DNA of 64,000 nt from an uncultured Verrucomicrobiae bacterium (GCA_963707025.1 CAVPOM010000005.1:544001-608000); one strand, 5' to 3'. Numbered from the stretch's first letter, positions 1 to 64,000 are shown. Notes: a model not told the origin generated them from the letters alone. Numbers and translations are program-made.

Positions 1-1061
1 ATATTGGTGTTAAACGAATTTGCGGCGTAGTCATATTCATAAAAAAATGTTGGCGCGTTGTAATCTAAGTAATTGCCGACGGCGCACAAAATCTTTCCAT
101 TGACCATCATGGCTCCACTGGAGTCAGCAGTTCCCAAGCCGTTCGGAATGACTGGGCCATCCGTCCAACTGCCAAAATTGGTGCTTCCGGAAGGGGTGTA
201 AATGGCCGTTACAGGCGGCCCACCAATAAAAAACACATTCCCATTTGGAAGCAGAAAGCCCGGCCCGATTTCCCCCAAAGCTAAGGAGAATAACTGCTCC
301 GGCAAGTCTTCGTCATCAATCCATTCGCCAAGAGGCGCGTTCAATGACGGGATGTAGCGCTGAGATTTCAGATCACCCCGGAGGGTAAGCTCACTGCCAT
401 CGGAAAGCTTAACCATGCTTTGTTCATCGGCATTAGCGTCGCCCTGAGCCAGTTTCGGCCCAGAGTAGATCGTGTTCGAAGAAGGGTCGAAGATTACTGT
501 GTAGCCATTTTTGGCCGGTTCTACCGGTGTTATAAGCACTCGGCCGTCCTGCAAAGTGAAAGACATTGAATCAACAAAGCCGTACTCATTGTTCCCTCCA
601 CTACCTACCACGGGGTTCGTGGTTATCAGACCAGGCGGAACCGGGATGATGGTCCAGGTATTGAGCTGGGGATCGTAAACCTCCGCATTGGTGGTCCCGT
701 CACCGTACTCCCCTCCCGCCACGAAGACTCTGCCATCGCGCAGAACGTCCGACGAGTACCATGTCCTGTTGCAATGCATGGAAGTGAGATTTGTCCACGA
801 CCCATTGACATAACTGCCATGTATATCAGGTGTCAACTTGTACCATGCATTTCCGATGTCGCCGGTAGTGCCATCGTTATTTGCGGCCATGACCGTGCCA
901 TCCGGCATCAACAACATCAAACAAACCGCACCCGGTGCGGGGTTTGCCAGTTGAGTCCAGGTTCCCGCTATCGCAAGCGAGGGAAGCAGCAGTGCGAAGA
1001 AAATCAGCGCCTGTCCATTCAATCGGACCACGTCGCGAAAGGTTGAGTAATATTTTCTCAT
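1..1061 (-). CDS. Secreted Kelch/galactose-oxidase-like beta-propeller protein (3' part runs off the window; not in the ORF track)
   Basis: Manual translation from the ATG at 1061 gives MRKYYSTF...IFFALLLPSLAIA (signal) GTWTQLANPAPGAVCLMLLMPDGTVMA...GSYVNGSWTNLTSM...YSSDVLRDGRVFVAGGEYG. The LxDGxV..GG blade motifs recur (LQDGRVL, LSDGSEL, LPNGNVFFIGG). Confidence 0.8.
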   Translation of the reverse strand, partial: MRKYYSTFRDVVRLNGQALIFFALLLPSLAIAGTWTQLANPAPGAVCLMLLMPDGTVMAANNDGTTGDIGNAWYKLTPDIHGSYVNGSWTNLTSMHCNRTWYSSDVLRDGRVFVAGGEYGDGTTNAEVYDPQLNTWTIIPVPPGLITTNPVVGSGGNNEYGFVDSMSFTLQDGRVLITPVEPAKNGYTVIFDPSSNTIYSGPKLAQGDANADEQSMVKLSDGSELTLRGDLKSQRYIPSLNAPLGEWIDDEDLPEQLFSLALGEIGPGFLLPNGNVFFIGGPPVTAIYTPSGSTNFGSWTDGPVIPNGLGTADSSGAMMVNGKILCAVGNYLDYNAPTFFYEYDYAANSFNTN

Positions 1062-1089
1062 GGGTTTATTTTTAGAGCGGACATCGTGA

Positions 1090-3672
1090 TTATTGCAGCG
1101 TGACCAGCACGAGCACCATGCCCTGGCCTTCCTGCAGTGTGGACATGGCCTTGCCGAGGATCGCGCCAGCGGCTCTGGCGTGGTCGGTCACTTTCATGGC
1201 CCGGCCCGGCATGCTTGAAGTGGTCAGCAAGTCGCCCGGTTCGATGGCCCCGTTGGAGGCGTCGGCTTGAACATAAACACGCCCGGTCAGGGCCACATTC
1301 CTTCCGCCTTCGAGCAAGCCCTGCTGCTGCATCCTGATTCCAGGTTTGATTCCGTTGGCGCCGCTGACGACGCCAGCCACACGGGTGTCATACGGTCGGT
1401 CGGTTAATTTCAACTGACCTGGATGCGCCGCGTCAATCACCACCACCGCGCCTTCGGTAACCGGCTGCTCCCCCGCAGAGATCGAAAACGGCTCCGCCAG
1501 GTCGGAACCACCGGTAATGATGATTTCTGTACAGGTAACTGAAGTGCATATCGGACTTTGAATCGTCCCGGCAATGAAGGTCTTGGTCTGGTCGGCGCCA
1601 ATGCGGATGACGGCGCTATCCGTGGAAGCGCCCAGACTGCCGATATAGATATTGTCGCTGCCACTGCTGAGACTAACGCCCGCGCCGAAACCGATTGCGA
1701 TATTGAAATCACCACTCTTATTGCCAGAAAGCGCAGACTCCCCAACAGCCGTGTTGTATACTCCACTCGTATTGGCAGAAAGCGCAGAATCGCCAATGGC
1801 CGTGTTGTATTCGCCACTCGTGTTGGCGGCAAGCGCCAAATAGCCGTTGGCCGTGTTGCCATAGCCGACGGTGGTTAACTGGAGGGCTTGATAACCGATG
1901 GCCGTGTTCTCACCGTTGTCCGAAGTACTGCCTTGAGCATAAGCATTGTCGTTCTCAAGAGCATGATAGCCAATGGCCACGAGTTGATTGTCATTCGTGC
2001 AATTCCCCAGCGCCAGATCGCCCAAGGCCACGTTTTGATAGCCAACTTGATTCAATTTCATCGCATCATGACCCATGGCCGTGTTCTGGTAGCCGCTCGT
2101 GTTGTTGTTAAGCACATTATAGCCATCGGCCGTGTTGAAATAGCCGCTCGAGTTGGCGTAAAGCGCTTCGTAACCATTGGCCGTGTTGTTGTAGCCGCTG
2201 GTGTTGGACAGGAGCGCCCAGTAGCCATTGGCCACATTATTTGAGCCGGTCGAGTTGTTATACAATGCCTCATAGCCCAAGGCCGTGTTGTCGTTGCCGA
2301 CGGTGTTGTTTCCCAGAGCGCCGGCACCCACCGCCGCGTTGAATGAGCCACCGCCGTTCTGCGAAAGAGCGGCATAGCCAAGCCCCGTGTTAGCGGCACC
2401 GGTGGTGGTAAAATTACCGGCGAACGGCCCGGCGTAGAAGTCAAAGTCGTTGTCGGCAATTAAAAGTCTGTTGCCGCCGTAATAAATGGCGGCCGGCCCC
2501 GGCCCCGGCAAATTCAGATTGCCGCCGACCGTCACACTGCCAAAGGTCACGCTCGGTTCGTTGTTCGTCACCAGGCCGGCTGGCAATTGCGTTGATGAAA
2601 AAGCGCCGGTTAAATTTGTTGCGTTGAGATTGGTCAGGCCCGCGCCGTTGCCGGTGACGACGCCGGCAATCAACGCCTGGGTCTGGCCGGTGCCAATGCG
2701 GATGATATTGGTGTCCGTGGCCAGGCCCATGTTCCCAATGTCAATGTTGGAACTGCCGGTGGTGATATTGTAACCGGCTTGGTAGCCCAGCGCGATGTTG
2801 TAGCTGCCGAGACCGTTGAGGCTGTAAAGCGACTGATAGCCGTTGGCCGTGTTGTAGCTGCCGGTGCCGTTGGACCAGAGCGCATATTCGCCAATGGCCA
2901 CATTGAACGAGCCGCTCGAGTTGTTGCCCAGCGCCAAGGCGCCGAAGGCGGAGTTGTTTTCGCCGACGCTGTTCATATACATCGCCAAATAGCCAACGGC
3001 CGTATTTTGGTAGCCGCTGCTGTTGTTGATTAGCGCCAAATAGCCGACCGCTGTGTTGTCGTAGCCAATCATGTTGTCGTAAAGCGCCTGGAAGCCATAG
3101 GCCGTGTTGGCGTTGCCAGTCGTGTTTCTGCTAAACGCCTGAAAGCCATCCGCCGTGTTGTAGGAGCCGCTCATCGTCGAATTGCCCGACGGACCGACGA
3201 AGAAGTTCTCACTAAGAGTGTAGTTGGTATTGCCGATGCTTGTCAATTGAGAGGCCGACAAGGTGCCGCTCAAATTGCTGGAGTTTTCCGCATAAATTGC
3301 ATACGGCACGGGCGTCAGTTCCTGACGCGGCGTCAACGGGGTGAAACTGCTGACGCCATTGCTTTCCACGCCAATCTGCAACCAGTCGGTCGCGCCAGTG
3401 AACACACCAGAGCCAAAATCAATCAGCACCGTGAACAGGCCGTTGGTGACAATGACGGCGTTGTTGGTCACCGGCCCGGCCATGGCGACACCGCCGGTGT
3501 TGGTGTTGAACAGCGAGAAGGTCAGATTATAGGTGCCGCTGGCCGGACTACCGTTGTCTTGGAGCTGGCCTTGATAGGTGAAGGCCGTGCCCTGGGCGAG
3601 CACCGGCTGGATGGAGAGGAGCAGGCCGCCCAAAGCGGCCGCGGGCGCGAGACGCGCCAACAGGTTTTTCAT
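1090..3672 (-). CDS. Fibre A: secreted tailspike-like protein with [10 protein letters not shown]-domain, two blocks of 17-aa NTAxG repeats and a C-terminal G2/IMC-type autocleaving chaperone
   Basis: Start reassigned to MKNLLARL (3672), followed by a signal peptide ending [14 protein letters not shown]. Repeats such as NTAVGYLALINNSSGYQ. The C-terminus GGS-DLAEPF...VALTGRVYV...PGDLLTTS...GAILGKAM resembles the phi29 gp12 chaperone. Confidence 0.8.
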   Translation of the reverse strand: MKNLLARLAPAAALGGLLLSIQPVLAQGTAFTYQGQLQDNGSPASGTYNLTFSLFNTNTGGVAMAGPVTNNAVIVTNGLFTVLIDFGSGVFTGATDWLQIGVESNGVSSFTPLTPRQELTPVPYAIYAENSSNLSGTLSASQLTSIGNTNYTLSENFFVGPSGNSTMSGSYNTADGFQAFSRNTTGNANTAYGFQALYDNMIGYDNTAVGYLALINNSSGYQNTAVGYLAMYMNSVGENNSAFGALALGNNSSGSFNVAIGEYALWSNGTGSYNTANGYQSLYSLNGLGSYNIALGYQAGYNITTGSSNIDIGNMGLATDTNIIRIGTGQTQALIAGVVTGNGAGLTNLNATNLTGAFSSTQLPAGLVTNNEPSVTFGSVTVGGNLNLPGPGPAAIYYGGNRLLIADNDFDFYAGPFAGNFTTTGAANTGLGYAALSQNGGGSFNAAVGAGALGNNTVGNDNTALGYEALYNNSTGSNNVANGYWALLSNTSGYNNTANGYEALYANSSGYFNTADGYNVLNNNTSGYQNTAMGHDAMKLNQVGYQNVALGDLALGNCTNDNQLVAIGYHALENDNAYAQGSTSDNGENTAIGYQALQLTTVGYGNTANGYLALAANTSGEYNTAIGDSALSANTSGVYNTAVGESALSGNKSGDFNIAIGFGAGVSLSSGSDNIYIGSLGASTDSAVIRIGADQTKTFIAGTIQSPICTSVTCTEIIITGGSDLAEPFSISAGEQPVTEGAVVVIDAAHPGQLKLTDRPYDTRVAGVVSGANGIKPGIRMQQQGLLEGGRNVALTGRVYVQADASNGAIEPGDLLTTSSMPGRAMKVTDHARAAGAILGKAMSTLQEGQGMVLVLVTLQ

Positions 3673-3924
3673 AGATTTCGTTTTTGGCTGTGGAGTCGTT
3701 GGACGTGAACGCGGTGTTGCCAGGATTAAAGGCTCACAGCCACGAAACCCGGAATAGTGACAACCCGTCAAATCTCACACACATTGCGCTAATTGCAACC
3801 AGTATCTTTTCTCATTGCCACATTTCCGCATTCTCCATTCTCCGCTTCCTGGCCGCTGGAAACATGCGGCTCCGCCAACGGAGCACGTCAGACTTCCGGC
3901 GTCAGACAGGTGGCGGGAGACGTT

Positions 3925-4377
3925 TTAGGGATGGCTCAGGCGGAAAAAGAGATTTCCCTTCGGTGGCGCGTTGGTCACGCTGTTATTGACGACCGGGCCG
4001 GTGTAGTTGCCCCAAGGGGTCGTGCCGACCTGGCTGTTGGTTTGGAGCGTCCAACCGCTTGAAGGCAAGGGCCAGGAGACGACCGCTTGACCGCCGGAAA
4101 AAGTGATCGTCAACAAGGGCGCGCCGGGTGTTTGCACCACGGCAAGCAAACTCCAGAAGCCGCCCGTCAAGGAATAATTGCCCCCGGCCATCGCCACCCC
4201 GGCGTCGTGCTGGCCGATCGTGCCGCTGACGGAATACTGCCCGTTGCTGCTTGTGCCGCCGCCGCCGCTGATTTTATACCAGCCAATGGAGTATTGTTGG
4301 GCGTGGAGGGCCAGCCCCAGCAGAATCAGCGGCAGGGTGAAAAGGATCATCTTTTTCAAGGTGATGCTACGAGACAT
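3925..4377 (-). CDS. Small secreted fibre-associated protein (YSIGWYKISGGG...GTIGQ domain plus a C-terminal domain ending FFRL)
   Basis: Signal peptide ending LHA-QQYSIGWYKISGGGGTSSNGQYSVSGTIGQHDAG...LTGGFW, then PLLTI...VVSWP...WTLQ...NLFFRLSHP. It starts 13 bp after the S53 gene. Confidence 0.8.
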   Translation of the reverse strand: MSRSITLKKMILFTLPLILLGLALHAQQYSIGWYKISGGGGTSSNGQYSVSGTIGQHDAGVAMAGGNYSLTGGFWSLLAVVQTPGAPLLTITFSGGQAVVSWPLPSSGWTLQTNSQVGTTPWGNYTGPVVNNSVTNAPPKGNLFFRLSHP

Positions 4378-4390
4378 GGGTTTGATGGGG

Positions 4391-6322
4391 TCAATTGCCG
4401 ATGGTGGCCGGGCCGTCCTGGGAGGTGATGGTCATCGGTTTTGAAATGGTCATGGTTTCGGAACTGGAGCCGGCAGTTTCGATGAAGATGGTTCCTCCTG
4501 AAGTGACAGCACTTACGCCGCCCCCCAGGGTGTTAAATGGCTGATAATAACTTCCGGTCTGGGTGCCGGAGTAGTTGAAGTTAACAAAGACGGGGCCGGC
4601 GTATCCGACGAGGGCCTTGATGAGGTCCGCGCCCGCGGGCGATCCCCATCCAGTGCAAAGATCGTAGCCTGGCTTGGCGTAGTAGAGACTTGGGCTGTTG
4701 CTCCATGTATTATTCCCGTTGGTGATGTCGTGGAAACAGGAAGAATACAATGAACCTTCGGCAACGTTGTAGAGGGCGGGGGTGACAAAGCCGACCGGTG
4801 GCAGCCCCTGCTCCGCGGCCTGCTGATTCACCAGGGCCATAAACCCAGCCCAGAGCGGCGCCGCACAGCTTGTGCCAGCTTCGTCCTGGAAAATCCGCAC
4901 TCCGTTGGTGGTAGTAAATACGTCCAGGACACCGTCCGCCGCCGCGGCGACATCCGGAACATTACACTTGGCCGAGGATCCGCCATTGGCGCTCATATCG
5001 ACGGACTGTTGATAAAGCGGGATTGGAATCGGGGTCAGGATTCCGCCGGAGCTGCCGTTCGGACCGCCGCTTGGTCCGCTTTGTCCCCAGACCGTTTCGC
5101 CAGTCCAGGTTCCTCCGTCGTAAGTCAGCACCAATTCCGTACCTCCCACCTGGGTCATATACGGTTGCAGGTCAGCGGCAGAGGCTCCGTTAATATAGGT
5201 TCCTCCGGGACCATTGGGATCAACCGGCAGCGCGCCCTCATCACCCATCGCATAGAAATAGGACTGGCCCTGCACGGCCAATCGGAGGCAACAATTGGAA
5301 GTCGCGCCATCGGTGCCACTCCCATAGGAGGAACTGATCTGGAGAGGCAATGGCTCACCATTGGTCGGATCCGCCATGGAGGTTAAGACGCCATCCAGGT
5401 CACTGTAGTAGCCGTAATAGAAAACCACTTTTTGGAGGCCGGGGGCCATGGAGATGGCCATTTCAATGTCCAGCGACGCCTCCCCATCTCCGTCAAAGGA
5501 AGGAATGTGGGGGTAGCCGTCCACCAGCACCTCCTGCACAGGGACATTCGGCAATCCGGCCGTCGCTTCGTAGGCGAGAATGTCGTTGGTGCTGTAGCCT
5601 TCTTGGAACTCAATCAAGCCGACCACTTGTCCGGAGCCCTCATTGGTCGTGCCAGCGGCGTAAGCATGTCTAAAATCGGAGCCCATCAGTAATTGTTGCC
5701 CATTCGGGTCATAAGAGCCTCCGCCATACTTGGGAGCTTGACTATTGTCGTGAGCATGGGCTTTGGCATGGGGCAATTCATAGTCATTCAAACCGCTGAT
5801 GGCCAGGACCGGGACGGCCAAGTCCAGGGACGGCTCGACATCCGGCGCAAAAAACTGGCGTGCTTCGGTTGGGTGCTGATACAGGCGCAGCGTCAGATGA
5901 AAGGTCTTTTCAACGTCCGCCACCGCGCCCTCAACACTGACCAGGGTGCGGCCCGGATTGGTGTGAGTCACGGTCAAGCCGTTGGCCTTGACAAATTGGA
6001 TGACGGCCTGAAAATCCGCTTCTGTCGGCCCGAACCTCTCATTGAACTGCGCTGGAGTCAGATAGTGGCGGAAATTCGGGCTGGCCGGGTCGTAAATCCC
6101 CTTGAGCAACTGGCCCAGCGCTTCATTATTGCGCAGCGGCAGACTTATCCCGAGGTGCAGAAGATTGGTGGCCGCCAGCCGGCCCAGCGGCTGCAAGTTG
6201 CGCTGGGCCACGGCGGCCGGCACATGGCCTTGCAGCACTTGTCTTTCCGCCGCCGCCAGGGAAGCGACCGACAGAAAGAGCAGTGCCAGGCTGGTGGCCA
6301 TTTGCGAGAGTGTCTTCTTCAT
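4391..6322 (-). CDS. S53 (sedolisin/kumamolisin-family) serine peptidase with pro-domain and short C-terminal accessory domain
   Basis: Pro-kumamolisin region (YDPASPNFRHYLTPAQFNERFGP), catalytic EASLD, oxyanion GDEG, nucleophile GTSCAAP and Ca-site GYDLCTGWGSP. Confidence 0.92.
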   Translation of the reverse strand: MKKTLSQMATSLALLFLSVASLAAAERQVLQGHVPAAVAQRNLQPLGRLAATNLLHLGISLPLRNNEALGQLLKGIYDPASPNFRHYLTPAQFNERFGPTEADFQAVIQFVKANGLTVTHTNPGRTLVSVEGAVADVEKTFHLTLRLYQHPTEARQFFAPDVEPSLDLAVPVLAISGLNDYELPHAKAHAHDNSQAPKYGGGSYDPNGQQLLMGSDFRHAYAAGTTNEGSGQVVGLIEFQEGYSTNDILAYEATAGLPNVPVQEVLVDGYPHIPSFDGDGEASLDIEMAISMAPGLQKVVFYYGYYSDLDGVLTSMADPTNGEPLPLQISSSYGSGTDGATSNCCLRLAVQGQSYFYAMGDEGALPVDPNGPGGTYINGASAADLQPYMTQVGGTELVLTYDGGTWTGETVWGQSGPSGGPNGSSGGILTPIPIPLYQQSVDMSANGGSSAKCNVPDVAAAADGVLDVFTTTNGVRIFQDEAGTSCAAPLWAGFMALVNQQAAEQGLPPVGFVTPALYNVAEGSLYSSCFHDITNGNNTWSNSPSLYYAKPGYDLCTGWGSPAGADLIKALVGYAGPVFVNFNYSGTQTGSYYQPFNTLGGGVSAVTSGGTIFIETAGSSSETMTISKPMTITSQDGPATIGN

Positions 6323-6336
6323 GATTTTCGCCTCCG

Positions 6337-8460
6337 TTATTGCAAGGTGACCAGAACCAGCACCATGCCTTTGCCTTGGTTTAGCCCCGTCATGGCTTTG
6401 CCCAGAATCGCGCCCTGGGCCCTGGCGTGGTCGCTGACCTTCATGGCGTGGCCGGGGGTTGCGGAGGTCGTCAACAAATCACCCGGATTGATGGCGCCGT
6501 TGGCCGCGTCGGCCAGGACGTAAACCCGTCCGGTGAGAGCGACGTTTTTGCCGCCTTCGAGCAAGCCTTGCTGTTGCATCTGGATGCCGGGATTGACGCC
6601 GTTGGCGCCACTGAGAACGCCCGCCACGCGGGTGTCGTAGGGTTGGCTGCTCACTCGCAAATGCCCTGGATGGTCCTGGTCAATCACCACCACCGAGCCT
6701 GGGGGAAATTGGCCGGAAGGGCTTGAAACCGCAAACGGCTCGGCCAGGTCGGAACCGCCTTCGATGGTAATGGAACTGCAAAAGATATGCATGTAGGTGC
6801 TGTTGCCCCAGTTGTAAAAGGCGACGTTGGCGATGCTGCTGTTCATGCTGCCGATCTGCACGTCGCTGCCCGAACCATTGCCGCCGATGTAGGCGTCTAT
6901 GGGGCCGGCCCCGTTGAACGCGTTGGCCCCGGTTATTTGCGCGAAATTGCCGCGCACGGTCAGGGAGTCGGCGGAGAAGTTGTTGCTGACCCAGACATTG
7001 CCCGTATAGTCCCAACTCAAACTGATCTCATTCGGTGCAACGGTGCCCAGCGACCCGCCATTGAAACCGTAAAGAAACGGGCCAGCTCCGCCGGGGACTG
7101 CAATCAGCCCGGTTGTGTCATAGACCAGTCCGTTATCCGTGTCGCCTCCGTCCAATGCAATGGTGCCGGCAACGTAAGTCGCGGTTTGGACGCCCGGCGT
7201 GCCGAGACGGATGATGCTGTTATCGCCGGAAGATCCCGCGTTGCCGATGTCAATGTTGTTATTGCCGTTGAGGATGTTGTAACCCGCCTGATAACCCAAG
7301 GCGATATTGCCGCTGCCGCTCGAGTTGGCCAGGAGCGCCAGAGAGCCATCAGCGGTGTTGCGGGAGCCGGTCGTGTTCTGCCAAAGCGCTTGAAAGCCAT
7401 TGGCCACGTTATTGGAGCCGGTCGAGTTGTTTTCCAGCGCCTGAGCGCCACTGGCGGTGTCGAAGGTGCCGGCCGTGTTGACATTCAGCGCGAAGGCCCC
7501 GCTGGCGGTGTTGTAAGAGCCGGAAGTGTTGCCATATAAGGCCCGATAGCCGGTGCCGGTGTCTTGAAAGCCGGTGGTGTTGGCGAGAAGCGCCTGGGAA
7601 CCGACGGCGGTGTCCTGACTTTGATTGGTATTATTAAGCAACGCCTGAAAACCGACAGCCACGTTGTTGCCACCGGTGGTATTGAAGAAAAGCGCCCCCG
7701 CGCCATCCGCCGTGTTCTGGAAGCCGTTGGTGTTGGAGAAAAGCGCATCGGTGCCGGTGGCCGTGTTGTTGGCGCCGGTGGTGTTGGCGACAAGCGCATC
7801 AAAGCCAACGGCGGTGTTGTCCGCGCCGCTGGTGTTGGCGAAAAGCGCGCCCGCGCCATCGGCCGTGTTGTAGGAGCCGTTGGTGTTGGCGGAAAGCGCG
7901 CCCACGCCTTGAGCCGTGTTGTAGGAGCCGGTGGTGACGGAGAAAAGCGTGCCAAAACCCACCCCCGTGTTTTCAGACCCGCTCAGCGCGGAATTGCCGG
8001 AATTCTGACCGGCAAAGAAGTTCAGCGATCCATAATTGTTCAGCAGAGCGGTGGAGCCGGCACTCTCGGCGTAAATGGCGTAAGGGCTGGGCGTCAATTC
8101 CACGCGTGGACTCAAGGGCGTGAAAGTCGCGCCGGCGCCGTTGGTGCGCACGCCGATTTGCAGCCAGTAGGACGTGCCGTCAAAGACAGCGCCAAAGTCC
8201 ATGGTGATGATGAACAGCCCGTTGCTGACGGGCACGGCCAAATTGGTGTAGAGCACACTGGCCAGAACCCCGCCGGTGCTGGCGGGGTAGAGACTGGTGC
8301 GAATGTCGTAAAGCCCGTTGGCCGGGGCGCCGGAGTCCATCAACTGGCCTTCATAGGCGAACGCCGTGCCCTGGGCGAAAGCGCTGGAGAGTTGTGAGTT
8401 GAGAGTGGCCAGCGCCAGCAAGGCCAGCGCGCTGGACCAGCGGGGTGATCTGGTTTTCAT
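6337..8460 (-). CDS. Fibre B: secreted tailspike-like protein with QGTAFAYEG N-domain, 17-aa NTAxG repeats and G2/IMC-type chaperone
   Basis: Start reassigned to MKTRSPRW (8460) by comparison with the paralog starting at 12518. The C-terminal GGSDLAEPF...MVLVLVTLQ is highly similar to fibre A. Confidence 0.8.
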   Translation of the reverse strand: MKTRSPRWSSALALLALATLNSQLSSAFAQGTAFAYEGQLMDSGAPANGLYDIRTSLYPASTGGVLASVLYTNLAVPVSNGLFIITMDFGAVFDGTSYWLQIGVRTNGAGATFTPLSPRVELTPSPYAIYAESAGSTALLNNYGSLNFFAGQNSGNSALSGSENTGVGFGTLFSVTTGSYNTAQGVGALSANTNGSYNTADGAGALFANTSGADNTAVGFDALVANTTGANNTATGTDALFSNTNGFQNTADGAGALFFNTTGGNNVAVGFQALLNNTNQSQDTAVGSQALLANTTGFQDTGTGYRALYGNTSGSYNTASGAFALNVNTAGTFDTASGAQALENNSTGSNNVANGFQALWQNTTGSRNTADGSLALLANSSGSGNIALGYQAGYNILNGNNNIDIGNAGSSGDNSIIRLGTPGVQTATYVAGTIALDGGDTDNGLVYDTTGLIAVPGGAGPFLYGFNGGSLGTVAPNEISLSWDYTGNVWVSNNFSADSLTVRGNFAQITGANAFNGAGPIDAYIGGNGSGSDVQIGSMNSSIANVAFYNWGNSTYMHIFCSSITIEGGSDLAEPFAVSSPSGQFPPGSVVVIDQDHPGHLRVSSQPYDTRVAGVLSGANGVNPGIQMQQQGLLEGGKNVALTGRVYVLADAANGAINPGDLLTTSATPGHAMKVSDHARAQGAILGKAMTGLNQGKGMVLVLVTLQ

Positions 8461-8534
8461 AAGCGATTCAGGGTTCAGTCCGCCTCGGGAGGGCGACAGC
8501 CTCAAGAGGGCGGCGATTAACTGCTTGAGTTTTC

Positions 8535-8569
8535 ATCCTACCATTCACCCAAGTTAAGGTCAACTTAAA
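8535..8569 (-). promoter_or_regulatory. sigma70-type promoter with an 11-bp-period TTAA direct repeat over -35 (fibre B operon)
   Basis: Minus strand reads TTTAAG-TTGAC-CTTAAC and TTGACC-N17-TAGGAT with an extended -10 TG. The pattern is conserved in the paralogous copy at 12594-12628. Confidence 0.65.
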
Positions 8570-8720
8570 AAGCGCATTAGCCATTGGCCAAACGCTGAAA
8601 CCGCGTTGCGCCGCGGGAACAGCCACGCCGGGTCTGGTCCAAAGGTTGATCCGGGCAGGCCAAATCTGAGTGGCTGTCAATTTGCTCAAGCGGCCTGAGC
8701 CGACGCCACCTTCTTCGCAG

Positions 8721-8870
8721 GATGCCGCCGCCGCTGATTTAATACCAGCCAATCGAGTATTACCGCCCCAAAGCCCGAAGGCAGAAGCAACTTTGCAGAA
8801 GCAGGACACACAGCAGCAGCTTCGCCGCCGGCCATCCGCCATTTCCAATCTTCAATCCTCGCGCGTTCAT
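8721..8870 (-). pseudogene. Decayed copy of the small fibre-associated protein
   Basis: Its ATG overlaps the fibre C stop (ATGA). It reads MNARGLKIG...LLLCVLLLQSCFCLRALGR*YSIGWY*ISGGG, with two in-frame TAA stops, and then loses similarity. Confidence 0.8.
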
Positions 8871-11512
8871 TGGGCGCTTCCTTTCCTCCCGTTCATCAGT
8901 TGTTCCAGCTTTTCAAGACGTTGTTTCAATTCCTGAATCTCCGCGTCCTTCTCGTTGAGCTTCTGGTTCAAGCCCTGGATGGCGGCCAGGGCCACGCCCT
9001 CCTCGTCCACGGTGGCGATGTGTTTGTCATCGGCCCCGACATTGAAGGCGGCGTGGAAATCCTGAGCCATCGGCCCGATGTGCCGGGTGGCGGTGTCCAG
9101 CTTGAAACTCCACTCGGAGATGGGCAGCCGCGCCACCCGCGCCAGCACCTCCTGCGGGTCAATCCCGGTGAATTTCTCTTTGACGTCCCGGTCGCTGGTT
9201 GTCGTGAAAGTGACTGCCGAGACATTGCCGTTGGTGCCGGTGAGCACGATGGGCGGCTTGCCGCCAAGGATGGTGGAAGTGCCGCGCACGTCCAGATAAC
9301 CGCCCGCTGTGTTGTCCTTAGAGGGCCAGATTTCCAAGGCGTTGCGGAAGCGCATGTGGCCGGGGTAATTGATGCCCCCCACTACGATGCCCGGCGTAAC
9401 ATCATCATCGTTCTCAATGACCACCGTGCCCACTCCGGTGTCCACAGTAAATGGGGCATCAAAGGTGACGTTGCTCTCAGTTTTGGTGACCACCACGGCT
9501 GGCAAGGCCTGCAAGGGCACTGTGCCCGTGGTCAATTCCGAAGCGTTGAGATTGTCCAGTCCACTGCCATTCCCATTAAACGTGCCTGCCAGATTGCTGA
9601 TCACCATCGGCATATTCATGGCAACACGCTGTGGATAGACCAGCACCTCCGTCAGCGTATTGGTGCCGCTATTGGCGCTGAACAAATCCGGTGTGCCATC
9701 GTCGTTGACATCGGCGGCCACAACTTGCCAGGGGCCGGCTTCCACATGGATGGTGGCATAAAACCCAAAGATGCCGTGGCCATTGTTGGTCAGCACCGTC
9801 AACGAATCGTCGTCGGTATTGGCGGTGACCAAATCCGGCGCGCCGTCGCCGTTGATGTCCACCGCGATGACCGATTGCGGTTTAATTCCCACGTTCAGCG
9901 TGGCATTGGAACCAAAGACCCCGTGGCCGTTGTTGGTCAGCACGGTCAGCGTGTTTTCATAGGTTTCGGCACAAACCAAATCGGGTGAGCCATCGCCGTT
10001 GACATCCACCGCCACAACTGAAACCGGACTGTTGCTCACTGCGAGCGTGGCGTTGGAACCAAAGACGCCCTGGCCGTTGTTGGTCAGCACCGTCAATGTG
10101 CCGGAAGTGATATTGGCGCTGATCAAATCCGGCGCGCCGTCGCCGTTGATATCGGCCACCGCCACTTGATTCGGTCCCTCGCCCACGATGAGCGTGGCAT
10201 TGGAACCGAAGACGCCGCTGCCGTTGTTGGTGTACACGGTCAGGATGTTGGCGAACGTGCCAGAGGCAATCAAATCCACTGCGCCGTCGCCGTTGACATC
10301 CGCCGCCGCAACATAATATGGGCCGACTCCCACGTTGAGCGTGGCATTGGAAATAAAGCCGCCGTGGCCATTGTTGGTCAGCACCGTCAAGGTGCTGTCG
10401 CCGTTATTGGCGCAGATCAAATCCGGTTTGCCGTCGCCATTGACATCCGCCGCCACCACCGAAAGGGGAAAGTGGCCTACGTTGAGCGTGGCGATGGAAC
10501 CAAAAACGCCGTGGCCGTTGTTCGCCAGCACCGTCAACGTGTTGGAGCCTCCATTGGCGCTGACCAAGTCCAGTTTGCCGTCTCCGTTGACATCCACCGC
10601 GACAACCGAATATGGGTTGGCTCCCACGTTAAGCGGAAGGCCGGGGGTAAAGAGCGACGGCAGCAGGTTGAATGTTCCGGCCGGGCCAACCGACGAAAGG
10701 CTGATATTGGTCACCCCGGCCCCATTGCCGCTGAAACTACCGGTCAGCGCCACGTTGGCTGCGCCATTGGTCAATACGCTACTCGGCAACTGTCCCACCG
10801 GCAGCGTGCCCAGCAGATTGCTCGCGTTGCCGGCCACGACGGCGTACGGCGTGGGCGTCAAGTCCTGCACCGGACTCAGCGCGGCAAACCCGTTCACGCC
10901 GTCATTGAACCAAATGCGCAACTGCAGGCCGGATGCGTCCGTGAAGACGGAAACGGGGATGGCCGTCATGTTGGCCAGAGTCGTGTCGCCCAAAACCACG
11001 GTGAACAGGCCGTTGTTGACTCCCAGGCTCACCGCGTGGGCAGGTTGGCTGCCCGCGCTGCTGGTGCCGTCGTTGCTCCAGTAGGTTGTGAAGGAAAGGT
11101 CAACGGGGGGCGCGCCAATCGTCACGGTGGGCGTGCCGGTGTAACCGGAGCCGGGATTGTTCACCGTGATGGCGGTCACCGCCCCGCCGCTGACGCTGGC
11201 TGTGGCCGTGGCGCCCGAACCGCCGCCACCGGAAATGGTGACGGCGGGGGCGGTGGTGTAACCATTTCCGCCGAACGTGACGTTAATGACGGTGATGAAC
11301 CCGCCACTGGGAGGACTGGCCGTGGCGGTGGCCTGGCTGGCGACGTTCGAACTGGTGACCAGGGCGAACTTGAACTGCCCTGTGCCGCTGAAGTTGGTGC
11401 CGCCGTCCGTGACCAAGCCTTGATAGGTGAAGGCCGTGCCCTGGGCATGGGCGGAAAAGCAGATGGCGGAAAGCAGATGACAGATGGCGATAGACTTGAG
11501 TTTGATTTTCAT
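8867..11512 (-). CDS. Fibre C: secreted protein with [10 protein letters not shown]-domain, seven FG-GAP/VCBS repeats and C-terminal peptidase S74 chaperone
   Basis: Signal ending [12 protein letters not shown]; seven 49-aa repeats containing DVNGDGxxDL; S74 motifs TTSDRDVKE...W.FK...HIGPMAQDF; terminal coiled coil. Confidence 0.85.
9640..10625 (-). repeat. Seven tandem ~147-bp coding repeats (FG-GAP blades)
   Basis: The DNA motifs gccgttgttggtcagcaccgtca and cgccgttgacatcc recur with a 49-codon period. Confidence 0.85.
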
Positions 11513-11525
11513 AACTGGATTCCTT

Positions 11526-12518
11526 TCAATTTGATTTTCGGCTGAGAAGGATTCTTTCCAGCGCTTGGAGACGCAGCCTCAGTTCCATGTTCTCCGCATC
11601 GCGCCGTTTCAATTCCTCCTGGAGTTTCTGATTCAGCCCCTGAATGGGGGCCAGGGCCACGCCGCCTTCGTCCACGGTGGCAATATGCTTGTCATCCGGG
11701 CCGACGTTGAAGGCCGCGAAAAGATCCTGGGCCATCGGGCCGATGTGGCGCGTGCCGGCGTCGGCCTTGTAACTCCATTGGCTGATGGGCAGCGCCGTGA
11801 CCTTGTCCAGAATCTCCGCCGGACGCACCGCCTGGAAGCCTGGTTTGGCGTTGCGATCACTGGCGCTGACAAACGTCCCGCTGACCGTCAGCCCGCTGAG
11901 GGTGAGCTGCATCAACTCGGTGCCGCCGCTGCCCGGATCGTCGGTCGTATCACTGTGGCTGCCGCCGGGGAACCAGGCGAAGCCGGCGCTGGCGTGGGTG
12001 CGGAAATACTCCCGCGAGTTCTGGACCCCGATGCCGTAAGTGCTGGTCGAGAAATTGAGCATTTGCCGGGTCAGGTTTCCAAAGAACATGCTGGTGGAGG
12101 TGTCCGCTTGAATGCCTCCCTGCGCGCGGATGCAAAATTGAAAGTCAGCGGAGGAACCGAAATCAAAGACCTGGCCGTCCGACCAGACAAAACAGTTGTC
12201 GTTGGTCGCGGCTGCATTCAGGCCGGCGGCGAAGGACTCCAAGCCGCTGGCAAGATTGTCCACGCCGCCTGGAACTGTCGAACCGTAGGCGTCCGCCATG
12301 TTGCCGTTACCGCCGCCCACCGTCGCATCCCCGCCGTTGCTGGGATAAAGGCTGGTCCGAATGTCATAAAGGCCGTTGGCCAAAACACCGCTTTCCATCA
12401 ACTGGCCTTGAAAGGTGAAGGCCGTGCCCTGGGCGAAAGCGGGGGAAAGTGGCGCGTTGATGGTTGCAAGCGCGGGCAACGCCAGCGCGATGAACCAGCG
12501 GGGTGACCTGGTTTTCAT
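11526..12518 (-). CDS. Fibre D: short, probably internally deleted fibre with S74 chaperone
   Basis: The first ~59 aa match fibre B up to DIRTSLYP. The sequence then jumps to a ATVGGGNGN repeat remnant, a head region and S74 motifs SDRNAK...HIGPMAQD. Confidence 0.7.
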
Positions 12519-12593
12519 AGGCGATTCAGGGTTTCCATCCGCCTCGGGGCTGCGACGGCCTCCGGAGGACGGCGATTGACTGCTTAAGTTGTC

Positions 12594-12628
12594 ATCCTAC
12601 CACCAGCCCCGCTTAAGTTCAAGTTAAA
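12594..12628 (-). promoter_or_regulatory. sigma70-type promoter with TTAA direct repeat (fibre D/C operon)
   Basis: Minus strand reads TTTAAC-TTGAA-CTTAAG and TTGAAC-N17-TAGGAT; paralog of 8535-8569. Confidence 0.6.
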
Positions 12629-12774
12629 AACCGCGACACGACCTCCAAACCGTCAGAAAGCCGTCACAAGAAACTTGCCAAAAGCCGGGATTGGCCCAAT
12701 ATCACCACAAGTCTCCGCCACAGATTGGCAAAAACAAACGCCGCCAGGCGAAAGTTCCAACAACGGATTAACTA

Positions 12775-14139
12775 ATGAACACTGCAAAAGCCGGTGCCGG
12801 CATCAGTCGGCGACGTTTTCTCCTCTCCGGCGGCGCCGCTCTTGTGCTGCCGCAACTGGTTGCCGGTTGCGCCACGGCTGGCGCACCCCGTTCGCAACCG
12901 ATTCCGCCCAGCAGCCGGATCACGCTCGGCTTCATCGGCATGGGCACGCAAGCGCGCGGCTTGCTGGACAATTTTCTCCGGCAGGAGACACGCGTGCTGG
13001 CAGTCTGCGATGTGGACACGACCCGCCGCAACGACGCGAAGCAGAAGGTGGACACATTCTACACAAACCAAAACTGCGCGGCTTACAACGATTTTCGCGA
13101 AATCATCGCCCGCCCGGACATTGACGCGGTTTGCATCGCCACGCCCGACCACTGGCACGCGATTCCGACGCTGGCGGCGCTGCGCTCCGGCAAGGACGTT
13201 TATTGCGAGAAACCTCTGACGCACAACATCCACGAGGCGGTGGAGGTCATGAAGGCGGCGCAGAGGCACAAACGGGTCTTGCAGACCGGCTCGATGCAAC
13301 GCTCGATGAATGAATTTCGCGTGGCGTGCGAACTGGTGCGCAACGGGGTGATCGGGCAGATTCAGAAGGTGGAATGCAGCTTCGGAGATCCCGGCTGGCC
13401 ATGCGACTTGGCGGAGGAAAAAATGGAGCCGGGCCTGGATTGGAACCTCTGGTGCGGCCCGGCGCCGCTGCGCGGCTACAGTTCCGTGCTCAGTCCGCGC
13501 GGCGTGCATCAGGTTTTTCCGGCGTGGCGCGATTTCCGGGAGTATGGCAGCGGGGCGGTGGGCGATTGGGGCGCGCATCACCTCGACATCGCCCAGTGGG
13601 GCCTCGGCATGGACGAGAGCGGCCCGGTGGAGGTCATTCCGCCCGGCGATCCGAACGCCAAACGGGGCGCGAAACTGGTCTATGCCAGCGGCGTCACGGT
13701 GGAACACAAAGACGGATTTGGCGTGCATTTCTTTGGCAAAGGCGGCGAAGTGCGGGTCAACCGCGGGAAGTTCGTGCTGATCGTCGGTGGGGAGACCATC
13801 GCCAGTTTCACCGATGACAAATCCAAGAAAAGCGAGGAGGACACGACCTGCGCGGCCGAGGTCAGAAAGGCCCAAAGCCGCTGCCTGGCCAACGCCGCGG
13901 TCAAACTCTATGTGAGCCATCAGCACATTTCCGATTTCATGGCGTGCGTCAAGAGCCGCAAGCAACCCATAACCAATGAGCAGGTCGGGGCGCGCTCCGC
14001 CATCTGCTGCCATCTAATCAACCAGAGTTACTACCACCACGCGCACCTCCAGTGGAATCCGGCCCAGTTCAAGTTCACCGGGGGCACCGGTGATCCGAAA
14101 TGGCTGACCCGCGACTATCGCAAGCCCTGGACGGTCTGA
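12775..14139 (+). CDS. Tat-exported Gfo/Idh/MocA oxidoreductase
   Basis: SRRRFL Tat motif, GFIGMGTQA, IATPDHWH, YCEKP and DWGAHHLD. Confidence 0.92.
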   Translation: MNTAKAGAGISRRRFLLSGGAALVLPQLVAGCATAGAPRSQPIPPSSRITLGFIGMGTQARGLLDNFLRQETRVLAVCDVDTTRRNDAKQKVDTFYTNQNCAAYNDFREIIARPDIDAVCIATPDHWHAIPTLAALRSGKDVYCEKPLTHNIHEAVEVMKAAQRHKRVLQTGSMQRSMNEFRVACELVRNGVIGQIQKVECSFGDPGWPCDLAEEKMEPGLDWNLWCGPAPLRGYSSVLSPRGVHQVFPAWRDFREYGSGAVGDWGAHHLDIAQWGLGMDESGPVEVIPPGDPNAKRGAKLVYASGVTVEHKDGFGVHFFGKGGEVRVNRGKFVLIVGGETIASFTDDKSKKSEEDTTCAAEVRKAQSRCLANAAVKLYVSHQHISDFMACVKSRKQPITNEQVGARSAICCHLINQSYYHHAHLQWNPAQFKFTGGTGDPKWLTRDYRKPWTV

Positions 14140-14205
14140 GGCGCCTGAAAGAGGCGCGTGGCAGAGAAGTCCGGCGATGGAAGAAAATGTAAGCACTGCG
14201 ATACA

Positions 14206-14343
14206 TAGAGCGGTTTCACAAATACTGTAGCCGCATTACGCGGCAGGGTCCCGGTCCCGAATTATCGGGACCCGCCGCGGCGCGCACGGAGTGCGCGCCC
14301 TACCTTCTTCATTCAGGGCTACTCTATTTATTGAACCGCTCCA
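14206..14343. repeat. MITE-like element enclosing a GTAG-family REP hairpin (copy 1)
   Basis: Imperfect terminal IRs TAGAGCGGTTTCACAAATA / TATTTATTGAACCGCTCCA, with inner GCGCGCACGGAGTGCGCGCCCTACC. It lies between convergent genes; second copy at 19210. Confidence 0.7.
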
Positions 14344-14359
14344 GGCTTAAATATATTTG

Positions 14360-15706
14360 TTAACTGTGTTCCGCCGGGTGGGTCCAGGGGGCGCGGTAAG
14401 GCCGGCGCAAGAGACGATTTGCAGCCTCGTCTCCAATGACCTCTCCCTTTTCAGTGTCCCAAGCCAGGGACCGGCCGAGTTGCATGGAAATGTTGGCCAG
14501 AATGCAAGAGGCGGTGGAAATGTATCCCTGCTCGATGTCCGCCACCGGCCGGCCATGTGTTTGGATGGAGGAGAGAAAATCCCGCATGTGCCGGCGCGTT
14601 GCCGGAGCACAGTGTTTCTCAATGTCTTTCTCAGTCCGATCTTCAGGATATTCGTCCAGTTCGTAGGTGACATCGCGATGGAGCGGCGGCCCATTGCCGG
14701 AGGGGATAAAATCATAACTGTAAACACTGGCTTTGAGGGTTCCCTTGTCGCCATAGAAGGTTGCCGCCCAGGGATAGTTTTGGTCCGGGGGCTGTCCCCA
14801 AGTGCGGTGCTGCCAGACGACTTGAAGGTTGCCATAGTCGAAGATGGCGCTCTGGGTGTCGGAAATGTTGGCCTTGCTGTTTTTGTAAACGAGGATTCCT
14901 CCGGAGGATTGAATCGTCTTGGGCCAGCCCAGCTCCAGCATCCAACGAGTCATGTCAAACATATGAATGGCCATGTCGCCGATGATGCCGTTGCCGTATT
15001 CCATGAACGCCCGCCAACCCCGTGGATGGACCAGGCGGTTGTAGGGCCTCATGGGGGCGGGGCCGGTCCACATTTCGTAGTCCAAATTCGCGGGCGGGTT
15101 GGTGTCAGGAGGATTGTCCCGCGCGCGTGTGGGGTAATAACAGCAAATCTCGACCAGCCCCACGGTGCCCAATTTGCCGGCCTGGATGATAGAGTCGCGC
15201 GCTTCGATCAAGTGCGGGGTGCTGCGCCGCTGGGTGCCCACTTGGACGACGCGATTCATCTTTCGCGCGGCTGCCAGCATGGCCTTGCCTTCAAGGACAT
15301 CCACACTGATCGGTTTTTGCACATAGACATCGGCGCCGGCTTCCAGCGCGGCAATCAGGTGGAGGGCGTGCCAATGATCGGGCGAGCCGACCAGCACAAT
15401 ATCGAGGTCCTTTTCCTTCAACATTTCCCGGTAATCGCGGCAGGTGCGCGGCTTCTTGCGGGAAACCTGGCGAGAGGCCACTAAATCAGCCGCCTCTGAC
15501 AGCATCCGGCTGTCAACGTCGCAGAGCGACACCACCTCAACAGGGGCAACCTGGATGAGCCGGAACAGATCGCTCTTGCCGTACCATCCGCAGCCGATCA
15601 AGCCGACGCGTTTTTTTGCGCCAGCAGTTTCCTGGGAATAATCGTTGAAGGCACCCAAGCCCAGGCTGGCTGCGCTGGCGACTTTGAGAAAGTGGCGGCG
15701 ATTCAT
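14360..15706 (-). CDS. Tat-exported Gfo/Idh/MocA oxidoreductase
   Basis: Start reassigned to MNRRHFLK; motifs GLIGCGWYG, SPDHWH, YVQKP and DMAIHMFD. Confidence 0.92.
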   Translation of the reverse strand: MNRRHFLKVASAASLGLGAFNDYSQETAGAKKRVGLIGCGWYGKSDLFRLIQVAPVEVVSLCDVDSRMLSEAADLVASRQVSRKKPRTCRDYREMLKEKDLDIVLVGSPDHWHALHLIAALEAGADVYVQKPISVDVLEGKAMLAAARKMNRVVQVGTQRRSTPHLIEARDSIIQAGKLGTVGLVEICCYYPTRARDNPPDTNPPANLDYEMWTGPAPMRPYNRLVHPRGWRAFMEYGNGIIGDMAIHMFDMTRWMLELGWPKTIQSSGGILVYKNSKANISDTQSAIFDYGNLQVVWQHRTWGQPPDQNYPWAATFYGDKGTLKASVYSYDFIPSGNGPPLHRDVTYELDEYPEDRTEKDIEKHCAPATRRHMRDFLSSIQTHGRPVADIEQGYISTASCILANISMQLGRSLAWDTEKGEVIGDEAANRLLRRPYRAPWTHPAEHS

Positions 15707-15878
15707 ATTTTTATAATGCGACCGGCAGGCGCCCCGGGTCAAGGCTCGCGCTTGCCGGTATAACCCATTCTGCGCAGTAATCGCCAATGCAAGCTGGTTG
15801 CACTCCGCTCCCTCTGGCCATGTCAGCCGATTTGGGTTTGCCAGTGAGTCGCGTTTAAGAGATTTTCAAGGTCAGAAT

Positions 15879-17328
15879 CACACCCGTCTCATAAGGGGAA
15901 AAGTCTGGTGCTGACCTGTTCATTTGCAAGGGTTTAATTGGTCTTCGGGGTAAAATGAGATTTTGATTTTTCCGAGTTTGGCTTTTGGGTTTGGTATGCG
16001 CCTGTTTGGGCGCGTGTGCTGTCCCATAGCTTTATTGGAAGCCGGGGAAATACGCCTGCTCGGGCCGCGCCAAGTGGCGAAAGCTGCCGCCTGCTGTCCC
16101 ATAGCACGCCAGCAAATTGAGCAGATCATATTTCTCCCAGAGCGCCGCCCGCAAAATCGTGAACAGCCGGGTGAAGCTGTGCGCCCAGTTGGAGAGGTGA
16201 CTGAGGTAGCGCAACAGCACGTAGGTCAACAGCGCCGTCCACACCTGCCAGCGCACGGCGTTGGCGTTGTGGCCCAGAAAATCCGCCAACTGCAAGGTCT
16301 GCTTGATTTGTTTGAAGAAGACTTCGATCTGCCAGCGGCAGCGGTAAAGGTCGGCCACGCTGCGCGGACTCCACTCCAGGTTGTTGGTCAGGAAGGTCAT
16401 TTCCCGTTCCTCTCCATCAATCTCGACCAGCGCCACCACCCGGCGCATCAACTCCGGCGCGGGTTTGTTCTCGTTGCTCAGGACGATCACTTCGTCGCGC
16501 AAAATCTTCGGGTCTCTGGAGGCGGGCATTTTCCGCACCACCTCATAGCCCATGTTCTCCTTGGCCCGCGTCACCCAAAAGACCCCGCGCCCGTCCAAAT
16601 CCCGCAAGTGGCCGAAGTCCACATAACCCTTGTCGAACAAGGCGATTTCGCCGCTCTTCAAGTCGGCGCACAGTTCCCGCGCCCGTCGGTTGTCGTGCTC
16701 GGCGGCAGTGTCCACAATGACAAAACCGGGCAAAAGATTCTGCAGATTCAACCGCATATGGGTTTTGGCGGCGGCCTTGCGCCGGCGGTGCTTGGCCCAG
16801 TCCAGGCAGTTGGCCACCAGTTCCATGGTCGTGCTATCAATCACATGGATGGGCATCTTGAAACGGAAGGCGGGGCCACGGCGCTGGCCCGCGGCAAAGC
16901 CGGGCGTCTGTGCTTTCAAATGCTCCAGGACCCGCCAGAAGAGTTGTTCGGCCATCTGGGCCGGACGCTCCCGGTTGGCGTGGGAGAGGCCGTTGCGGCT
17001 GGGGGCGCTGGCGCCGCGCAAAGTGGACAGCGGCCCGGAATGCAATTGCAGCGAGTCGCACAGATCGTTGAGTCCGATGCAATGGGTGAGTTGCGCGTCC
17101 AGCAAACTGACCGTGTGACTCCACGGACTGAAGGTGCGCGACTTATCCAGAGCCCGGTCTCCCGCGCTATTTTGGAGACTTCATGCGCAGGAATGAGATT
17201 GCAAATCTGGCGCAAAACGTTAAACCGGGACCGTGTCGGTTTGATTTTTTTGTTTTTCATGCCTGCCTTGTGGCAGGTTCAAATGGTCAAGCCAACACTT
17301 TTTTCCAATTTCCTGTGGGATGGCTGTG
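15879..17328 (-). mobile_element. IS4-family insertion sequence, copy 1 (1450 bp)
   Basis: Ends CACAGCCATCCCACAGG / CACACCCGTCTCATAAGG; 9-bp target duplication GGTCAGAAT at 15870-15878 and 17329-17337; near-identical to 62496-63946. Confidence 0.95.
16032..17260 (-). CDS. IS4-family DDE transposase, frameshifted near 17153 (G3 versus G4 in copy 2)
   Basis: IDST, FDKGY and YRCRWQIEVFFK (YREK) motifs; 1 bp shorter than the intact copy. Confidence 0.9.
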
Positions 17329-17362
17329 GGTCAGAATCTAAAATCGCACCGTGAATTCGCCT

Positions 17363-19212
17363 ATGAAGTCTCTTTTCGCAATGGCCCTGCTGGGCGCCGC
17401 CATTCCCTTGGCCGCCCAAGACTCCCGCACCAATGTCATCATCCGGGCCGAACCGCTTGCGGGCGGACGCGTCGAACCCACCTTGTTCGGCAACTTTATG
17501 GAATTGCTGGATGACGTTGTGCCAGGATCGTGGGCCGAGTTGTTGAACGACCGGTCTTTTGCCGGAGTCCTTCCGGCGGCGGATTGGGTGTACTACGACG
17601 GCTCCCTGGATATTTGCGACCGCCAGTGGGACACCAATGCCACCTGGAGCTACGACACCGACAACCCTTTCAACGGGAAACGTTGCGCCAAACTCACGGC
17701 CAGCCCCGGCAGGCCAGCCTCACCCAAACAGGCTTGTCGGCGCGAAAAGACATGGAGTATCAATTTTCAGCCTATCTGCGCGGGGACAACGGGATCAAAG
17801 TCACCGTCCTGCTCAAGGCTGCGCTGCCGACCGGAGAATGGCTTGCCTTGGCTTCGGCCACGCTTCCCCCGCCTTCGTCAGAATGGCAAAAGACCTCCAT
17901 CAAAATGACCTCCATTGGCCAGACCGACCGCGCGGTCTTTGAGTTGCGCGCCGAAGGCCGGGGCCGCCTCTGGGTGAACAAGCTTTCACTCATGCCCGGC
18001 GACAACCGGAACGGCTGGCGGGCGGATGTGGTGGAGGCGATCAAGGAAATCCGCCCCGGCATCATCCGCTGGGGCGGCTCCACGGTGGATCCCGGCCATT
18101 ACCATTGGAAGAACGGCATCGGCGACCACGACCGGCGCACTCCCTGGCCCAACGAGAATTGGGGCCGCCTTGACTCTAATGACGTGGGATTGGACGAGTT
18201 TTGCCAATTCTGCGAGCTGACCGGCGCGGCGCCGCTGATCTGCGTCAGCTTTGCCGATGGCGCCGCCAGCGCGCACGACCTGGTGGAGTATTGCAACGGA
18301 GAGGCCCAGACCACCTGGGGAGCCCGGCGCGCGGGCAACGGCCATCCCGCGCCTTACAATGTCAAGTATTGGGAGATCGGCAACGAGATCAACGGCGGCG
18401 ACGCCGACTACGTGGCTCAATTCCCCGCCTTCATCCAGGCGATCCGGTCAGCCGATTCCGGGGCGCGGATCATGACTTCGTATCCTTCGCAAAAGTTGCT
18501 GGACCGGGTGGGCCGGGAGGTTGATTATGTCTGCCCACACCACTACACGACCGATCTGAACCAGTGCGAGTTGGACTTTGCGCGGATCGGCCAGATGATT
18601 GACCGGACCCCGGGCTGCGCCCACATCAAGATGGGGGTAACAGAATGGAACATTGACGCCGGGGCGTGGGGCTTGGGCCGCGCCCTGCAATCCACACTCT
18701 TGGCGGGCCTGGAAAACGCCCGCTATCTCAACCTGCTCATGCGGCACTCGGACAAGGTCAAGATTGCCAACCGGTCCAATCTGGCCAACAGTTATTGCGG
18801 CGCGACCATTCTGACCGCCGCCTCCGGCACGGGCGTCCTGCGGCAGCCCAGCCACTATGTCATGAAACTTTACAGCCTCCACGCCAAACCGATCCCGCTG
18901 GTGATGCTCCGATATGATAACCGCCTGGACCTCTTCGCCTGCGGTTCTGATGACAAGAAATCCGCCGTCATATTTGCCGTCAATCCAACGCGCGAGCCGG
19001 TGCAGTTGGTCGCTGGTTTCGGCGGTTTCGATTCACTCCCGCGCATCGTCAGCGCCGAGACGGTGTGCGATGTCTTGAATCTGCGACAACCCGACGTGGA
19101 AAATCATTGGCAGGAGCCTGAACGGGTCAAGATTGTCAGGTTGCCTGTGAGTGACGGCGCGGTTCGGTTGCCGGCGCTGTCGGCTACGGCCGTTGAGTGT
19201 GTGACAGATTAG
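17363..19212 (+). CDS. GH51 alpha-L-arabinofuranosidase-like protein, frameshift near 17715
   Basis: Joins ORFs 17351 and 17530: signal peptide, LFGNFMELL, IIRWGG, GLDEF, YWEIGNE and VTEWN. Confidence 0.85.
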
Positions 19213-19343
19213 AGCGTTTTCAAGAAAACTGTAGCCGCAGCACGCGGTAGGGTCCCGGCAGGCCGGGATTGCCCGCCGCGGCGCGCACGGAGTGCGCGCC
19301 CTACCTCCCTCGTTTCGGCTACACAATTTCTTAAACCGCCGTA
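19210..19343. repeat. MITE-like element with REP hairpin (copy 2); supplies the GH51 TAG stop
   Basis: TAGAGCGTTTTCAAGAAAACTGTAGCCGCA...GCGCGCACGGAGTGCGCGCCCTACC...GGCTACACAATTTCTTAAACCGCCGTA. Confidence 0.7.
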
Positions 19344-19463
19344 GGCCAAGATGGAGATGGATGCCGGCGACAAGGCCAGGCAGGCAGCTCAAGCCATCCA
19401 AGATAAGAAACAGGACATCCCTATGGCTTTTCCCCGAATTGTCCAACGAACTGTTGCGGTGTC

Positions 19464-19557
19464 ATACCGTTTCCAGTTTGTAACTGCACTATTGCCAAGG
19501 CGATTGGCGGCGGTCGCAGACCGCCGCTACAGTGCAAAAGCAAACCGGAAAAGGTAT
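19464..19557. repeat. Second type of MITE-like element enclosing a different GTAG REP
   Basis: ~27-bp imperfect IRs ATACCGTTTCCAGTTTG..TGCACT / AGTGCA..CAAACCGGAAAAGGTAT around the perfect hairpin GCGGCGGTC-GCA-GACCGCCGC followed by TACA. Confidence 0.6.
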
Positions 19558-19774
19558 CAGCCGCCGTTCCCTCACTGTCTCGATCTTCGTCCACGGGTTG
19601 TCTGCAACGCCTTGAGCCGTCGCCGGCCATTGGCGGGCAAACTCGCCTCGCGTCACGGCAAAGGGCCACATTGCTCCGCTACGGGAGCACTCCTCGCGCA
19701 GTGCATCCCAGCGCGCCAGCCAGACGCTTGGCACGGCCAGATGGCCCTGGCGAACGCGCGCCAGCAGTTCAGCG

Positions 19775-21829
19775 TTATCGAAGTCTTGCCGTCATCGCGG
19801 CGAGGCGGTCGGCGTTGGCTTTCATGGCCGTCAGATAATCGCCCTTGGCCGGCGCGCTGGCACATGTTTCGAAGGCGATGGGTTCGATGCCCATTCTGCG
19901 AAGGCGTTGCGCAACGGCTGGCAGCGGGTCTTCTTCCCAAATCATAATTTTGCCGGGATGTTCGGCGTGCAGCTTTTCCAATTGCCGCCATTCCGCCTCG
20001 GACGGCATTTCGTCCGGTTCCCAGTGGACGTTCTTCAGGTTCCAGCCATAGCGCCGGGCGGCGTAATGATAGACCGGATGCGAGGCGAGCAGCGGTGAGT
20101 TGCCGAGCGGCGCGGACGCGCGCTCCAGGGCGGCGTCCACCTCGTCCAGATCCTGGTCGAGAGACCGGAGGTTGGCGTCGAATTCCTTGGTTGCCGCAGG
20201 CAGGAGGCGGACCAGTTCATCGCGAATCGCCTGCGCTTGCAGCCTGGCCTGGCGCGGATCCATCCAGGTGTTGAAGTCGAGCAGGCCGTGGCTGTGCAAC
20301 CCTTCCGGGCCGTGACTGTGGGTAAGGACCTCGCCGTTTGTCAGGTAGCGATCCGCAAACGATGCGGAGGTCACGACCTGATTGGCCAGGGGCAATACGC
20401 TGGTCAGCCGCCATTTTTCGTAGTCCGCGCCGTTCAGCAGAATCAAGTCGGCCTGCTGATATTGCCGGATGCCATTGGCGTCCGGCCTCCAGAACGCGGG
20501 GTCCTGATCGCGCGGAATTGGGAAGACCAGCCCGACATGCCCGCCGGCAATGCGCGTGGTGAAATACCACAGCGGATAGTTGGCGACCGCCACACGCAGC
20601 TTCGCGTTGGCCGGGCGCGGCCAGAGGGGAGCGCCGCCCTGCGCCACTGGATTTGAAGCCACGGCCTTGCCTCTTGAAATGCCAAATTGGCCGATGACCA
20701 GCCACGTGCTCCCGGCGGCAATCGCCACGCCTGCGACCAGGACGATGACAATTTCCACCGACTGCATCCCGAAGGTCATCCATCGCGCGCAACCGATCTT
20801 GAACATGGTCTCCATCTCGCCGCGCCGCAGCCGCCATGAAAGCAACAGCACCAGCGAGAGCAACAGCACCGTCGCCACGCCGAGCAGAAGCGACTGGGCG
20901 TCGAAGAATCGCTTCACGCGAAATACAAGGTCGAGCGTCTCGGCAATGACCTGCTTGGGCACCAGCAATTGCACCGTGGCCTTGGGATCCTCGTAGCGTC
21001 CGCGCAAGATCGTCGCAGACTTGGCGTCCCGCGGCAGGACCAGGATCGCGCTGACGGGAAACATCGCCTCGTCGCCATGCACATGGAAAAGGATGAGGTT
21101 CTCCCCGGTGATTTCCTGAAACGGCAGCACCGCCGCGCCGGCGGTGACATGGTTGGCCTCGCGCCCGATGAGCAGGTTCGTATCCACCGTCGCCACGTCC
21201 TGGTGTCCATGCATGAGGCCGAGAATGATCCACTCCGTTTTGTAATCCGCAAAGATCGCGCCGTCATCCGCCGTGCCAGCGGGGGCGAGAACGCCCTGGA
21301 CGCGCATGTTGAGCGGATACGAGCCTGCGAGATCGAAAACATTTTCCGGGTCGCTCATCAATTTGTCGCCGGGCTTCAGTCCCAGCTTTTGCGCCACGGC
21401 AGCCCCGAGCACGCAATCGCCGACCCGCGTCAGGCCCTCGCCCTGCGCGATCCGCAGCCCGCGAGAATCGAAGTATTCCAGCGAAGTTCCGACGATGGGA
21501 AACCCCCGCGCCGAGTGTTTTTCAAGGATGGGGATTCCGAGGGCAAGGCCGCTTTGGTTGATGGCGGCAACGTCGCCCATCGTCAGATCGTGCGCGGGCT
21601 GGCCGCGAAAATAGAGGGCGTGCAAAATGAGATCCAGCCGGCTGCCCGGCGCGCCCGCGACGAGGGGCGTCGCGCCCGCGCGCGCCAGCAAATCGCGCTG
21701 GTAATCGCGCACGAGCAGGTTGACGGCAAGCGGAAGAAAAACGGCGACGGCGACGCTGAAAACCAGAATGACGGTTTTGATCTTGTTGAAGCGCAGATAA
21801 CAGAGGGCGAGCAGCAGGACGTTTTTCAT
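19775..21829 (-). CDS. MacB/FtsX-type ABC permease fused to a ZnuA-like metal-binding domain
   Basis: N-terminal TM plus GAPGSRLDLILHALYF periplasmic domain and RRGEM..MFKIG. The C-terminal part has DPAFW, ADLILLNGADYE, THSHGPEGLHSHG, TWMDP, SHPVYHY and EPDEMPS. Confidence 0.8.
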   Translation of the reverse strand: MKNVLLLALCYLRFNKIKTVILVFSVAVAVFLPLAVNLLVRDYQRDLLARAGATPLVAGAPGSRLDLILHALYFRGQPAHDLTMGDVAAINQSGLALGIPILEKHSARGFPIVGTSLEYFDSRGLRIAQGEGLTRVGDCVLGAAVAQKLGLKPGDKLMSDPENVFDLAGSYPLNMRVQGVLAPAGTADDGAIFADYKTEWIILGLMHGHQDVATVDTNLLIGREANHVTAGAAVLPFQEITGENLILFHVHGDEAMFPVSAILVLPRDAKSATILRGRYEDPKATVQLLVPKQVIAETLDLVFRVKRFFDAQSLLLGVATVLLLSLVLLLSWRLRRGEMETMFKIGCARWMTFGMQSVEIVIVLVAGVAIAAGSTWLVIGQFGISRGKAVASNPVAQGGAPLWPRPANAKLRVAVANYPLWYFTTRIAGGHVGLVFPIPRDQDPAFWRPDANGIRQYQQADLILLNGADYEKWRLTSVLPLANQVVTSASFADRYLTNGEVLTHSHGPEGLHSHGLLDFNTWMDPRQARLQAQAIRDELVRLLPAATKEFDANLRSLDQDLDEVDAALERASAPLGNSPLLASHPVYHYAARRYGWNLKNVHWEPDEMPSEAEWRQLEKLHAEHPGKIMIWEEDPLPAVAQRLRRMGIEPIAFETCASAPAKGDYLTAMKANADRLAAMTARLR

Positions 21830-22494
21830 CGCGGGCCTCCCGCCGCGAAATCGCGGCAGTTGATGACGCGGGGAAATCGGGCGGCGATTTCCGTGTCGTG
21901 CGTGACCAACAGCAGCGTCGCTCCGGTGCGCTCGATCTGCTGGAAAAGCAGATCAACCACGCGCTGCTTGGCGGATGGATCCAGATGGCCGGTCGGTTCG
22001 TCGGCGAGCAACAGCGGCGGCTCCGGCAGCATCGCGCGGCAGATGGCGACGCGCTGTTTTTCGCCCTGGGAAAGCCGGTGCGGAAAAGAGCGGAGCCGGC
22101 GCTCAAGACCGGTTTCCTTGCCCAGCCGTTCCACGCGGCGCGCGACTTCCGGCGACCAGTGCAGCGCGGGATTCAGGCGATAGGGCAGGAGAATATTCTC
22201 AAAAACGTTGAGATAGCTGATGAGTTCAAGGCTCTGGAAGACCAGCCCGATTTGCGCGACGCGGAAGGCGCGGCGCGCGGCGTCGCCGAGTGCATGGATG
22301 GGGCGATCCTGCACGCGCATCGTGCCGCGGGTCGGGGACAAGATCCCGGAAATCAAATGCAGCAGGGTGGTTTTGCCCGATCCGCTCGGTCCGATGATGG
22401 CCACGCGCTCGGCGCGGGCGATCTGGAGCGACGGAACCGCCAGCCGGAAATCGGAATGCGGAAAATGATATTCGAGATCGGAAATCGCGATCAC
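21826..22494 (-). CDS. ABC transporter ATP-binding protein (LolD/MacB-like)
   Basis: GPSGSGKTT, LSQGEKQRVAI, LLADEPT and VTHD. The likely GTG start overlaps the upstream stop. Confidence 0.92.
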   Translation of the reverse strand: MIAISDLEYHFPHSDFRLAVPSLQIARAERVAIIGPSGSGKTTLLHLISGILSPTRGTMRVQDRPIHALGDAARRAFRVAQIGLVFQSLELISYLNVFENILLPYRLNPALHWSPEVARRVERLGKETGLERRLRSFPHRLSQGEKQRVAICRAMLPEPPLLLADEPTGHLDPSAKQRVVDLLFQQIERTGATLLLVTHDTEIAARFPRVINCRDFAAGGPR

Positions 22495-24069
22495 AATTTT
22501 CTCAAGATGACCGCGCTTTTGACCTGGCTTTGCCGTGAAACATTCAGGCCGGTGATTTTCCACGAGCCGCCGGCGGAGTTAATCTCCAGGTCGGCGCAAT
22601 ACTCATTGACGCGCAGGTGGATGTGGCCCCAGTGCTCGACGGTTCCCTCGACCTGCCAGGTCACACGTTCGGCAAAGCCGTTTCTGCTTTTGGACTGCGC
22701 CGGCTCGGCCTTCACGATTTTGATTTCCTGCACACGGGCGACCGCGCCGCCCTGTTCCTGCATGATGAGACCCTGTTTGATTTTCAGATACAAATCAGCG
22801 AGCAACTCGCCGTGAACGCTCCGCGCCAGCGCGTCGTAAATGTCCGACTCGCTGTGATAGTCGAAGGCGCGATAGACATTGCGCAGCAGCGATGCGGCGG
22901 CGGCCTCGCGCGATTTTTCGCCCGTCGAAATCGCGGTGACCGCCGGCAGCGGCGGCGCGCCGGGATTGTCCCATTTGAAAACCGGGTCGCGGGCCAAGAA
23001 GGTGAACCGCGCTCCCTTGTCGTAGGCGAAAATGACCGCGCGGGCCGCGAGCATTTCGTGGTTGAACAGCGTCCACTTCAATTCAACATGACCGGGCGCG
23101 CCTTTGGTGGCATAGGTCAGGATCGCGCCGACGCGCGCGGTCCAGGCACTCAGCCGCCGCGCCTCGGGGCGCATCGCGAAATCCTTGAAATCAACGCCGT
23201 AAAAATCCAGCCGGTCCAGTTTCGGTTTCACCACCACGCCGTCAATTTTCAATTCGTTCTGTTCGGTGAAGAACTGCTCCAGCGGCCCGCGCGCGGCGCC
23301 CTGCTCGGAAACCCCGATGAAATCCCGGTTGGTGCGCGCGACCGGCTGCCACATTTCCAGGGTCAGCAGCGGCATGAGGATTTCGACGCGGACTTCCTGG
23401 TTTTGGATATAGACGAACGTGTAGGTTGCCGAGTAGCTGGCAATGCCCATCTCCTGCTGGCGCTTCTCTTCCTCGCGCGCCTGGGCTTCCGCGTAATCGC
23501 CCGTCACCGCCCGGGCCGTTTCATTCCAGTCGAAGGAGAAGGTCTGGACGTTTTCATCGCCGGGGATGTTGCGCGGCGGCTCCGGCGGCAGCCCCTCCCG
23601 CGTCACCAACAGATTCACGATGGAGGGAATCACCATTGCATCGCCGCCGAAGTGCTGTTGAAAGGTGAGATGGGCCGGCGGTTGCGCCAGCGGATATTCG
23701 AGATGATAGACAATCGCCGTGGCCATCAAATCCGTCACCGACAGCCCTTCCGCGGGAAGCGCCGGCATTTCGGTTTTGACGACCCTGCCTTCCAGGCGGT
23801 TGCCGTCCGCATCGCGGACAATCAGGCCATCCAGCAAATACTTCTTATGCCGCTCGGCGGACTTCGACAATGTCATCCGTGGCGATGCGCGATGCCGCGT
23901 TGGCATAAAGTCCATAGACCATGAGAAAATCCTCCGGCATCACGGAAACCTTCATTTCCAACCTGTCGCGGCGGACCAGCGCCTCGCTGGTGATGATGGA
24001 AATCGGATGTGCCGGCATCAAGGGAGCGGCCAGCAGCAGGCCAAGGGCGGCGGCGCGGCGCAACGCCAT
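22491..24069 (-). CDS. Exported hypothetical protein with C-terminal NTF2-like segment, frameshift near 23860
   Basis: Signal MALRRAAALGLLLAAPLMPA-HPISI (ORF 23845) continues into ORF 22491; C-terminal WQVEGTVEHWGHIH. Confidence 0.65.
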
Positions 24070-24129
24070 TTCCAACGGTTGAAGAATTGTCCTCCCTTTC
24101 TTCCAAGGATTGGAAAAGGCCGTTGGCAT

Positions 24130-27100
24130 CTATTGCAATTCCGCCCGGAGCGTCTTGATTGCATACGCCGGCAAATCCACCGTGTCGCCCGCGGGCGGGC
24201 CGGTCTGTTCGAGAAGACCGGAAACGGAAATCGCCTTTGGTGAAACCGCGCCCCACTTCAGCGTCGCCTTGGCCGCCGAATCGCCGGTGTTGTAGAGGCG
24301 CAGGATCAGTGCCTTGCCGTCGTTGCTGGGCTTGAGCGAGGTGATCATGATCGGGCCGGAGGAAATCCCGACGGGCGGGCCGGACGGGGCGGGACCGGCT
24401 GCGGGCGCGGCGATGAGCGGCTCGGTGCTTTCGACGCCGAAATGCGCGGCGGCGGTCTGGTCATAGGCGGCGTGCAGACGGATGGCGTAGCGGAAAACCG
24501 TCCCGCCCTCCTGATCCGCGCGATAGTTGGTGTGCCAGTGGTTGTTCATCACCCAGGAATAAATCGTCGCCGAAGGTTCGATCTTGAACAGGTAAGCCCT
24601 GGGATTCGGTTGCGAGCGCGGCAGGTTTGCGGTCAGGCCGCCGATTTCGAGCAGGGGCGCTTCGACCGTGGACCAAGTCACGCCCAGTTCGCCGTTGGAG
24701 AGGTCCACCCATCGTTCGACGGAAAACCAGTTTTTGCAGGCTCCGGAAAGCTGGTCCTTTTCCGGCTGGATCACTGCCCACGGAATGTTGATGTGCAGAG
24801 CGGCCTTGGCCACATTGAAGGCGAAACCGATATGGACGCCCTCAACCGAGCGCACCGCTTTCTTGTCAATGGTGTCAATGATCTCGACGCGGTCGAGGCC
24901 GTCCACCAGCCGAATTTCGCGAAGGAGTTTGTTGCAGCCCGGCGCGTCGGATTCCACCAGCAGCGAGGCGACGAGCGGGCCGTTTTCTTTGACGGAGATT
25001 TTCACGGGACCGTTGCGCTGGGCGTTTTTGACGTTCCCACCGGGCAGATAAACGTATGCATTCAATCCGAGGTCCGCCGCGGCGTTGACGAATTCGTGGT
25101 CCACGCCGTTGGCGCGCAGGCTGGCAATCGCGCCGGAAATTGGGTCAAGTTTCAGTGTAATCGTCGAGTCGGCCAGGGTCACGCCATCCGCTTTGGCCGC
25201 GCCGGAGGCCTTGGCCCTGCCGGCTTCGACGGTGAAACGCCGCCCGCCGAAGGGCGGAATGTCTTGCGCGATGAAAACCAGTTCGCCGCTGGCGAGCCGT
25301 TGCGATGGCACGGCTTCGCCCCGGCTATTCTTGACGACATCGCAGCCCGGCTGCATGGTCTTCGGCAGCGTGACCAGATCGGTGCGCGGCCAGGAGGCGG
25401 TGTTGAAAACGTCCCTGACGCTGGCGGTTTCGGCCGTTGGGCCGCGGGTGGCGAGCGCATCGGCGAGCAGTTTTTTCGTTTCGGAATCGCCGTCGAGCGC
25501 AAAGGCCTGTTTGATTTTCCACTGGGCCTTGACGAAATCGGAATCCGGCGCGCTGATGCTGTTATAGGCGCCCCAGGTGTGTTCGCTGTACATCGCGATG
25601 TTCTTGAGCGCGGCGGCATAGGCATCCGCCGGCAGCGCGTCGGGCTTGAGCAGCGTCCAGAGGATTTCACCCTGCGTCATACGGTCGGACGCGAGGCGGT
25701 TGATGCCGGTTTCGCGCGCGCTCGAACCCGCTCCGTCTTCCCAGTACGGCGTCATGTCGCCGCGATAAACCGGGATCTGGGCGCCGTAGCGTTTTTCAAA
25801 TTCGTGAAACATATCGCTCGTCGTGGAGATGTCGAGCTTGGGCCAGGCGTACTTCGCATTCCAATCGCGCACCGCCGGCATGACGCTTTCATCCGGCCCG
25901 CCGTTGTCGCCCTTGGTCCAGCGCAATTGCACAATGTCATAGGGATAGCCCCATTCTTCCAGTTGCGGGGTCAGTTCGGCGATGGCATCGCGGATGGAGC
26001 CGCAGTGATGGCCGATGGAATAGCCGCCTTGCGCGCCCCAGTAAATCGCCCGCTCGCTTGCCCGAGGGCGAGACCCACGCGAACGGATGGTTCTCCCACA
26101 GCTCGCGCACATAGCCAATGCGGTCGCCGATCATGCCTCTGCTGGCATTGGGTCCGTCGGAAATATATTTCACGCCGGCCTGGGCGAGCGACGGCACAAT
26201 GCCCCAGGTCAGCCCCGGCACGTCGCTGATCATCATGGAATCGCACTTCACACCGCAGCGTTGATTGAGTTCGGTTGAGAACTCCAGTTGCCGCAGCAGT
26301 TCCTCGCCGCGCGCCAGGCCGGTCAGCAGGTTGCCATACATCGCGTCCATCCCGATGCGATGGTCGCGCACGGCCTGCTCGAATTTCGCCTTCTGTTCCG
26401 CCGTGGCAATTTTGTAGAATTGTTCGACCTGCCAGAATCCCTCCGTGTTCCACTTGAACTGCGCGCCGGGCGGATAATCCTTCGTCTTTTCGATCAATGC
26501 CAGCGCCTGGATGACGTTGTGCGCCTGCTTGTCCGCGATGTGCGGCTGGATGTCCGTGTAACCGATGTCGCAGTGCGAGTGCATGAGCACATAATAGGTC
26601 CGCGGCTGGTACGCCGGCACGTTCACCGTTTGCCTCAATGCCGCGCGGCCCGAATGCAGTTCCACCGTCGCTTCGCATTCATTGGTGACGTTGACTCCGG
26701 CCGGCAGGAAAACTGAAAAATGCTCCGCGCCGTTTCCGTTCGCCGGCACCGTTGTCCGCTCCCTGGCCCCGGCGCACCCGACATCGAATGTCACCGCGCC
26801 ATAAAGTTTCGCGCCCCTCAACGAGACGGCAATTGCGCGGCCCGGTTTGCCGTCGGGACGGTAGGGACAATACGGAAGCGCCGCGCAAGCCATGTCCGAC
26901 GGCACCGGCAAATCCGCCTCCGCCACTTCATGGCCGACGCCGAATCGCACGGCGCTCAAACCGAAATAATCGCTGCCGTAATTTCCGTCTTTCGTCTCTG
27001 CCGCGATCACGACTGATTGCAACGCGCGATCCTTTTGGACATTGGTGACAACGACCGCTTCAAGTCCCGGGCTGCCGCTGGCGCGCGGCAAGGCAATGGC

Positions 27101-27553
27101 TTCCGGCGAGGTCAGCGCGAACCACGACACCCCGTCAGAAGACCCAAAAATGCGTGTCTGTCGAAATCCCCGGTCCGTGAGATTCGCCTGATTGTGATTC
27201 CAGACATGAATCGTGTCGAATTTCTGCGGCTGCGCGAAATCGAAACGCACCCAAGCCGGCGACGCGGGCAACCCTGGGGCTGCGCTGGCCGGCGCAGGCC
27301 GCTGCGTGCTGTGCCACATCGTTTGGGCCGATTCGTTGTTATCGTGAAGGCCTCCTTGCATGCCCGATCCGTCCAGCAAATGCCGGACCGACTGTGCAGT
27401 GCCGTATTCGCTGGAAGCGCTGACTGTGATCACCTTCGCCGGGATTTCGTCCACAATCCAAGCCGCCCGGGCGGGCCGCCAAGTGATCAGAGCAAGCGGC
27501 ACCATCAGCCAATAGATAATGACGTTGTGAGTTTTCATTGTTTTTACTTTCAT
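24130..27553 (-). CDS. GH38 alpha-mannosidase with N-terminal discoidin/F5-8-like domain, frameshift near 26055
   Basis: HSHCDIGYT, WNTE and MISDVPG in the 5' ORF; GDNG, PYWEDG, EHTWG and MNNHWHTNY in the 3' ORF. Confidence 0.88.
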
Positions 27554-29328
27554 CGGATTTCATCCGGCACACCAACGCGGACAAACGCCTTGATCGTGGC
27601 GCATTCCCGCCGCTGCGAAGGGCCGTGCGGGCGGATGGTGTAGCGCCCGACCGCGGCAGGCACGATAAATGTTTCCGCATAGTGAACCACGAACGGCTCG
27701 AAAGCATGCGCGGGACTTTCCACCAATGCCTCGCCGCCTTCAACCAAATTAAGCACGTTCACACCGCCGCAGGTGTCATGCGGCACCGTCTTGGTGAACC
27801 AATGCCGCCGCGTCTCGATGAACTCGCGTTGGTGCAACCCGGTGCGTTCCTCGCGCCAGCCATCCCCCAGGCCGAGCGGTTCGAGGCGGTTGACGAGATT
27901 CAGCCGCGTCCATTCCGTCGTGCAATCCCACTGAATGTTGGCCAGGCCGTGCTCCAAGTGGATCGGCCGCGGCCTGCCGTCGAGGCCGGGCCGGTTCCAA
28001 TCCCACAGCTTGAAGGTGAAAAGATAAGGAGTGGCGCTGATTTCCAGCACCATGGATTCCGCGCCGCTGCAATGCACGGTGCCGGCCGGAATGAGGAAGT
28101 GATCGTGCTTTTTTGCCGGGAATTTATTGGCATATTTCTCCACCGGAAAGGGGGCGCTGCCAGTTTGCGCAAGTCGCAGATCGCGCCCCATCGCCGCTGG
28201 ATCCACACGGTCTTTGAGGCCGAGCCAGACACTCGCGCCGGGACGGGCATCCAGGAGATAGTAGCTTTCGTCCTGGGTGTAATGCATCCCGAAATGTTGC
28301 CGGATGTATTCGGTGAGCGGATGCACTTGGAAGGAAAGATTGCCGCCGCCAATCGTATCCAGAAAATCAAAGCGGATGGGAAATTCGTCCCCAAAACGGA
28401 CGTGAACCGCCTCGCCGAGCAGGGCGCGCGGTTGGTCGAACACCAGATCCAGAGAAGGAACCTCAAAGCGCACATCGCCGAAGCCGAGCAACAGGCTGTT
28501 CTCCTCCGGCACGCAATCGAAGCACCAGCCGTAGTTTTTCGTTGCGCGATCCAGATGGCAGACTTCCTTCATCCATTGGCCACCCCACGGCGCGGGATCG
28601 AAAAACGGCGCCACCCGAAACGGGCGCGTGACCGCATGGCGCAGCCCGCGGCGAACCGCCTCGGCGTCGGCCATCTTCGGCGCGAGAGGGTTGTTCGTGT
28701 CGAGAACGAAATCCCACTTCGCCATGAGCGGGCGTTTCCAGCGGTCGCAAACGCGCCAGTCCACAAAGAAGGCGCGCTTGTATTGCAGATTTGCGGCCAG
28801 CGCGCGGTTTTCGACACCGAGATTGCTGGCCTCATTGCGCCGGAAACGGAGTTGCCCTTCCCAACGGGCAAGATCGGCGTAAACAAGAATGTCCGGCTCC
28901 GCAATCAGGCTCGCCCCGCAGCCGGCCACCAGCACCACGCCTTGCGCAACCCCGCCAACCTGGGCGCGAAGCCGCCCGAGTTTCCGGCCGTCGAAAAATT
29001 GCGGAAGCGCCAGGCCGCAGATAAATCCGAACACGGGATCGTCCCCGCCAAGAAACGGCGCGACCAGCGCATCCACCTCTTCCGGCGCCAGCATCGCGTC
29101 CGCCGCGCGAAGCACCAGGGCCGGCATGAGCTGCGATTGAAGTTCGTGAATCACCAGGGCTTCATCCACTCCAACATAACAGTCCACGACGAGCACTGTT
29201 TTCTTGGCAACGCGTTGGGCCATGCGCTGGCGCAAGCGCGCGGCAATGCCAGCCCAGCCCTGGACGCAGCCTGTCTCGCCGCCGGGAACCGGCACGAACG
29301 GAAATTTGTCGTAGTTGGAAGTTCTCAC
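27550..29328 (-). CDS. manA: Class I mannose-6-phosphate isomerase-like cupin with long N-terminal extension
   Basis: PWGG, FPIRFDFLD, NLSFQVHP, QDESYY, IPAGTVH and LEIS. Confidence 0.8.
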   Translation of the reverse strand: MRTSNYDKFPFVPVPGGETGCVQGWAGIAARLRQRMAQRVAKKTVLVVDCYVGVDEALVIHELQSQLMPALVLRAADAMLAPEEVDALVAPFLGGDDPVFGFICGLALPQFFDGRKLGRLRAQVGGVAQGVVLVAGCGASLIAEPDILVYADLARWEGQLRFRRNEASNLGVENRALAANLQYKRAFFVDWRVCDRWKRPLMAKWDFVLDTNNPLAPKMADAEAVRRGLRHAVTRPFRVAPFFDPAPWGGQWMKEVCHLDRATKNYGWCFDCVPEENSLLLGFGDVRFEVPSLDLVFDQPRALLGEAVHVRFGDEFPIRFDFLDTIGGGNLSFQVHPLTEYIRQHFGMHYTQDESYYLLDARPGASVWLGLKDRVDPAAMGRDLRLAQTGSAPFPVEKYANKFPAKKHDHFLIPAGTVHCSGAESMVLEISATPYLFTFKLWDWNRPGLDGRPRPIHLEHGLANIQWDCTTEWTRLNLVNRLEPLGLGDGWREERTGLHQREFIETRRHWFTKTVPHDTCGGVNVLNLVEGGEALVESPAHAFEPFVVHYAETFIVPAAVGRYTIRPHGPSQRRECATIKAFVRVGVPDEIR

Positions 29329-30275
29329 GCGAGAGAATGCGGATGCTGTTGTTTAAAGAGCACTTCGCACCCAAGCAGCGCGGCGTCATCACCCAGCGCC
29401 GCGGCAACGATGGGAGTTTGCAACGGCAGTGCCGGCATAAAGCGGCGCAGATGTTGTTCCATCGCGGGCAGGATAACGTCGCGACGGCGCAGCACGCCGC
29501 CACCCAGCACGACCACTTCCGGGTCGTAAGCGATCACGGCATTTTGCACCACAGCCGCCCAAACCTTGAGGCTTTGGTGCAGCAGAGCCTGGGAACAGGC
29601 ATCTCCTTCAGCGGCGAACCTAAAGACGGCCTCGTAGTCAATTTTTGCCGCATGAGCCAGTTTGCTGTCCTGGAAGTCGCGCCGGCCGCGCGCCCGTTCC
29701 GGCAGCGTCGCCGTGGAAGCGAGGTCTTCGGCGCAACCGATGTTGCCGCAGCGCCCGACGGAACCTTCATGGGCGATGGTGCTGTGACCCAGGAGAGTTG
29801 CCGCGCGGTTGTGCGCGCCCCGCAAAAGTTGACCGCCGCAGATCGCCGCGCAACCGACCCCCGTGCCGAGCGCCAGCATCACAACGTCGCCTTTGCCACG
29901 CGCGGCCCCCGCGGTCCACTCGCCCAGCAACGCCACGCGCAAATCGTTTTCCAACGCCATGGGCAGACCCAGCCGCGCCCGGCTCCAGGCACCGAAGTCA
30001 ATTCCCGCCGCTCCCGGGAATTTGCCGAATTCGCCCAGCACGCGCGGCATTTTTCCATCCGCCAAAAATGGAAGCGACCCTGCCGTCCCCAGGCAGTCTT
30101 GCAGGGAGCTGCCATTCTTTTTCAAGAGCGATTCCCATGCGCAAGCAACGGCCTCGAGCCGCTCCAACATCGGACGACCGGCGGAGGCGTCGAGCCGGCA
30201 TTGCGCGCGAACGCAGCCGTCGCGCACCAGCCCGAGCTTGATCGTGGTGCCTCCAAAATCAGCCGCCAGAATCAT
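29325..30275 (-). CDS. ROK-family sugar kinase
   Basis: DFGGTTIK, LENDL, LGTGVG and CGNIGCAE. Confidence 0.9.
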   Translation of the reverse strand: MILAADFGGTTIKLGLVRDGCVRAQCRLDASAGRPMLERLEAVACAWESLLKKNGSSLQDCLGTAGSLPFLADGKMPRVLGEFGKFPGAAGIDFGAWSRARLGLPMALENDLRVALLGEWTAGAARGKGDVVMLALGTGVGCAAICGGQLLRGAHNRAATLLGHSTIAHEGSVGRCGNIGCAEDLASTATLPERARGRRDFQDSKLAHAAKIDYEAVFRFAAEGDACSQALLHQSLKVWAAVVQNAVIAYDPEVVVLGGGVLRRRDVILPAMEQHLRRFMPALPLQTPIVAAALGDDAALLGCEVLFKQQHPHSLA

Positions 30276-31057
30276 GGCGCCTCCCGCTTCAAGTCGAGGG
30301 TCAGTGTGAAACGCGCGCTGACGTAGTGGACCTCGGCGAATTCCATCGGCCTTTTCCCTGTGTCAAACACCGTGTGGCAACGCAACAACAGCGGTTCACG
30401 GAGAGGCACTTGCAAGTGCCGGGACAGCAACCTTGTGGCGCGCACGGCGGAAAGCTCCTCGCGGGCGCTCTCCGCCACCGCACCGGTTACCGCTTCGATC
30501 AGTTCGTAAAGCGGCCGTGAAAAATCCGCCGATGGCGTCAAACGCAGGCGCGGATGAAACCAGGAGCGGGAATGCAGCACGGGCCGGCTTTCCCAGCCGC
30601 GCACGCGATCCAACCGCAGCACTTCGGTTCCCGCCGCGAGGTGCAGCGCCTGGGCCACACGATTGGGAGCGGCAAAGCGGCGCGCCTCCAGAAAATAACC
30701 CTCCACGGTGATGTTCCGGCGCGCCATCTCCCGCGAAAAACTGCGCCACTCGCCGATGCTCGATTCCGCCGGGGCAGGGAGCACGCGCGTGCCGACTCCC
30801 GGCTTGCGTTCCAGCAAGCGCTGATCCACCAGCCGCGTGAGCGCCACGCGCACGGTTCCCCGGCTGATCCCGAATCGGTTGGCGAGCGTCAACTCATCGG
30901 GGAACAGCGCGCCGTTTTGGAACTCCGGCAAGGCCATCATCCGCCGGAGCTCCCGCTCGATTCGCGCATGAAGCGGGGCGGGATCAGACGAATCCACGCC
31001 ACGGAATGGCTTGGCGTTGGACGGGAAGGGACGGAAAGTTGTGGCCGCTCGGTTCAT
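30272..31057 (-). CDS. GntR (HutC/UTRA) transcriptional regulator
   Basis: Start reassigned to MNRAATT; FPDELTLANRFGISRGTVRVAL...GVGTRV wHTH followed by a UTRA domain. Confidence 0.9.
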   Translation of the reverse strand: MNRAATTFRPFPSNAKPFRGVDSSDPAPLHARIERELRRMMALPEFQNGALFPDELTLANRFGISRGTVRVALTRLVDQRLLERKPGVGTRVLPAPAESSIGEWRSFSREMARRNITVEGYFLEARRFAAPNRVAQALHLAAGTEVLRLDRVRGWESRPVLHSRSWFHPRLRLTPSADFSRPLYELIEAVTGAVAESAREELSAVRATRLLSRHLQVPLREPLLLRCHTVFDTGKRPMEFAEVHYVSARFTLTLDLKREAP

Positions 31058-31071
31058 TTGTTTATACAAAT
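31056..31071. promoter_or_regulatory. Putative GntR/HutC operator
   Basis: Palindrome ATTTGT-TTAT-ACAAAT abutting the gntR start, between divergent genes. Confidence 0.6.
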
Positions 31072-31121
31072 AAACAAATAACTTGCCACCATTGCCAGGG
31101 TCAACTAAAAACCACCGCACC

Positions 31122-32507
31122 ATGCACGCGCCACTTTCCCCGGAAACTCCAATCCCCGGCTCCCATTCGCACTCGGGCGGCGGCATCCAGCTTTTCAGCG
31201 CGATCGTTGCCGCGCTCGGCTCATTGCTCTTCGGCTTTGACACGGCCGTGATCTCCGGCGCCACGGAAGCGCTGCGCCAGACGTTTGCGCTCAGCGACAA
31301 CCTGCTCGGGTTTACCGTTTCCAGCGCGCTGATCGGCACGATGGTGGGAGCGCTGGGCGCCGGACGCCCGGCCGATTGGTGGGGACGGCGGCCAGTTCTT
31401 GCGCTGCTTGCCATGTTGTTTCTCATTTCCGCCGCCGGTTGCGCCGGTGCGTGGAACTGGCACGCCCTTCTTTTTTTCCGGTTTCTTGGAGGTGTGGCCG
31501 TGGGAGCGGCCTCGGTTGTCTGCCCGATGTATATTACCGAAATCGCTCCCGCAAAGAAGCGCGGGTTGCTCGTTTCTGTGAGCCAGTTGAACATCGTGGC
31601 TGGCATTCTTCTCGCCTATTTGTCCAACTATCTCGTGGCTCATTTCCTCGGTGCGGAAAATCCGGGCGCGTGGCGCTGGATGTTTGGCGTGATGGCCTTT
31701 CCATCGCTTGTATTTCTGGCCGCCACGCTGGTTATTCCTGAAAGTCCGCGCTGGCTGGTCAAAAAGAATCGGCTGGCCGAGGCCGAAACCGTTCTCGTCC
31801 GCTTCGGCCATGAAGAGCCGGCGCGCGAAAACCGGGAAATTCAGGAATCGCTATCCACCGAAACTGCGGGTGTAAGCGACCGGCTCTTTCAGCGCAAATA
31901 CCTGCGGCCGCTGTTACTCGTCTGCATGGTGGCCGTATTCAATCAACTCGATGGCATCAACGCCGTCATTTACTACACCACGGACATCTTCCGCATGGCC
32001 GGAGCGGACAAAGCGGGCGCGCTGATGCAATCGGTAGTCGTGGGATTGACCAATCTGGTGATGACACTGGCCGGCATGGCGCTGATTGATCGTGTGGGCC
32101 GCAAGGCGCTGTTGCTGGTAGGATCGGTGACGTTTGTGATGTCGCACGCGCTGGCGGCGTGGGTCTTTGCCACCCATGCGCAAGGCTGGATTGTGATGGC
32201 CGCCATGATGGGCGTGGTTGGTTCTCACGCTTACTCACAAGGAGCGGTTGTATGGGTGGTGATCAACGAGTTGCTGCCGAACGCCGTCCGCGCCTCGGGT
32301 TCGGCAGTTGCGTGCTTTTTGATGTGGGTGCTGTGCGCCATTATCGGCTGGGTATTCCCCGTCATCGCCAAGGCCTCCGGCTCGATGGCCTTCGGATTCT
32401 TTGCACTCATGATGGTGCTTCAATTCGTGCTCGTCGCCAAATTCCTGCCAGAAACCAAGGGCGTCAGCCTGGAAGAATTGCAAAAGCGGCTCGGCGGCCA
32501 GCCTTAG
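31122..32507 (+). CDS. Sugar porter family MFS transporter
   Basis: GFDTAVISG, MYITEIAP..RG, PESPRWL, DRVGRK and PETKG. Confidence 0.93.
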   Translation: MHAPLSPETPIPGSHSHSGGGIQLFSAIVAALGSLLFGFDTAVISGATEALRQTFALSDNLLGFTVSSALIGTMVGALGAGRPADWWGRRPVLALLAMLFLISAAGCAGAWNWHALLFFRFLGGVAVGAASVVCPMYITEIAPAKKRGLLVSVSQLNIVAGILLAYLSNYLVAHFLGAENPGAWRWMFGVMAFPSLVFLAATLVIPESPRWLVKKNRLAEAETVLVRFGHEEPARENREIQESLSTETAGVSDRLFQRKYLRPLLLVCMVAVFNQLDGINAVIYYTTDIFRMAGADKAGALMQSVVVGLTNLVMTLAGMALIDRVGRKALLLVGSVTFVMSHALAAWVFATHAQGWIVMAAMMGVVGSHAYSQGAVVWVVINELLPNAVRASGSAVACFLMWVLCAIIGWVFPVIAKASGSMAFGFFALMMVLQFVLVAKFLPETKGVSLEELQKRLGGQP

Positions 32508-33433
32508 ATTGGCGCTACCGTCCTGCCGCGAGCGGACTCGAACAGCGCAAGCGGGTTTTCCTTCAACCCGTTCAAACCGGCCATGACGCACTCGGAATTG
32601 ATGACCGCGCCGTCCCATCCGGTATGGAGTTTCTCCGTTGGGGATGGAACGTAGAGCTGGTCCACTTTTTCCTGGCCGAGGGATTGGTATTTGCGCGCGA
32701 TCAGTTCGTAAAGATCCACGAACGGCGTGCTGGATTCCCTTGCGACTTGGGCGGCCCAGGCGGCATGGGTGGTGTTGTCCCGCCGGAAATGTCCGTCGCC
32801 CGTCCATGCCTTGCGAGGCGTCAGGGAGCAAATAATGGGGGTGCCGCCCTGTTCGCGGGTTTCTTTCACGAACTGCTTCAAATACCAGCCGAAGCTGTGG
32901 ACGGTCTCCGTTTTTCCAGCCAGCACGACGTCCCGGGTTTCCTCCCCGACACCAGTGAGGGCGCCTTTGCCGTTGGCTCCGCCGTTGTCGTTGGCTCCGA
33001 ATTGCAGCATGACGAAATCGCCCTTTTTTATTTGCGGCTTCAAGTTTTGCCAGAAGAAGCCGGTGTAAAAACTGCGGCTGCTCGTGCCGCCAAAAGCGCG
33101 GTTGACGACGTTGATTTTCTCCGGGTCGAAATCCAGCACAATCGGCGCGCCCCAGCCCCATTGCCCCAGGTTGGAGCCGTCGCCCAGCGTGCCGTTGCGC
33201 ACCGTTGAATCGCCGATGATCCACAACGTCGGCAATGCGGGATTCCTGGGCGAGGGCGGAAAATACCTGCCGTTGCCGGGAGCACCGTCCGGCGCGGGCG
33301 GACTGCCCATTTGCGTGTAACGCGGCACGTCACTGATTTTAACCGGCTCGTGGTCGTTGGACAAAGCTTCTGCTGCAAACGCAGGCGCGGTGATCAAAAG
33401 ACCGAGAAGCAATGGAGAAACAAAAGTTTTCAT
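32504..33433 (-). CDS. CE12 rhamnogalacturonan acetylesterase-like SGNH hydrolase
   Basis: Signal peptide, IGDSTV, GWG, GTSSRSF, QFGAND and EKLHT. Confidence 0.85.
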   Translation of the reverse strand: MKTFVSPLLLGLLITAPAFAAEALSNDHEPVKISDVPRYTQMGSPPAPDGAPGNGRYFPPSPRNPALPTLWIIGDSTVRNGTLGDGSNLGQWGWGAPIVLDFDPEKINVVNRAFGGTSSRSFYTGFFWQNLKPQIKKGDFVMLQFGANDNGGANGKGALTGVGEETRDVVLAGKTETVHSFGWYLKQFVKETREQGGTPIICSLTPRKAWTGDGHFRRDNTTHAAWAAQVARESSTPFVDLYELIARKYQSLGQEKVDQLYVPSPTEKLHTGWDGAVINSECVMAGLNGLKENPLALFESARGRTVAPI

Positions 33434-33445
33434 GGGTCTGTTTTC

Positions 33446-34318
33446 CTATTTCGCGGGCGCGGAATTATCGCTGACATATTTCGCGGCGGCGGGTTGGACT
33501 GCCTTGCCCTTTTCCGAAAGCAGCGGCAGGAACGGGCTGTTCTTGAAAGCCTTGAGGCCGGAGACGATGGAGGAGGCGACGATTTCTGCGCCGGGCACAT
33601 AAGTATGGTTATGGTCGCTGAATAATTTGTTCACATCTTCGCGTCCCGTCGCCTCGAATTTGTCGGCGCAAAAATCGGTGAGATCGAAAACAGGAAGGTG
33701 AAGCTCCGCTCCGACGTCCTTCGTCCATTGCGTGAATTTTCCGCCGGCCGTGCCGCGCTCGATTTTATCCTGTTTGGGATCATAGTCGGCGGGTAACGGA
33801 GCGACCGGGGTGCCATCGGTGAATTGCACCCTCGGATTGCTCCAGATGTTGCGCGCAGTGACGGTCAGCAAGAAAACGCGCGCGCCTTTCTCCAGCGCTT
33901 CGGTGGCCATCTTGGACATATACCAGCCGTAAGTGTGGACTGGCTGACCGTTCCGCTCGACCGTTTCATTGCCAAGACCCGGAGGAGTGGAACCGTCGTT
34001 GATTCCAAACACCACCAGCACAAAATCACCCGATTTGATTTGCGGGAGAACATTCGGCCAGTCCCCGTTGTAATAGGCAAGGCTGGATCTCCCCGCGTGG
34101 CCGACATTTTTAACGATCACCTTGTCGGGATCAAAAAAGCTGGCGATGGGCGTGCCCCAGCCAGCCACCGGCTGGCCATTTCTTCCGTGGCCGGAGTTTT
34201 TTGCCGTCGAGTCGCCGCAGACGAAAATTGCGGGTTTGTTCGTGCTATTTTGCGCGCGAACCCATTCCGCCATGCCGAGCAGACCCATGAAAAGTGCCAG
34301 CACTAATTTGGTTGTCAT
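33446..34318 (-). CDS. CE12 rhamnogalacturonan acetylesterase-like SGNH hydrolase
   Basis: Signal peptide, CGDSTA, GWG, GRSS, FGIND and DHNHT. Confidence 0.85.
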   Translation of the reverse strand: MTTKLVLALFMGLLGMAEWVRAQNSTNKPAIFVCGDSTAKNSGHGRNGQPVAGWGTPIASFFDPDKVIVKNVGHAGRSSLAYYNGDWPNVLPQIKSGDFVLVVFGINDGSTPPGLGNETVERNGQPVHTYGWYMSKMATEALEKGARVFLLTVTARNIWSNPRVQFTDGTPVAPLPADYDPKQDKIERGTAGGKFTQWTKDVGAELHLPVFDLTDFCADKFEATGREDVNKLFSDHNHTYVPGAEIVASSIVSGLKAFKNSPFLPLLSEKGKAVQPAAAKYVSDNSAPAK

Positions 34319-34643
34319 TTTTTAGTTCTACTAAAGGTCTTTGCATTTAAGCATCGGCATCGCCTTGCAAGCAAATGCAATATATGAGAACAGCGATATC
34401 CACTCGCTCGCTTCACAAATCGCCGCTGCAATAGATGATGCAAAGGGCGGTGGAAGCGAAGCCATTCTCCCGTCACCAACCCATCCGCCCATCGTTACCC
34501 CGCTCCTTTAAACCTGCCTTTCGCCAGTCTATGGCAAATTTCCGTTCTGATAATCGATTCCCTGGATTTGTTGAGCGAAATTGCAGGCAAGCGGCTGCAC
34601 GCCGGCCGTAAACGACAGTAGGATGGCGAATCCGGCCAATATT

Positions 34644-35414
34644 TTATCGGCTAAGTTTTGCGGCCGAATCATTGTCCAAAAAAAGCATGGCAGCAGGATG
34701 GCGGCGCAGGATGGTGGCGGGACAGGCCGCCGAGACCGGCCCTTGGAGGGTCGCGGCCACGGCGGCCGCCTTGCGCGGACCGGGCACGACGCAGACCAGC
34801 GCCCGTGCGGACATGATGGTGGGACAGGTGAGCGTGATCGCTTGCCGAGGCACATCTTCCAAACTCGGAAAGCACCCGTCATGGACCTGCTGGCAACGGC
34901 AGGCGTGATCGAGGGTCACCACTTTGACGGCCGCAGGATCGTTGAAATCGGCGAGGGGCGGGTCGTTAAAGGCGATGTGCCCATTTTCGCCGATGCCGAG
35001 GCAAACCAGGTCAATTGGCCCTTGCGCGAGCAGCGCGCCATAGCGCGCGCATTCGGCCTCGGGATCAGGCGATTCGCCGGCGATGCCGTGAAATTTGGCC
35101 GGCGTCACCATCCGAAGGAGCGACTGGTGTTGATAATGGCGGAAAGACGCGGGGTGATCGGCGGACAGGCCGACATATTCGTCAAGATGGAAAATGGTGA
35201 CGCGGGTCCAGTCGCTCCTCGCCGCCGCGCCCAGGCCGGCAAGCAATTCATTCTGCGAGGGGGCGCTGGCCACGATGATCCGGGCGGCAGCCTGGCGTTC
35301 GAGGGCGCGGCGCAAGATCCGCGCTGCCTGGAGCGCGGCGGCCCGGCCGGCGTCGGCGCGGTTGGAATGGATTTCCACCTGAAGCTTGTCCACTTTAAAC
35401 ATTTGATTGTTCAT
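34644..35414 (-). CDS. nagB: Glucosamine-6-phosphate deaminase family protein
   Basis: FHLDEYVGL..HPASF, LGIGENGHIAFNDP, AITLT and PATILRRH. Confidence 0.85.
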   Translation of the reverse strand: MNNQMFKVDKLQVEIHSNRADAGRAAALQAARILRRALERQAAARIIVASAPSQNELLAGLGAAARSDWTRVTIFHLDEYVGLSADHPASFRHYQHQSLLRMVTPAKFHGIAGESPDPEAECARYGALLAQGPIDLVCLGIGENGHIAFNDPPLADFNDPAAVKVVTLDHACRCQQVHDGCFPSLEDVPRQAITLTCPTIMSARALVCVVPGPRKAAAVAATLQGPVSAACPATILRRHPAAMLFLDNDSAAKLSR

Positions 35415-36349
35415 TTGATTGCGGGTAACGCGATGTCAAACGCGGCGGCGACCGCCGTTGAAAACAAACGGCGCGCCTCCGTCGGCGGCAGGCCGAGCCA
35501 TTTTTCCACATTGCGCACGCCTGCGGCGGGACAAAGCGACGAACCGGCAAAATGCCGCGTGCCGGGAGAATACACGACCCCATCGCCGCCAACTTCGGTG
35601 GCGATGTGCCCGAGAGTGTAGCGCCCGGGAGGAGCGCCCGCTGCGGCCATGCAATCGGTGGTGAACAACGCTTTCCCAGCCAGTTTGGCGCGGAAGAAAT
35701 TCCGCAGCACATTTGGCGGCAAATGAATGCCGTCCGGGATAAAAAACGCCGTCAATTCATCGCGCGCCAGCAAGCGTTGAATAACATTGTCGTGGCGGGG
35801 CAATTCCAACGGCACGGCGTTGCCCAAATGAGTGCAAAAGCGCGCGCCGGCATCAATGGCAGCATCAATGTCGCGGTTGCTGGCGTTGGTATGGCCGAGG
35901 GAGACCCGCACTCCCATGGCCGCTGCTGCGGCAATCAACTCGACGGCTCCCGGGATTTCCGGCGCGATGGTCAACAATCGGATGTTTCCACCCGCAGCCT
36001 CCTGCAGGCGTGCAAACGCACTGATCTCCGCAGCAGGAAGCGCCTTTGGATTGTGAGCCCCGCGATAGCCCGGTTCGGGCGACAGCCACGGCCCTTCGAG
36101 ATGATAGCCGCAAATGGCTTCGGCGATAGAGCGGTCGGAGGCGCGGCTGCGCTCGAGATTCTGAAATTTTTGCGCGAGCATGGCGATTTCATCCGTGATC
36201 AAGGTGACGAAGAAGCGCGCCGTCTCGTGCGCGGCCAGGGCATCCACCGCCCGGCGCACGGCGGCGGCGGAGAGGCCGGGCTGCTGAAAATCGACTCCGG
36301 CGAAACCATTGACCTGGACATCGAACAGACTGGATTGGGGCGTGCTCAC
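35411..36349 (-). CDS. nagA: N-acetylglucosamine-6-phosphate deacetylase
   Basis: DVQVNGFAG, HLEGP, TIAPE, GHT, THLGN, DGIH and TD; probable GTG start at 36349. Confidence 0.87.
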   Translation of the reverse strand: MSTPQSSLFDVQVNGFAGVDFQQPGLSAAAVRRAVDALAAHETARFFVTLITDEIAMLAQKFQNLERSRASDRSIAEAICGYHLEGPWLSPEPGYRGAHNPKALPAAEISAFARLQEAAGGNIRLLTIAPEIPGAVELIAAAAAMGVRVSLGHTNASNRDIDAAIDAGARFCTHLGNAVPLELPRHDNVIQRLLARDELTAFFIPDGIHLPPNVLRNFFRAKLAGKALFTTDCMAAAGAPPGRYTLGHIATEVGGDGVVYSPGTRHFAGSSLCPAAGVRNVEKWLGLPPTEARRLFSTAVAAAFDIALPAIK

Positions 36350-36683
36350 GCGATCAGGAACGGCGGCGCGTGCCGGCGAACCCATCGCTCGCCAGAACAA
36401 GCTGGATCAGGCCCTGAAAGCCGATCAAATTCAGCAGGGACGCTCGGCGCACATTCACGCGTTGAGTTTAGCGAAGGGCTTGTTCCGTCCCAAGCTCAAT
36501 TTCGACCCTCGTTGCGTCGGCGGCCAGGACGGGCAGATGAACCATCAGGCGTGTGGGTCAACCTCAGTAAAACTCTGCGCCGCGGCGACAGCATGAGGGC
36601 AGGCCAGGCGCAGCGTTTGTAATTGGCGGCTGCGCTCTTCAGGCAGAAGGCGGCCAGCAAAGGCAGGCTGGGCATCCGGGCGA

Positions 36684-37901
36684 TCATGCGGCGGGAACTT
36701 CGGATGGGCCGGTGTTCGGGAGAAATTTCCAAACCACCAGGAATGCCAACGGGTGCATCAGGGCGGCCCCAATAAACATCGGCGTGTAAGAAACATGGGA
36801 GACGACGTATCCGGTGCAGAGGTTCGCCAGAACGCCGCCGACCGCGCCACCCATTCCGGAGAGACCGGCGGCGGTGCCGATTTCCCATGGGTGAAACAGG
36901 TCGGCCGGAAGCGTCATCAAGTTGGTGACCCAGATGGCGTGCCCAAATACGATGCCGCAGGTCACGCCAATCGCCACTGCGGCGGAGGGAGCGAACGGCA
37001 CAAGCGCCGCAACGGGCAAGACGGCGGCGCCCAGTCCCATTGCCACTTTGCGGGCTCGGGACACGCTCGGTTGAAAACGGGTGAAACGACCGGAAAGCCA
37101 GCCGCCGAAAACATAGCCGACATCACCGAAGACGTAAGGCATCCAAGCGAATTCGCCAATCCTATTCAAATCGAAACCGCGCTCCTTTTGCAGATAAGCC
37201 GGGAACCAGAAAATGACGAAATAAATCACCGGGTCGGTCAAAAACCGCGCCACCATCAGGACCGCGCAAGGGCGGGTCAAAAGAACGTCGCGCCAGTGCG
37301 CGCGGCGCCGGGTTGCGGTGCCAATGGCCCTGAAACCGGGATAAATGAGCAACCAGAAGAGCAGCCAGATCACGCCCAGTGCGCCGGTAAAAACGAAGGC
37401 GCTGCGCCAGCCATAGCGCAATCCGAGCCACGCCGCGAGGGGCGCCGCCAAAGCGGCCCCAAGGGACGAACCCGCATTGAAAATCCCGACTCCCACGGCG
37501 CGTTGCTCCGGCGGGAACCATTCTCCTACGGCCCTCGTGGCAGCGGGAAAACTTCCCGGTTCGCTCAACCCGAGCAAAAACCGGCAGAAGCCAAGGCTCC
37601 ATTTCCCCCGGGCGAGCGCGTGCAACATTTGCGCCACCGACCATGTGAAGACGAACAACGCCATCCCCATTTTTGTTCCCAACTGATCCACAATGTATCC
37701 CGCCCCGGCGTACATAATCGCGTAGGCGACCAAAAACAAACTGACGATGTGGGCGTAATCCATTTCGCTCAACCCCAGGCTGGAACTGACGGTTGTCACC
37801 AACACACCCAAGGCGCCGCGATCGGTATAATTGATGACTGTAACCAGGAGCAGCAAGGCCGCGATGGTCCACTTCATCAGGCGCGTTCGCCCTGCCTTCA
37901 T
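36684..37901 (-). CDS. MFS transporter (ExuT/ACS-like)
   Basis: INYTDR, EPGSFPA, EWFPPEQR and RFLTDPV.YF; 12-TM pattern. Confidence 0.88.
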   Translation of the reverse strand: MKAGRTRLMKWTIAALLLLVTVINYTDRGALGVLVTTVSSSLGLSEMDYAHIVSLFLVAYAIMYAGAGYIVDQLGTKMGMALFVFTWSVAQMLHALARGKWSLGFCRFLLGLSEPGSFPAATRAVGEWFPPEQRAVGVGIFNAGSSLGAALAAPLAAWLGLRYGWRSAFVFTGALGVIWLLFWLLIYPGFRAIGTATRRRAHWRDVLLTRPCAVLMVARFLTDPVIYFVIFWFPAYLQKERGFDLNRIGEFAWMPYVFGDVGYVFGGWLSGRFTRFQPSVSRARKVAMGLGAAVLPVAALVPFAPSAAVAIGVTCGIVFGHAIWVTNLMTLPADLFHPWEIGTAAGLSGMGGAVGGVLANLCTGYVVSHVSYTPMFIGAALMHPLAFLVVWKFLPNTGPSEVPAA

Positions 37902-39064
37902 GGCTGCGCCTTCCGCAAGAGTTCAATGATCAGGATGGCGGCCCGCGGAAGGTGGAACGGGTCTTTGACCGGCAGCGCCACCACTGTGTTGATGGGGCGT
38001 CCCTGACGGTCCAGGCGCTGGCGCCACTCGCCCACTCCGGGCATCAAAAAATGGTCGAACGCCCAGCGATGGACCCGTTCATACCATTGCTGGCACCAGC
38101 TTTCGCCGGTGAGATGATGCGCCAGCAGCAAGGCGTAAAGGGCCTCCGTGTGGGGCCACCAGATTTTGGTGTCGGAATGCGCCTGGAAAGGCGCGCCGCC
38201 CTCGGCGTCAATACCAAGAAACAGGCCGCCGTATTCCGGATCCCATCCTTTTTCGAGATGCCAGCGAATAACTTTCGCGGCGGAACCAACCGTCTCCCGG
38301 TCGCCACGCGCCACCGCGCGATGGATCGTAAACCACATCGATTCGATGGCGTGTCCGGGCATGACAAACGTTCCTTCCGGGCCGGGAATTTCATTGTAAT
38401 TGCGGTCGAGAAATTCGATCAGGCATTGCCGCTGCGGACGAACAAAGTGACGCATGACGCGGTCCGAATAAGCATCGGCCGCGCCAGCAAGCCGGCGGTC
38501 GTTGAGGGTGCGCGCGTATTCCCCGGCAACCTCGGTGAGGATCATGGGGATGCCGTGATTGCGCCGATTGGGCGGCAACTGGTACGGCGCCGTCTCGGAG
38601 AAATCCAGAGCTTCTACCCGCTGCTGGATTCGGTCGAAAATGGCGCGCGCTTCAGCGAGGAACCTCGAATCAGGCGAGGCGCGGCAATATTCAGAAATTC
38701 CGTACACCACGAAACAATCCGAATAAATGCTGATCGGGCCATCCAGGATGTGGCCGGCGCGGTTGGTGCGATAAGCAAAACGTCCCTGTTCGTCGCGGCA
38801 ATTCTTGAGCAGGAACTCGATGGCCGCCCGCGCCCACTCCAGGAATTGCGGACGTTTCTCGATGCGATTGTAGAGTGCGGAACAGACCCACGCCCAGCGG
38901 GCTTGAGACCAAACATATTTGTCATCGCTGACGCGCCGGCCATCTTCCTCCATGCACGACAACACGCCGCCATACTTTTCATCAACGCCATATCGTGTCC
39001 AGAAGGGCACGACGCCATCGAGCAGTAATTCCGTGTAATCGCGCAACAGTTGGTTTCCAGTCAT
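37898..39064 (-). CDS. N-acylglucosamine 2-epimerase (AGE family)
   Basis: KYVWSQAR, PGHAIESMWF, GWDPEYGG, KIWWPHTE and KDPFHLPR. Confidence 0.9.
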   Translation of the reverse strand: MTGNQLLRDYTELLLDGVVPFWTRYGVDEKYGGVLSCMEEDGRRVSDDKYVWSQARWAWVCSALYNRIEKRPQFLEWARAAIEFLLKNCRDEQGRFAYRTNRAGHILDGPISIYSDCFVVYGISEYCRASPDSRFLAEARAIFDRIQQRVEALDFSETAPYQLPPNRRNHGIPMILTEVAGEYARTLNDRRLAGAADAYSDRVMRHFVRPQRQCLIEFLDRNYNEIPGPEGTFVMPGHAIESMWFTIHRAVARGDRETVGSAAKVIRWHLEKGWDPEYGGLFLGIDAEGGAPFQAHSDTKIWWPHTEALYALLLAHHLTGESWCQQWYERVHRWAFDHFLMPGVGEWRQRLDRQGRPINTVVALPVKDPFHLPRAAILIIELLRKAQP

Positions 39065-39714
39065 GGGCCGGAGGGAGAATGCTCCCGGACGGTTCGATAG
39101 ATTCCACCCGGGTCAAGGCGCATGGCGCAGGACATCAGCATAAACATCGAAAGCTGAGTCAGGGATGGATCCTTGTCAAATATAGCTTCCAGCCGGTGCA
39201 GATCGGCGTCGCCCAGCGCGGCCAATTGGGCGCCATCGGGCCGGCGTGGGGAAAAGACGTGTTCATGGAAAGGCAATCCGCCGAATTTCATTCCCCAGCC
39301 CTGTGTCGGTGGCCATTGCCGGGCCGGGATCGGCAGGCTTTGATGGTGGGTGATCCAATTAAAACACCAGGCGACTTTCGCATCCGCGCCGCAAAAGAGG
39401 ACAAGCGACAAGGAAAGAATCCGGAGACGTTTCATGAAAAGAAAATTATATGCCTGGCAGGGTAATGGCTTCGTTGGTGGCAGGCTTCCAGTTGACCGTC
39501 GCCTCGTGTCCATCCACAAAGCCGGTATTGGCATTGCCATTATGACGGGTAGTTAACCGGGATTTCCCATTTGATTTCTTGCCCACGAACAGCGCGGGCC
39601 TTTTTTATGATTTTTCGCCTGCTCCTCAGATTTGCAACTCTTTTTTCCGGTCCATCCTCCAGATTTCCTCCGGCAAAGGGGTGCTTCGCTGCGATTTGTG
39701 CCCTTCCGCACGCT

Positions 39715-40122
39715 TTGCGGAGTGATTTCGTCGAGTTGAAGTTCCCACAGGCCCGGCCACGATTTTTCAATTTTCAACAGACACAACAACCGATATTCCC
39801 TGCTGCGCGGTTTGATCCCCAAGTCATTTTCAAGCTCCCGTTTGAACGCTTCCGCGGCTTCACTGAATTTTGGCGGAGCGATTCGCTGGCGGATCTCTTG
39901 ATGCTTTTTCAAAAAGTCGGTCAGCCGCAGCTTTGCGGTTGTCCAAACATTCGTGTCCAGAGTCTCACGAATGATCTTGCCGCCGACTTTTATTCGGCCA
40001 TAATAATTATCGTTGCTGGCGTATTGCAGCAGATGCGGCACTTTCGGAAAAGAGCGCCATTTGCCATCTCTGGACAAATGTTCCTCTCGTTTCCGATCCG
40101 CAGGCTCGGTATCCGATTTCAT
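39715..40122 (-). pseudogene. Truncated tyrosine integrase (N-terminal arm/core-binding part only)
   Basis: YYGRIKVGGKIIRETLDT..WTTAK and PKFSEAAE...IKPRSREYR...LDEITP; no catalytic domain; adjacent to a tRNA. Confidence 0.7.
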
Positions 40123-40196
40123 GAAATGATTTTACGGGATGCAAAGAAAAAATGGGGGCAATTTGCGTATTTGTAAGTGCTTGATAATCAACATGC

Positions 40197-40286
40197 GGAA
40201 GGGTGGCTGAGTGGTTGAAGGCACCTGACTCGAAATCAGGCTTAGGGGTAACCCTAACGTGGGTTCGAATCCCACCCCTTCCGCCA
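40197..40286 (+). tRNA. tRNA-Ser(CGA)
   Basis: Acceptor GGAAGGG/CCCTTCC-G-CCA; anticodon arm CCTGA-CT-CGA-AA-TCAGG; long variable arm; GGTTCGAATCC T-loop. Confidence 0.97.
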
Positions 40287-40343
40287 TTTGTGTAAATACA
40301 TGGACATAAATGAGTTATGAGTTTCTTGATCTTCTCAAACAAT

Positions 40344-40366
40344 AAGTCATAACTTAAAGTCATAAC
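40344..40366 (+). repeat. Tandem 10-bp direct repeat, candidate integrase arm-type sites
   Basis: AAGTCATAAC at 40344 and 40357, about 60 bp downstream of the tRNA. Confidence 0.5.
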
Positions 40367-41640
40367 ACCGCCAAGGGTTTCCACCCCAGTTCAAGGCTGC
40401 TCACGGCTGTATTTGACACGCTGAGAAGGCTCTCGCGGCGCTCGCAGCACTGCTTCCCCCACCGCTGGCGCGAGTTGGCTGCGACCACCGGTGATGGATT
40501 GCGGAAACTCCTTGCCAGTGGCGAAGACCTGCAGGAGGCCACCTTCCACTGCGCCAACAGTCTGCTGTTGCGGCGCAATGCCACCGCGGACCAGCTTAAA
40601 GACATCGGACTCCGCCTGCTCACCTTTGCCATCGAGCCGCTTGAACAAAGCGGCAGAGCATGATCACGAGTCCAACTACAACTACGACAACAACTGCCGC
40701 TACGACACCACCATCACCACCACCAGCAGCACCACCGGCAGCATGAACACCAGCACCACCAGCAGCAGCAAGCGCCCCGGCGGCGGCGGTAACGCCGGCC
40801 GCGGTGGCGGCACCACCCGCGACCGCGTTGGCACCGACGGGAGTGCCCGCATTTAATCATGCGTCGGCATTGTCCCAGGAGAATATTCAATGCCACGCAA
40901 TAATAATGTAGCTTATTCTTAAGTGCCTATACCACAGCTACTTCTGAATTAAATACTGAATTTTCCGGCGCATTTATTTAATTCGATTATTGCCGGCATG
41001 AAATAATATTCTCCGGAAATTCGATTAAATTGCAACTGTTTGCAGGGCAAAGACTTACATTTCAATAAAACAATTAAATAATCGCCCGGATTTACAGGAT
41101 TTTCCCCGGAATAAATTCGATTTAATTGCGGGAATTGCCTGGATATTCAGAATTAAATGGCCGGCCGGGATATTATCAATCCACGGTGTATTGCGCCGCC
41201 CTGGCCGCCTGCGGAGCCGTTTTTGGGTCCGCAAATCCCTGCTGCATTTGCCCGCCAAACTGGCACGGCACAATTAGGCTGGTGATGCCGGCGGCTGGCG
41301 GATGGGTCGGCGGCCTGCTCCCCCGTGGGGAGTTAACACCGGGGCGCCGGTCGCACCGATTTCCTTGCGCACACTTTGGACAGGCGGGCATCGGCTCGCG
41401 GGGATGAGTCCATGTCGGATCCTCCGCAGTTGTAACCCGGCATGGCTGGGCCGTGGCTGACATGCCGGTCTATCAGCGGGAAGGAGCGGAGCACCATTGG
41501 GGCCGGCTGCTCGCTCTCTTCAGTGCGACTTTGCAGGCCGGGTGAGAGAATTCCCCCCAAATAGCCTCGAACTGCTGGAATTAATCGGACACCTCTTGCA
41601 ATAGCACCTGCCGCATGGTCATCGGAGAACTGCCGCACAT

Positions 41641-42865
41641 TCAGCGGGCCGTCACATCCAAACAAACCAAGTCGCCTTTGTTGTTCCGGCAGTAAATCCG
41701 GCCATTCGCCAACGTCGGCGGCGTCCAACACGTTGCCGGCAGGATTTGGACGCGCGAAATCGGGGCAAACCCGCTCGGCGAGACTTCCCCCACCGCCAAC
41801 TCACCCAGTTCGCTTAACACGATGAGCTTGTGATCGGCCACGATGAACCCGCCCGCCCCCAGGCCTGGAAAACTCCATTTCTGCGCCCCCGTGGCAAAGT
41901 CAAGGCACTGCAACGTCGCGCTGCCCGTCACCGAGCCCGCCGCGCCATACAAATATCCATCAACCAGAACCGATGAGGCGACGTGATTTTCGAAACTTTG
42001 GTTCGCCCAAACTTGCGTGACTTGAGTACCCGTCGAACCGCGCCCTCACACCGGCATGAACTCCCGACGACATGAAGAAATCGTTGCCGGAAACCACCAC
42101 GTCGGCGATGTTGATCGGAAACTGCGACTTGAAGGGAAAACTCCAAAGTTGCTTGCCGGTTTTCGCCTCAACGCCATAGGCGGTATCCGAGGAAAGAATA
42201 GCCACCGCCGGCGCGCCCCGGAAGGACCACGGCACCGGCGTCGAATAGCCTGGCGCGTCCTTGTCCGAAGTCCACGCCACTTTTCCGGTGGCCTTCTCCA
42301 CTGCCGTGCCCGCGCCGCCGATGTCAAGGATCAGCAAATCGTCCTGCGCGAGAGCCGAACTGGCGAAACCCCACGTCGGCTTGGTCACCCCCAGATTGGC
42401 GAAAAGGTCGTTCGACCAGATCACTCCCCCGCTCTGGCTCTGCAACGCATACAAACAGCCGTCTCCGCTCAGGAAATAAAGCCGGTCCCCCTCAACCGTC
42501 GGCGACCCGCTGGTGCCCCCCAGCCCTTTCGGCCCGTTGGAAACTGAATAAAGCTGGCTCGGATAGGTGAACTTCCACAAAACGCTCCCCGTCGCCGCGT
42601 CGAAGCAATAAAGCGTGGCATTCGTGCCGTTGTTCCCCGAGGCATAGACGCGAGCCTTTGCGACGCTAATCGGCGCGTAACCGACCCCAAGTGACGCCTT
42701 CCACAACACCTTCGGCCCTTCATCCCCCCATTTCGCCACCCAGCCCGTCTCAGTGGAAATGCCATTGTGAGCAGGCCCCCGGTAATTGGGCCAATCCGCC
42801 GCGCGCGCATAACGACCGCCCAAGCCGGCCGCCACCATCAAGCCCAAAGGGAGAATCCTCTTCAT
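41641..42865 (-). CDS. PQQ-like (BamB-type) beta-propeller protein, frameshift near 42030
   Basis: ADWPNYRGP..NG, repeated D..TG..LW blades and terminal WTPPTLANGRIYCR...LVCLD. Confidence 0.85.
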
Positions 42866-42897
42866 CCTCCGAGGTTAGGCAGAACATACACGGCGAG

Positions 42898-43170
42898 TCA
42901 ATTTCTCCAATGCTCTTCTGCTCCAGCCCGCACTGAGCTTTCCCGCCAACGCGATTGCACTGTCGTTGAGCAGTCCACTCCATGTTTTTTGAGTGCCGGC
43001 GCGTATTTATTCGTGGAGGCGGAGGGGATGTAGCAAAACCGGCATGCATGTGAGCAGCCGACCGAGATGTTGAAGGCCCAGTTGGAGAGGCTCTTGTACT
43101 TGAACTTGTTCGGCGCAATGACAGCGGCAGATTTCCAAAAGTCGAACGGCTCTTTGGTGGATTTGGCCAT
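42898..43170 (-). pseudogene. N-terminal fragment of an SPL-like radical SAM protein
   Basis: NISVGCSHACRFCY (CxxxCxxC) followed by premature termination at 90 aa. Confidence 0.7.
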
Positions 43171-43407
43171 GCGGGTTCAAAAGTGGAAGTTCCTGGGCAG
43201 CGGGTCAAATAAAAACAAGGGACGCCAGCACCCTCAACCCCGGCCGTCATCCGCAAAATCCGCTCAATTGACCGTGCCCCCTTCCGGCCTGTCCATCTGC
43301 GCAAACCGTGCAGCCTTTGCACAGTCAAGCGCATCCTTTGCGCGTCTTTATCCGTGTTTTGAGCGAGAAAGCAACCCTTTTGCCTGGGGAAAGCGCCGCT
43401 TTCCCGA

Positions 43408-43424
43408 TTGGCACGTTAGTTGCA
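43408..43424 (+). promoter_or_regulatory. sigma54 (-24/-12) promoter
   Basis: TTGGCACGTTAGTTGCA matches YTGGCACG-N4-TTGCW exactly and is intergenic. Confidence 0.75.
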
Positions 43425-43447
43425 TAAGAATGGATCGGGTGATGAAT

Positions 43448-43690
43448 ATGAACGCAACATTACACGTAGAACAGCCCATGAATACGACGATATTGAATTA
43501 TCCGGGTTTCCAAACCTTGCCAAAAGGGGTCCGGCAGATGTTGCTGGTTTCCGAGGCATACTTTTTCAATGAACCCGCGTCGGATCATCAGGAGCAAAAG
43601 GTTGCGGCCAGGCGAGCCAACCGGGGTTCAATGGACTTTATGGGAATCCCATTCCTCCCGGCGGGGTTCGCGCTGGATGTGCCAGCCTGA
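43448..43690 (+). CDS. Small hypothetical protein (alternative starts 43442/43478)
   Basis: Directly downstream of the sigma54 promoter; MNTTILNYPGFQTLPKGVRQMLLVSEAYFF. Confidence 0.5.
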   Translation: MNATLHVEQPMNTTILNYPGFQTLPKGVRQMLLVSEAYFFNEPASDHQEQKVAARRANRGSMDFMGIPFLPAGFALDVPA

Positions 43691-43699
43691 TGGCGCGGG

Positions 43700-43830
43700 A
43701 CACGCCGCGCTCAGTCGCGGCCAGTCCGTGGCGTGACGGCAAAAGGAGACGAGGTGCGGGAGGTGGCCAATGCCGCGCGCGCCCACGGCCTCAAGCTAGC
43801 CGTTTACCTTTCGCCTGCGGACCTTTACCC
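43700..43830 (+). pseudogene. Internal fragment of a GH29 alpha-L-fucosidase
   Basis: SVAASPWRDGK / GDEVREVANAARAHGLKLAVYLSPAD across a frameshift; the rest of the gene is absent. Confidence 0.65.
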
Positions 43831-44041
43831 GTTGAGAACCAAAAAGTCCAGTTTCGCGGTCATCGTGAATAATGATTAACTTTTGGGACCGCCTGGAAAC
43901 TCTACGGCACGTTGGCGGCGTCGCTGCCGACGCTGACCAGTTCGCGTGGACCGCGGGGCGTCAAGCCGTTCTCCGCTTCGGCCAAATTAAACTTGCCGGA
44001 CACTTGTTACGCGAAGAAACTGCCGGCAAATCCGCAATTTT

Positions 44042-45647
44042 ATGCCAGGTAGAATTGATATCAAACGAAAAGCAGGTTGTCTCGCTCTCGGCCTCGCGAC
44101 GTTCTTCGCCGCCATGGATTTGTCGGTCGCCGCCACCAACGATAACGCGCGGCGGGTCTCGGTTGACTTGCGGCAAACAAACGGCCCGCTTGACACCATG
44201 TTCAAATTTTGCGTCGGTGCGGGCCGCGCGAACGAGGGGCTGCGTGCCGACTGGCAGCGTCAACTGGCCTATGCCCATCGCGAATGCGGCTTCCAATACA
44301 TCCGCATGCACGGTCTGTTCACCGACGACATGGGCGTTTATCGGGAGGACAACCACGGCAACCCGGAATACAACTGGCAATACATTGACGAGCTTTACGA
44401 CTTCCTCGAAAGCATCGGCATGAAGCCGTTTGTGGAATTGAGCTTCATGCCCAATGCGCTGGCCAGTGGCCGCAAAACCATTTTCTGGTGGCGCGGCAAT
44501 GTGACTCCGCCCAGAGACATGACAAAATGGGCGAACTTCATTCGCGCTTTCGTCCTCCACGAACGGGAACGCCACGGCGACGCGGAAGTGCGCACATGGT
44601 ATTTCGAGGTCTGGAACGAGCCGAACTTGAGCGGTTTTTGGGCCGGCACGCAGCAGCAGTATTTCGATCTCTACGCCGCCACGGCCCGCGCCATCAAGAG
44701 CGTTTCCCCGGATTACAAAGTAGGCGGCCCAGCGACGGCGGGTTGCGCCTGGGTGCCGGAGTTCATTCATTTCTGCGACACGAACCACGCGCCGGTGGAT
44801 TTCATTTCCACGCACACCTATGGCGTGGAAAGCGCTTTTTTTGGACGAACTTGGCGACGCTGGCACGGTGCTTTCACAAAACCCCAATTCCATTTTCGGC
44901 GATGTGAAATCCGTGCGTCAGCAGATTGCCGAATCGGCAATGCCCAAGCTGGAACTCCACTTCACTGAATGGAGCACGTCCTACACGCCGTCCGATCCAA
45001 TTCACGACAGCTACCACAGCGCGGCTTACATTTTGAACAAACTCAAGAAATGCGGCGACGCCGCGCAATCCATGTCTTACTGGACGTTCACAGACATTTT
45101 TGAGGAAACCGGGCCGCGCTGGGAGGCCTTTCACGGCGGCTTCGGCCTGATCAATTACGAGGACATCAACAAGCCGTCGTTTTATGCGTATCAATTTTTG
45201 AACCGGCTTGGCCCGACGGAATTGAAAGACAGCGACCCGTCCTCGTGGATTTGCGCCGACAAATCCGGCGGCGTGCAGGCGTTGGTTTGGGATTTCACCA
45301 ACACGCATCCCGGCAAGCAAGTTCACAACCAGGAATTCTACAAACGCGATTTGCCGTCTCGGCCAAAAAACAGAGTAACGCTGAATCTGTCACACCTGCC
45401 CAAAGGCAAATACACGGTGGAAACTTACAAAGTCGGCTACCGGGTTAACGACGCCTACGCCACCTATCGCGATCTGGGCGCGCCCTCGCAAATGACCAAA
45501 GCACAGGTCGCCGAAATCAAATCCAAAAACAGCGGTGCACCCATAGACATTCACACCATAGAGATTGGGCGGGACGGAAAATACGAGCAGCAGTTTGACC
45601 TCCGGGAAAATGATGTCGTGCTGATCACGCTCAAGCCGCAGCACTGA
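44042..45647 (+). CDS. GH39 beta-xylosidase, frameshift in the T-run near 44840
   Basis: YIRMHGLF, EVWNEPNL, VGGPATAG, STHTYG, FTEW, SYWTFTDIFEE and FHGGFGL. Confidence 0.9.
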
Positions 45648-45800
45648 AAAGTTGTGCGATATGTTCCCCGCAGATTTGTTTGGCAGGTTCTGAAAATGGC
45701 GGCGACATCAAACTACCGATGATACGAGCAGATATGCGCGCAAAACGTGTAGTCCAGTCAGACTTTCTGACTGGGCATTAACTTTATACAAAATAGGATC

Positions 45801-48161
45801 ATGCACTCCAAAATCATCCACGACAACCGAGTTTTTCTGTTCGGATTATTGCTGGTTTCCGCCGGTTTGGCTTCGGCCATCGCCGCTGAAAAGCAGACGT
45901 TCGAAGCGGAAGCCGCCATACGCACCGGCGAGGCGTCCAAAGTGGCCGAGCGCGGCGCCTCCGGGGGTTCTTTAGTCGGTTTGAGCAAACCCGGCCAGGG
46001 CGTCAAATTCGCCCGCTTGCCGGCTGCCAGCAAATTGGCGATTCGTTATGCGTCGGTGGAAGTGGGCACGATCAGCGTTTCGGTCAACGGCCAGGCGGCG
46101 CGCGAGGTTAACATTCATTCATCGGGAGCGCTCACCAATTCTTTTCTCAATGCGATCATTGACATTGCGATTCCCGCTGATTCCACGCTGACTATCAGTC
46201 TGGCGACCAACGATGTCGCGGTGAACGTTGATCGCATCGTGGTCGGCGACGGAGACTTGGGGATGCCGCCGGATATTTGGAACCTGCCGCCATTGCCGGT
46301 CGCACCGGGTCCCTATTCCCCTGACTGGAAAGATATCAGCCGGCTTTACACCGTGCCGGAGTGGTGGCGCGATGCGAAGTTCGGCGCGTGGGCGCACTGG
46401 GACCCGCAATCCATGCCCGAGCAGGGAGATTGGTATGCGCGCGGCATGTATATTCAAGGCAGCGCGCAGTATGATTACAACCTCGAACACTTCGGCCATC
46501 CGTCGGCATATGGTTACAAGGACCTCTGCCACAACTGGGTGATTGACCGCTGGAATCCCGATGAGTTGATGGATTTGTATGTCGAAATGGGTGCCCGCTA
46601 CTTCATGGCGATGGGCTGTCATCATGACAATTTCGACTGCTATGATTCGAAATATCAGCCGTGGAACTCGGTGCGCGTCGGCCCCAAGGTTGACATCGTC
46701 GGCACATGGGAAAAAAACGCGCGCCAACACGGTCTGCGTTTCGGCATCGGTTTTCACGACACCCCGGCTCGAACCTGGGGCCAGTTCATGCCGGTGCGTT
46801 ACAGCAGCGACAAGACGGGGCCGATGAAGGGCGTGCCTTACGATGCGCTGCAAACAATTCTGGACGGGAAAGGAAAATGGTGGGAAGGGATGGATCCGGT
46901 GGACCTTTATGGCCCGGTTCACAACAAAAAAGATCCGCTGCTCTCGCCCTTCGCCAACCAGTTCATGTGGCGGGTGGAAGATGCCATCACCAAGTATCAT
47001 CCCGATGTGATTTACTTCGACGAGCACGCGGGCGATTCGCAAATGGATATGGGCGTTAACATGGGACTCGGATTTCTCGCTCCACCGCTGGCCGCCAATT
47101 ACTACAACAAGTCCCTGAAGTGGAACCAGGGGAAAATGGAGGTTGTGCTCAACCTCAAAGGCGTGGGCGGGCGTTACAACAGCTTCCAAGACCACCCCGA
47201 ACTCCTCCCCTACGTTGACCGATCCTTGGTCAAGAGCACTGAAGCCATCATTGAACCGGAGATCATGGCCTATCCGTTCCAGACCGAGACGAGCATCGCC
47301 GATTGGCACTACAAAACCGGGCAGAGATACATGGATGCCAGAAACGTAGTCCGTTCGCTGATGCAGAACATGTGCCGCAACGGAACGATTTTGCTCAACC
47401 TCACCCAGCACGGTTGCGGCGATCTTGATCCACAAGTGATTCAGATATGCAAAGACGTCGGCGCTTGGTTGAGAGTCAACGGCGAAGCTGTTTATGCCTC
47501 CCGTCCGTTTGAAGTCTACGGGGAAAATGGGGTTTGCTACACGCGCAATCAAGGTAATGTCTATGCCACGCTCCTGGACTGGCAAGGCGGTTTGATCACA
47601 CTCAAGGCTTTGCGCGCCGGCGGGGCGACCCTGGGCAAAGTGTCCAGAGTTGAAATGCTCGGCTCCGATGTTGCGCTGACGTTTGTTCAAGACGATCAGG
47701 GGCTGACGGTGACGCCCAGAGGAGCGGTGCAGCCGCTGCCGGGGATTACCAACCAGCCGCTGGCATCGGCGTGCCGGGTTCTGCTCATCACTCATGACAA
47801 GGGCTGGTTCAACGACGACGACCCGGGTGTGGTGGCTGCCGGATGGGTTCGCCGCTGCAACCTGGGTACCGGCGACTTCAACAACGACCTCACGACCAGC
47901 GACACGCCCGGTGATGTCTGGAGGTGTTCGTTTACCGGCACGAGCGTCTCAGTCATCGCTCCGAAAGAAGAAGGAGCAGGAAAGATCGAAATTCAGATTG
48001 ACGGCCAAAGCCGTGCGACGGCGGATCTGTCCACCACTGGACCGCGCCAGGACCAGCAGGTTGCATGTGAAGTGACCGGTCTGACTGCCGGCACACATGC
48101 CATTAGCATTGTCAATCGCGGCCCCGGCCCGGTGGCCGTGGATGCCCTGGTCGTCCGCTGA
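45801..48161 (+). CDS. GH29 alpha-L-fucosidase family with N- and C-terminal CBM-like domains
   Basis: PEWWRDAKFG..HW, HHDNF, VIYFD, NGTILLN and WLRVNGEAVY. Confidence 0.88.
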   Translation: MHSKIIHDNRVFLFGLLLVSAGLASAIAAEKQTFEAEAAIRTGEASKVAERGASGGSLVGLSKPGQGVKFARLPAASKLAIRYASVEVGTISVSVNGQAAREVNIHSSGALTNSFLNAIIDIAIPADSTLTISLATNDVAVNVDRIVVGDGDLGMPPDIWNLPPLPVAPGPYSPDWKDISRLYTVPEWWRDAKFGAWAHWDPQSMPEQGDWYARGMYIQGSAQYDYNLEHFGHPSAYGYKDLCHNWVIDRWNPDELMDLYVEMGARYFMAMGCHHDNFDCYDSKYQPWNSVRVGPKVDIVGTWEKNARQHGLRFGIGFHDTPARTWGQFMPVRYSSDKTGPMKGVPYDALQTILDGKGKWWEGMDPVDLYGPVHNKKDPLLSPFANQFMWRVEDAITKYHPDVIYFDEHAGDSQMDMGVNMGLGFLAPPLAANYYNKSLKWNQGKMEVVLNLKGVGGRYNSFQDHPELLPYVDRSLVKSTEAIIEPEIMAYPFQTETSIADWHYKTGQRYMDARNVVRSLMQNMCRNGTILLNLTQHGCGDLDPQVIQICKDVGAWLRVNGEAVYASRPFEVYGENGVCYTRNQGNVYATLLDWQGGLITLKALRAGGATLGKVSRVEMLGSDVALTFVQDDQGLTVTPRGAVQPLPGITNQPLASACRVLLITHDKGWFNDDDPGVVAAGWVRRCNLGTGDFNNDLTTSDTPGDVWRCSFTGTSVSVIAPKEEGAGKIEIQIDGQSRATADLSTTGPRQDQQVACEVTGLTAGTHAISIVNRGPGPVAVDALVVR

Positions 48162-48405
48162 AGGAGATTCAGTCAGAAGACGAAAAACAGGAACAATACG
48201 ATTCTCACCAGCCTGTAAACCCTCAAAAGAAACCGACCAGTTTCCCGGACCGGTTCTCATTGCGTGGGAACCCCAATAAGAAAGAAACTGATGTGGTTGG
48301 AACTGGTTGACTTGGCCGGAACTGAAATCTGCTAAACCGATAGAGTTTCTGTAACCTTCACCCGCTTCGACTGCCTCATGCTGGCCAGTTGTTCAATTTG
48401 ACCGG

Positions 48406-48648
48406 GTGGATATCGGAAAGAAAGGATTGAAGTCAGTGAATGTTCGGTCCGCTTCAGCCGCTGGCGGATTGATTGAAATCCGCCTTGATAAAGTGGATGG
48501 CCCGGTTCTTGCAGAGGTTGAAATCGGGAAAGGTTCCGAATGGAGGGTCGTCAACGCAAAGCTCAACTTCATTCCGACGGGCGTGCATGACCTGGTGGTG
48601 ACTCAAGGGACAAACACCAGCATTGATTTGGATTGGGTGGGCTTCGTC
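48406..48648 (+). pseudogene. CBM6 C-terminal fragment
   Basis: VRSASAAGGLIEIRLDKVDGPVLAEV...TGVHDL...DLDWVGF with no N-terminal part. Confidence 0.65.
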
Positions 48649-48867
48649 CCACTTCGAGTCATTGAACGCGACGGCGTCCGCGCCTGCCATGTCGCCGAGT
48701 TGAAATTTCCAGTCACGATTGAAGTTGATGGCTTGCCGAAGATCGGCGGCAGGCAACGCAGCCATAGAACCGGCGATGATCGCGAGGAAAATGAAGATAC
48801 ATTTCGCGCGGTGGCTCGCGGTCGCCATTGGCTGCGAGAGACAAGGCTTGCCGGGATGTGACCGCAT
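48640..48867 (-). pseudogene. N-terminal fragment of a GH2-type glycosidase
   Basis: Signal peptide plus RQAINFNRDWKFQLGD..GA..FNDSKWDE, then it runs into the antisense of the CBM6 fragment. Confidence 0.7.
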
Positions 48868-48934
48868 ATTCGTTTGTTCGCTCCAAATGTTCGCGGGAAC
48901 CTTCCAGCGCCAGAAATGAATTTTGCGAGAAGAG

Positions 48935-51286
48935 CTATGACGCAGGTTTAAGCTCGGAGTTCAATTGAACCGCGCCTCCGGACTTCAGTTTGATTTCCGC
49001 GGTGCGGTCGCCATAACGGACGGTCGCCGCGCGGCCGCCGACGGATTTGATTTTAACGCTCGTCAGCTTGCCATCGTTCCAAGCCAGATCAATTTCAAAG
49101 CTGCCGCGCGCGCGCAAACCGGTGACGTGCCCGGCGGGCCAGGCGTCCGGCAGCGCGGGGAGCAATTCGATTTCGCCGGTCTGGGTTTGGAGCAGCATTT
49201 CGGCGATGGCAGAGGTGCCGCCGAAGTTGCCGTCAATCTGGAACGGCGGATGGGCGTCGAACATATCGGGGTAAGTGCGCGACGGATCAAAGAGGTGATT
49301 GAGGATGCTGAAGGCGCGGTTGCCGTCGTGCAGCCGCGCCCAACAGTTGATGCGCCAGGCGATGGCCCAGCCGGTTGTGATGTCGCCGCGTTTATTGAGG
49401 CTGACTTTGGCGGCTTCGGCCAGTTCCGGGGTGCCGCGCGGCGTGATTTGGGCGCTGGGGAAAAGGGCGTACAAATGGGAAATGTGGCGGTGCTGCTGCT
49501 CCCGTGCTTGCGCATCCCAATCGCCAAGCCATTCCTGCAGCTGGCCTTGTTTTCCAATCTGAAGCGGCGCAAGTCTTGTGCGCGCTTGTTCCAGCTGTTT
49601 GCGGAAGTCGGAATCAGTGTCGAGAATTATCGAGGCCTGAATGCAATTGGTGAACAAGTCGCGGAGGATTTCCTCGTCCATGGCCGGCCCCGCGCAGACG
49701 GCCGAGCCGAACGGATGCTGGTTTTCGGGAGAGACGGAGGGACAGGTCACGAGCCAGTGGTTGGTTGGGTCTTCCACGAGGGTGTCGAGGAAGAATTGGG
49801 CGGCGCCGCGCATGACGGGATAGATGGCTTTCAGATATCTCTTGTCGCCGCTGAACTGATAGCGGTCCCACAAGTGGTCGCACAACCACGCGCCGCCGCT
49901 CGGCCACATGCCCGAATCCGCGAAATCGATGGGGCCGGTGGCGCGCCAAAGGTCGGTATTGTGGTGGGCGACCCAGCCGCGCGCACCATACATTTCCTGC
50001 GCCGTGCGCGCGCCGGTCTTGGAAAGGTCTTTCACCATCGCGATGAGCGGCTCGACGCATTCGCCGAGGTTGCACTCTTCCGCCGGCCAGTAATTCATTT
50101 CGGTGTTGATGTTGATGGTGTATTTGCTTTGCCACGGCGGGTTCATGCTTTGATTCCACAACCCCTGCAGATTCGCCGGCTGCCCGCCGGGACGCGAAGA
50201 GCTGATGAGCAGATAGCGGCCGAACTGGAAATAGAGCGTGGCAAACTGCGGGTCCTGGCCGTTGCGAAAATTCTTGATCCGCTCGTCGGTCGGCAGTTTC
50301 ACGCCGTCGCTGGTGCCCACATCAAGCGCTACGCGCCGGAACAGCCGCCGGTGTTCCTGAATGTGCGCGGCGAGGAGTTTATCGAATTTCTTCTTCGCGG
50401 CGGCGGCGATTTGGCCTTTGACGACGGACTCCGGGTCACCGCTCACGTCCTGGTAATTTTTGTAGCTCGTTGCCGCAGCGATCAGGATCGTGACCGAATC
50501 CGCGTTCGTGACCGCGACGGAATCGGAAGTGGTGCTGATCGTTCCGCCGTCAGCCAGCACGCGCGCGCGCACTTGGAGCTTCAGCGCCCCTTTGATGCCT
50601 GACGAAGCCGCATTCGTGCCCCGCATCAACAGAGTGTTTCTGGACTCGGTTTCAATGGTGACTCTTTGGGGGGTTTTGAATCCGGCGGCAAATGAAATCG
50701 AACCTTTTTTGTCAGCCGTGAGATGAACGACGATCACCTGATCCGCCGGGCTGGCAAAGACCTGTCGCGTGAACCGCGTGCCACCATCGGTGTATTCAAC
50801 CGTGGCCACGGCGGTGTCCAGGTTGAGATCGCGCCGGTAATTTTCAACGGAGGCCGAATCGGGAAAGGTGAGCATCAAAACGCCCGCGGTTTCATATGGC
50901 ATCTGGCCCGACGGACGGGAAATGACTTTGGAGTTGATCAGTTTCCCGGCATCGGAATATTTCCCGTCGAAGACGAGTTGGCGGACTTGCGGAAGAGCTG
51001 CCTTGGCCTGCGGATTGACGGGGTCGTAAGGGCCGCCACCCCAAAGCGTATCCTCATTTAGTTGGAGTGTTTCACTCGTGACATGGCCGAAAACCATCGC
51101 GCCGATTCGTCCATTGCCCACGGGCAGCGCCTCTTCCCACCTAATGGCTGGTTGGCGATACCAAAGGCTCAAGGGGCCGTCGGGCGCCGAGGCGTTTCCG
51201 GTCGGTTGAGGTTCGGCCGCGAACAATTCCGTGAAGCAACAAAGGAGAATGAGCGACGGAACTATCTGGGGGATGGAGAGATTCAT
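48935..51286 (-). CDS. GH95 alpha-1,2-L-fucosidase
   Basis: WEEALPVGNGR, QFGRYLLISSSRPG, KYTININTEMNYW, SPEN, HRHISHLY and HPPFQIDGNFG. Confidence 0.95.
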   Translation of the reverse strand: MNLSIPQIVPSLILLCCFTELFAAEPQPTGNASAPDGPLSLWYRQPAIRWEEALPVGNGRIGAMVFGHVTSETLQLNEDTLWGGGPYDPVNPQAKAALPQVRQLVFDGKYSDAGKLINSKVISRPSGQMPYETAGVLMLTFPDSASVENYRRDLNLDTAVATVEYTDGGTRFTRQVFASPADQVIVVHLTADKKGSISFAAGFKTPQRVTIETESRNTLLMRGTNAASSGIKGALKLQVRARVLADGGTISTTSDSVAVTNADSVTILIAAATSYKNYQDVSGDPESVVKGQIAAAAKKKFDKLLAAHIQEHRRLFRRVALDVGTSDGVKLPTDERIKNFRNGQDPQFATLYFQFGRYLLISSSRPGGQPANLQGLWNQSMNPPWQSKYTININTEMNYWPAEECNLGECVEPLIAMVKDLSKTGARTAQEMYGARGWVAHHNTDLWRATGPIDFADSGMWPSGGAWLCDHLWDRYQFSGDKRYLKAIYPVMRGAAQFFLDTLVEDPTNHWLVTCPSVSPENQHPFGSAVCAGPAMDEEILRDLFTNCIQASIILDTDSDFRKQLEQARTRLAPLQIGKQGQLQEWLGDWDAQAREQQHRHISHLYALFPSAQITPRGTPELAEAAKVSLNKRGDITTGWAIAWRINCWARLHDGNRAFSILNHLFDPSRTYPDMFDAHPPFQIDGNFGGTSAIAEMLLQTQTGEIELLPALPDAWPAGHVTGLRARGSFEIDLAWNDGKLTSVKIKSVGGRAATVRYGDRTAEIKLKSGGAVQLNSELKPAS

Positions 51287-51429
51287 ACTATTGTAGTTTA
51301 GCTATGGGAGGAGGACCCAATCAAAATAGCCTTTCGAATTATTGAGGTGGAACCGACACGTTGGTACTGGAACCTGGGTTTGGATGACTTTTACGAGGCT
51401 AACTCTAATGATATCACGGATTGGTCGGA

Positions 51430-51447
51430 ATACGACAAACGTCGTAT
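51430..51447. promoter_or_regulatory. Perfect palindrome, candidate operator in divergent intergenic region
   Basis: ATACGAC-AAAC-GTCGTAT, followed by TCACA-CT-TGTGA. Confidence 0.4.
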
Positions 51448-51619
51448 ATTCACACTTGTGACATTTTAGTAGCCTTCCCACATATTCAACTGTTTACATC
51501 TATGTCGGCCGGCGCTATCGGCTCCTGAGTTGGAGATGATTCGTTGTCTCGCGCACAATGGCGGACTGAATCTACCTATCAGCATACACCGCAGGGTCGC
51601 CGGAAGCGAAAAGCGTTTC

Positions 51620-51795
51620 CGTGAGCCTCCAAGGTGGCCGCGGTACGAAAGGAGGCGATGGGGTTTGGACCATAACTACCGCGCCGCTCGCGCCTGGATT
51701 TCACTACTACACCATCACGATAGATGGCGCGCAGGCATCGGACCCGGCCAGCGACAGCTCCTTCGGCACCGGAAAGATGAGCAGCGCCATTTGCC
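51620..51795 (+). pseudogene. Fragment of a carbohydrate esterase N-terminal E-set/CBM48-like domain
   Basis: KGGDGVWTITTAPLAPGFHYYTITIDGAQASDPAS..FGTGKMSSAI with no catalytic domain. Confidence 0.65.
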
Positions 51796-51943
51796 ATTCC
51801 ACTGGAATGAATGGTTGCGCCTTCGGACAACCAGAATCGACTTTCAGACGCGAGACTGAATTCAAATCGCCAGCCCATCACGCCCTCCACACAGTTCGAT
51901 TCAGTACCAACAATGCTTTTTGCAGCGCCATCATAACTCGCCT

Positions 51944-54041
51944 ATGAAAACGTCCTGTTCCCTACTGTTTCTCTTTGCTGCGTTCGCCAGCGGGGCTCAA
52001 ACGCCCGGCTCCAGCCAGCCTGTCACTGCCACCATTGATGCCTCGAAGATCGGGCCGCCGATTTCTCCCTATGTTTACGGTCAGTTTCTCGAGCACGGCG
52101 GCAACCTTATTTACAACAGCCTTTGGTGCGAGATGCTCGATGACCGCAAGTTCTATTACGCCGTCGGGCCCGCCCCCGCAGGAGGCCCCAACCTTGGCCG
52201 GGGCGGTTTCGGAGCGAATCGCGGCCGCGGACGCGGCGGTCGTGGCGGGGCCGGCCCGGGACGCTGGAATCCTATAGGCCCCGTGGATTCTGTCGTAATG
52301 GACACCAACAAACCGTTCGTTGGGGACCACACGCCTTTGATCAAACTTGCGGGCACTGAGCCGCGCGGCATACGGCAGACCGGTCTCAACTTCCTTCAAG
52401 CCGCCACCTACAACGGCCGCATCCAGTTGGCCGGCGATCCCGCCGCGAAAGTTTCCATCAACATCGTTTGGGGCACTAACGCTGATTCGGGTGACGCGGG
52501 TCTGACCATATCAACCATGCAGTTGGACAAAAACTACAGGAAATTCACTTTCTCTTTCAAATCTGATAAATCAGGCCCTGCCCGTTTTGAGATCGCCGGC
52601 ACCGGCACCGGTTCATTCCATGTCGGCGCGGTGTCACTTATGCCCGCCGATAATCTCGAAGGATTCAAACCCGATGCCATCGCTGCGCTCAGGAGTCTTC
52701 GCTCTGGTGTTTATCGTTTCCCTGGCGGCAATTTCGTTTCCGCACACGAATGGCACTATGCGATTGGCGACCCAGACAAACGTCCGCCGATCTATGACCC
52801 AGTTTGGCGTGCGCTGCAACCCAACGACATCGGCACTGACGAGTTTATGACGATGTGCAAACTCCTCGGTGTCGAGCCATATATCACCGTCAATGCCGGC
52901 ACCGGCGATGACTGGTCCGCCGCTGAATACGTCGAATACTGCAACAGTGATGTCTCCACACCGATGGGCAAACAGCGCGCGGCCAACGGGCATCCCGAAC
53001 CTTATCACGTAAGGTTCTGGGGCATCGGCAACGAAATGTGGGGGATCACTTACCAGTATGGCGCGATGAGGCTCAACCAGTTTGCGTATAAGCACAACCA
53101 GTTCGCCAAGGCCATGAAGGGAGTGGACCCGACCATAAAACTAATCGCCTGCGGCGCCATGCCGGACACGATGACTGGTTCCAAGGAAGCGTTGAGCCTG
53201 GGCACCAATCTGGTGCCGGCTTACCTCTCATCGGCTGACTGGACCGGCGGCCTGCTTTCCAATTGCTTCGACAACATTGATCTGCTCAGTGATCACTTCT
53301 ACAACTACGGTGCCACGCACTTCAGCCTCGCGGAAGGCCGCCAGGTGCAGAACGATCCCAACGAACCGATCACCGACTGGATGCGCCGGCCAGGCCAACC
53401 ATATCCGCATCAAATACGAGGAATACAAGGAATACGAGAAGTTGATCCCGGCACTCGTCACTCATCCGAAACCGCTCAACATTGACGAGTGGGCTTACAG
53501 CGGCAGCACTCACCCCGTTTATCCCTCCTATGCGTGGGTTTTCCATGAGATGTTCCGGCACACGGATGTTTTCCAAATGGCGGCTTACACTTTTGCCACG
53601 TCGCTTCTTTCCCGCAACGGAACCAACGCCTCGCTCAACGCCAACGGCCTCGTTTTCAAACTCTATCGCGATCACTTTGGCTCCATCCCGGTTGATGTCT
53701 CCGGCAACTCGCCCCAGCCCAAACCGACCGACCCACCCGGTGGCGAGCAGCCCGTCGTCAACGCCGGCAGCGATACCTTCCCGCTCGATGTTGTCGCCGC
53801 GTGGACCGAAGACCGCCGCACGCTCACGGTGGCCGTCCTGAATCCCACCGAGGTCGTTCAACCGCTCAAGCTCAATATCGCCGGCGCTGCGTTGTCGGGC
53901 AAGGGCACGGTGTGTCGGCTTGCCTCCGCTGACAATACCGGCCAAAACCCCGGCATCAGCAATTCCCCCATTGATTCCGTCCCCGATTCCCTCTCCTTTC
54001 CACCCTTCAGCGTCAGCATTTTCGATCTTCCTGTGAGATAG
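51944..54041 (+). CDS. GH51 alpha-L-arabinofuranosidase, frameshift near 53392
   Basis: YGQFLEH, RFPGGNF, GTDEF, WGIGNEMWG and IDEW. Confidence 0.9.
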
Positions 54042-54089
54042 CGAGGCGTTTGTACGATTCAGAACTAGCAACATGACGACAGCACAAAA

Positions 54090-56932
54090 ATGAAAAATCT
54101 AATTGCAAATCCGCCGTTCGATCGCATGGAAACCCCCTTAGTGCGCCGCGAGGCTCAACTCCGTGCCGGGAGACCTCGAAGCACTTTGCCGAGTTTTGGA
54201 AGTCTTCCCCTGTCACTGGCCGTGGGAACACTGGCGTGGCTCGCGTCCTCATGGCTTGGCGCGCCGACGGCCTTTGCGGCTGATGAGATCTGCGCCTCTT
54301 GCGGCCAGCAGGTGAGCATCAGCGGAGACTTCGCGCATCGCAAGGACCGCGGGTCTGTCACAGTCGAGGGCGCGACCGATGCGGCGGCATTTCGCGAAGA
54401 GATCAACGGCAGCAATTTCACCGTCACCATCGAGCATTTGCCCGCGGGCAAGTACACCGATTTCCATCGGCGAAGCGGAAACATCGGCGGGCGCAGCCAG
54501 GCGAAAGGGTGTTCGATGTGACTTCGGGTGACGCTTCGCTGGCCCGGGACTTCGACATCTTTGGCACGGCCGGCGGTGTGCGGAAAGTCTGTTACATCAA
54601 TGGCACGGTCGAGCATGAGGACGACTCGATCAAGGGACCGCTGAAGATTTCATTTGCGGCGAGCCAGGGCGCCGCGAAATTCAACACATTCGAGATAAAG
54701 AATTCCTCGGGCGCCTCTGTCGTTGCGTTCAGCGCTTCGGAAATGGCGGAACCTTTCACCGCCGCCGCCATGCATGTGCCGGAAATAAACGAGCCGGCCA
54801 TCTGGAAAGACCCATCGAAGCCATTGCAAGCGCGTGCGGATGATTTGATCCGCCGGATGTCGCTGGCCGAAAAGGTGGCGCAGTTGCAGAACGGGGCGCC
54901 GGGCATTCCGAGAATTGGGCTTCCGGCTTATAATTACTGGAACGAAGCGTTGCATGGCGTGGCGAACGACGGCATCGCCACCGTGTTCCCGGAGCCGGTC
55001 GGCATGGCCTCCACCTGGAATCCGGAATTGCTGCATCAGGAAGGACACGTCGTAGGCGTTGAAGGCCGTGCGAAATTCAACGATTACATCGCCAAACATA
55101 ATGGCGACTCCAAATGGTGGACGGGGCTGACGTTCTGGACGCCGAACATCAACATTTTCCGCGACCCGCGCTGGGGCCGCGGCCAGGAAACCTACGGAGA
55201 AGATCCGTATCTTACGGGCGCCATCGGTGTGGAGTTCGTCAAAGGAGTCCAAGGGGACGACCCCAATTATATGCTGGCGATGGCTTGCGCCAAACATTAC
55301 GCGGTCCACAGCGGCCCGGAAGCGGAGCGGCATCGTTTCGATGCCCAGCCGTCGGAGCGCGATTTGTACGAGATCTACCTTCCGCAGTTTGAGCGGGTGG
55401 TGCGCGAGGGGCACGTCGGCGGCGTCATGGGAGCCTACAGCGCGCTGAATGGCGTGCCTTGCTGCGCCAGCTCTTTCCTGCTCGACGACCTGTTGCGCAA
55501 GCAATGGGGATTTGACGGTTACGTCGTCTCGGATTGCGACGCGATCCATGACATCTGGGGCGCGCAGCAGCATCATTATGTGAGCACGTCCGAAGAGGCC
55601 GCGGCCGCCGCAGTAAAGGCTGGCTGCAATCTCTGTTGCGGCGGAGATTACAACGCTTTGGTGCGGGCAGCGCAAAAAGGATTGATCACGGAAAAGGAAA
55701 TTGATCGAGCATTGTATTACACCTTGTGGACCCGCTTCCGGCTCGGCTTGTTTGATCCGGCGGAAAGGGTTCCTTATTCGAAAATCACCATTAGCGACAA
55801 CGATAAGCCCGAGCACCGCCAGCTTGCTCTGCAAATCGCGCGGCAATCGTTGGTGTTGCTCAAGAATGACGGCATCCTCCCGCTCAACCGGGCAAAGATC
55901 AAGCATATCGCTGTTATCGGCCCCAATGCCGATTCGGTGGGGGTGCTGCAGGGCAATTACAACGGCTCGGCGTCGCATCCGGTGAAGATTTTGAATGGCA
56001 TCAAGGAACTGGCCGGGACGAACATTGATGTGACCTATGCCCAGGGCAGTCCGCTGACCACTGAAGCCGGTCGTGGGCGGGGTTTTGGCGGCCGGGGGGC
56101 CTCCGCCCCGTCCCGTCCGCTTCCGGAACTTCAGGCGCAAGCCATGAGCAACGCGGCCAATGCCGACATCGTCATCTACGTCGGCGGCATCAGCCCCCAG
56201 CTCGAAGGCGAGCAACACGACCGCACCAGCATTGAGTTGCCCAAGGTGCAAGAGGATCTGGTGCGCGCGCTTTACAAGACCGGCAAGCCGCTCATCATGG
56301 TTAATGGCAGTGGTTCCGCCATTGCCCTGCCGTGGGAAGCCGAGCACCTGCCCGCGATTCTTCAGGCCTGGTATCCGGGCGAGGAAGGCGGACGCGCGGT
56401 TGGCGAGGTTCTATTCGGCGAGGTGAATCCCTCCGGCCACCTCCCGTTGACATTCTACCGGGCCACTGGGGACCTGCCGGGCTTCACGGATTACTCAATG
56501 GCCAATCGCACCTACCGCTACTTCAGCGGCACTCCTTTATTCGCGTTCGGCCACGGCCTGAGCTACACAAAGTTCGATTTCAAGAGCGGCAAGCTGGAGT
56601 CGAAGAAAATCCCGGCCGGCGGCACGGCGAAAGTGACGTTCACGGTGAGGAATTCCGGCAAACGCGATGGCGACGAAGTGGCGCAGGTTTATTTCCGCCA
56701 CGTCAAATCCGCGGTTCCGCAGCCGAAGCTTGCGCTGTGCGGTTTCACCCGCGTGCAACTGAAACACGGCGAATCAACCCGAATGACGGTCGAAGTTCCC
56801 GCCCAACGGCTGCGCTACTGGGACACGCAGAAAAAGCAGTATGTGGTTGAGCCGGGTGACTATGAAATTTTCATCGGCGCGGCATCCGACGACATCCGGC
56901 TGAAATTACCCATGACAATCACCGCCCGGTGA
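54090..56932 (+). CDS. GH3 beta-xylosidase/glucosidase with N-terminal malectin-like domain, two indels at about 54458-54495
   Basis: WNEALHG, PNINIFRDPRWGRGQETYGED, KHYAVH, VSDC, WYPG and fn3-like tail. The N-terminal AGKYT-ISIGEAET-GERVFDV spans three frames. Confidence 0.9.
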
Positions 56933-56969
56933 AACGAGAAAACAACAAGAACAACAACAAAAAACAACT

Positions 56970-57599
56970 ATGCGAAACATTCTTACTCAAACACTGACGG
57001 TCTGTGCAACCGCTTGCGCTTTGACCTTCGTGACCGGCTGCCAGAGCAACGATCATGGCTCCGCGCAGGCTTCGGCGCAACCCGCGCCGGCTGTGGCAAC
57101 GCCTCCGGCAAGGCCCTCCGCTGCGCCCGCTCCAGCGGCAACGCAGTCGGTTGTCCGCATTAAAGCCGGCGTGTCAGAGCCGTTCACCGATTCCAGCGGC
57201 AACGTCTGGCAACCCGAACAGGGGTTTGACGGCGGGAGCGTGATTTCACGCGATGCGGGCACAGCCGTTGCCAACACCAAAGACGCCGCGCTTTATCTGT
57301 CGGAACATTACGGGATGAGCTCCTTTTCCTGCAGTGTTCCCAACGGCAAATACATTGCCAAACTTCACTTCGCCGAAACCTTTGAGGGCGTCACCGGCGC
57401 AGGCGAGCGCGTTTTCTCCTTCAATGTCCAAGGGCACGAGTTCAAGGATTTTGATGTTTTTGTCAAGGCCGGCGGTTCAAACCGTGCCTACATCGAAACC
57501 GTCCCGGTGGAGGTCACCAACGGGAAATTTACAATTGTCTTCACCAGCAACATCGAGAATCCCGAAATCAACGCGATCGAGCTTATTCCGCAGAAGTAA
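56970..57599 (+). CDS. Malectin-domain lipoprotein
   Basis: Lipobox VTGC, Pro/Ala linker, VPNGKYIAKLHFAET..GERVFS and INAIE. Confidence 0.88.
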   Translation: MRNILTQTLTVCATACALTFVTGCQSNDHGSAQASAQPAPAVATPPARPSAAPAPAATQSVVRIKAGVSEPFTDSSGNVWQPEQGFDGGSVISRDAGTAVANTKDAALYLSEHYGMSSFSCSVPNGKYIAKLHFAETFEGVTGAGERVFSFNVQGHEFKDFDVFVKAGGSNRAYIETVPVEVTNGKFTIVFTSNIENPEINAIELIPQK

Positions 57600-57873
57600 T
57601 GGCTGTTTACCTGCCTTGCGCCCATGACAATAAAGGCGATTCCCACTTTGTTATTCGCTGGCGCGGAGCTGACCGGCGAACGGAGATCGCGTGATCTTTT
57701 AACACACCAAGACGTCAGCACGTTGGCGGAGAATGCTATTCGAGGGCGTGTTCCGCGCCGCGTCGGGCCGTACCGTGAGTTGCCTCCAGAATCCGCGCGC
57801 GAATGAAACGACCGAACGGAGCCGTTGCGGCGATCACGAGTCCGATGCAATGACTAAAAACCAGAAACTGAAT

Positions 57874-59841
57874 ATGAGAAAAGTAAATCAAGCTCAATTG
57901 GCCACCTTGGTGCTTGGCTGCTCGCTGGCAACGGCGATGGCGCAAACCAACTCACTGCAACTGCCGATTGCCAAAGGCCCGTTTGTCGGGACGATGGATT
58001 CGCTCACCAATTACGCCTGCCCGGAGTGGTTTCGCGATGCGAAGTTCGGCATTTGGGCGCATTGGGGACCGCAGGCGGTGCCGATGGAGGGCGACTGGTA
58101 TGCCCGCAAGATGTATCAGCAAGGCCAGTCCGACTACAACGATCATCTCCAGCGTTGGGGCCATCCGTCCACCAACGGCTGGAAGGACATCATCCCGCTC
58201 TGGAAAGCGGAGAAGTGGGACCCGGAGAAATTGATCGAACTCTACAAGAAAGCCGGCGCGCACTATTTCGTCAGCATGGGCTCGCACCACGACAACTTCT
58301 TTTTGTGGAACTCGAAACTGCACCGTTGGAATTCGGTGCAAATGGGGCCGCACCGCGACGTCGTCGGCGAATGGCAGAAGGCGGCTAAGAAGAACGGGCT
58401 GCGCTTCGGCGTGTCCGAACATCTGGGGGCGAGCTTCACCTGGTTTCAGGACGCCCACAAGTCCGACAGGACGGGACCGTTGGCCGGCGTGCCTTACGAC
58501 GGCGCCAACTCCAATTACTGGGACCTCTACCATTTTCCCGCAGACCCTGGTGACACCGGCTGGTATTCCAAAAACCCCCGCTGGCAGCAGGAGTGGTTCA
58601 ACGAAATCGAGGAACTGGTGGACAACTACAAGCCCGACCTGCTTTACACCGATGGCGGAGTGGCTTTCGGCAACACAGTCGGTTTGAGCCAGATCGCGAA
58701 TTTTTACAATGTCAACTCTGCCACCCACCGCGGCAAATCCCAGGCCGTCTATACCTGCAAACAACCCTCCAACGGACGCTGGGTGCAAGACTACGAACGC
58801 GGCGTCAACGGCGGCATCAGCCCGTATCCGTGGCAGACGGACACCTCCATCGGCGACTGGTTCTACAACAAGAACTGGAAATACCAGCCATTGAGCTGGA
58901 CTGTCCACATGCTCGTGGACATCGTCAGCAAAAATGGAAATCTCCTGCTCAACGTCGTCCTGCGCCCCGACGGCACGCTGGATCCCGAAGTGGAAACGAT
59001 GCTCCATCAAATGGCCGACTGGACGGCAGTAAACGGCGAGGCAATTTACGGCACGCGTCCCTGGCTGGTGTATGGCGAAGGCTCGGTGCAAGCCCGAGGT
59101 GGCGCATTCCGGGAGAACATGACATACACGGCTAAAGACATCCGCTTCACCACCAAAGACAAAACGCTCTACGCCATTGCGCTCGGTTGGCCGGACGATG
59201 GCAAAATCCTTATCAAATCACTGGCCAGGACTGCTGACCCGGTGCAGAACAAAATCAAGAAAGTTGAATTGCTTGGCTATAAGGGCAAGCTGAATTTCGA
59301 ACAGACGCCAGATGGACTGGCGGTGGAATTGCCGAGCGAGAAATTGAGCGACCTCACCTGCGCGTTGCGCATCACCGGCGGCAACTTGCAGCCGGCGCCA
59401 TTGGCGAACACTTCGACGCTGGTAACGCCGGATTCCATGGGTCGGCTTGTTTTCACCGCTGCCGCCGCCACGCTGCACGGCACAAAGTTGCAACTGGAAG
59501 AGCAGGGCGGCAAACCAAACATCGGCTATTGGGACGATCCTGCCGAATGGGTTTCGTGGAAAGCGCGTTTTCTAAAAACAGGCATTTACAAAGTCAGCGC
59601 GACGATTGCCGCGGCGGACGGCGACGGAGCATGTGTCATAAGTATCAATGATGAAAGCCTTCCCGCCAAAGTGGCAAACACCGGCGGGTGGAGTCGGTTC
59701 TCGGATATCGATCCTGGCACCATCGAAGTCAAGCAGGCTGGCGAACTGACCGTGAGCGTTCGCGCCAAAGATGCGCCAAGCTGGAAGGCTATCAATCTCA
59801 ATTCCCTCCGCTTGGAACCTGTCAACGACGGCCGGCCATAA
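57874..59841 (+). CDS. GH29 alpha-L-fucosidase family with C-terminal CBM-like domain
   Basis: PEWFRDAKFGIWAHWGPQ, HHDNF, LLYTDG and DIVSKNGNLLLN; start at 57850 or 57874. Confidence 0.9.
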   Translation: MRKVNQAQLATLVLGCSLATAMAQTNSLQLPIAKGPFVGTMDSLTNYACPEWFRDAKFGIWAHWGPQAVPMEGDWYARKMYQQGQSDYNDHLQRWGHPSTNGWKDIIPLWKAEKWDPEKLIELYKKAGAHYFVSMGSHHDNFFLWNSKLHRWNSVQMGPHRDVVGEWQKAAKKNGLRFGVSEHLGASFTWFQDAHKSDRTGPLAGVPYDGANSNYWDLYHFPADPGDTGWYSKNPRWQQEWFNEIEELVDNYKPDLLYTDGGVAFGNTVGLSQIANFYNVNSATHRGKSQAVYTCKQPSNGRWVQDYERGVNGGISPYPWQTDTSIGDWFYNKNWKYQPLSWTVHMLVDIVSKNGNLLLNVVLRPDGTLDPEVETMLHQMADWTAVNGEAIYGTRPWLVYGEGSVQARGGAFRENMTYTAKDIRFTTKDKTLYAIALGWPDDGKILIKSLARTADPVQNKIKKVELLGYKGKLNFEQTPDGLAVELPSEKLSDLTCALRITGGNLQPAPLANTSTLVTPDSMGRLVFTAAAATLHGTKLQLEEQGGKPNIGYWDDPAEWVSWKARFLKTGIYKVSATIAAADGDGACVISINDESLPAKVANTGGWSRFSDIDPGTIEVKQAGELTVSVRAKDAPSWKAINLNSLRLEPVNDGRP

Positions 59842-59952
59842 CCAATGATCAACGCCATGAGACCTGTCCTTGAGCTAGGACGTCGGCGGCCACCGAGTTG
59901 GCGGCTGGAATCCACGAGAAGGTGAGGAGCCAGAAGCAAGAGCCAATTCGTT

Positions 59953-62334
59953 ATGAGAAAACGTCTGTCCTTTACCTTGATCGTTGGAGTTTTGGCCATG
60001 ACCTTTGCACCCGCGCGGGCTGCGATTACGGCATCGAAGAAGTTGCCCGATGGCGCGCAATTCACCGTTGATGGCGGCACGCTGAGTGTTCAGTTCTGGT
60101 CGCCGGACATTGTCCGGGTCACCGCCGCCGCCGCGGAACTTCCGGCGCTCAAGAGTCTCTCCGTTGTCGCAAGCCCGGCCGCGGTTCATTTGAAACGCGA
60201 CGAAAACGGCCAGGCGTTCACCCTGTCATCACCAAGCGTTAAAGTGAGAATTGAAAAGCAGACTGGCGCAGTGAGTTTTCTCGACGCTACCGGTCACGTT
60301 CTGCTTCGAGAAGCGGCGGATGGTCGCAAGTTCCAGCCTGCCACGATAGCGGGCGCTTCCGTCACTTCGTGCGCGCAGTCTTTCGAGACGGCGCCGGATG
60401 AAGGCATTTACGGCCTTGGCCAGCATCAGCGCGGCGCGTGGAACTATAACAGTGGTGGCAGCGTCAGGCTCGCGCAGGCAAATATGGACGTGGGCGTTCC
60501 GGTGATCACATCGAGCAAGGGCTACATGCTCCTTTGGGACAATCCCGCCGTGACGACCATTACATCGAGCACGGCTGATCCCAACCCCAGCCCGAAAGTG
60601 CTGCGCTGGTCATCGGAATTTGGCAAAGCCATTGACTACTACTTCTGCTATGGCGACGGGACCATTGCGACGGCCATGAAAGCCTACCGCCATCTGACCG
60701 GCGATGCTCCGCTGATGCCCAAGTGGGAGTTGGGCTTCTGGCAGTGCAAGGAGCGTTACGCGTCCCAGGACGAATTGCTCGGTGTGGCAAGAAAGTTGCG
60801 TGAACTCAAAGTCCCCGTGGATGGGATTATTCAGGACTGGCAGTACTGGCCGCCCGGCACCAACACCTGGGGCTCGCACCAGTTCGACCCGGCGCGCTAC
60901 CCGGACCCGGCGGGTATGTTCAAGGAACTGCACGGCATGAACTACCACACGCTCATTTCCGTCTGGGCGAAATTCGACCTTGGCAGTGACAACAGCAAGG
61001 AACTCAATGCCGTCGGGGGCATGTTCCCGCAGATCACGCGCTATGTCTTTCCACCCGGCCAGGGGCAATGGTACGATCCTTTCAGCGCCAAGGGCCGGGA
61101 GACGTATTGGCGGCAGATGCGCGATCAACTCTTCGCCAAGGGCGTTGACGGCTGGTGGCTGGACGCGCCCGAGCCGGAAATCAACGGCATGGGTTTCCGC
61201 TCCTACACTACCCCCATGGGGCCGGGCTACGAGGTTTATAACGCCTATCCACTGATGCACTCGACTGGCATCTATCAGGGGCAGCGAGCCACAACCGATG
61301 CAAAACGCGTCGTCATTCTCACGCGATCGGCCTACGCCGGCCAGCAGCGCAACAGCGCGATCACCTGGTCGGGCGACATCCAAGGGACCTGGCAGGTTCT
61401 CCGCAATCAAATCCCCGCCGGGCTGAACTTCTCCCTTTCCGGCATCCCTTATTGGAACACCGATACCGGCGGCTTCTTCAACAACCGCGAAACCGGCAAC
61501 GGCAATCCCAACAACCCGCAATTTCAGGAGTTCTTCGCCCGCTGGTTCCAGTTCAGTTCCTTCTGCCCCATGTTTCGCGTTCACAGTTCCTCCGGCCTCA
61601 ACCCGGGCCGGGAATTCTATCGGTTCGACGAGAAGACTCAAGGGATCCTGCGGACGTATCTGGACTTGCGCTACCGTCTCCTGCCTTACCTCTACTCGGT
61701 GACTTGGCAAGTGACGACCAACGGCAGCACCTTCATGCGGCCGTTGGTTATGGATTTTCCTAAGGACCCGCAAGTGTTGGGCATCGGCGACCAGTATTTT
61801 TTTGGCCCGTCCATCATGGTGACTCCCGTCACCACTGCCGGGGCGACGACGCGGTCCGTTTATCTGCCAGCCAGCGGCGCCCCGTGGTACAACTTTTGGA
61901 CCGGCGAATCTTCCCCCGCCGGCCAGCGCGTCGAGGCCGCGGCCCCCGTCCAAACCCTGCCGCTGTTCGTCCGACCAGGTTCGATCATTCCCATGGGGCC
62001 GTTCCTTCAGTATTCCAGCGAGAAACCCGCCGATCCCCTTGAACTTCGCGTTTACCCCGGCGCCAATGGCTCTTTCACCCTCTACGAGGATGAAGGCGAC
62101 AGCTACAACTATGAAAAAGGAAAAAACGCCACGATTCCCATTTTCTGGAACGATGCCAAGCACACCTTGGAAATTGGGAAGCGCAAGGGCGAATTCCCCG
62201 GCATGTTGAAAGAACGCACGTTCAACATCGTTTGGATTTCAGAAAACCGCGGGGCGGGAATTCCTTCCACTGAAAAGCCAGATGCCGTGATCCATTACAA
62301 AGGCGATGCCGTAAGAATTTCCGGACCGCAATGA
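59953..62334 (+). CDS. GH31 alpha-xylosidase
   Basis: GFWQCKERY, IIQDWQYW, WWLDAPEPE, WSGD, WNTDTGGF and LYEDEGD. Confidence 0.92.
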   Translation: MRKRLSFTLIVGVLAMTFAPARAAITASKKLPDGAQFTVDGGTLSVQFWSPDIVRVTAAAAELPALKSLSVVASPAAVHLKRDENGQAFTLSSPSVKVRIEKQTGAVSFLDATGHVLLREAADGRKFQPATIAGASVTSCAQSFETAPDEGIYGLGQHQRGAWNYNSGGSVRLAQANMDVGVPVITSSKGYMLLWDNPAVTTITSSTADPNPSPKVLRWSSEFGKAIDYYFCYGDGTIATAMKAYRHLTGDAPLMPKWELGFWQCKERYASQDELLGVARKLRELKVPVDGIIQDWQYWPPGTNTWGSHQFDPARYPDPAGMFKELHGMNYHTLISVWAKFDLGSDNSKELNAVGGMFPQITRYVFPPGQGQWYDPFSAKGRETYWRQMRDQLFAKGVDGWWLDAPEPEINGMGFRSYTTPMGPGYEVYNAYPLMHSTGIYQGQRATTDAKRVVILTRSAYAGQQRNSAITWSGDIQGTWQVLRNQIPAGLNFSLSGIPYWNTDTGGFFNNRETGNGNPNNPQFQEFFARWFQFSSFCPMFRVHSSSGLNPGREFYRFDEKTQGILRTYLDLRYRLLPYLYSVTWQVTTNGSTFMRPLVMDFPKDPQVLGIGDQYFFGPSIMVTPVTTAGATTRSVYLPASGAPWYNFWTGESSPAGQRVEAAAPVQTLPLFVRPGSIIPMGPFLQYSSEKPADPLELRVYPGANGSFTLYEDEGDSYNYEKGKNATIPIFWNDAKHTLEIGKRKGEFPGMLKERTFNIVWISENRGAGIPSTEKPDAVIHYKGDAVRISGPQ

Positions 62335-62495
62335 CTCTAGCATGGCCAGTGCAACCGATGGCGGCGAGATCGAGCTTCGGCACGACAGTCTGTCTGGGGA
62401 AATTGGGCGGAACTCTCGAAGCAAAGCCTTTCGGTGACCTGGTCAAACGGGAGAAGCAATCGTGCGCCGCGGCCGTAGTCCAAGCAAAAATGAAC

Positions 62496-63946
62496 CACAG
62501 CCATCCCACAGGAAATTGGAAAAAAGTGTTGGCTTGACCATTTGAACCTGCCACAAGGCAGGCATGAAAAACAAAAAAATCAAACCGACACGGTCCCGGT
62601 TTAACGTTTTGCGCCAGATTTGCAATCTCATTCCTGCGCATGAAGTCTCCAAAATAGCGCGGGAGACCGGGGCTCTGGATAAGTCGCGCACCTTCAGTCC
62701 GTGGAGTCACACGGTCAGTTTGCTGGACGCGCAACTCACCCATTGCATCGGACTCAACGATCTGTGCGACTCGCTGCAATTGCATTCCGGGCCGCTGTCC
62801 ACTTTGCGCGGCGCCAGCGCCCCCAGCCGCAACGGCCTCTCCCACGCCAACCGGGAGCGTCCGGCCCAGATGGCCGAACAACTCTTCTGGCGGGTCCTGG
62901 AGCATTTGAAAGCACAGACGCCCGGCTTTGCCGCGGGCCAGCGCCGTGGCCCCGCCTTCCGTTTCAAGATGCCCATCCATGTGATTGATAGCACGACCAT
63001 GGAACTGGTGGCCAACTGCCTGGACTGGGCCAAGCACCGCCGGCGCAAGGCCGCCGCCAAAACCCATATGCGGTTGAATCTGCAGAATCTTTTGCCCGGT
63101 TTTGTCATTGTGGACACTGCCGCCGAGCACGACAACCGACGGGCGCGGGAACTGTGCGCCGACTTGAAGAGCGGCGAAATCGCCTTGTTCGACAAGGGTT
63201 ATGTGGACTTCGGCCACTTGCGGGATTTGGACGGGCGCGGGGTCTTTTGGGTGACGCGGGCCAAGGAGAACATGGGCTATGAGGTGGTGCGGAAAATGCC
63301 CGCCTCCAGAGACCCGAAGATTTTGCGCGACGAAGTGATCGTCCTGAGCAACGAGAACAAACCCGCGCCGGAGTTGATGCGCCGGGTGGTGGCGCTGGTC
63401 GAGATTGATGGAGAGGAACGGGAAATGACCTTCCTGACCAACAACCTGGAGTGGAGTCCGCGCAGCGTGGCCGACCTTTACCGCTGCCGCTGGCAGATCG
63501 AAGTCTTCTTCAAACAAATCAAGCAGACCTTGCAGTTGGCGGATTTTCTGGGCCACAACGCCAACGCCGTGCGCTGGCAGGTGTGGACGGCGCTGTTGAC
63601 CTACGTGCTGTTGCGCTACCTCAGTCACCTCTCCAACTGGGCGCACAGCTTCACCCGGCTGTTCACGATTTTGCGGGCGGCGCTCTGGGAGAAATATGAT
63701 CTGCTCAATTTGCTGGCGTGCTATGGGACAGCAGGCGGCAGCTTTCGCCACTTGGCGCGGCCCGAGCAGGCGTATTTCCCCGGCTTCCAATAAAGCTATG
63801 GGACAGCACACGCGCCCAAACAGGCGCATACCAAACCCAAAAGCCAAACTCGGAAAAATCAAAATCTCATTTTACCCCGAAGACCAATTAAACCCTTGCA
63901 AATGAACAGGTCAGCACCAGACTTTTCCCCTTATGAGACGGGTGTG
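62496..63946 (+). mobile_element. IS4-family insertion sequence, copy 2 (1451 bp, intact)
   Basis: Same ends as copy 1; 9-bp target duplication AAAATGAAC at 62487-62495 and 63947-63955. Confidence 0.95.
62564..63793 (+). CDS. IS4-family DDE transposase
   Basis: 409 aa; IDST, FDKGY and YRCRWQIEVFFK. Confidence 0.95.
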   Translation: MKNKKIKPTRSRFNVLRQICNLIPAHEVSKIARETGALDKSRTFSPWSHTVSLLDAQLTHCIGLNDLCDSLQLHSGPLSTLRGASAPSRNGLSHANRERPAQMAEQLFWRVLEHLKAQTPGFAAGQRRGPAFRFKMPIHVIDSTTMELVANCLDWAKHRRRKAAAKTHMRLNLQNLLPGFVIVDTAAEHDNRRARELCADLKSGEIALFDKGYVDFGHLRDLDGRGVFWVTRAKENMGYEVVRKMPASRDPKILRDEVIVLSNENKPAPELMRRVVALVEIDGEEREMTFLTNNLEWSPRSVADLYRCRWQIEVFFKQIKQTLQLADFLGHNANAVRWQVWTALLTYVLLRYLSHLSNWAHSFTRLFTILRAALWEKYDLLNLLACYGTAGGSFRHLARPEQAYFPGFQ

Positions 63947-64000
63947 AAAATGAACAAATACTGACATAACTATGAAAAAATCTGCAATCCAGAAGCTCGT

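What the first reader, a model, noticed from the sequence alone, without database searches (positions are those of the whole stretch)
1..12635. Candidate cellular surface-fibre system built from phage tailspike parts
Seen: four genes encode Sec signal + shared QGTAFx(Y/F)(Q/E)G N-domain + variable shaft/head + C-terminal chaperone. They form two co-oriented operons with a small partner, an S53 protease and a Kelch-like protein, and no virion or contractile-system genes lie in the window. Known: S74 and phi29-gp12-type domains are self-cleaving trimerisation chaperones of phage fibres, and Bdellovibrio displays S74-containing mosaic adhesive trimer (MAT) fibres. Inference: this is a domesticated, exported trimeric adhesin system in an apparently saccharolytic bacterium, with the YQG domain as common anchor. 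The resemblance to the MAT N-domain is from memory and untested.
Basis: partly seen in the sequence, partly recalled or inferred. Interest (0 to 1): 0.85.

Follow-up and report, generated by a model that had tools for sequence, protein, structure and literature searches.

The report
Surface fibres tipped with swappable enzymes
This bacterial chromosome carries genes for relatives of the sticky surface fibres of the predator Bdellovibrio, and two of them are each followed by a protease or propeller gene ending in a small uncatalogued domain that is predicted to plug onto the fibre's cut tip, which would let the cell hold interchangeable enzymes out on stalks.

Summary
Largely confirmed and extended. 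Three intact fibre genes and one deletion remnant carry signal-peptide-like starts and an N-domain homologous to the Bdellovibrio MAT N-domain (hhalign 97.4%, E 1e-11; below the NCBIfam cut-off). No phage or contractile-system genes were found nearby. Two end in S74 chaperones, two in a conserved beta-clip domain (gp12-type assignment inconclusive). New: the S53 protease and the Kelch protein share a 70-residue C-terminal beta-helix-cap module ('TIG tail'). Its genes follow beta-clip fibres in 44 of 44 metagenome loci with room downstream, and follow 0 of 33 other fibres. The tail is fused to unrelated proteases, esterases and propellers. A structure prediction docks one tail onto the cut trimeric tip, one strand per chain (0.80, best control 0.02). 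Best reading: a small partner likely anchors the fibre base, the chaperone likely cleaves itself off, and an enzyme is predicted to cap the tip, like phage gp37-gp38 but on a cell. Cleavage, binding and display are untested.

The parts
1090..3672 (-). Fibre A, 860 aa: signal peptide, MAT-type (YQG) N-domain, two blocks of 17-residue N[TVS]AxG repeats (19 copies), tip, C-terminal beta-clip domain
   Evidence: NF053851 25.3 bits for the isolated domain
3271..3594 (-). N-domain of A; predicted seven-strand beta-sandwich
   Evidence: AF2 pLDDT 86.5; hhalign to Bdellovibrio MAT N-domains 97.4%; no PDB match at E<=0.001, best VIA Z 7.7
1093..1503 (-). C-terminal beta-clip domain of A (137 aa, starts at DLAE after IIITGGS); likely self-cleaving chaperone
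   Evidence: invariant G-G-x-D-x-x-E in 11 of 11 rows; fold matches; cleavage inferred
1..1061 (-). Kelch beta-propeller protein, 5' part; continues to G000:C5:543325 and ends in a TIG tail (C5:543325-543537, left of the window); predicted tip cargo of fibre A
   Evidence: Pfam Kelch; full ORF; tail match
3925..4377 (-). Small partner, 150 aa: signal peptide, 54-aa glycine-rich module (4138-4299), C-terminal tag ending FFRL; candidate surface anchor
   Evidence: no Pfam/NCBIfam/PHROG family; at least 7953 homologues; neighbourhood counts
4391..6322 (-). S53 (sedolisin-type) protease with pro-domain and intact E-D-S motifs; predicted tip cargo of fibre B
   Evidence: Pfam PF09286 4e-25; EASLDIE 281, MGDEG 359, GTSCAAP 483
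4394..4603 (-). TIG tail of the S53: 70-aa beta-helix N-cap plus one open rung with three short xTI strands; predicted docking module
   Evidence: alignment; no Pfam family; weak PDB matches to beta-helix caps; complex prediction
6337..8460 (-). Fibre B, 707 aa: signal peptide, YQG N-domain (8056-8373), 10 N[TVS]AxG repeats, beta-rich tip, C-terminal beta-clip domain (6340-6750)
6751..6948 (-). Tip segment of B ending SSITIEGGS at the inferred cleavage site; its last nine residues form the predicted docking surface
   Evidence: residues 58-66 of all three copies at the interface
8867..11512 (-). Fibre C, 881 aa: signal peptide, YQG N-domain with insertion, FG-GAP propeller head, S74 chaperone (8870-9196)
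   Evidence: Pfam FG-GAP_3 4e-63, Peptidase_S74 1.4e-8; NF053851 E 0.0012
11526..12518 (-). Gene D, 330 aa: B-like start with truncated N-domain, short remnant and S74 domain; likely decayed

Best explanation
The locus encodes homologues of Bdellovibrio MAT fibres that likely act as exported trimeric stalks, and fibres A and B are predicted to carry a separately encoded enzyme or propeller protein docked on their cut tip. Steps: (1) shown by sequence: all proteins have signal-peptide-like starts and no transmembrane anchor; the N-domain is homologous to the MAT N-domain. (2) Inferred: the C-terminal domain (S74 in C and D, beta-clip in A and B) drives trimer folding and cleaves itself off; in A and B the cut falls after I-x-G-G-[SAC]. 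(3) Predicted: the three exposed terminal strands take one TIG tail, whose three xTI strands pair one to each chain, capping the fibre 3:1 and displaying whatever is fused to the tail (here an S53 protease on B, a Kelch propeller on A). (4) Inferred, weakest: the small partner binds the N-domain and supplies the [FY][FY]R[LV] C-terminal tag that many other secreted proteins of this genome carry, mooring the fibre on the surface. The likely use is to hold hydrolases some 30-40 nm out from the envelope (scaled from Bd3182) to digest polymers or other cells' surfaces.
For: MAT homology: hhalign 97.4%, E 1.1e-11, 103 columns; 10 of 11 matches of the YQG profile in a Bdellovibrio bacteriovorus genome are MAT N-domains; 9 of 9 weak NF053851 matches in G000 fall on YQG paralogues. 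Tail-fibre coupling: in 151 genomes of the order the beta-clip domain is in 33, the tail in 28, both in 26; 54 of 66 non-own tails lie within 7 kb of a beta-clip fibre on the same strand, 50 downstream; 44 of 44 metagenome beta-clip genes with >=2.5 kb downstream have a tail gene within 4.5 kb; in partner-centred loci 8 of 8 beta-clip, 0 of 13 S74 and 0 of 20 other fibres do. Tail fused to unrelated cargo: S53, S8, M12, M43, M4, astacin, trypsin, beta-lactamase-family, GDSL, Kelch, FG-GAP, Vps10 (34 of 56 proteins had a Pfam hit). The tail ends 0-3 residues after its last strand in the 37 aligned rows, which were chosen as C-terminal copies. Four other S53 paralogues in G000 end in FYR[VL] instead. 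Complex: score 0.80, best of 3 controls 0.02; the mark was reached by 116 of 157 solved and 2 of 215 mismatched pairs; runs agree in >=96% of contacts; partner pLDDT 91. Partner: 39 of 65 copies have a same-strand YQG gene in the fetched locus, 30 within 1.5 kb.
Against: Cleavage of the beta-clip domain is not shown: no sequence match to gp12, and the fold match to the gp12 C-terminal fragment is partial (Z 4.7, rmsd 2.3, 50 residues, rank 13) and weaker than to capsid decoration domains (Z 7.5) on a model of pLDDT 60. The complex was built on a chain that I cut at the assumed site, an open beta edge invites stacking, the controls were unrelated proteins and not other fibre tips, and the job is unlike the tool's calibration. 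Some fibres have two or three tail genes (L223, L232, L299), so one tip per cargo implies mixed populations. 12 of 66 tails had no beta-clip gene on the contig within 7 kb, 4 of 38 beta-clip genes in L211-L250 had no tail gene, and a few genes carry the module N-terminally (L203, L201). Genomes of one order are not independent. 26 of 65 partner genes have no same-strand fibre in the locus, and most of the roughly 12 fibre paralogues in G000 have no adjacent partner. The route across the outer membrane is unknown.
Confidence: 0.62

Rival explanations
1. The tail binds the intact beta-clip domain, which stays on the fibre as a trimeric docking platform, like capsid decoration proteins; cargo display is real but no cleavage occurs.
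For: Best fold matches are phi29 gp8.5 N-base and gpD-like decoration proteins; the domain is 55-69% identical across the aligned genomes; co-occurrence fits equally well.
Against: Invariant D and E right after the last shaft strand; the prediction puts the tail on the strands that this domain would cover; a distant relative of the domain without the I-x-G-G tip has no tail gene in 15 kb (G223).
Confidence: 0.13
2. The tail is a transient cap or hitch-hiking export tag: cargo rides the fibre through the envelope or stabilises the tip and is then released, so there is no lasting enzyme-tipped stalk.
For: Cargo proteins lack the FxRL tag that their paralogues carry; several cargo genes can follow one fibre.
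Against: A 3:1 beta-strand cap with about 80 contacts resembles a stable tip complex; in T-even phages the tip protein stays bound after chaperone cleavage (PMC7917993 passages).
Confidence: 0.12
3. Plain MAT-like adhesins; the protease and Kelch genes are co-transcribed accessories (for example a maturation protease) and the shared tail is a carbohydrate- or calcium-binding remnant with no contact to the fibre.
For: The tail is related to beta-helix caps that occur in thousands of unrelated large proteins (8963 hits at E<=0.001; PDB hits E 0.02-0.2). Fibre C does look like a self-contained adhesin.
Against: Near-exclusive linkage to one fibre C-terminal type, many unrelated catalytic and non-catalytic cargoes, and the predicted interface.
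Confidence: 0.1
4. Prophage, tailocin or eCIS fibre remnants.
For: PHROG matches of shaft repeats and S74; one gene truncated, one neighbour broken by an IS.
Against: Signal-peptide-like starts; no structural phage genes in 100 kb or sheath/baseplate in the genome; N-domain not found in phage records; gene order conserved across the order.
Confidence: 0.03

Closest known systems
Mosaic adhesive trimer (MAT) fibres of Bdellovibrio bacteriovorus (Caulton et al. 2024, PMC10769870; NCBIfam NF053851)
   Same: Signal peptide, homologous beta-rich N-domain, mosaic shaft, S74 or other C-terminal domain, many paralogues per genome; the paper's Table S3 already lists PVC and FCB homologues with 'S74-like' tips.
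   Different: N-domain is shorter (about 108 aa, lacks the Cys-bearing insert) and scores under the NF053851 cut-off; described MAT tips are encoded in the fibre itself, whereas A and B are predicted to take a second, separately encoded protein; no predation is known for this host; a small partner gene accompanies the fibres.
T-even long tail fibre tip gp37-gp38 (phage S16, T2; as described in PMC7917993 and PMC9608196)
   Same: Trimer whose C-terminal intramolecular chaperone is cut off, exposing three terminal strands that dock a separately encoded, exchangeable tip protein from the next gene.
   Different: Cellular and exported, not virion; beta-clip and not S74 chaperone; docking module is a C-terminal beta-helix cap, not an N-terminal tryptophan helix domain; cargoes are mostly hydrolases. 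It works like this system and is not a member of it.
phi29 gp12 C-terminal chaperone (PDB 3GQH) and beta-clip decoration domains (phi29 gp8.5 N-base, lambda gpD)
   Same: Fold of the C-terminal 60-65 residues; position after a beta-rich shaft; a serine-like last residue before the cut (PMC4690869 passage); DxxE motif (recalled for gp12).
   Different: No detectable sequence similarity; N-terminal half of the model unresolved; 137 aa.
Cellulosome-type scaffolds (from own knowledge)
   Same: Unrelated enzymes carry one small docking module that plugs them onto a surface-held scaffold.
   Different: No cohesin or dockerin; one site at the end of a trimeric fibre; mostly proteases.
Trimeric autotransporter adhesins (YadA type)
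   Same: Trimeric surface fibre; some homologues carry this database label.
   Different: No C-terminal beta-barrel anchor; the C-terminus is the distal end.

Membership tests
MAT superfamily (broad sense of Caulton 2024) | Conserved beta-rich domain directly after the signal peptide | tested here: met
   hhalign 97.4%, E 1.1e-11; reciprocal genome searches; 26 of 33 members match NF053851 at E<=0.1. D has only a fragment.
MAT superfamily (broad sense of Caulton 2024) | Variable C-terminal tip, S74 or other | tested here: met
   S74 in C and D, beta-clip in A and B; other ends in paralogues
MAT superfamily (broad sense of Caulton 2024) | Homotrimer along the length | tested here: inconclusive
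   Only a 66-aa tip of B was folded as three copies (pLDDT 71-81); no full-length model
MAT superfamily (broad sense of Caulton 2024) | Surface display and ligand binding | not testable with these tools
   needs microscopy or proteomics
NCBIfam NF053851 Bdello_MAT_N (Bdellovibrio subfamily) | Score over the curated cut-off of 60 bits | tested here: not met
   A 25.3 bits; best in G000 23.8 bits in the genome search; Bdellovibrio copies 109-250 bits
Peptidase_S74 chaperone (C, D) | Pfam PF13884 over cut-off and SDxxxK motif about 110 aa from the end | tested here: met
   35.3 and 37.6 bits vs 22; SDRDVK, SDRNAK
phi29 gp12-type chaperone (A, B) | Fold and sequence similarity to the gp12 C-terminal domain | tested here: inconclusive
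   No Pfam or PDB sequence hit; VIA Z 4.7, rmsd 2.3, 50 aligned to 3GQH, below decoration proteins
phi29 gp12-type chaperone (A, B) | Autocleavage at the DxxE motif | not testable with these tools
   D and E invariant; gp12 motif recalled, primary paper not held
T-even gp37-gp38 tip | Tip protein docks through an N-terminal tryptophan helix domain on a virion fibre | tested here: not met
   Module is C-terminal, related to beta-helix caps; no virion context
S53 sedolisin | Pro-kumamolisin domain and Glu-Asp-Ser triad motifs | tested here: met
   (triad motifs from own knowledge)
Trimeric autotransporter adhesin | C-terminal beta-barrel anchor | tested here: not met
   No such Pfam match; C-termini are S74 or beta-clip
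Prophage or eCIS fibre | Sheath, tube, baseplate or capsid genes nearby | tested here: not met

The most novel reading that the evidence does not exclude
Verrucomicrobiota of this order have a general plug-in display system: a self-cleaving MAT-type trimeric fibre, moored by a small tagged adaptor, whose tip is a socket for any protein ending in a 70-residue beta-helix cap. More than ten unrelated protease, esterase and propeller families have been fitted with that plug, giving enzyme-tipped stalks, a protease counterpart of the cellulosome built from phage-fibre parts; the adaptor would also be the missing MAT anchor type.
Probability: 0.5. Interest if true: 0.9.

Novelty: new variant of a known kind. 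Interest (0 to 1): 0.78.

Why it matters
MAT fibres were described as prey-binding adhesins with the tip encoded in the fibre, and their surface anchor is an open question in the paper. If the reading holds, the same scaffold is used in an abundant, little-studied lineage to display separately encoded hydrolases at a distance, by a 3:1 symmetry-matching trick (three strands of one chain capping a triple beta-helix). It gives a function to an uncatalogued domain, explains a conserved three-gene order, and can be tested with two short recombinant proteins. A 70-residue plug and a 9-residue socket would also be a usable protein-display tool.

Tried and rejected
Prophage/eCIS: rejected. Phage origin of the N-domain: no match in the phage collection; the single IMG/VR locus L034 lies beside an alanyl-tRNA-synthetase-like gene, so it looks host-derived. 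Structure searches gave no named fold for the N-domain or a sequence match for fibre A. The partner profile found nothing in the Bdellovibrio genome; an empty answer there shows nothing. A T9SS tail search rang nowhere, controls included, so it is uninformative. ESM Atlas gave only unnamed clusters. No RNA holder was listed. Names and taxa of tail-bearing proteins could not be looked up, so the range outside Verrucomicrobiota is unchecked. The first tip alignment (A9) slipped onto an internal xLT[VI]xG strand of B and was redone; this shows that the tip motif resembles ordinary shaft strands. The TcdB_midN, Dockerin_1 and PliI hits on C overlap its FG-GAP repeats and were set aside. Partner-to-N-domain binding and tail-to-intact-domain binding were not modelled: the one complex job went to the tip. 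Literature searches with no paper describing this system: 0 papers; 2 unrelated; 7 Bdellovibrio papers.
Full report
Setting. The window is G000:C5:544001-608000. The few named close homologues are labelled Limisphaerales or Verrucomicrobiota. The rest of the window is mostly glycoside hydrolases and sugar transport genes.

Observation. Seven minus-strand genes fill 1-12518: D, C, B, S53, small partner, A, Kelch. All have a hydrophobic signal-peptide-like start and no strong transmembrane segment later. A, B and C have a full N-domain (C with an insertion); D has about 40 residues of it and is a B-like deletion remnant. Left of the window the Kelch gene ends, then come a 66-codon fragment of the A/B C-terminal domain, a second S53 interrupted by an IS 99.9% identical to the one at window 15878-17328, and a truncated second partner. 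So the left part is a tandem of [fibre, cargo, partner] units. No phage or eCIS family was found in 47 long ORFs chosen from 504-608 kb, and sheath and baseplate-J searches of the genome were empty while ringing in 3 of 14 controls.

The N-domain is a MAT N-domain homologue. NCBIfam NF053851 matches A and C weakly and 26 of 33 aligned verrucomicrobial N-domains at E<=0.1, below its cut-off where scores were shown. All 9 of its matches at E<=1 in G000 fall on YQG paralogues. I reached a B. bacteriovorus genome, took 17 MAT genes over the cut-off, aligned the 13 whose N-domain my script located and compared profiles: probability 97.4%, E 1.1e-11, 103 columns. In reverse, 10 of 11 matches of the YQG profile in that genome are those MATs. 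The AF2 model is a seven-strand sandwich (pLDDT 86.5) without a clear PDB match. Caulton et al. 2024 (abstract, passages, supplement parts 4 and 5 read) state that this domain presumably binds an unidentified surface element and list homologues outside Bdellovibrio. About 12 paralogues occur in G000; the domain was found in 25 of 251 genomes of the phylum with one query.

The small partner. It has no family match and at least 7953 homologues. Its 54-aa module matched 39 of 61 genomes of the order. I fetched loci for the best 65 of 77 non-own matches: 30 have a same-strand YQG gene within 1.5 kb (28 upstream), 39 within the locus, 26 have none, many of these at contig ends. Nearly all end in [FY][FY]R[LVI]; 80 ORFs of G000 end that way against 32 in a four times longer control stretch. 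In other lineages the module is fused to other C-termini. This fits an adaptor that lends the fibre a sorting tag. Earlier notes of the scan propose the same for other genomes; I had the idea noted before reading them, tested the neighbourhood only, and did not model the binding.

The A/B C-terminal domain. It is 137 aa, begins after I-x-G-G-[SAC] with invariant D and E, and has no Pfam or PDB sequence match. The model is weak (pLDDT 60); its C-terminal half is a beta-clip, closest to phi29 gp8.5 N-base (Z 7.5) and also matching the gp12 C-terminal fragment (Z 4.7, rmsd 2.3 over 50). A self-cleaving chaperone is the likely role by position and motif; a passage in PMC4690869 says that phi29 gp12 has a beta-stranded chaperone and keeps a serine as last mature residue. 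Cleavage here is inferred.

The new element: the TIG tail. The S53 and the Kelch protein end in the same 70-aa domain. It has no Pfam family and weakly matches the N-terminal caps of beta-helices (E 0.02-0.2). In G000 all three C-terminal copies and both beta-clip fibres are in this locus. In 151 genomes of the order, 26 have both, 7 only the beta-clip domain, 2 only the tail (kin are not independent). Of 66 non-own tails 50 lie within 7 kb downstream of a beta-clip gene, 4 upstream, 12 have none; without the six contigs used to build the profile, 40, 4 and 12 of 56. With a deeper profile, 34 of 38 beta-clip genes in 40 further loci have an adjacent tail gene (hand-picked loci that partly overlap the training set). 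In the 80 best of 516 metagenome loci, not used for training, 44 of 44 beta-clip ORFs with at least 2.5 kb downstream have a tail gene within 4.5 kb; of the 37 with less room, 15 have one downstream, 1 upstream, 21 none; 28 of the 44 also have a partner gene. As a control, among fibres in partner-centred loci, 8 of 8 beta-clip fibres (training overlap), 0 of 13 S74 fibres and 0 of 20 others are followed by a tail gene. One genome of another class shows the same pair; another, whose related domain lacks the I-x-G-G tip, shows no tail in 15 kb. The cargoes are unrelated to each other: of 56 scanned, 34 had Pfam hits, among them S53, S8, M12, M43, M4, astacin, trypsin, beta-lactamase-family, GDSL, Kelch or galactose-oxidase-like, FG-GAP and Vps10.

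Structural test. The tail's last rung has three short xTI strands and stops right after the third, which suggested a pseudo-threefold cap for three terminal strands. I folded three copies of the last 66 residues of B before the assumed cut with one S53 tail. Score 0.80 against 0.02 for the best of 3 controls; the tool's mark was reached by 116 of 157 solved complexes and 2 of 215 mismatched pairs; runs agree in at least 96% of contacts; partner pLDDT 91. Tip residues 58-66 of each chain pair with tail strands 53-56, 59-62 and 69-71, one chain each. This supports binding and does not show it: the cut was my assumption, no other fibre tip or uncleaved form served as control, and beta-edge stacking may be easy to predict.

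Mechanism and comparison. The sequence of events (export, trimer folding, self-cleavage, 3:1 capping by a cargo, mooring by the partner) parallels T-even gp37-gp38, where chaperone cleavage exposes the docking surface for the tip protein (PMC7917993 and PMC9608196, passages). The docking fold, the chaperone type, the cargo and the cellular setting differ. How a folded trimer crosses the outer membrane is open; G000 has six secretin matches. Fibre C, with an FG-GAP head and S74, looks like a conventional self-contained MAT. A 2026 review (PMC13689555, passages) mentions no MAT anchor or tip cargo; passages of PMC3482391 and bioRxiv 10.64898/2026.05.12.724579 held nothing on this system. Searches that found no description; the scan's own notes held nothing on the tail. 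One supplementary PDF and the Prism file of PMC10769870 could not be read.

Verdict. Real, chromosomal, MAT superfamily in the broad sense and outside the Bdellovibrio subfamily model. The fibre family and the small partner were seen before; the tip-docked, exchangeable enzyme cargo appears undescribed. New variant of a known kind, interest 0.78.

Noticed in passing
G000:C1:55895-67336 (minus strand): A YQG/S74 fibre gene (63850-65514) sits in a run with a 2641-aa secreted protein whose C-terminal part resembles, by recall only, Tc-type A subunit ends, plus two further conserved-looking genes.
   Followed up: no
G000 genome-wide; window 3928-4125: 80 ORFs end in [FY][FY]R[LVI] within 7 residues of the stop, a likely sorting tag of this lineage; earlier scan notes describe it too.
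   Followed up: partly
G000:C9:274208-274693: A lone intact copy of the small partner lies just upstream of a gene that looks like a PilT-type ATPase (label by reading, not scanned).
   Followed up: no
window 15878-17328 and G000:C5:540839-542290: Two copies of one IS (DDE transposase), 99.9% identical over 1452 nt; the left copy interrupts the second S53 gene.
   Followed up: yes
L283; G000:C5:543107-543307: A metagenome locus shows the same order as here: fibre, cargo, short beta-clip fragment, second cargo; this suggests that cargo genes are added by recombination in the fibre's 3' end.
   Followed up: partly
G000:C12:46363-49867 and C13:35380-41067: Tandem fibre paralogues with in-frame TAG stops at the same position (C12) or a frameshift near the start (C13).
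   Followed up: no
L203:840-2384, L201:1-1014: Genes beside beta-clip fibres that carry the cap module at the N-terminus instead of the C-terminus.
   Followed up: no
window 17500-63900: Dense cluster of fucosidases (GH29, GH95), GH3, GH31, GH38, GH39, arabinofuranosidase-like genes and an amino-sugar pathway.
   Followed up: no
G000:C5:526175-526609: A type IV pilin-like gene (N_methyl motif) next to an S53 that ends in the FYRV tag.
   Followed up: no
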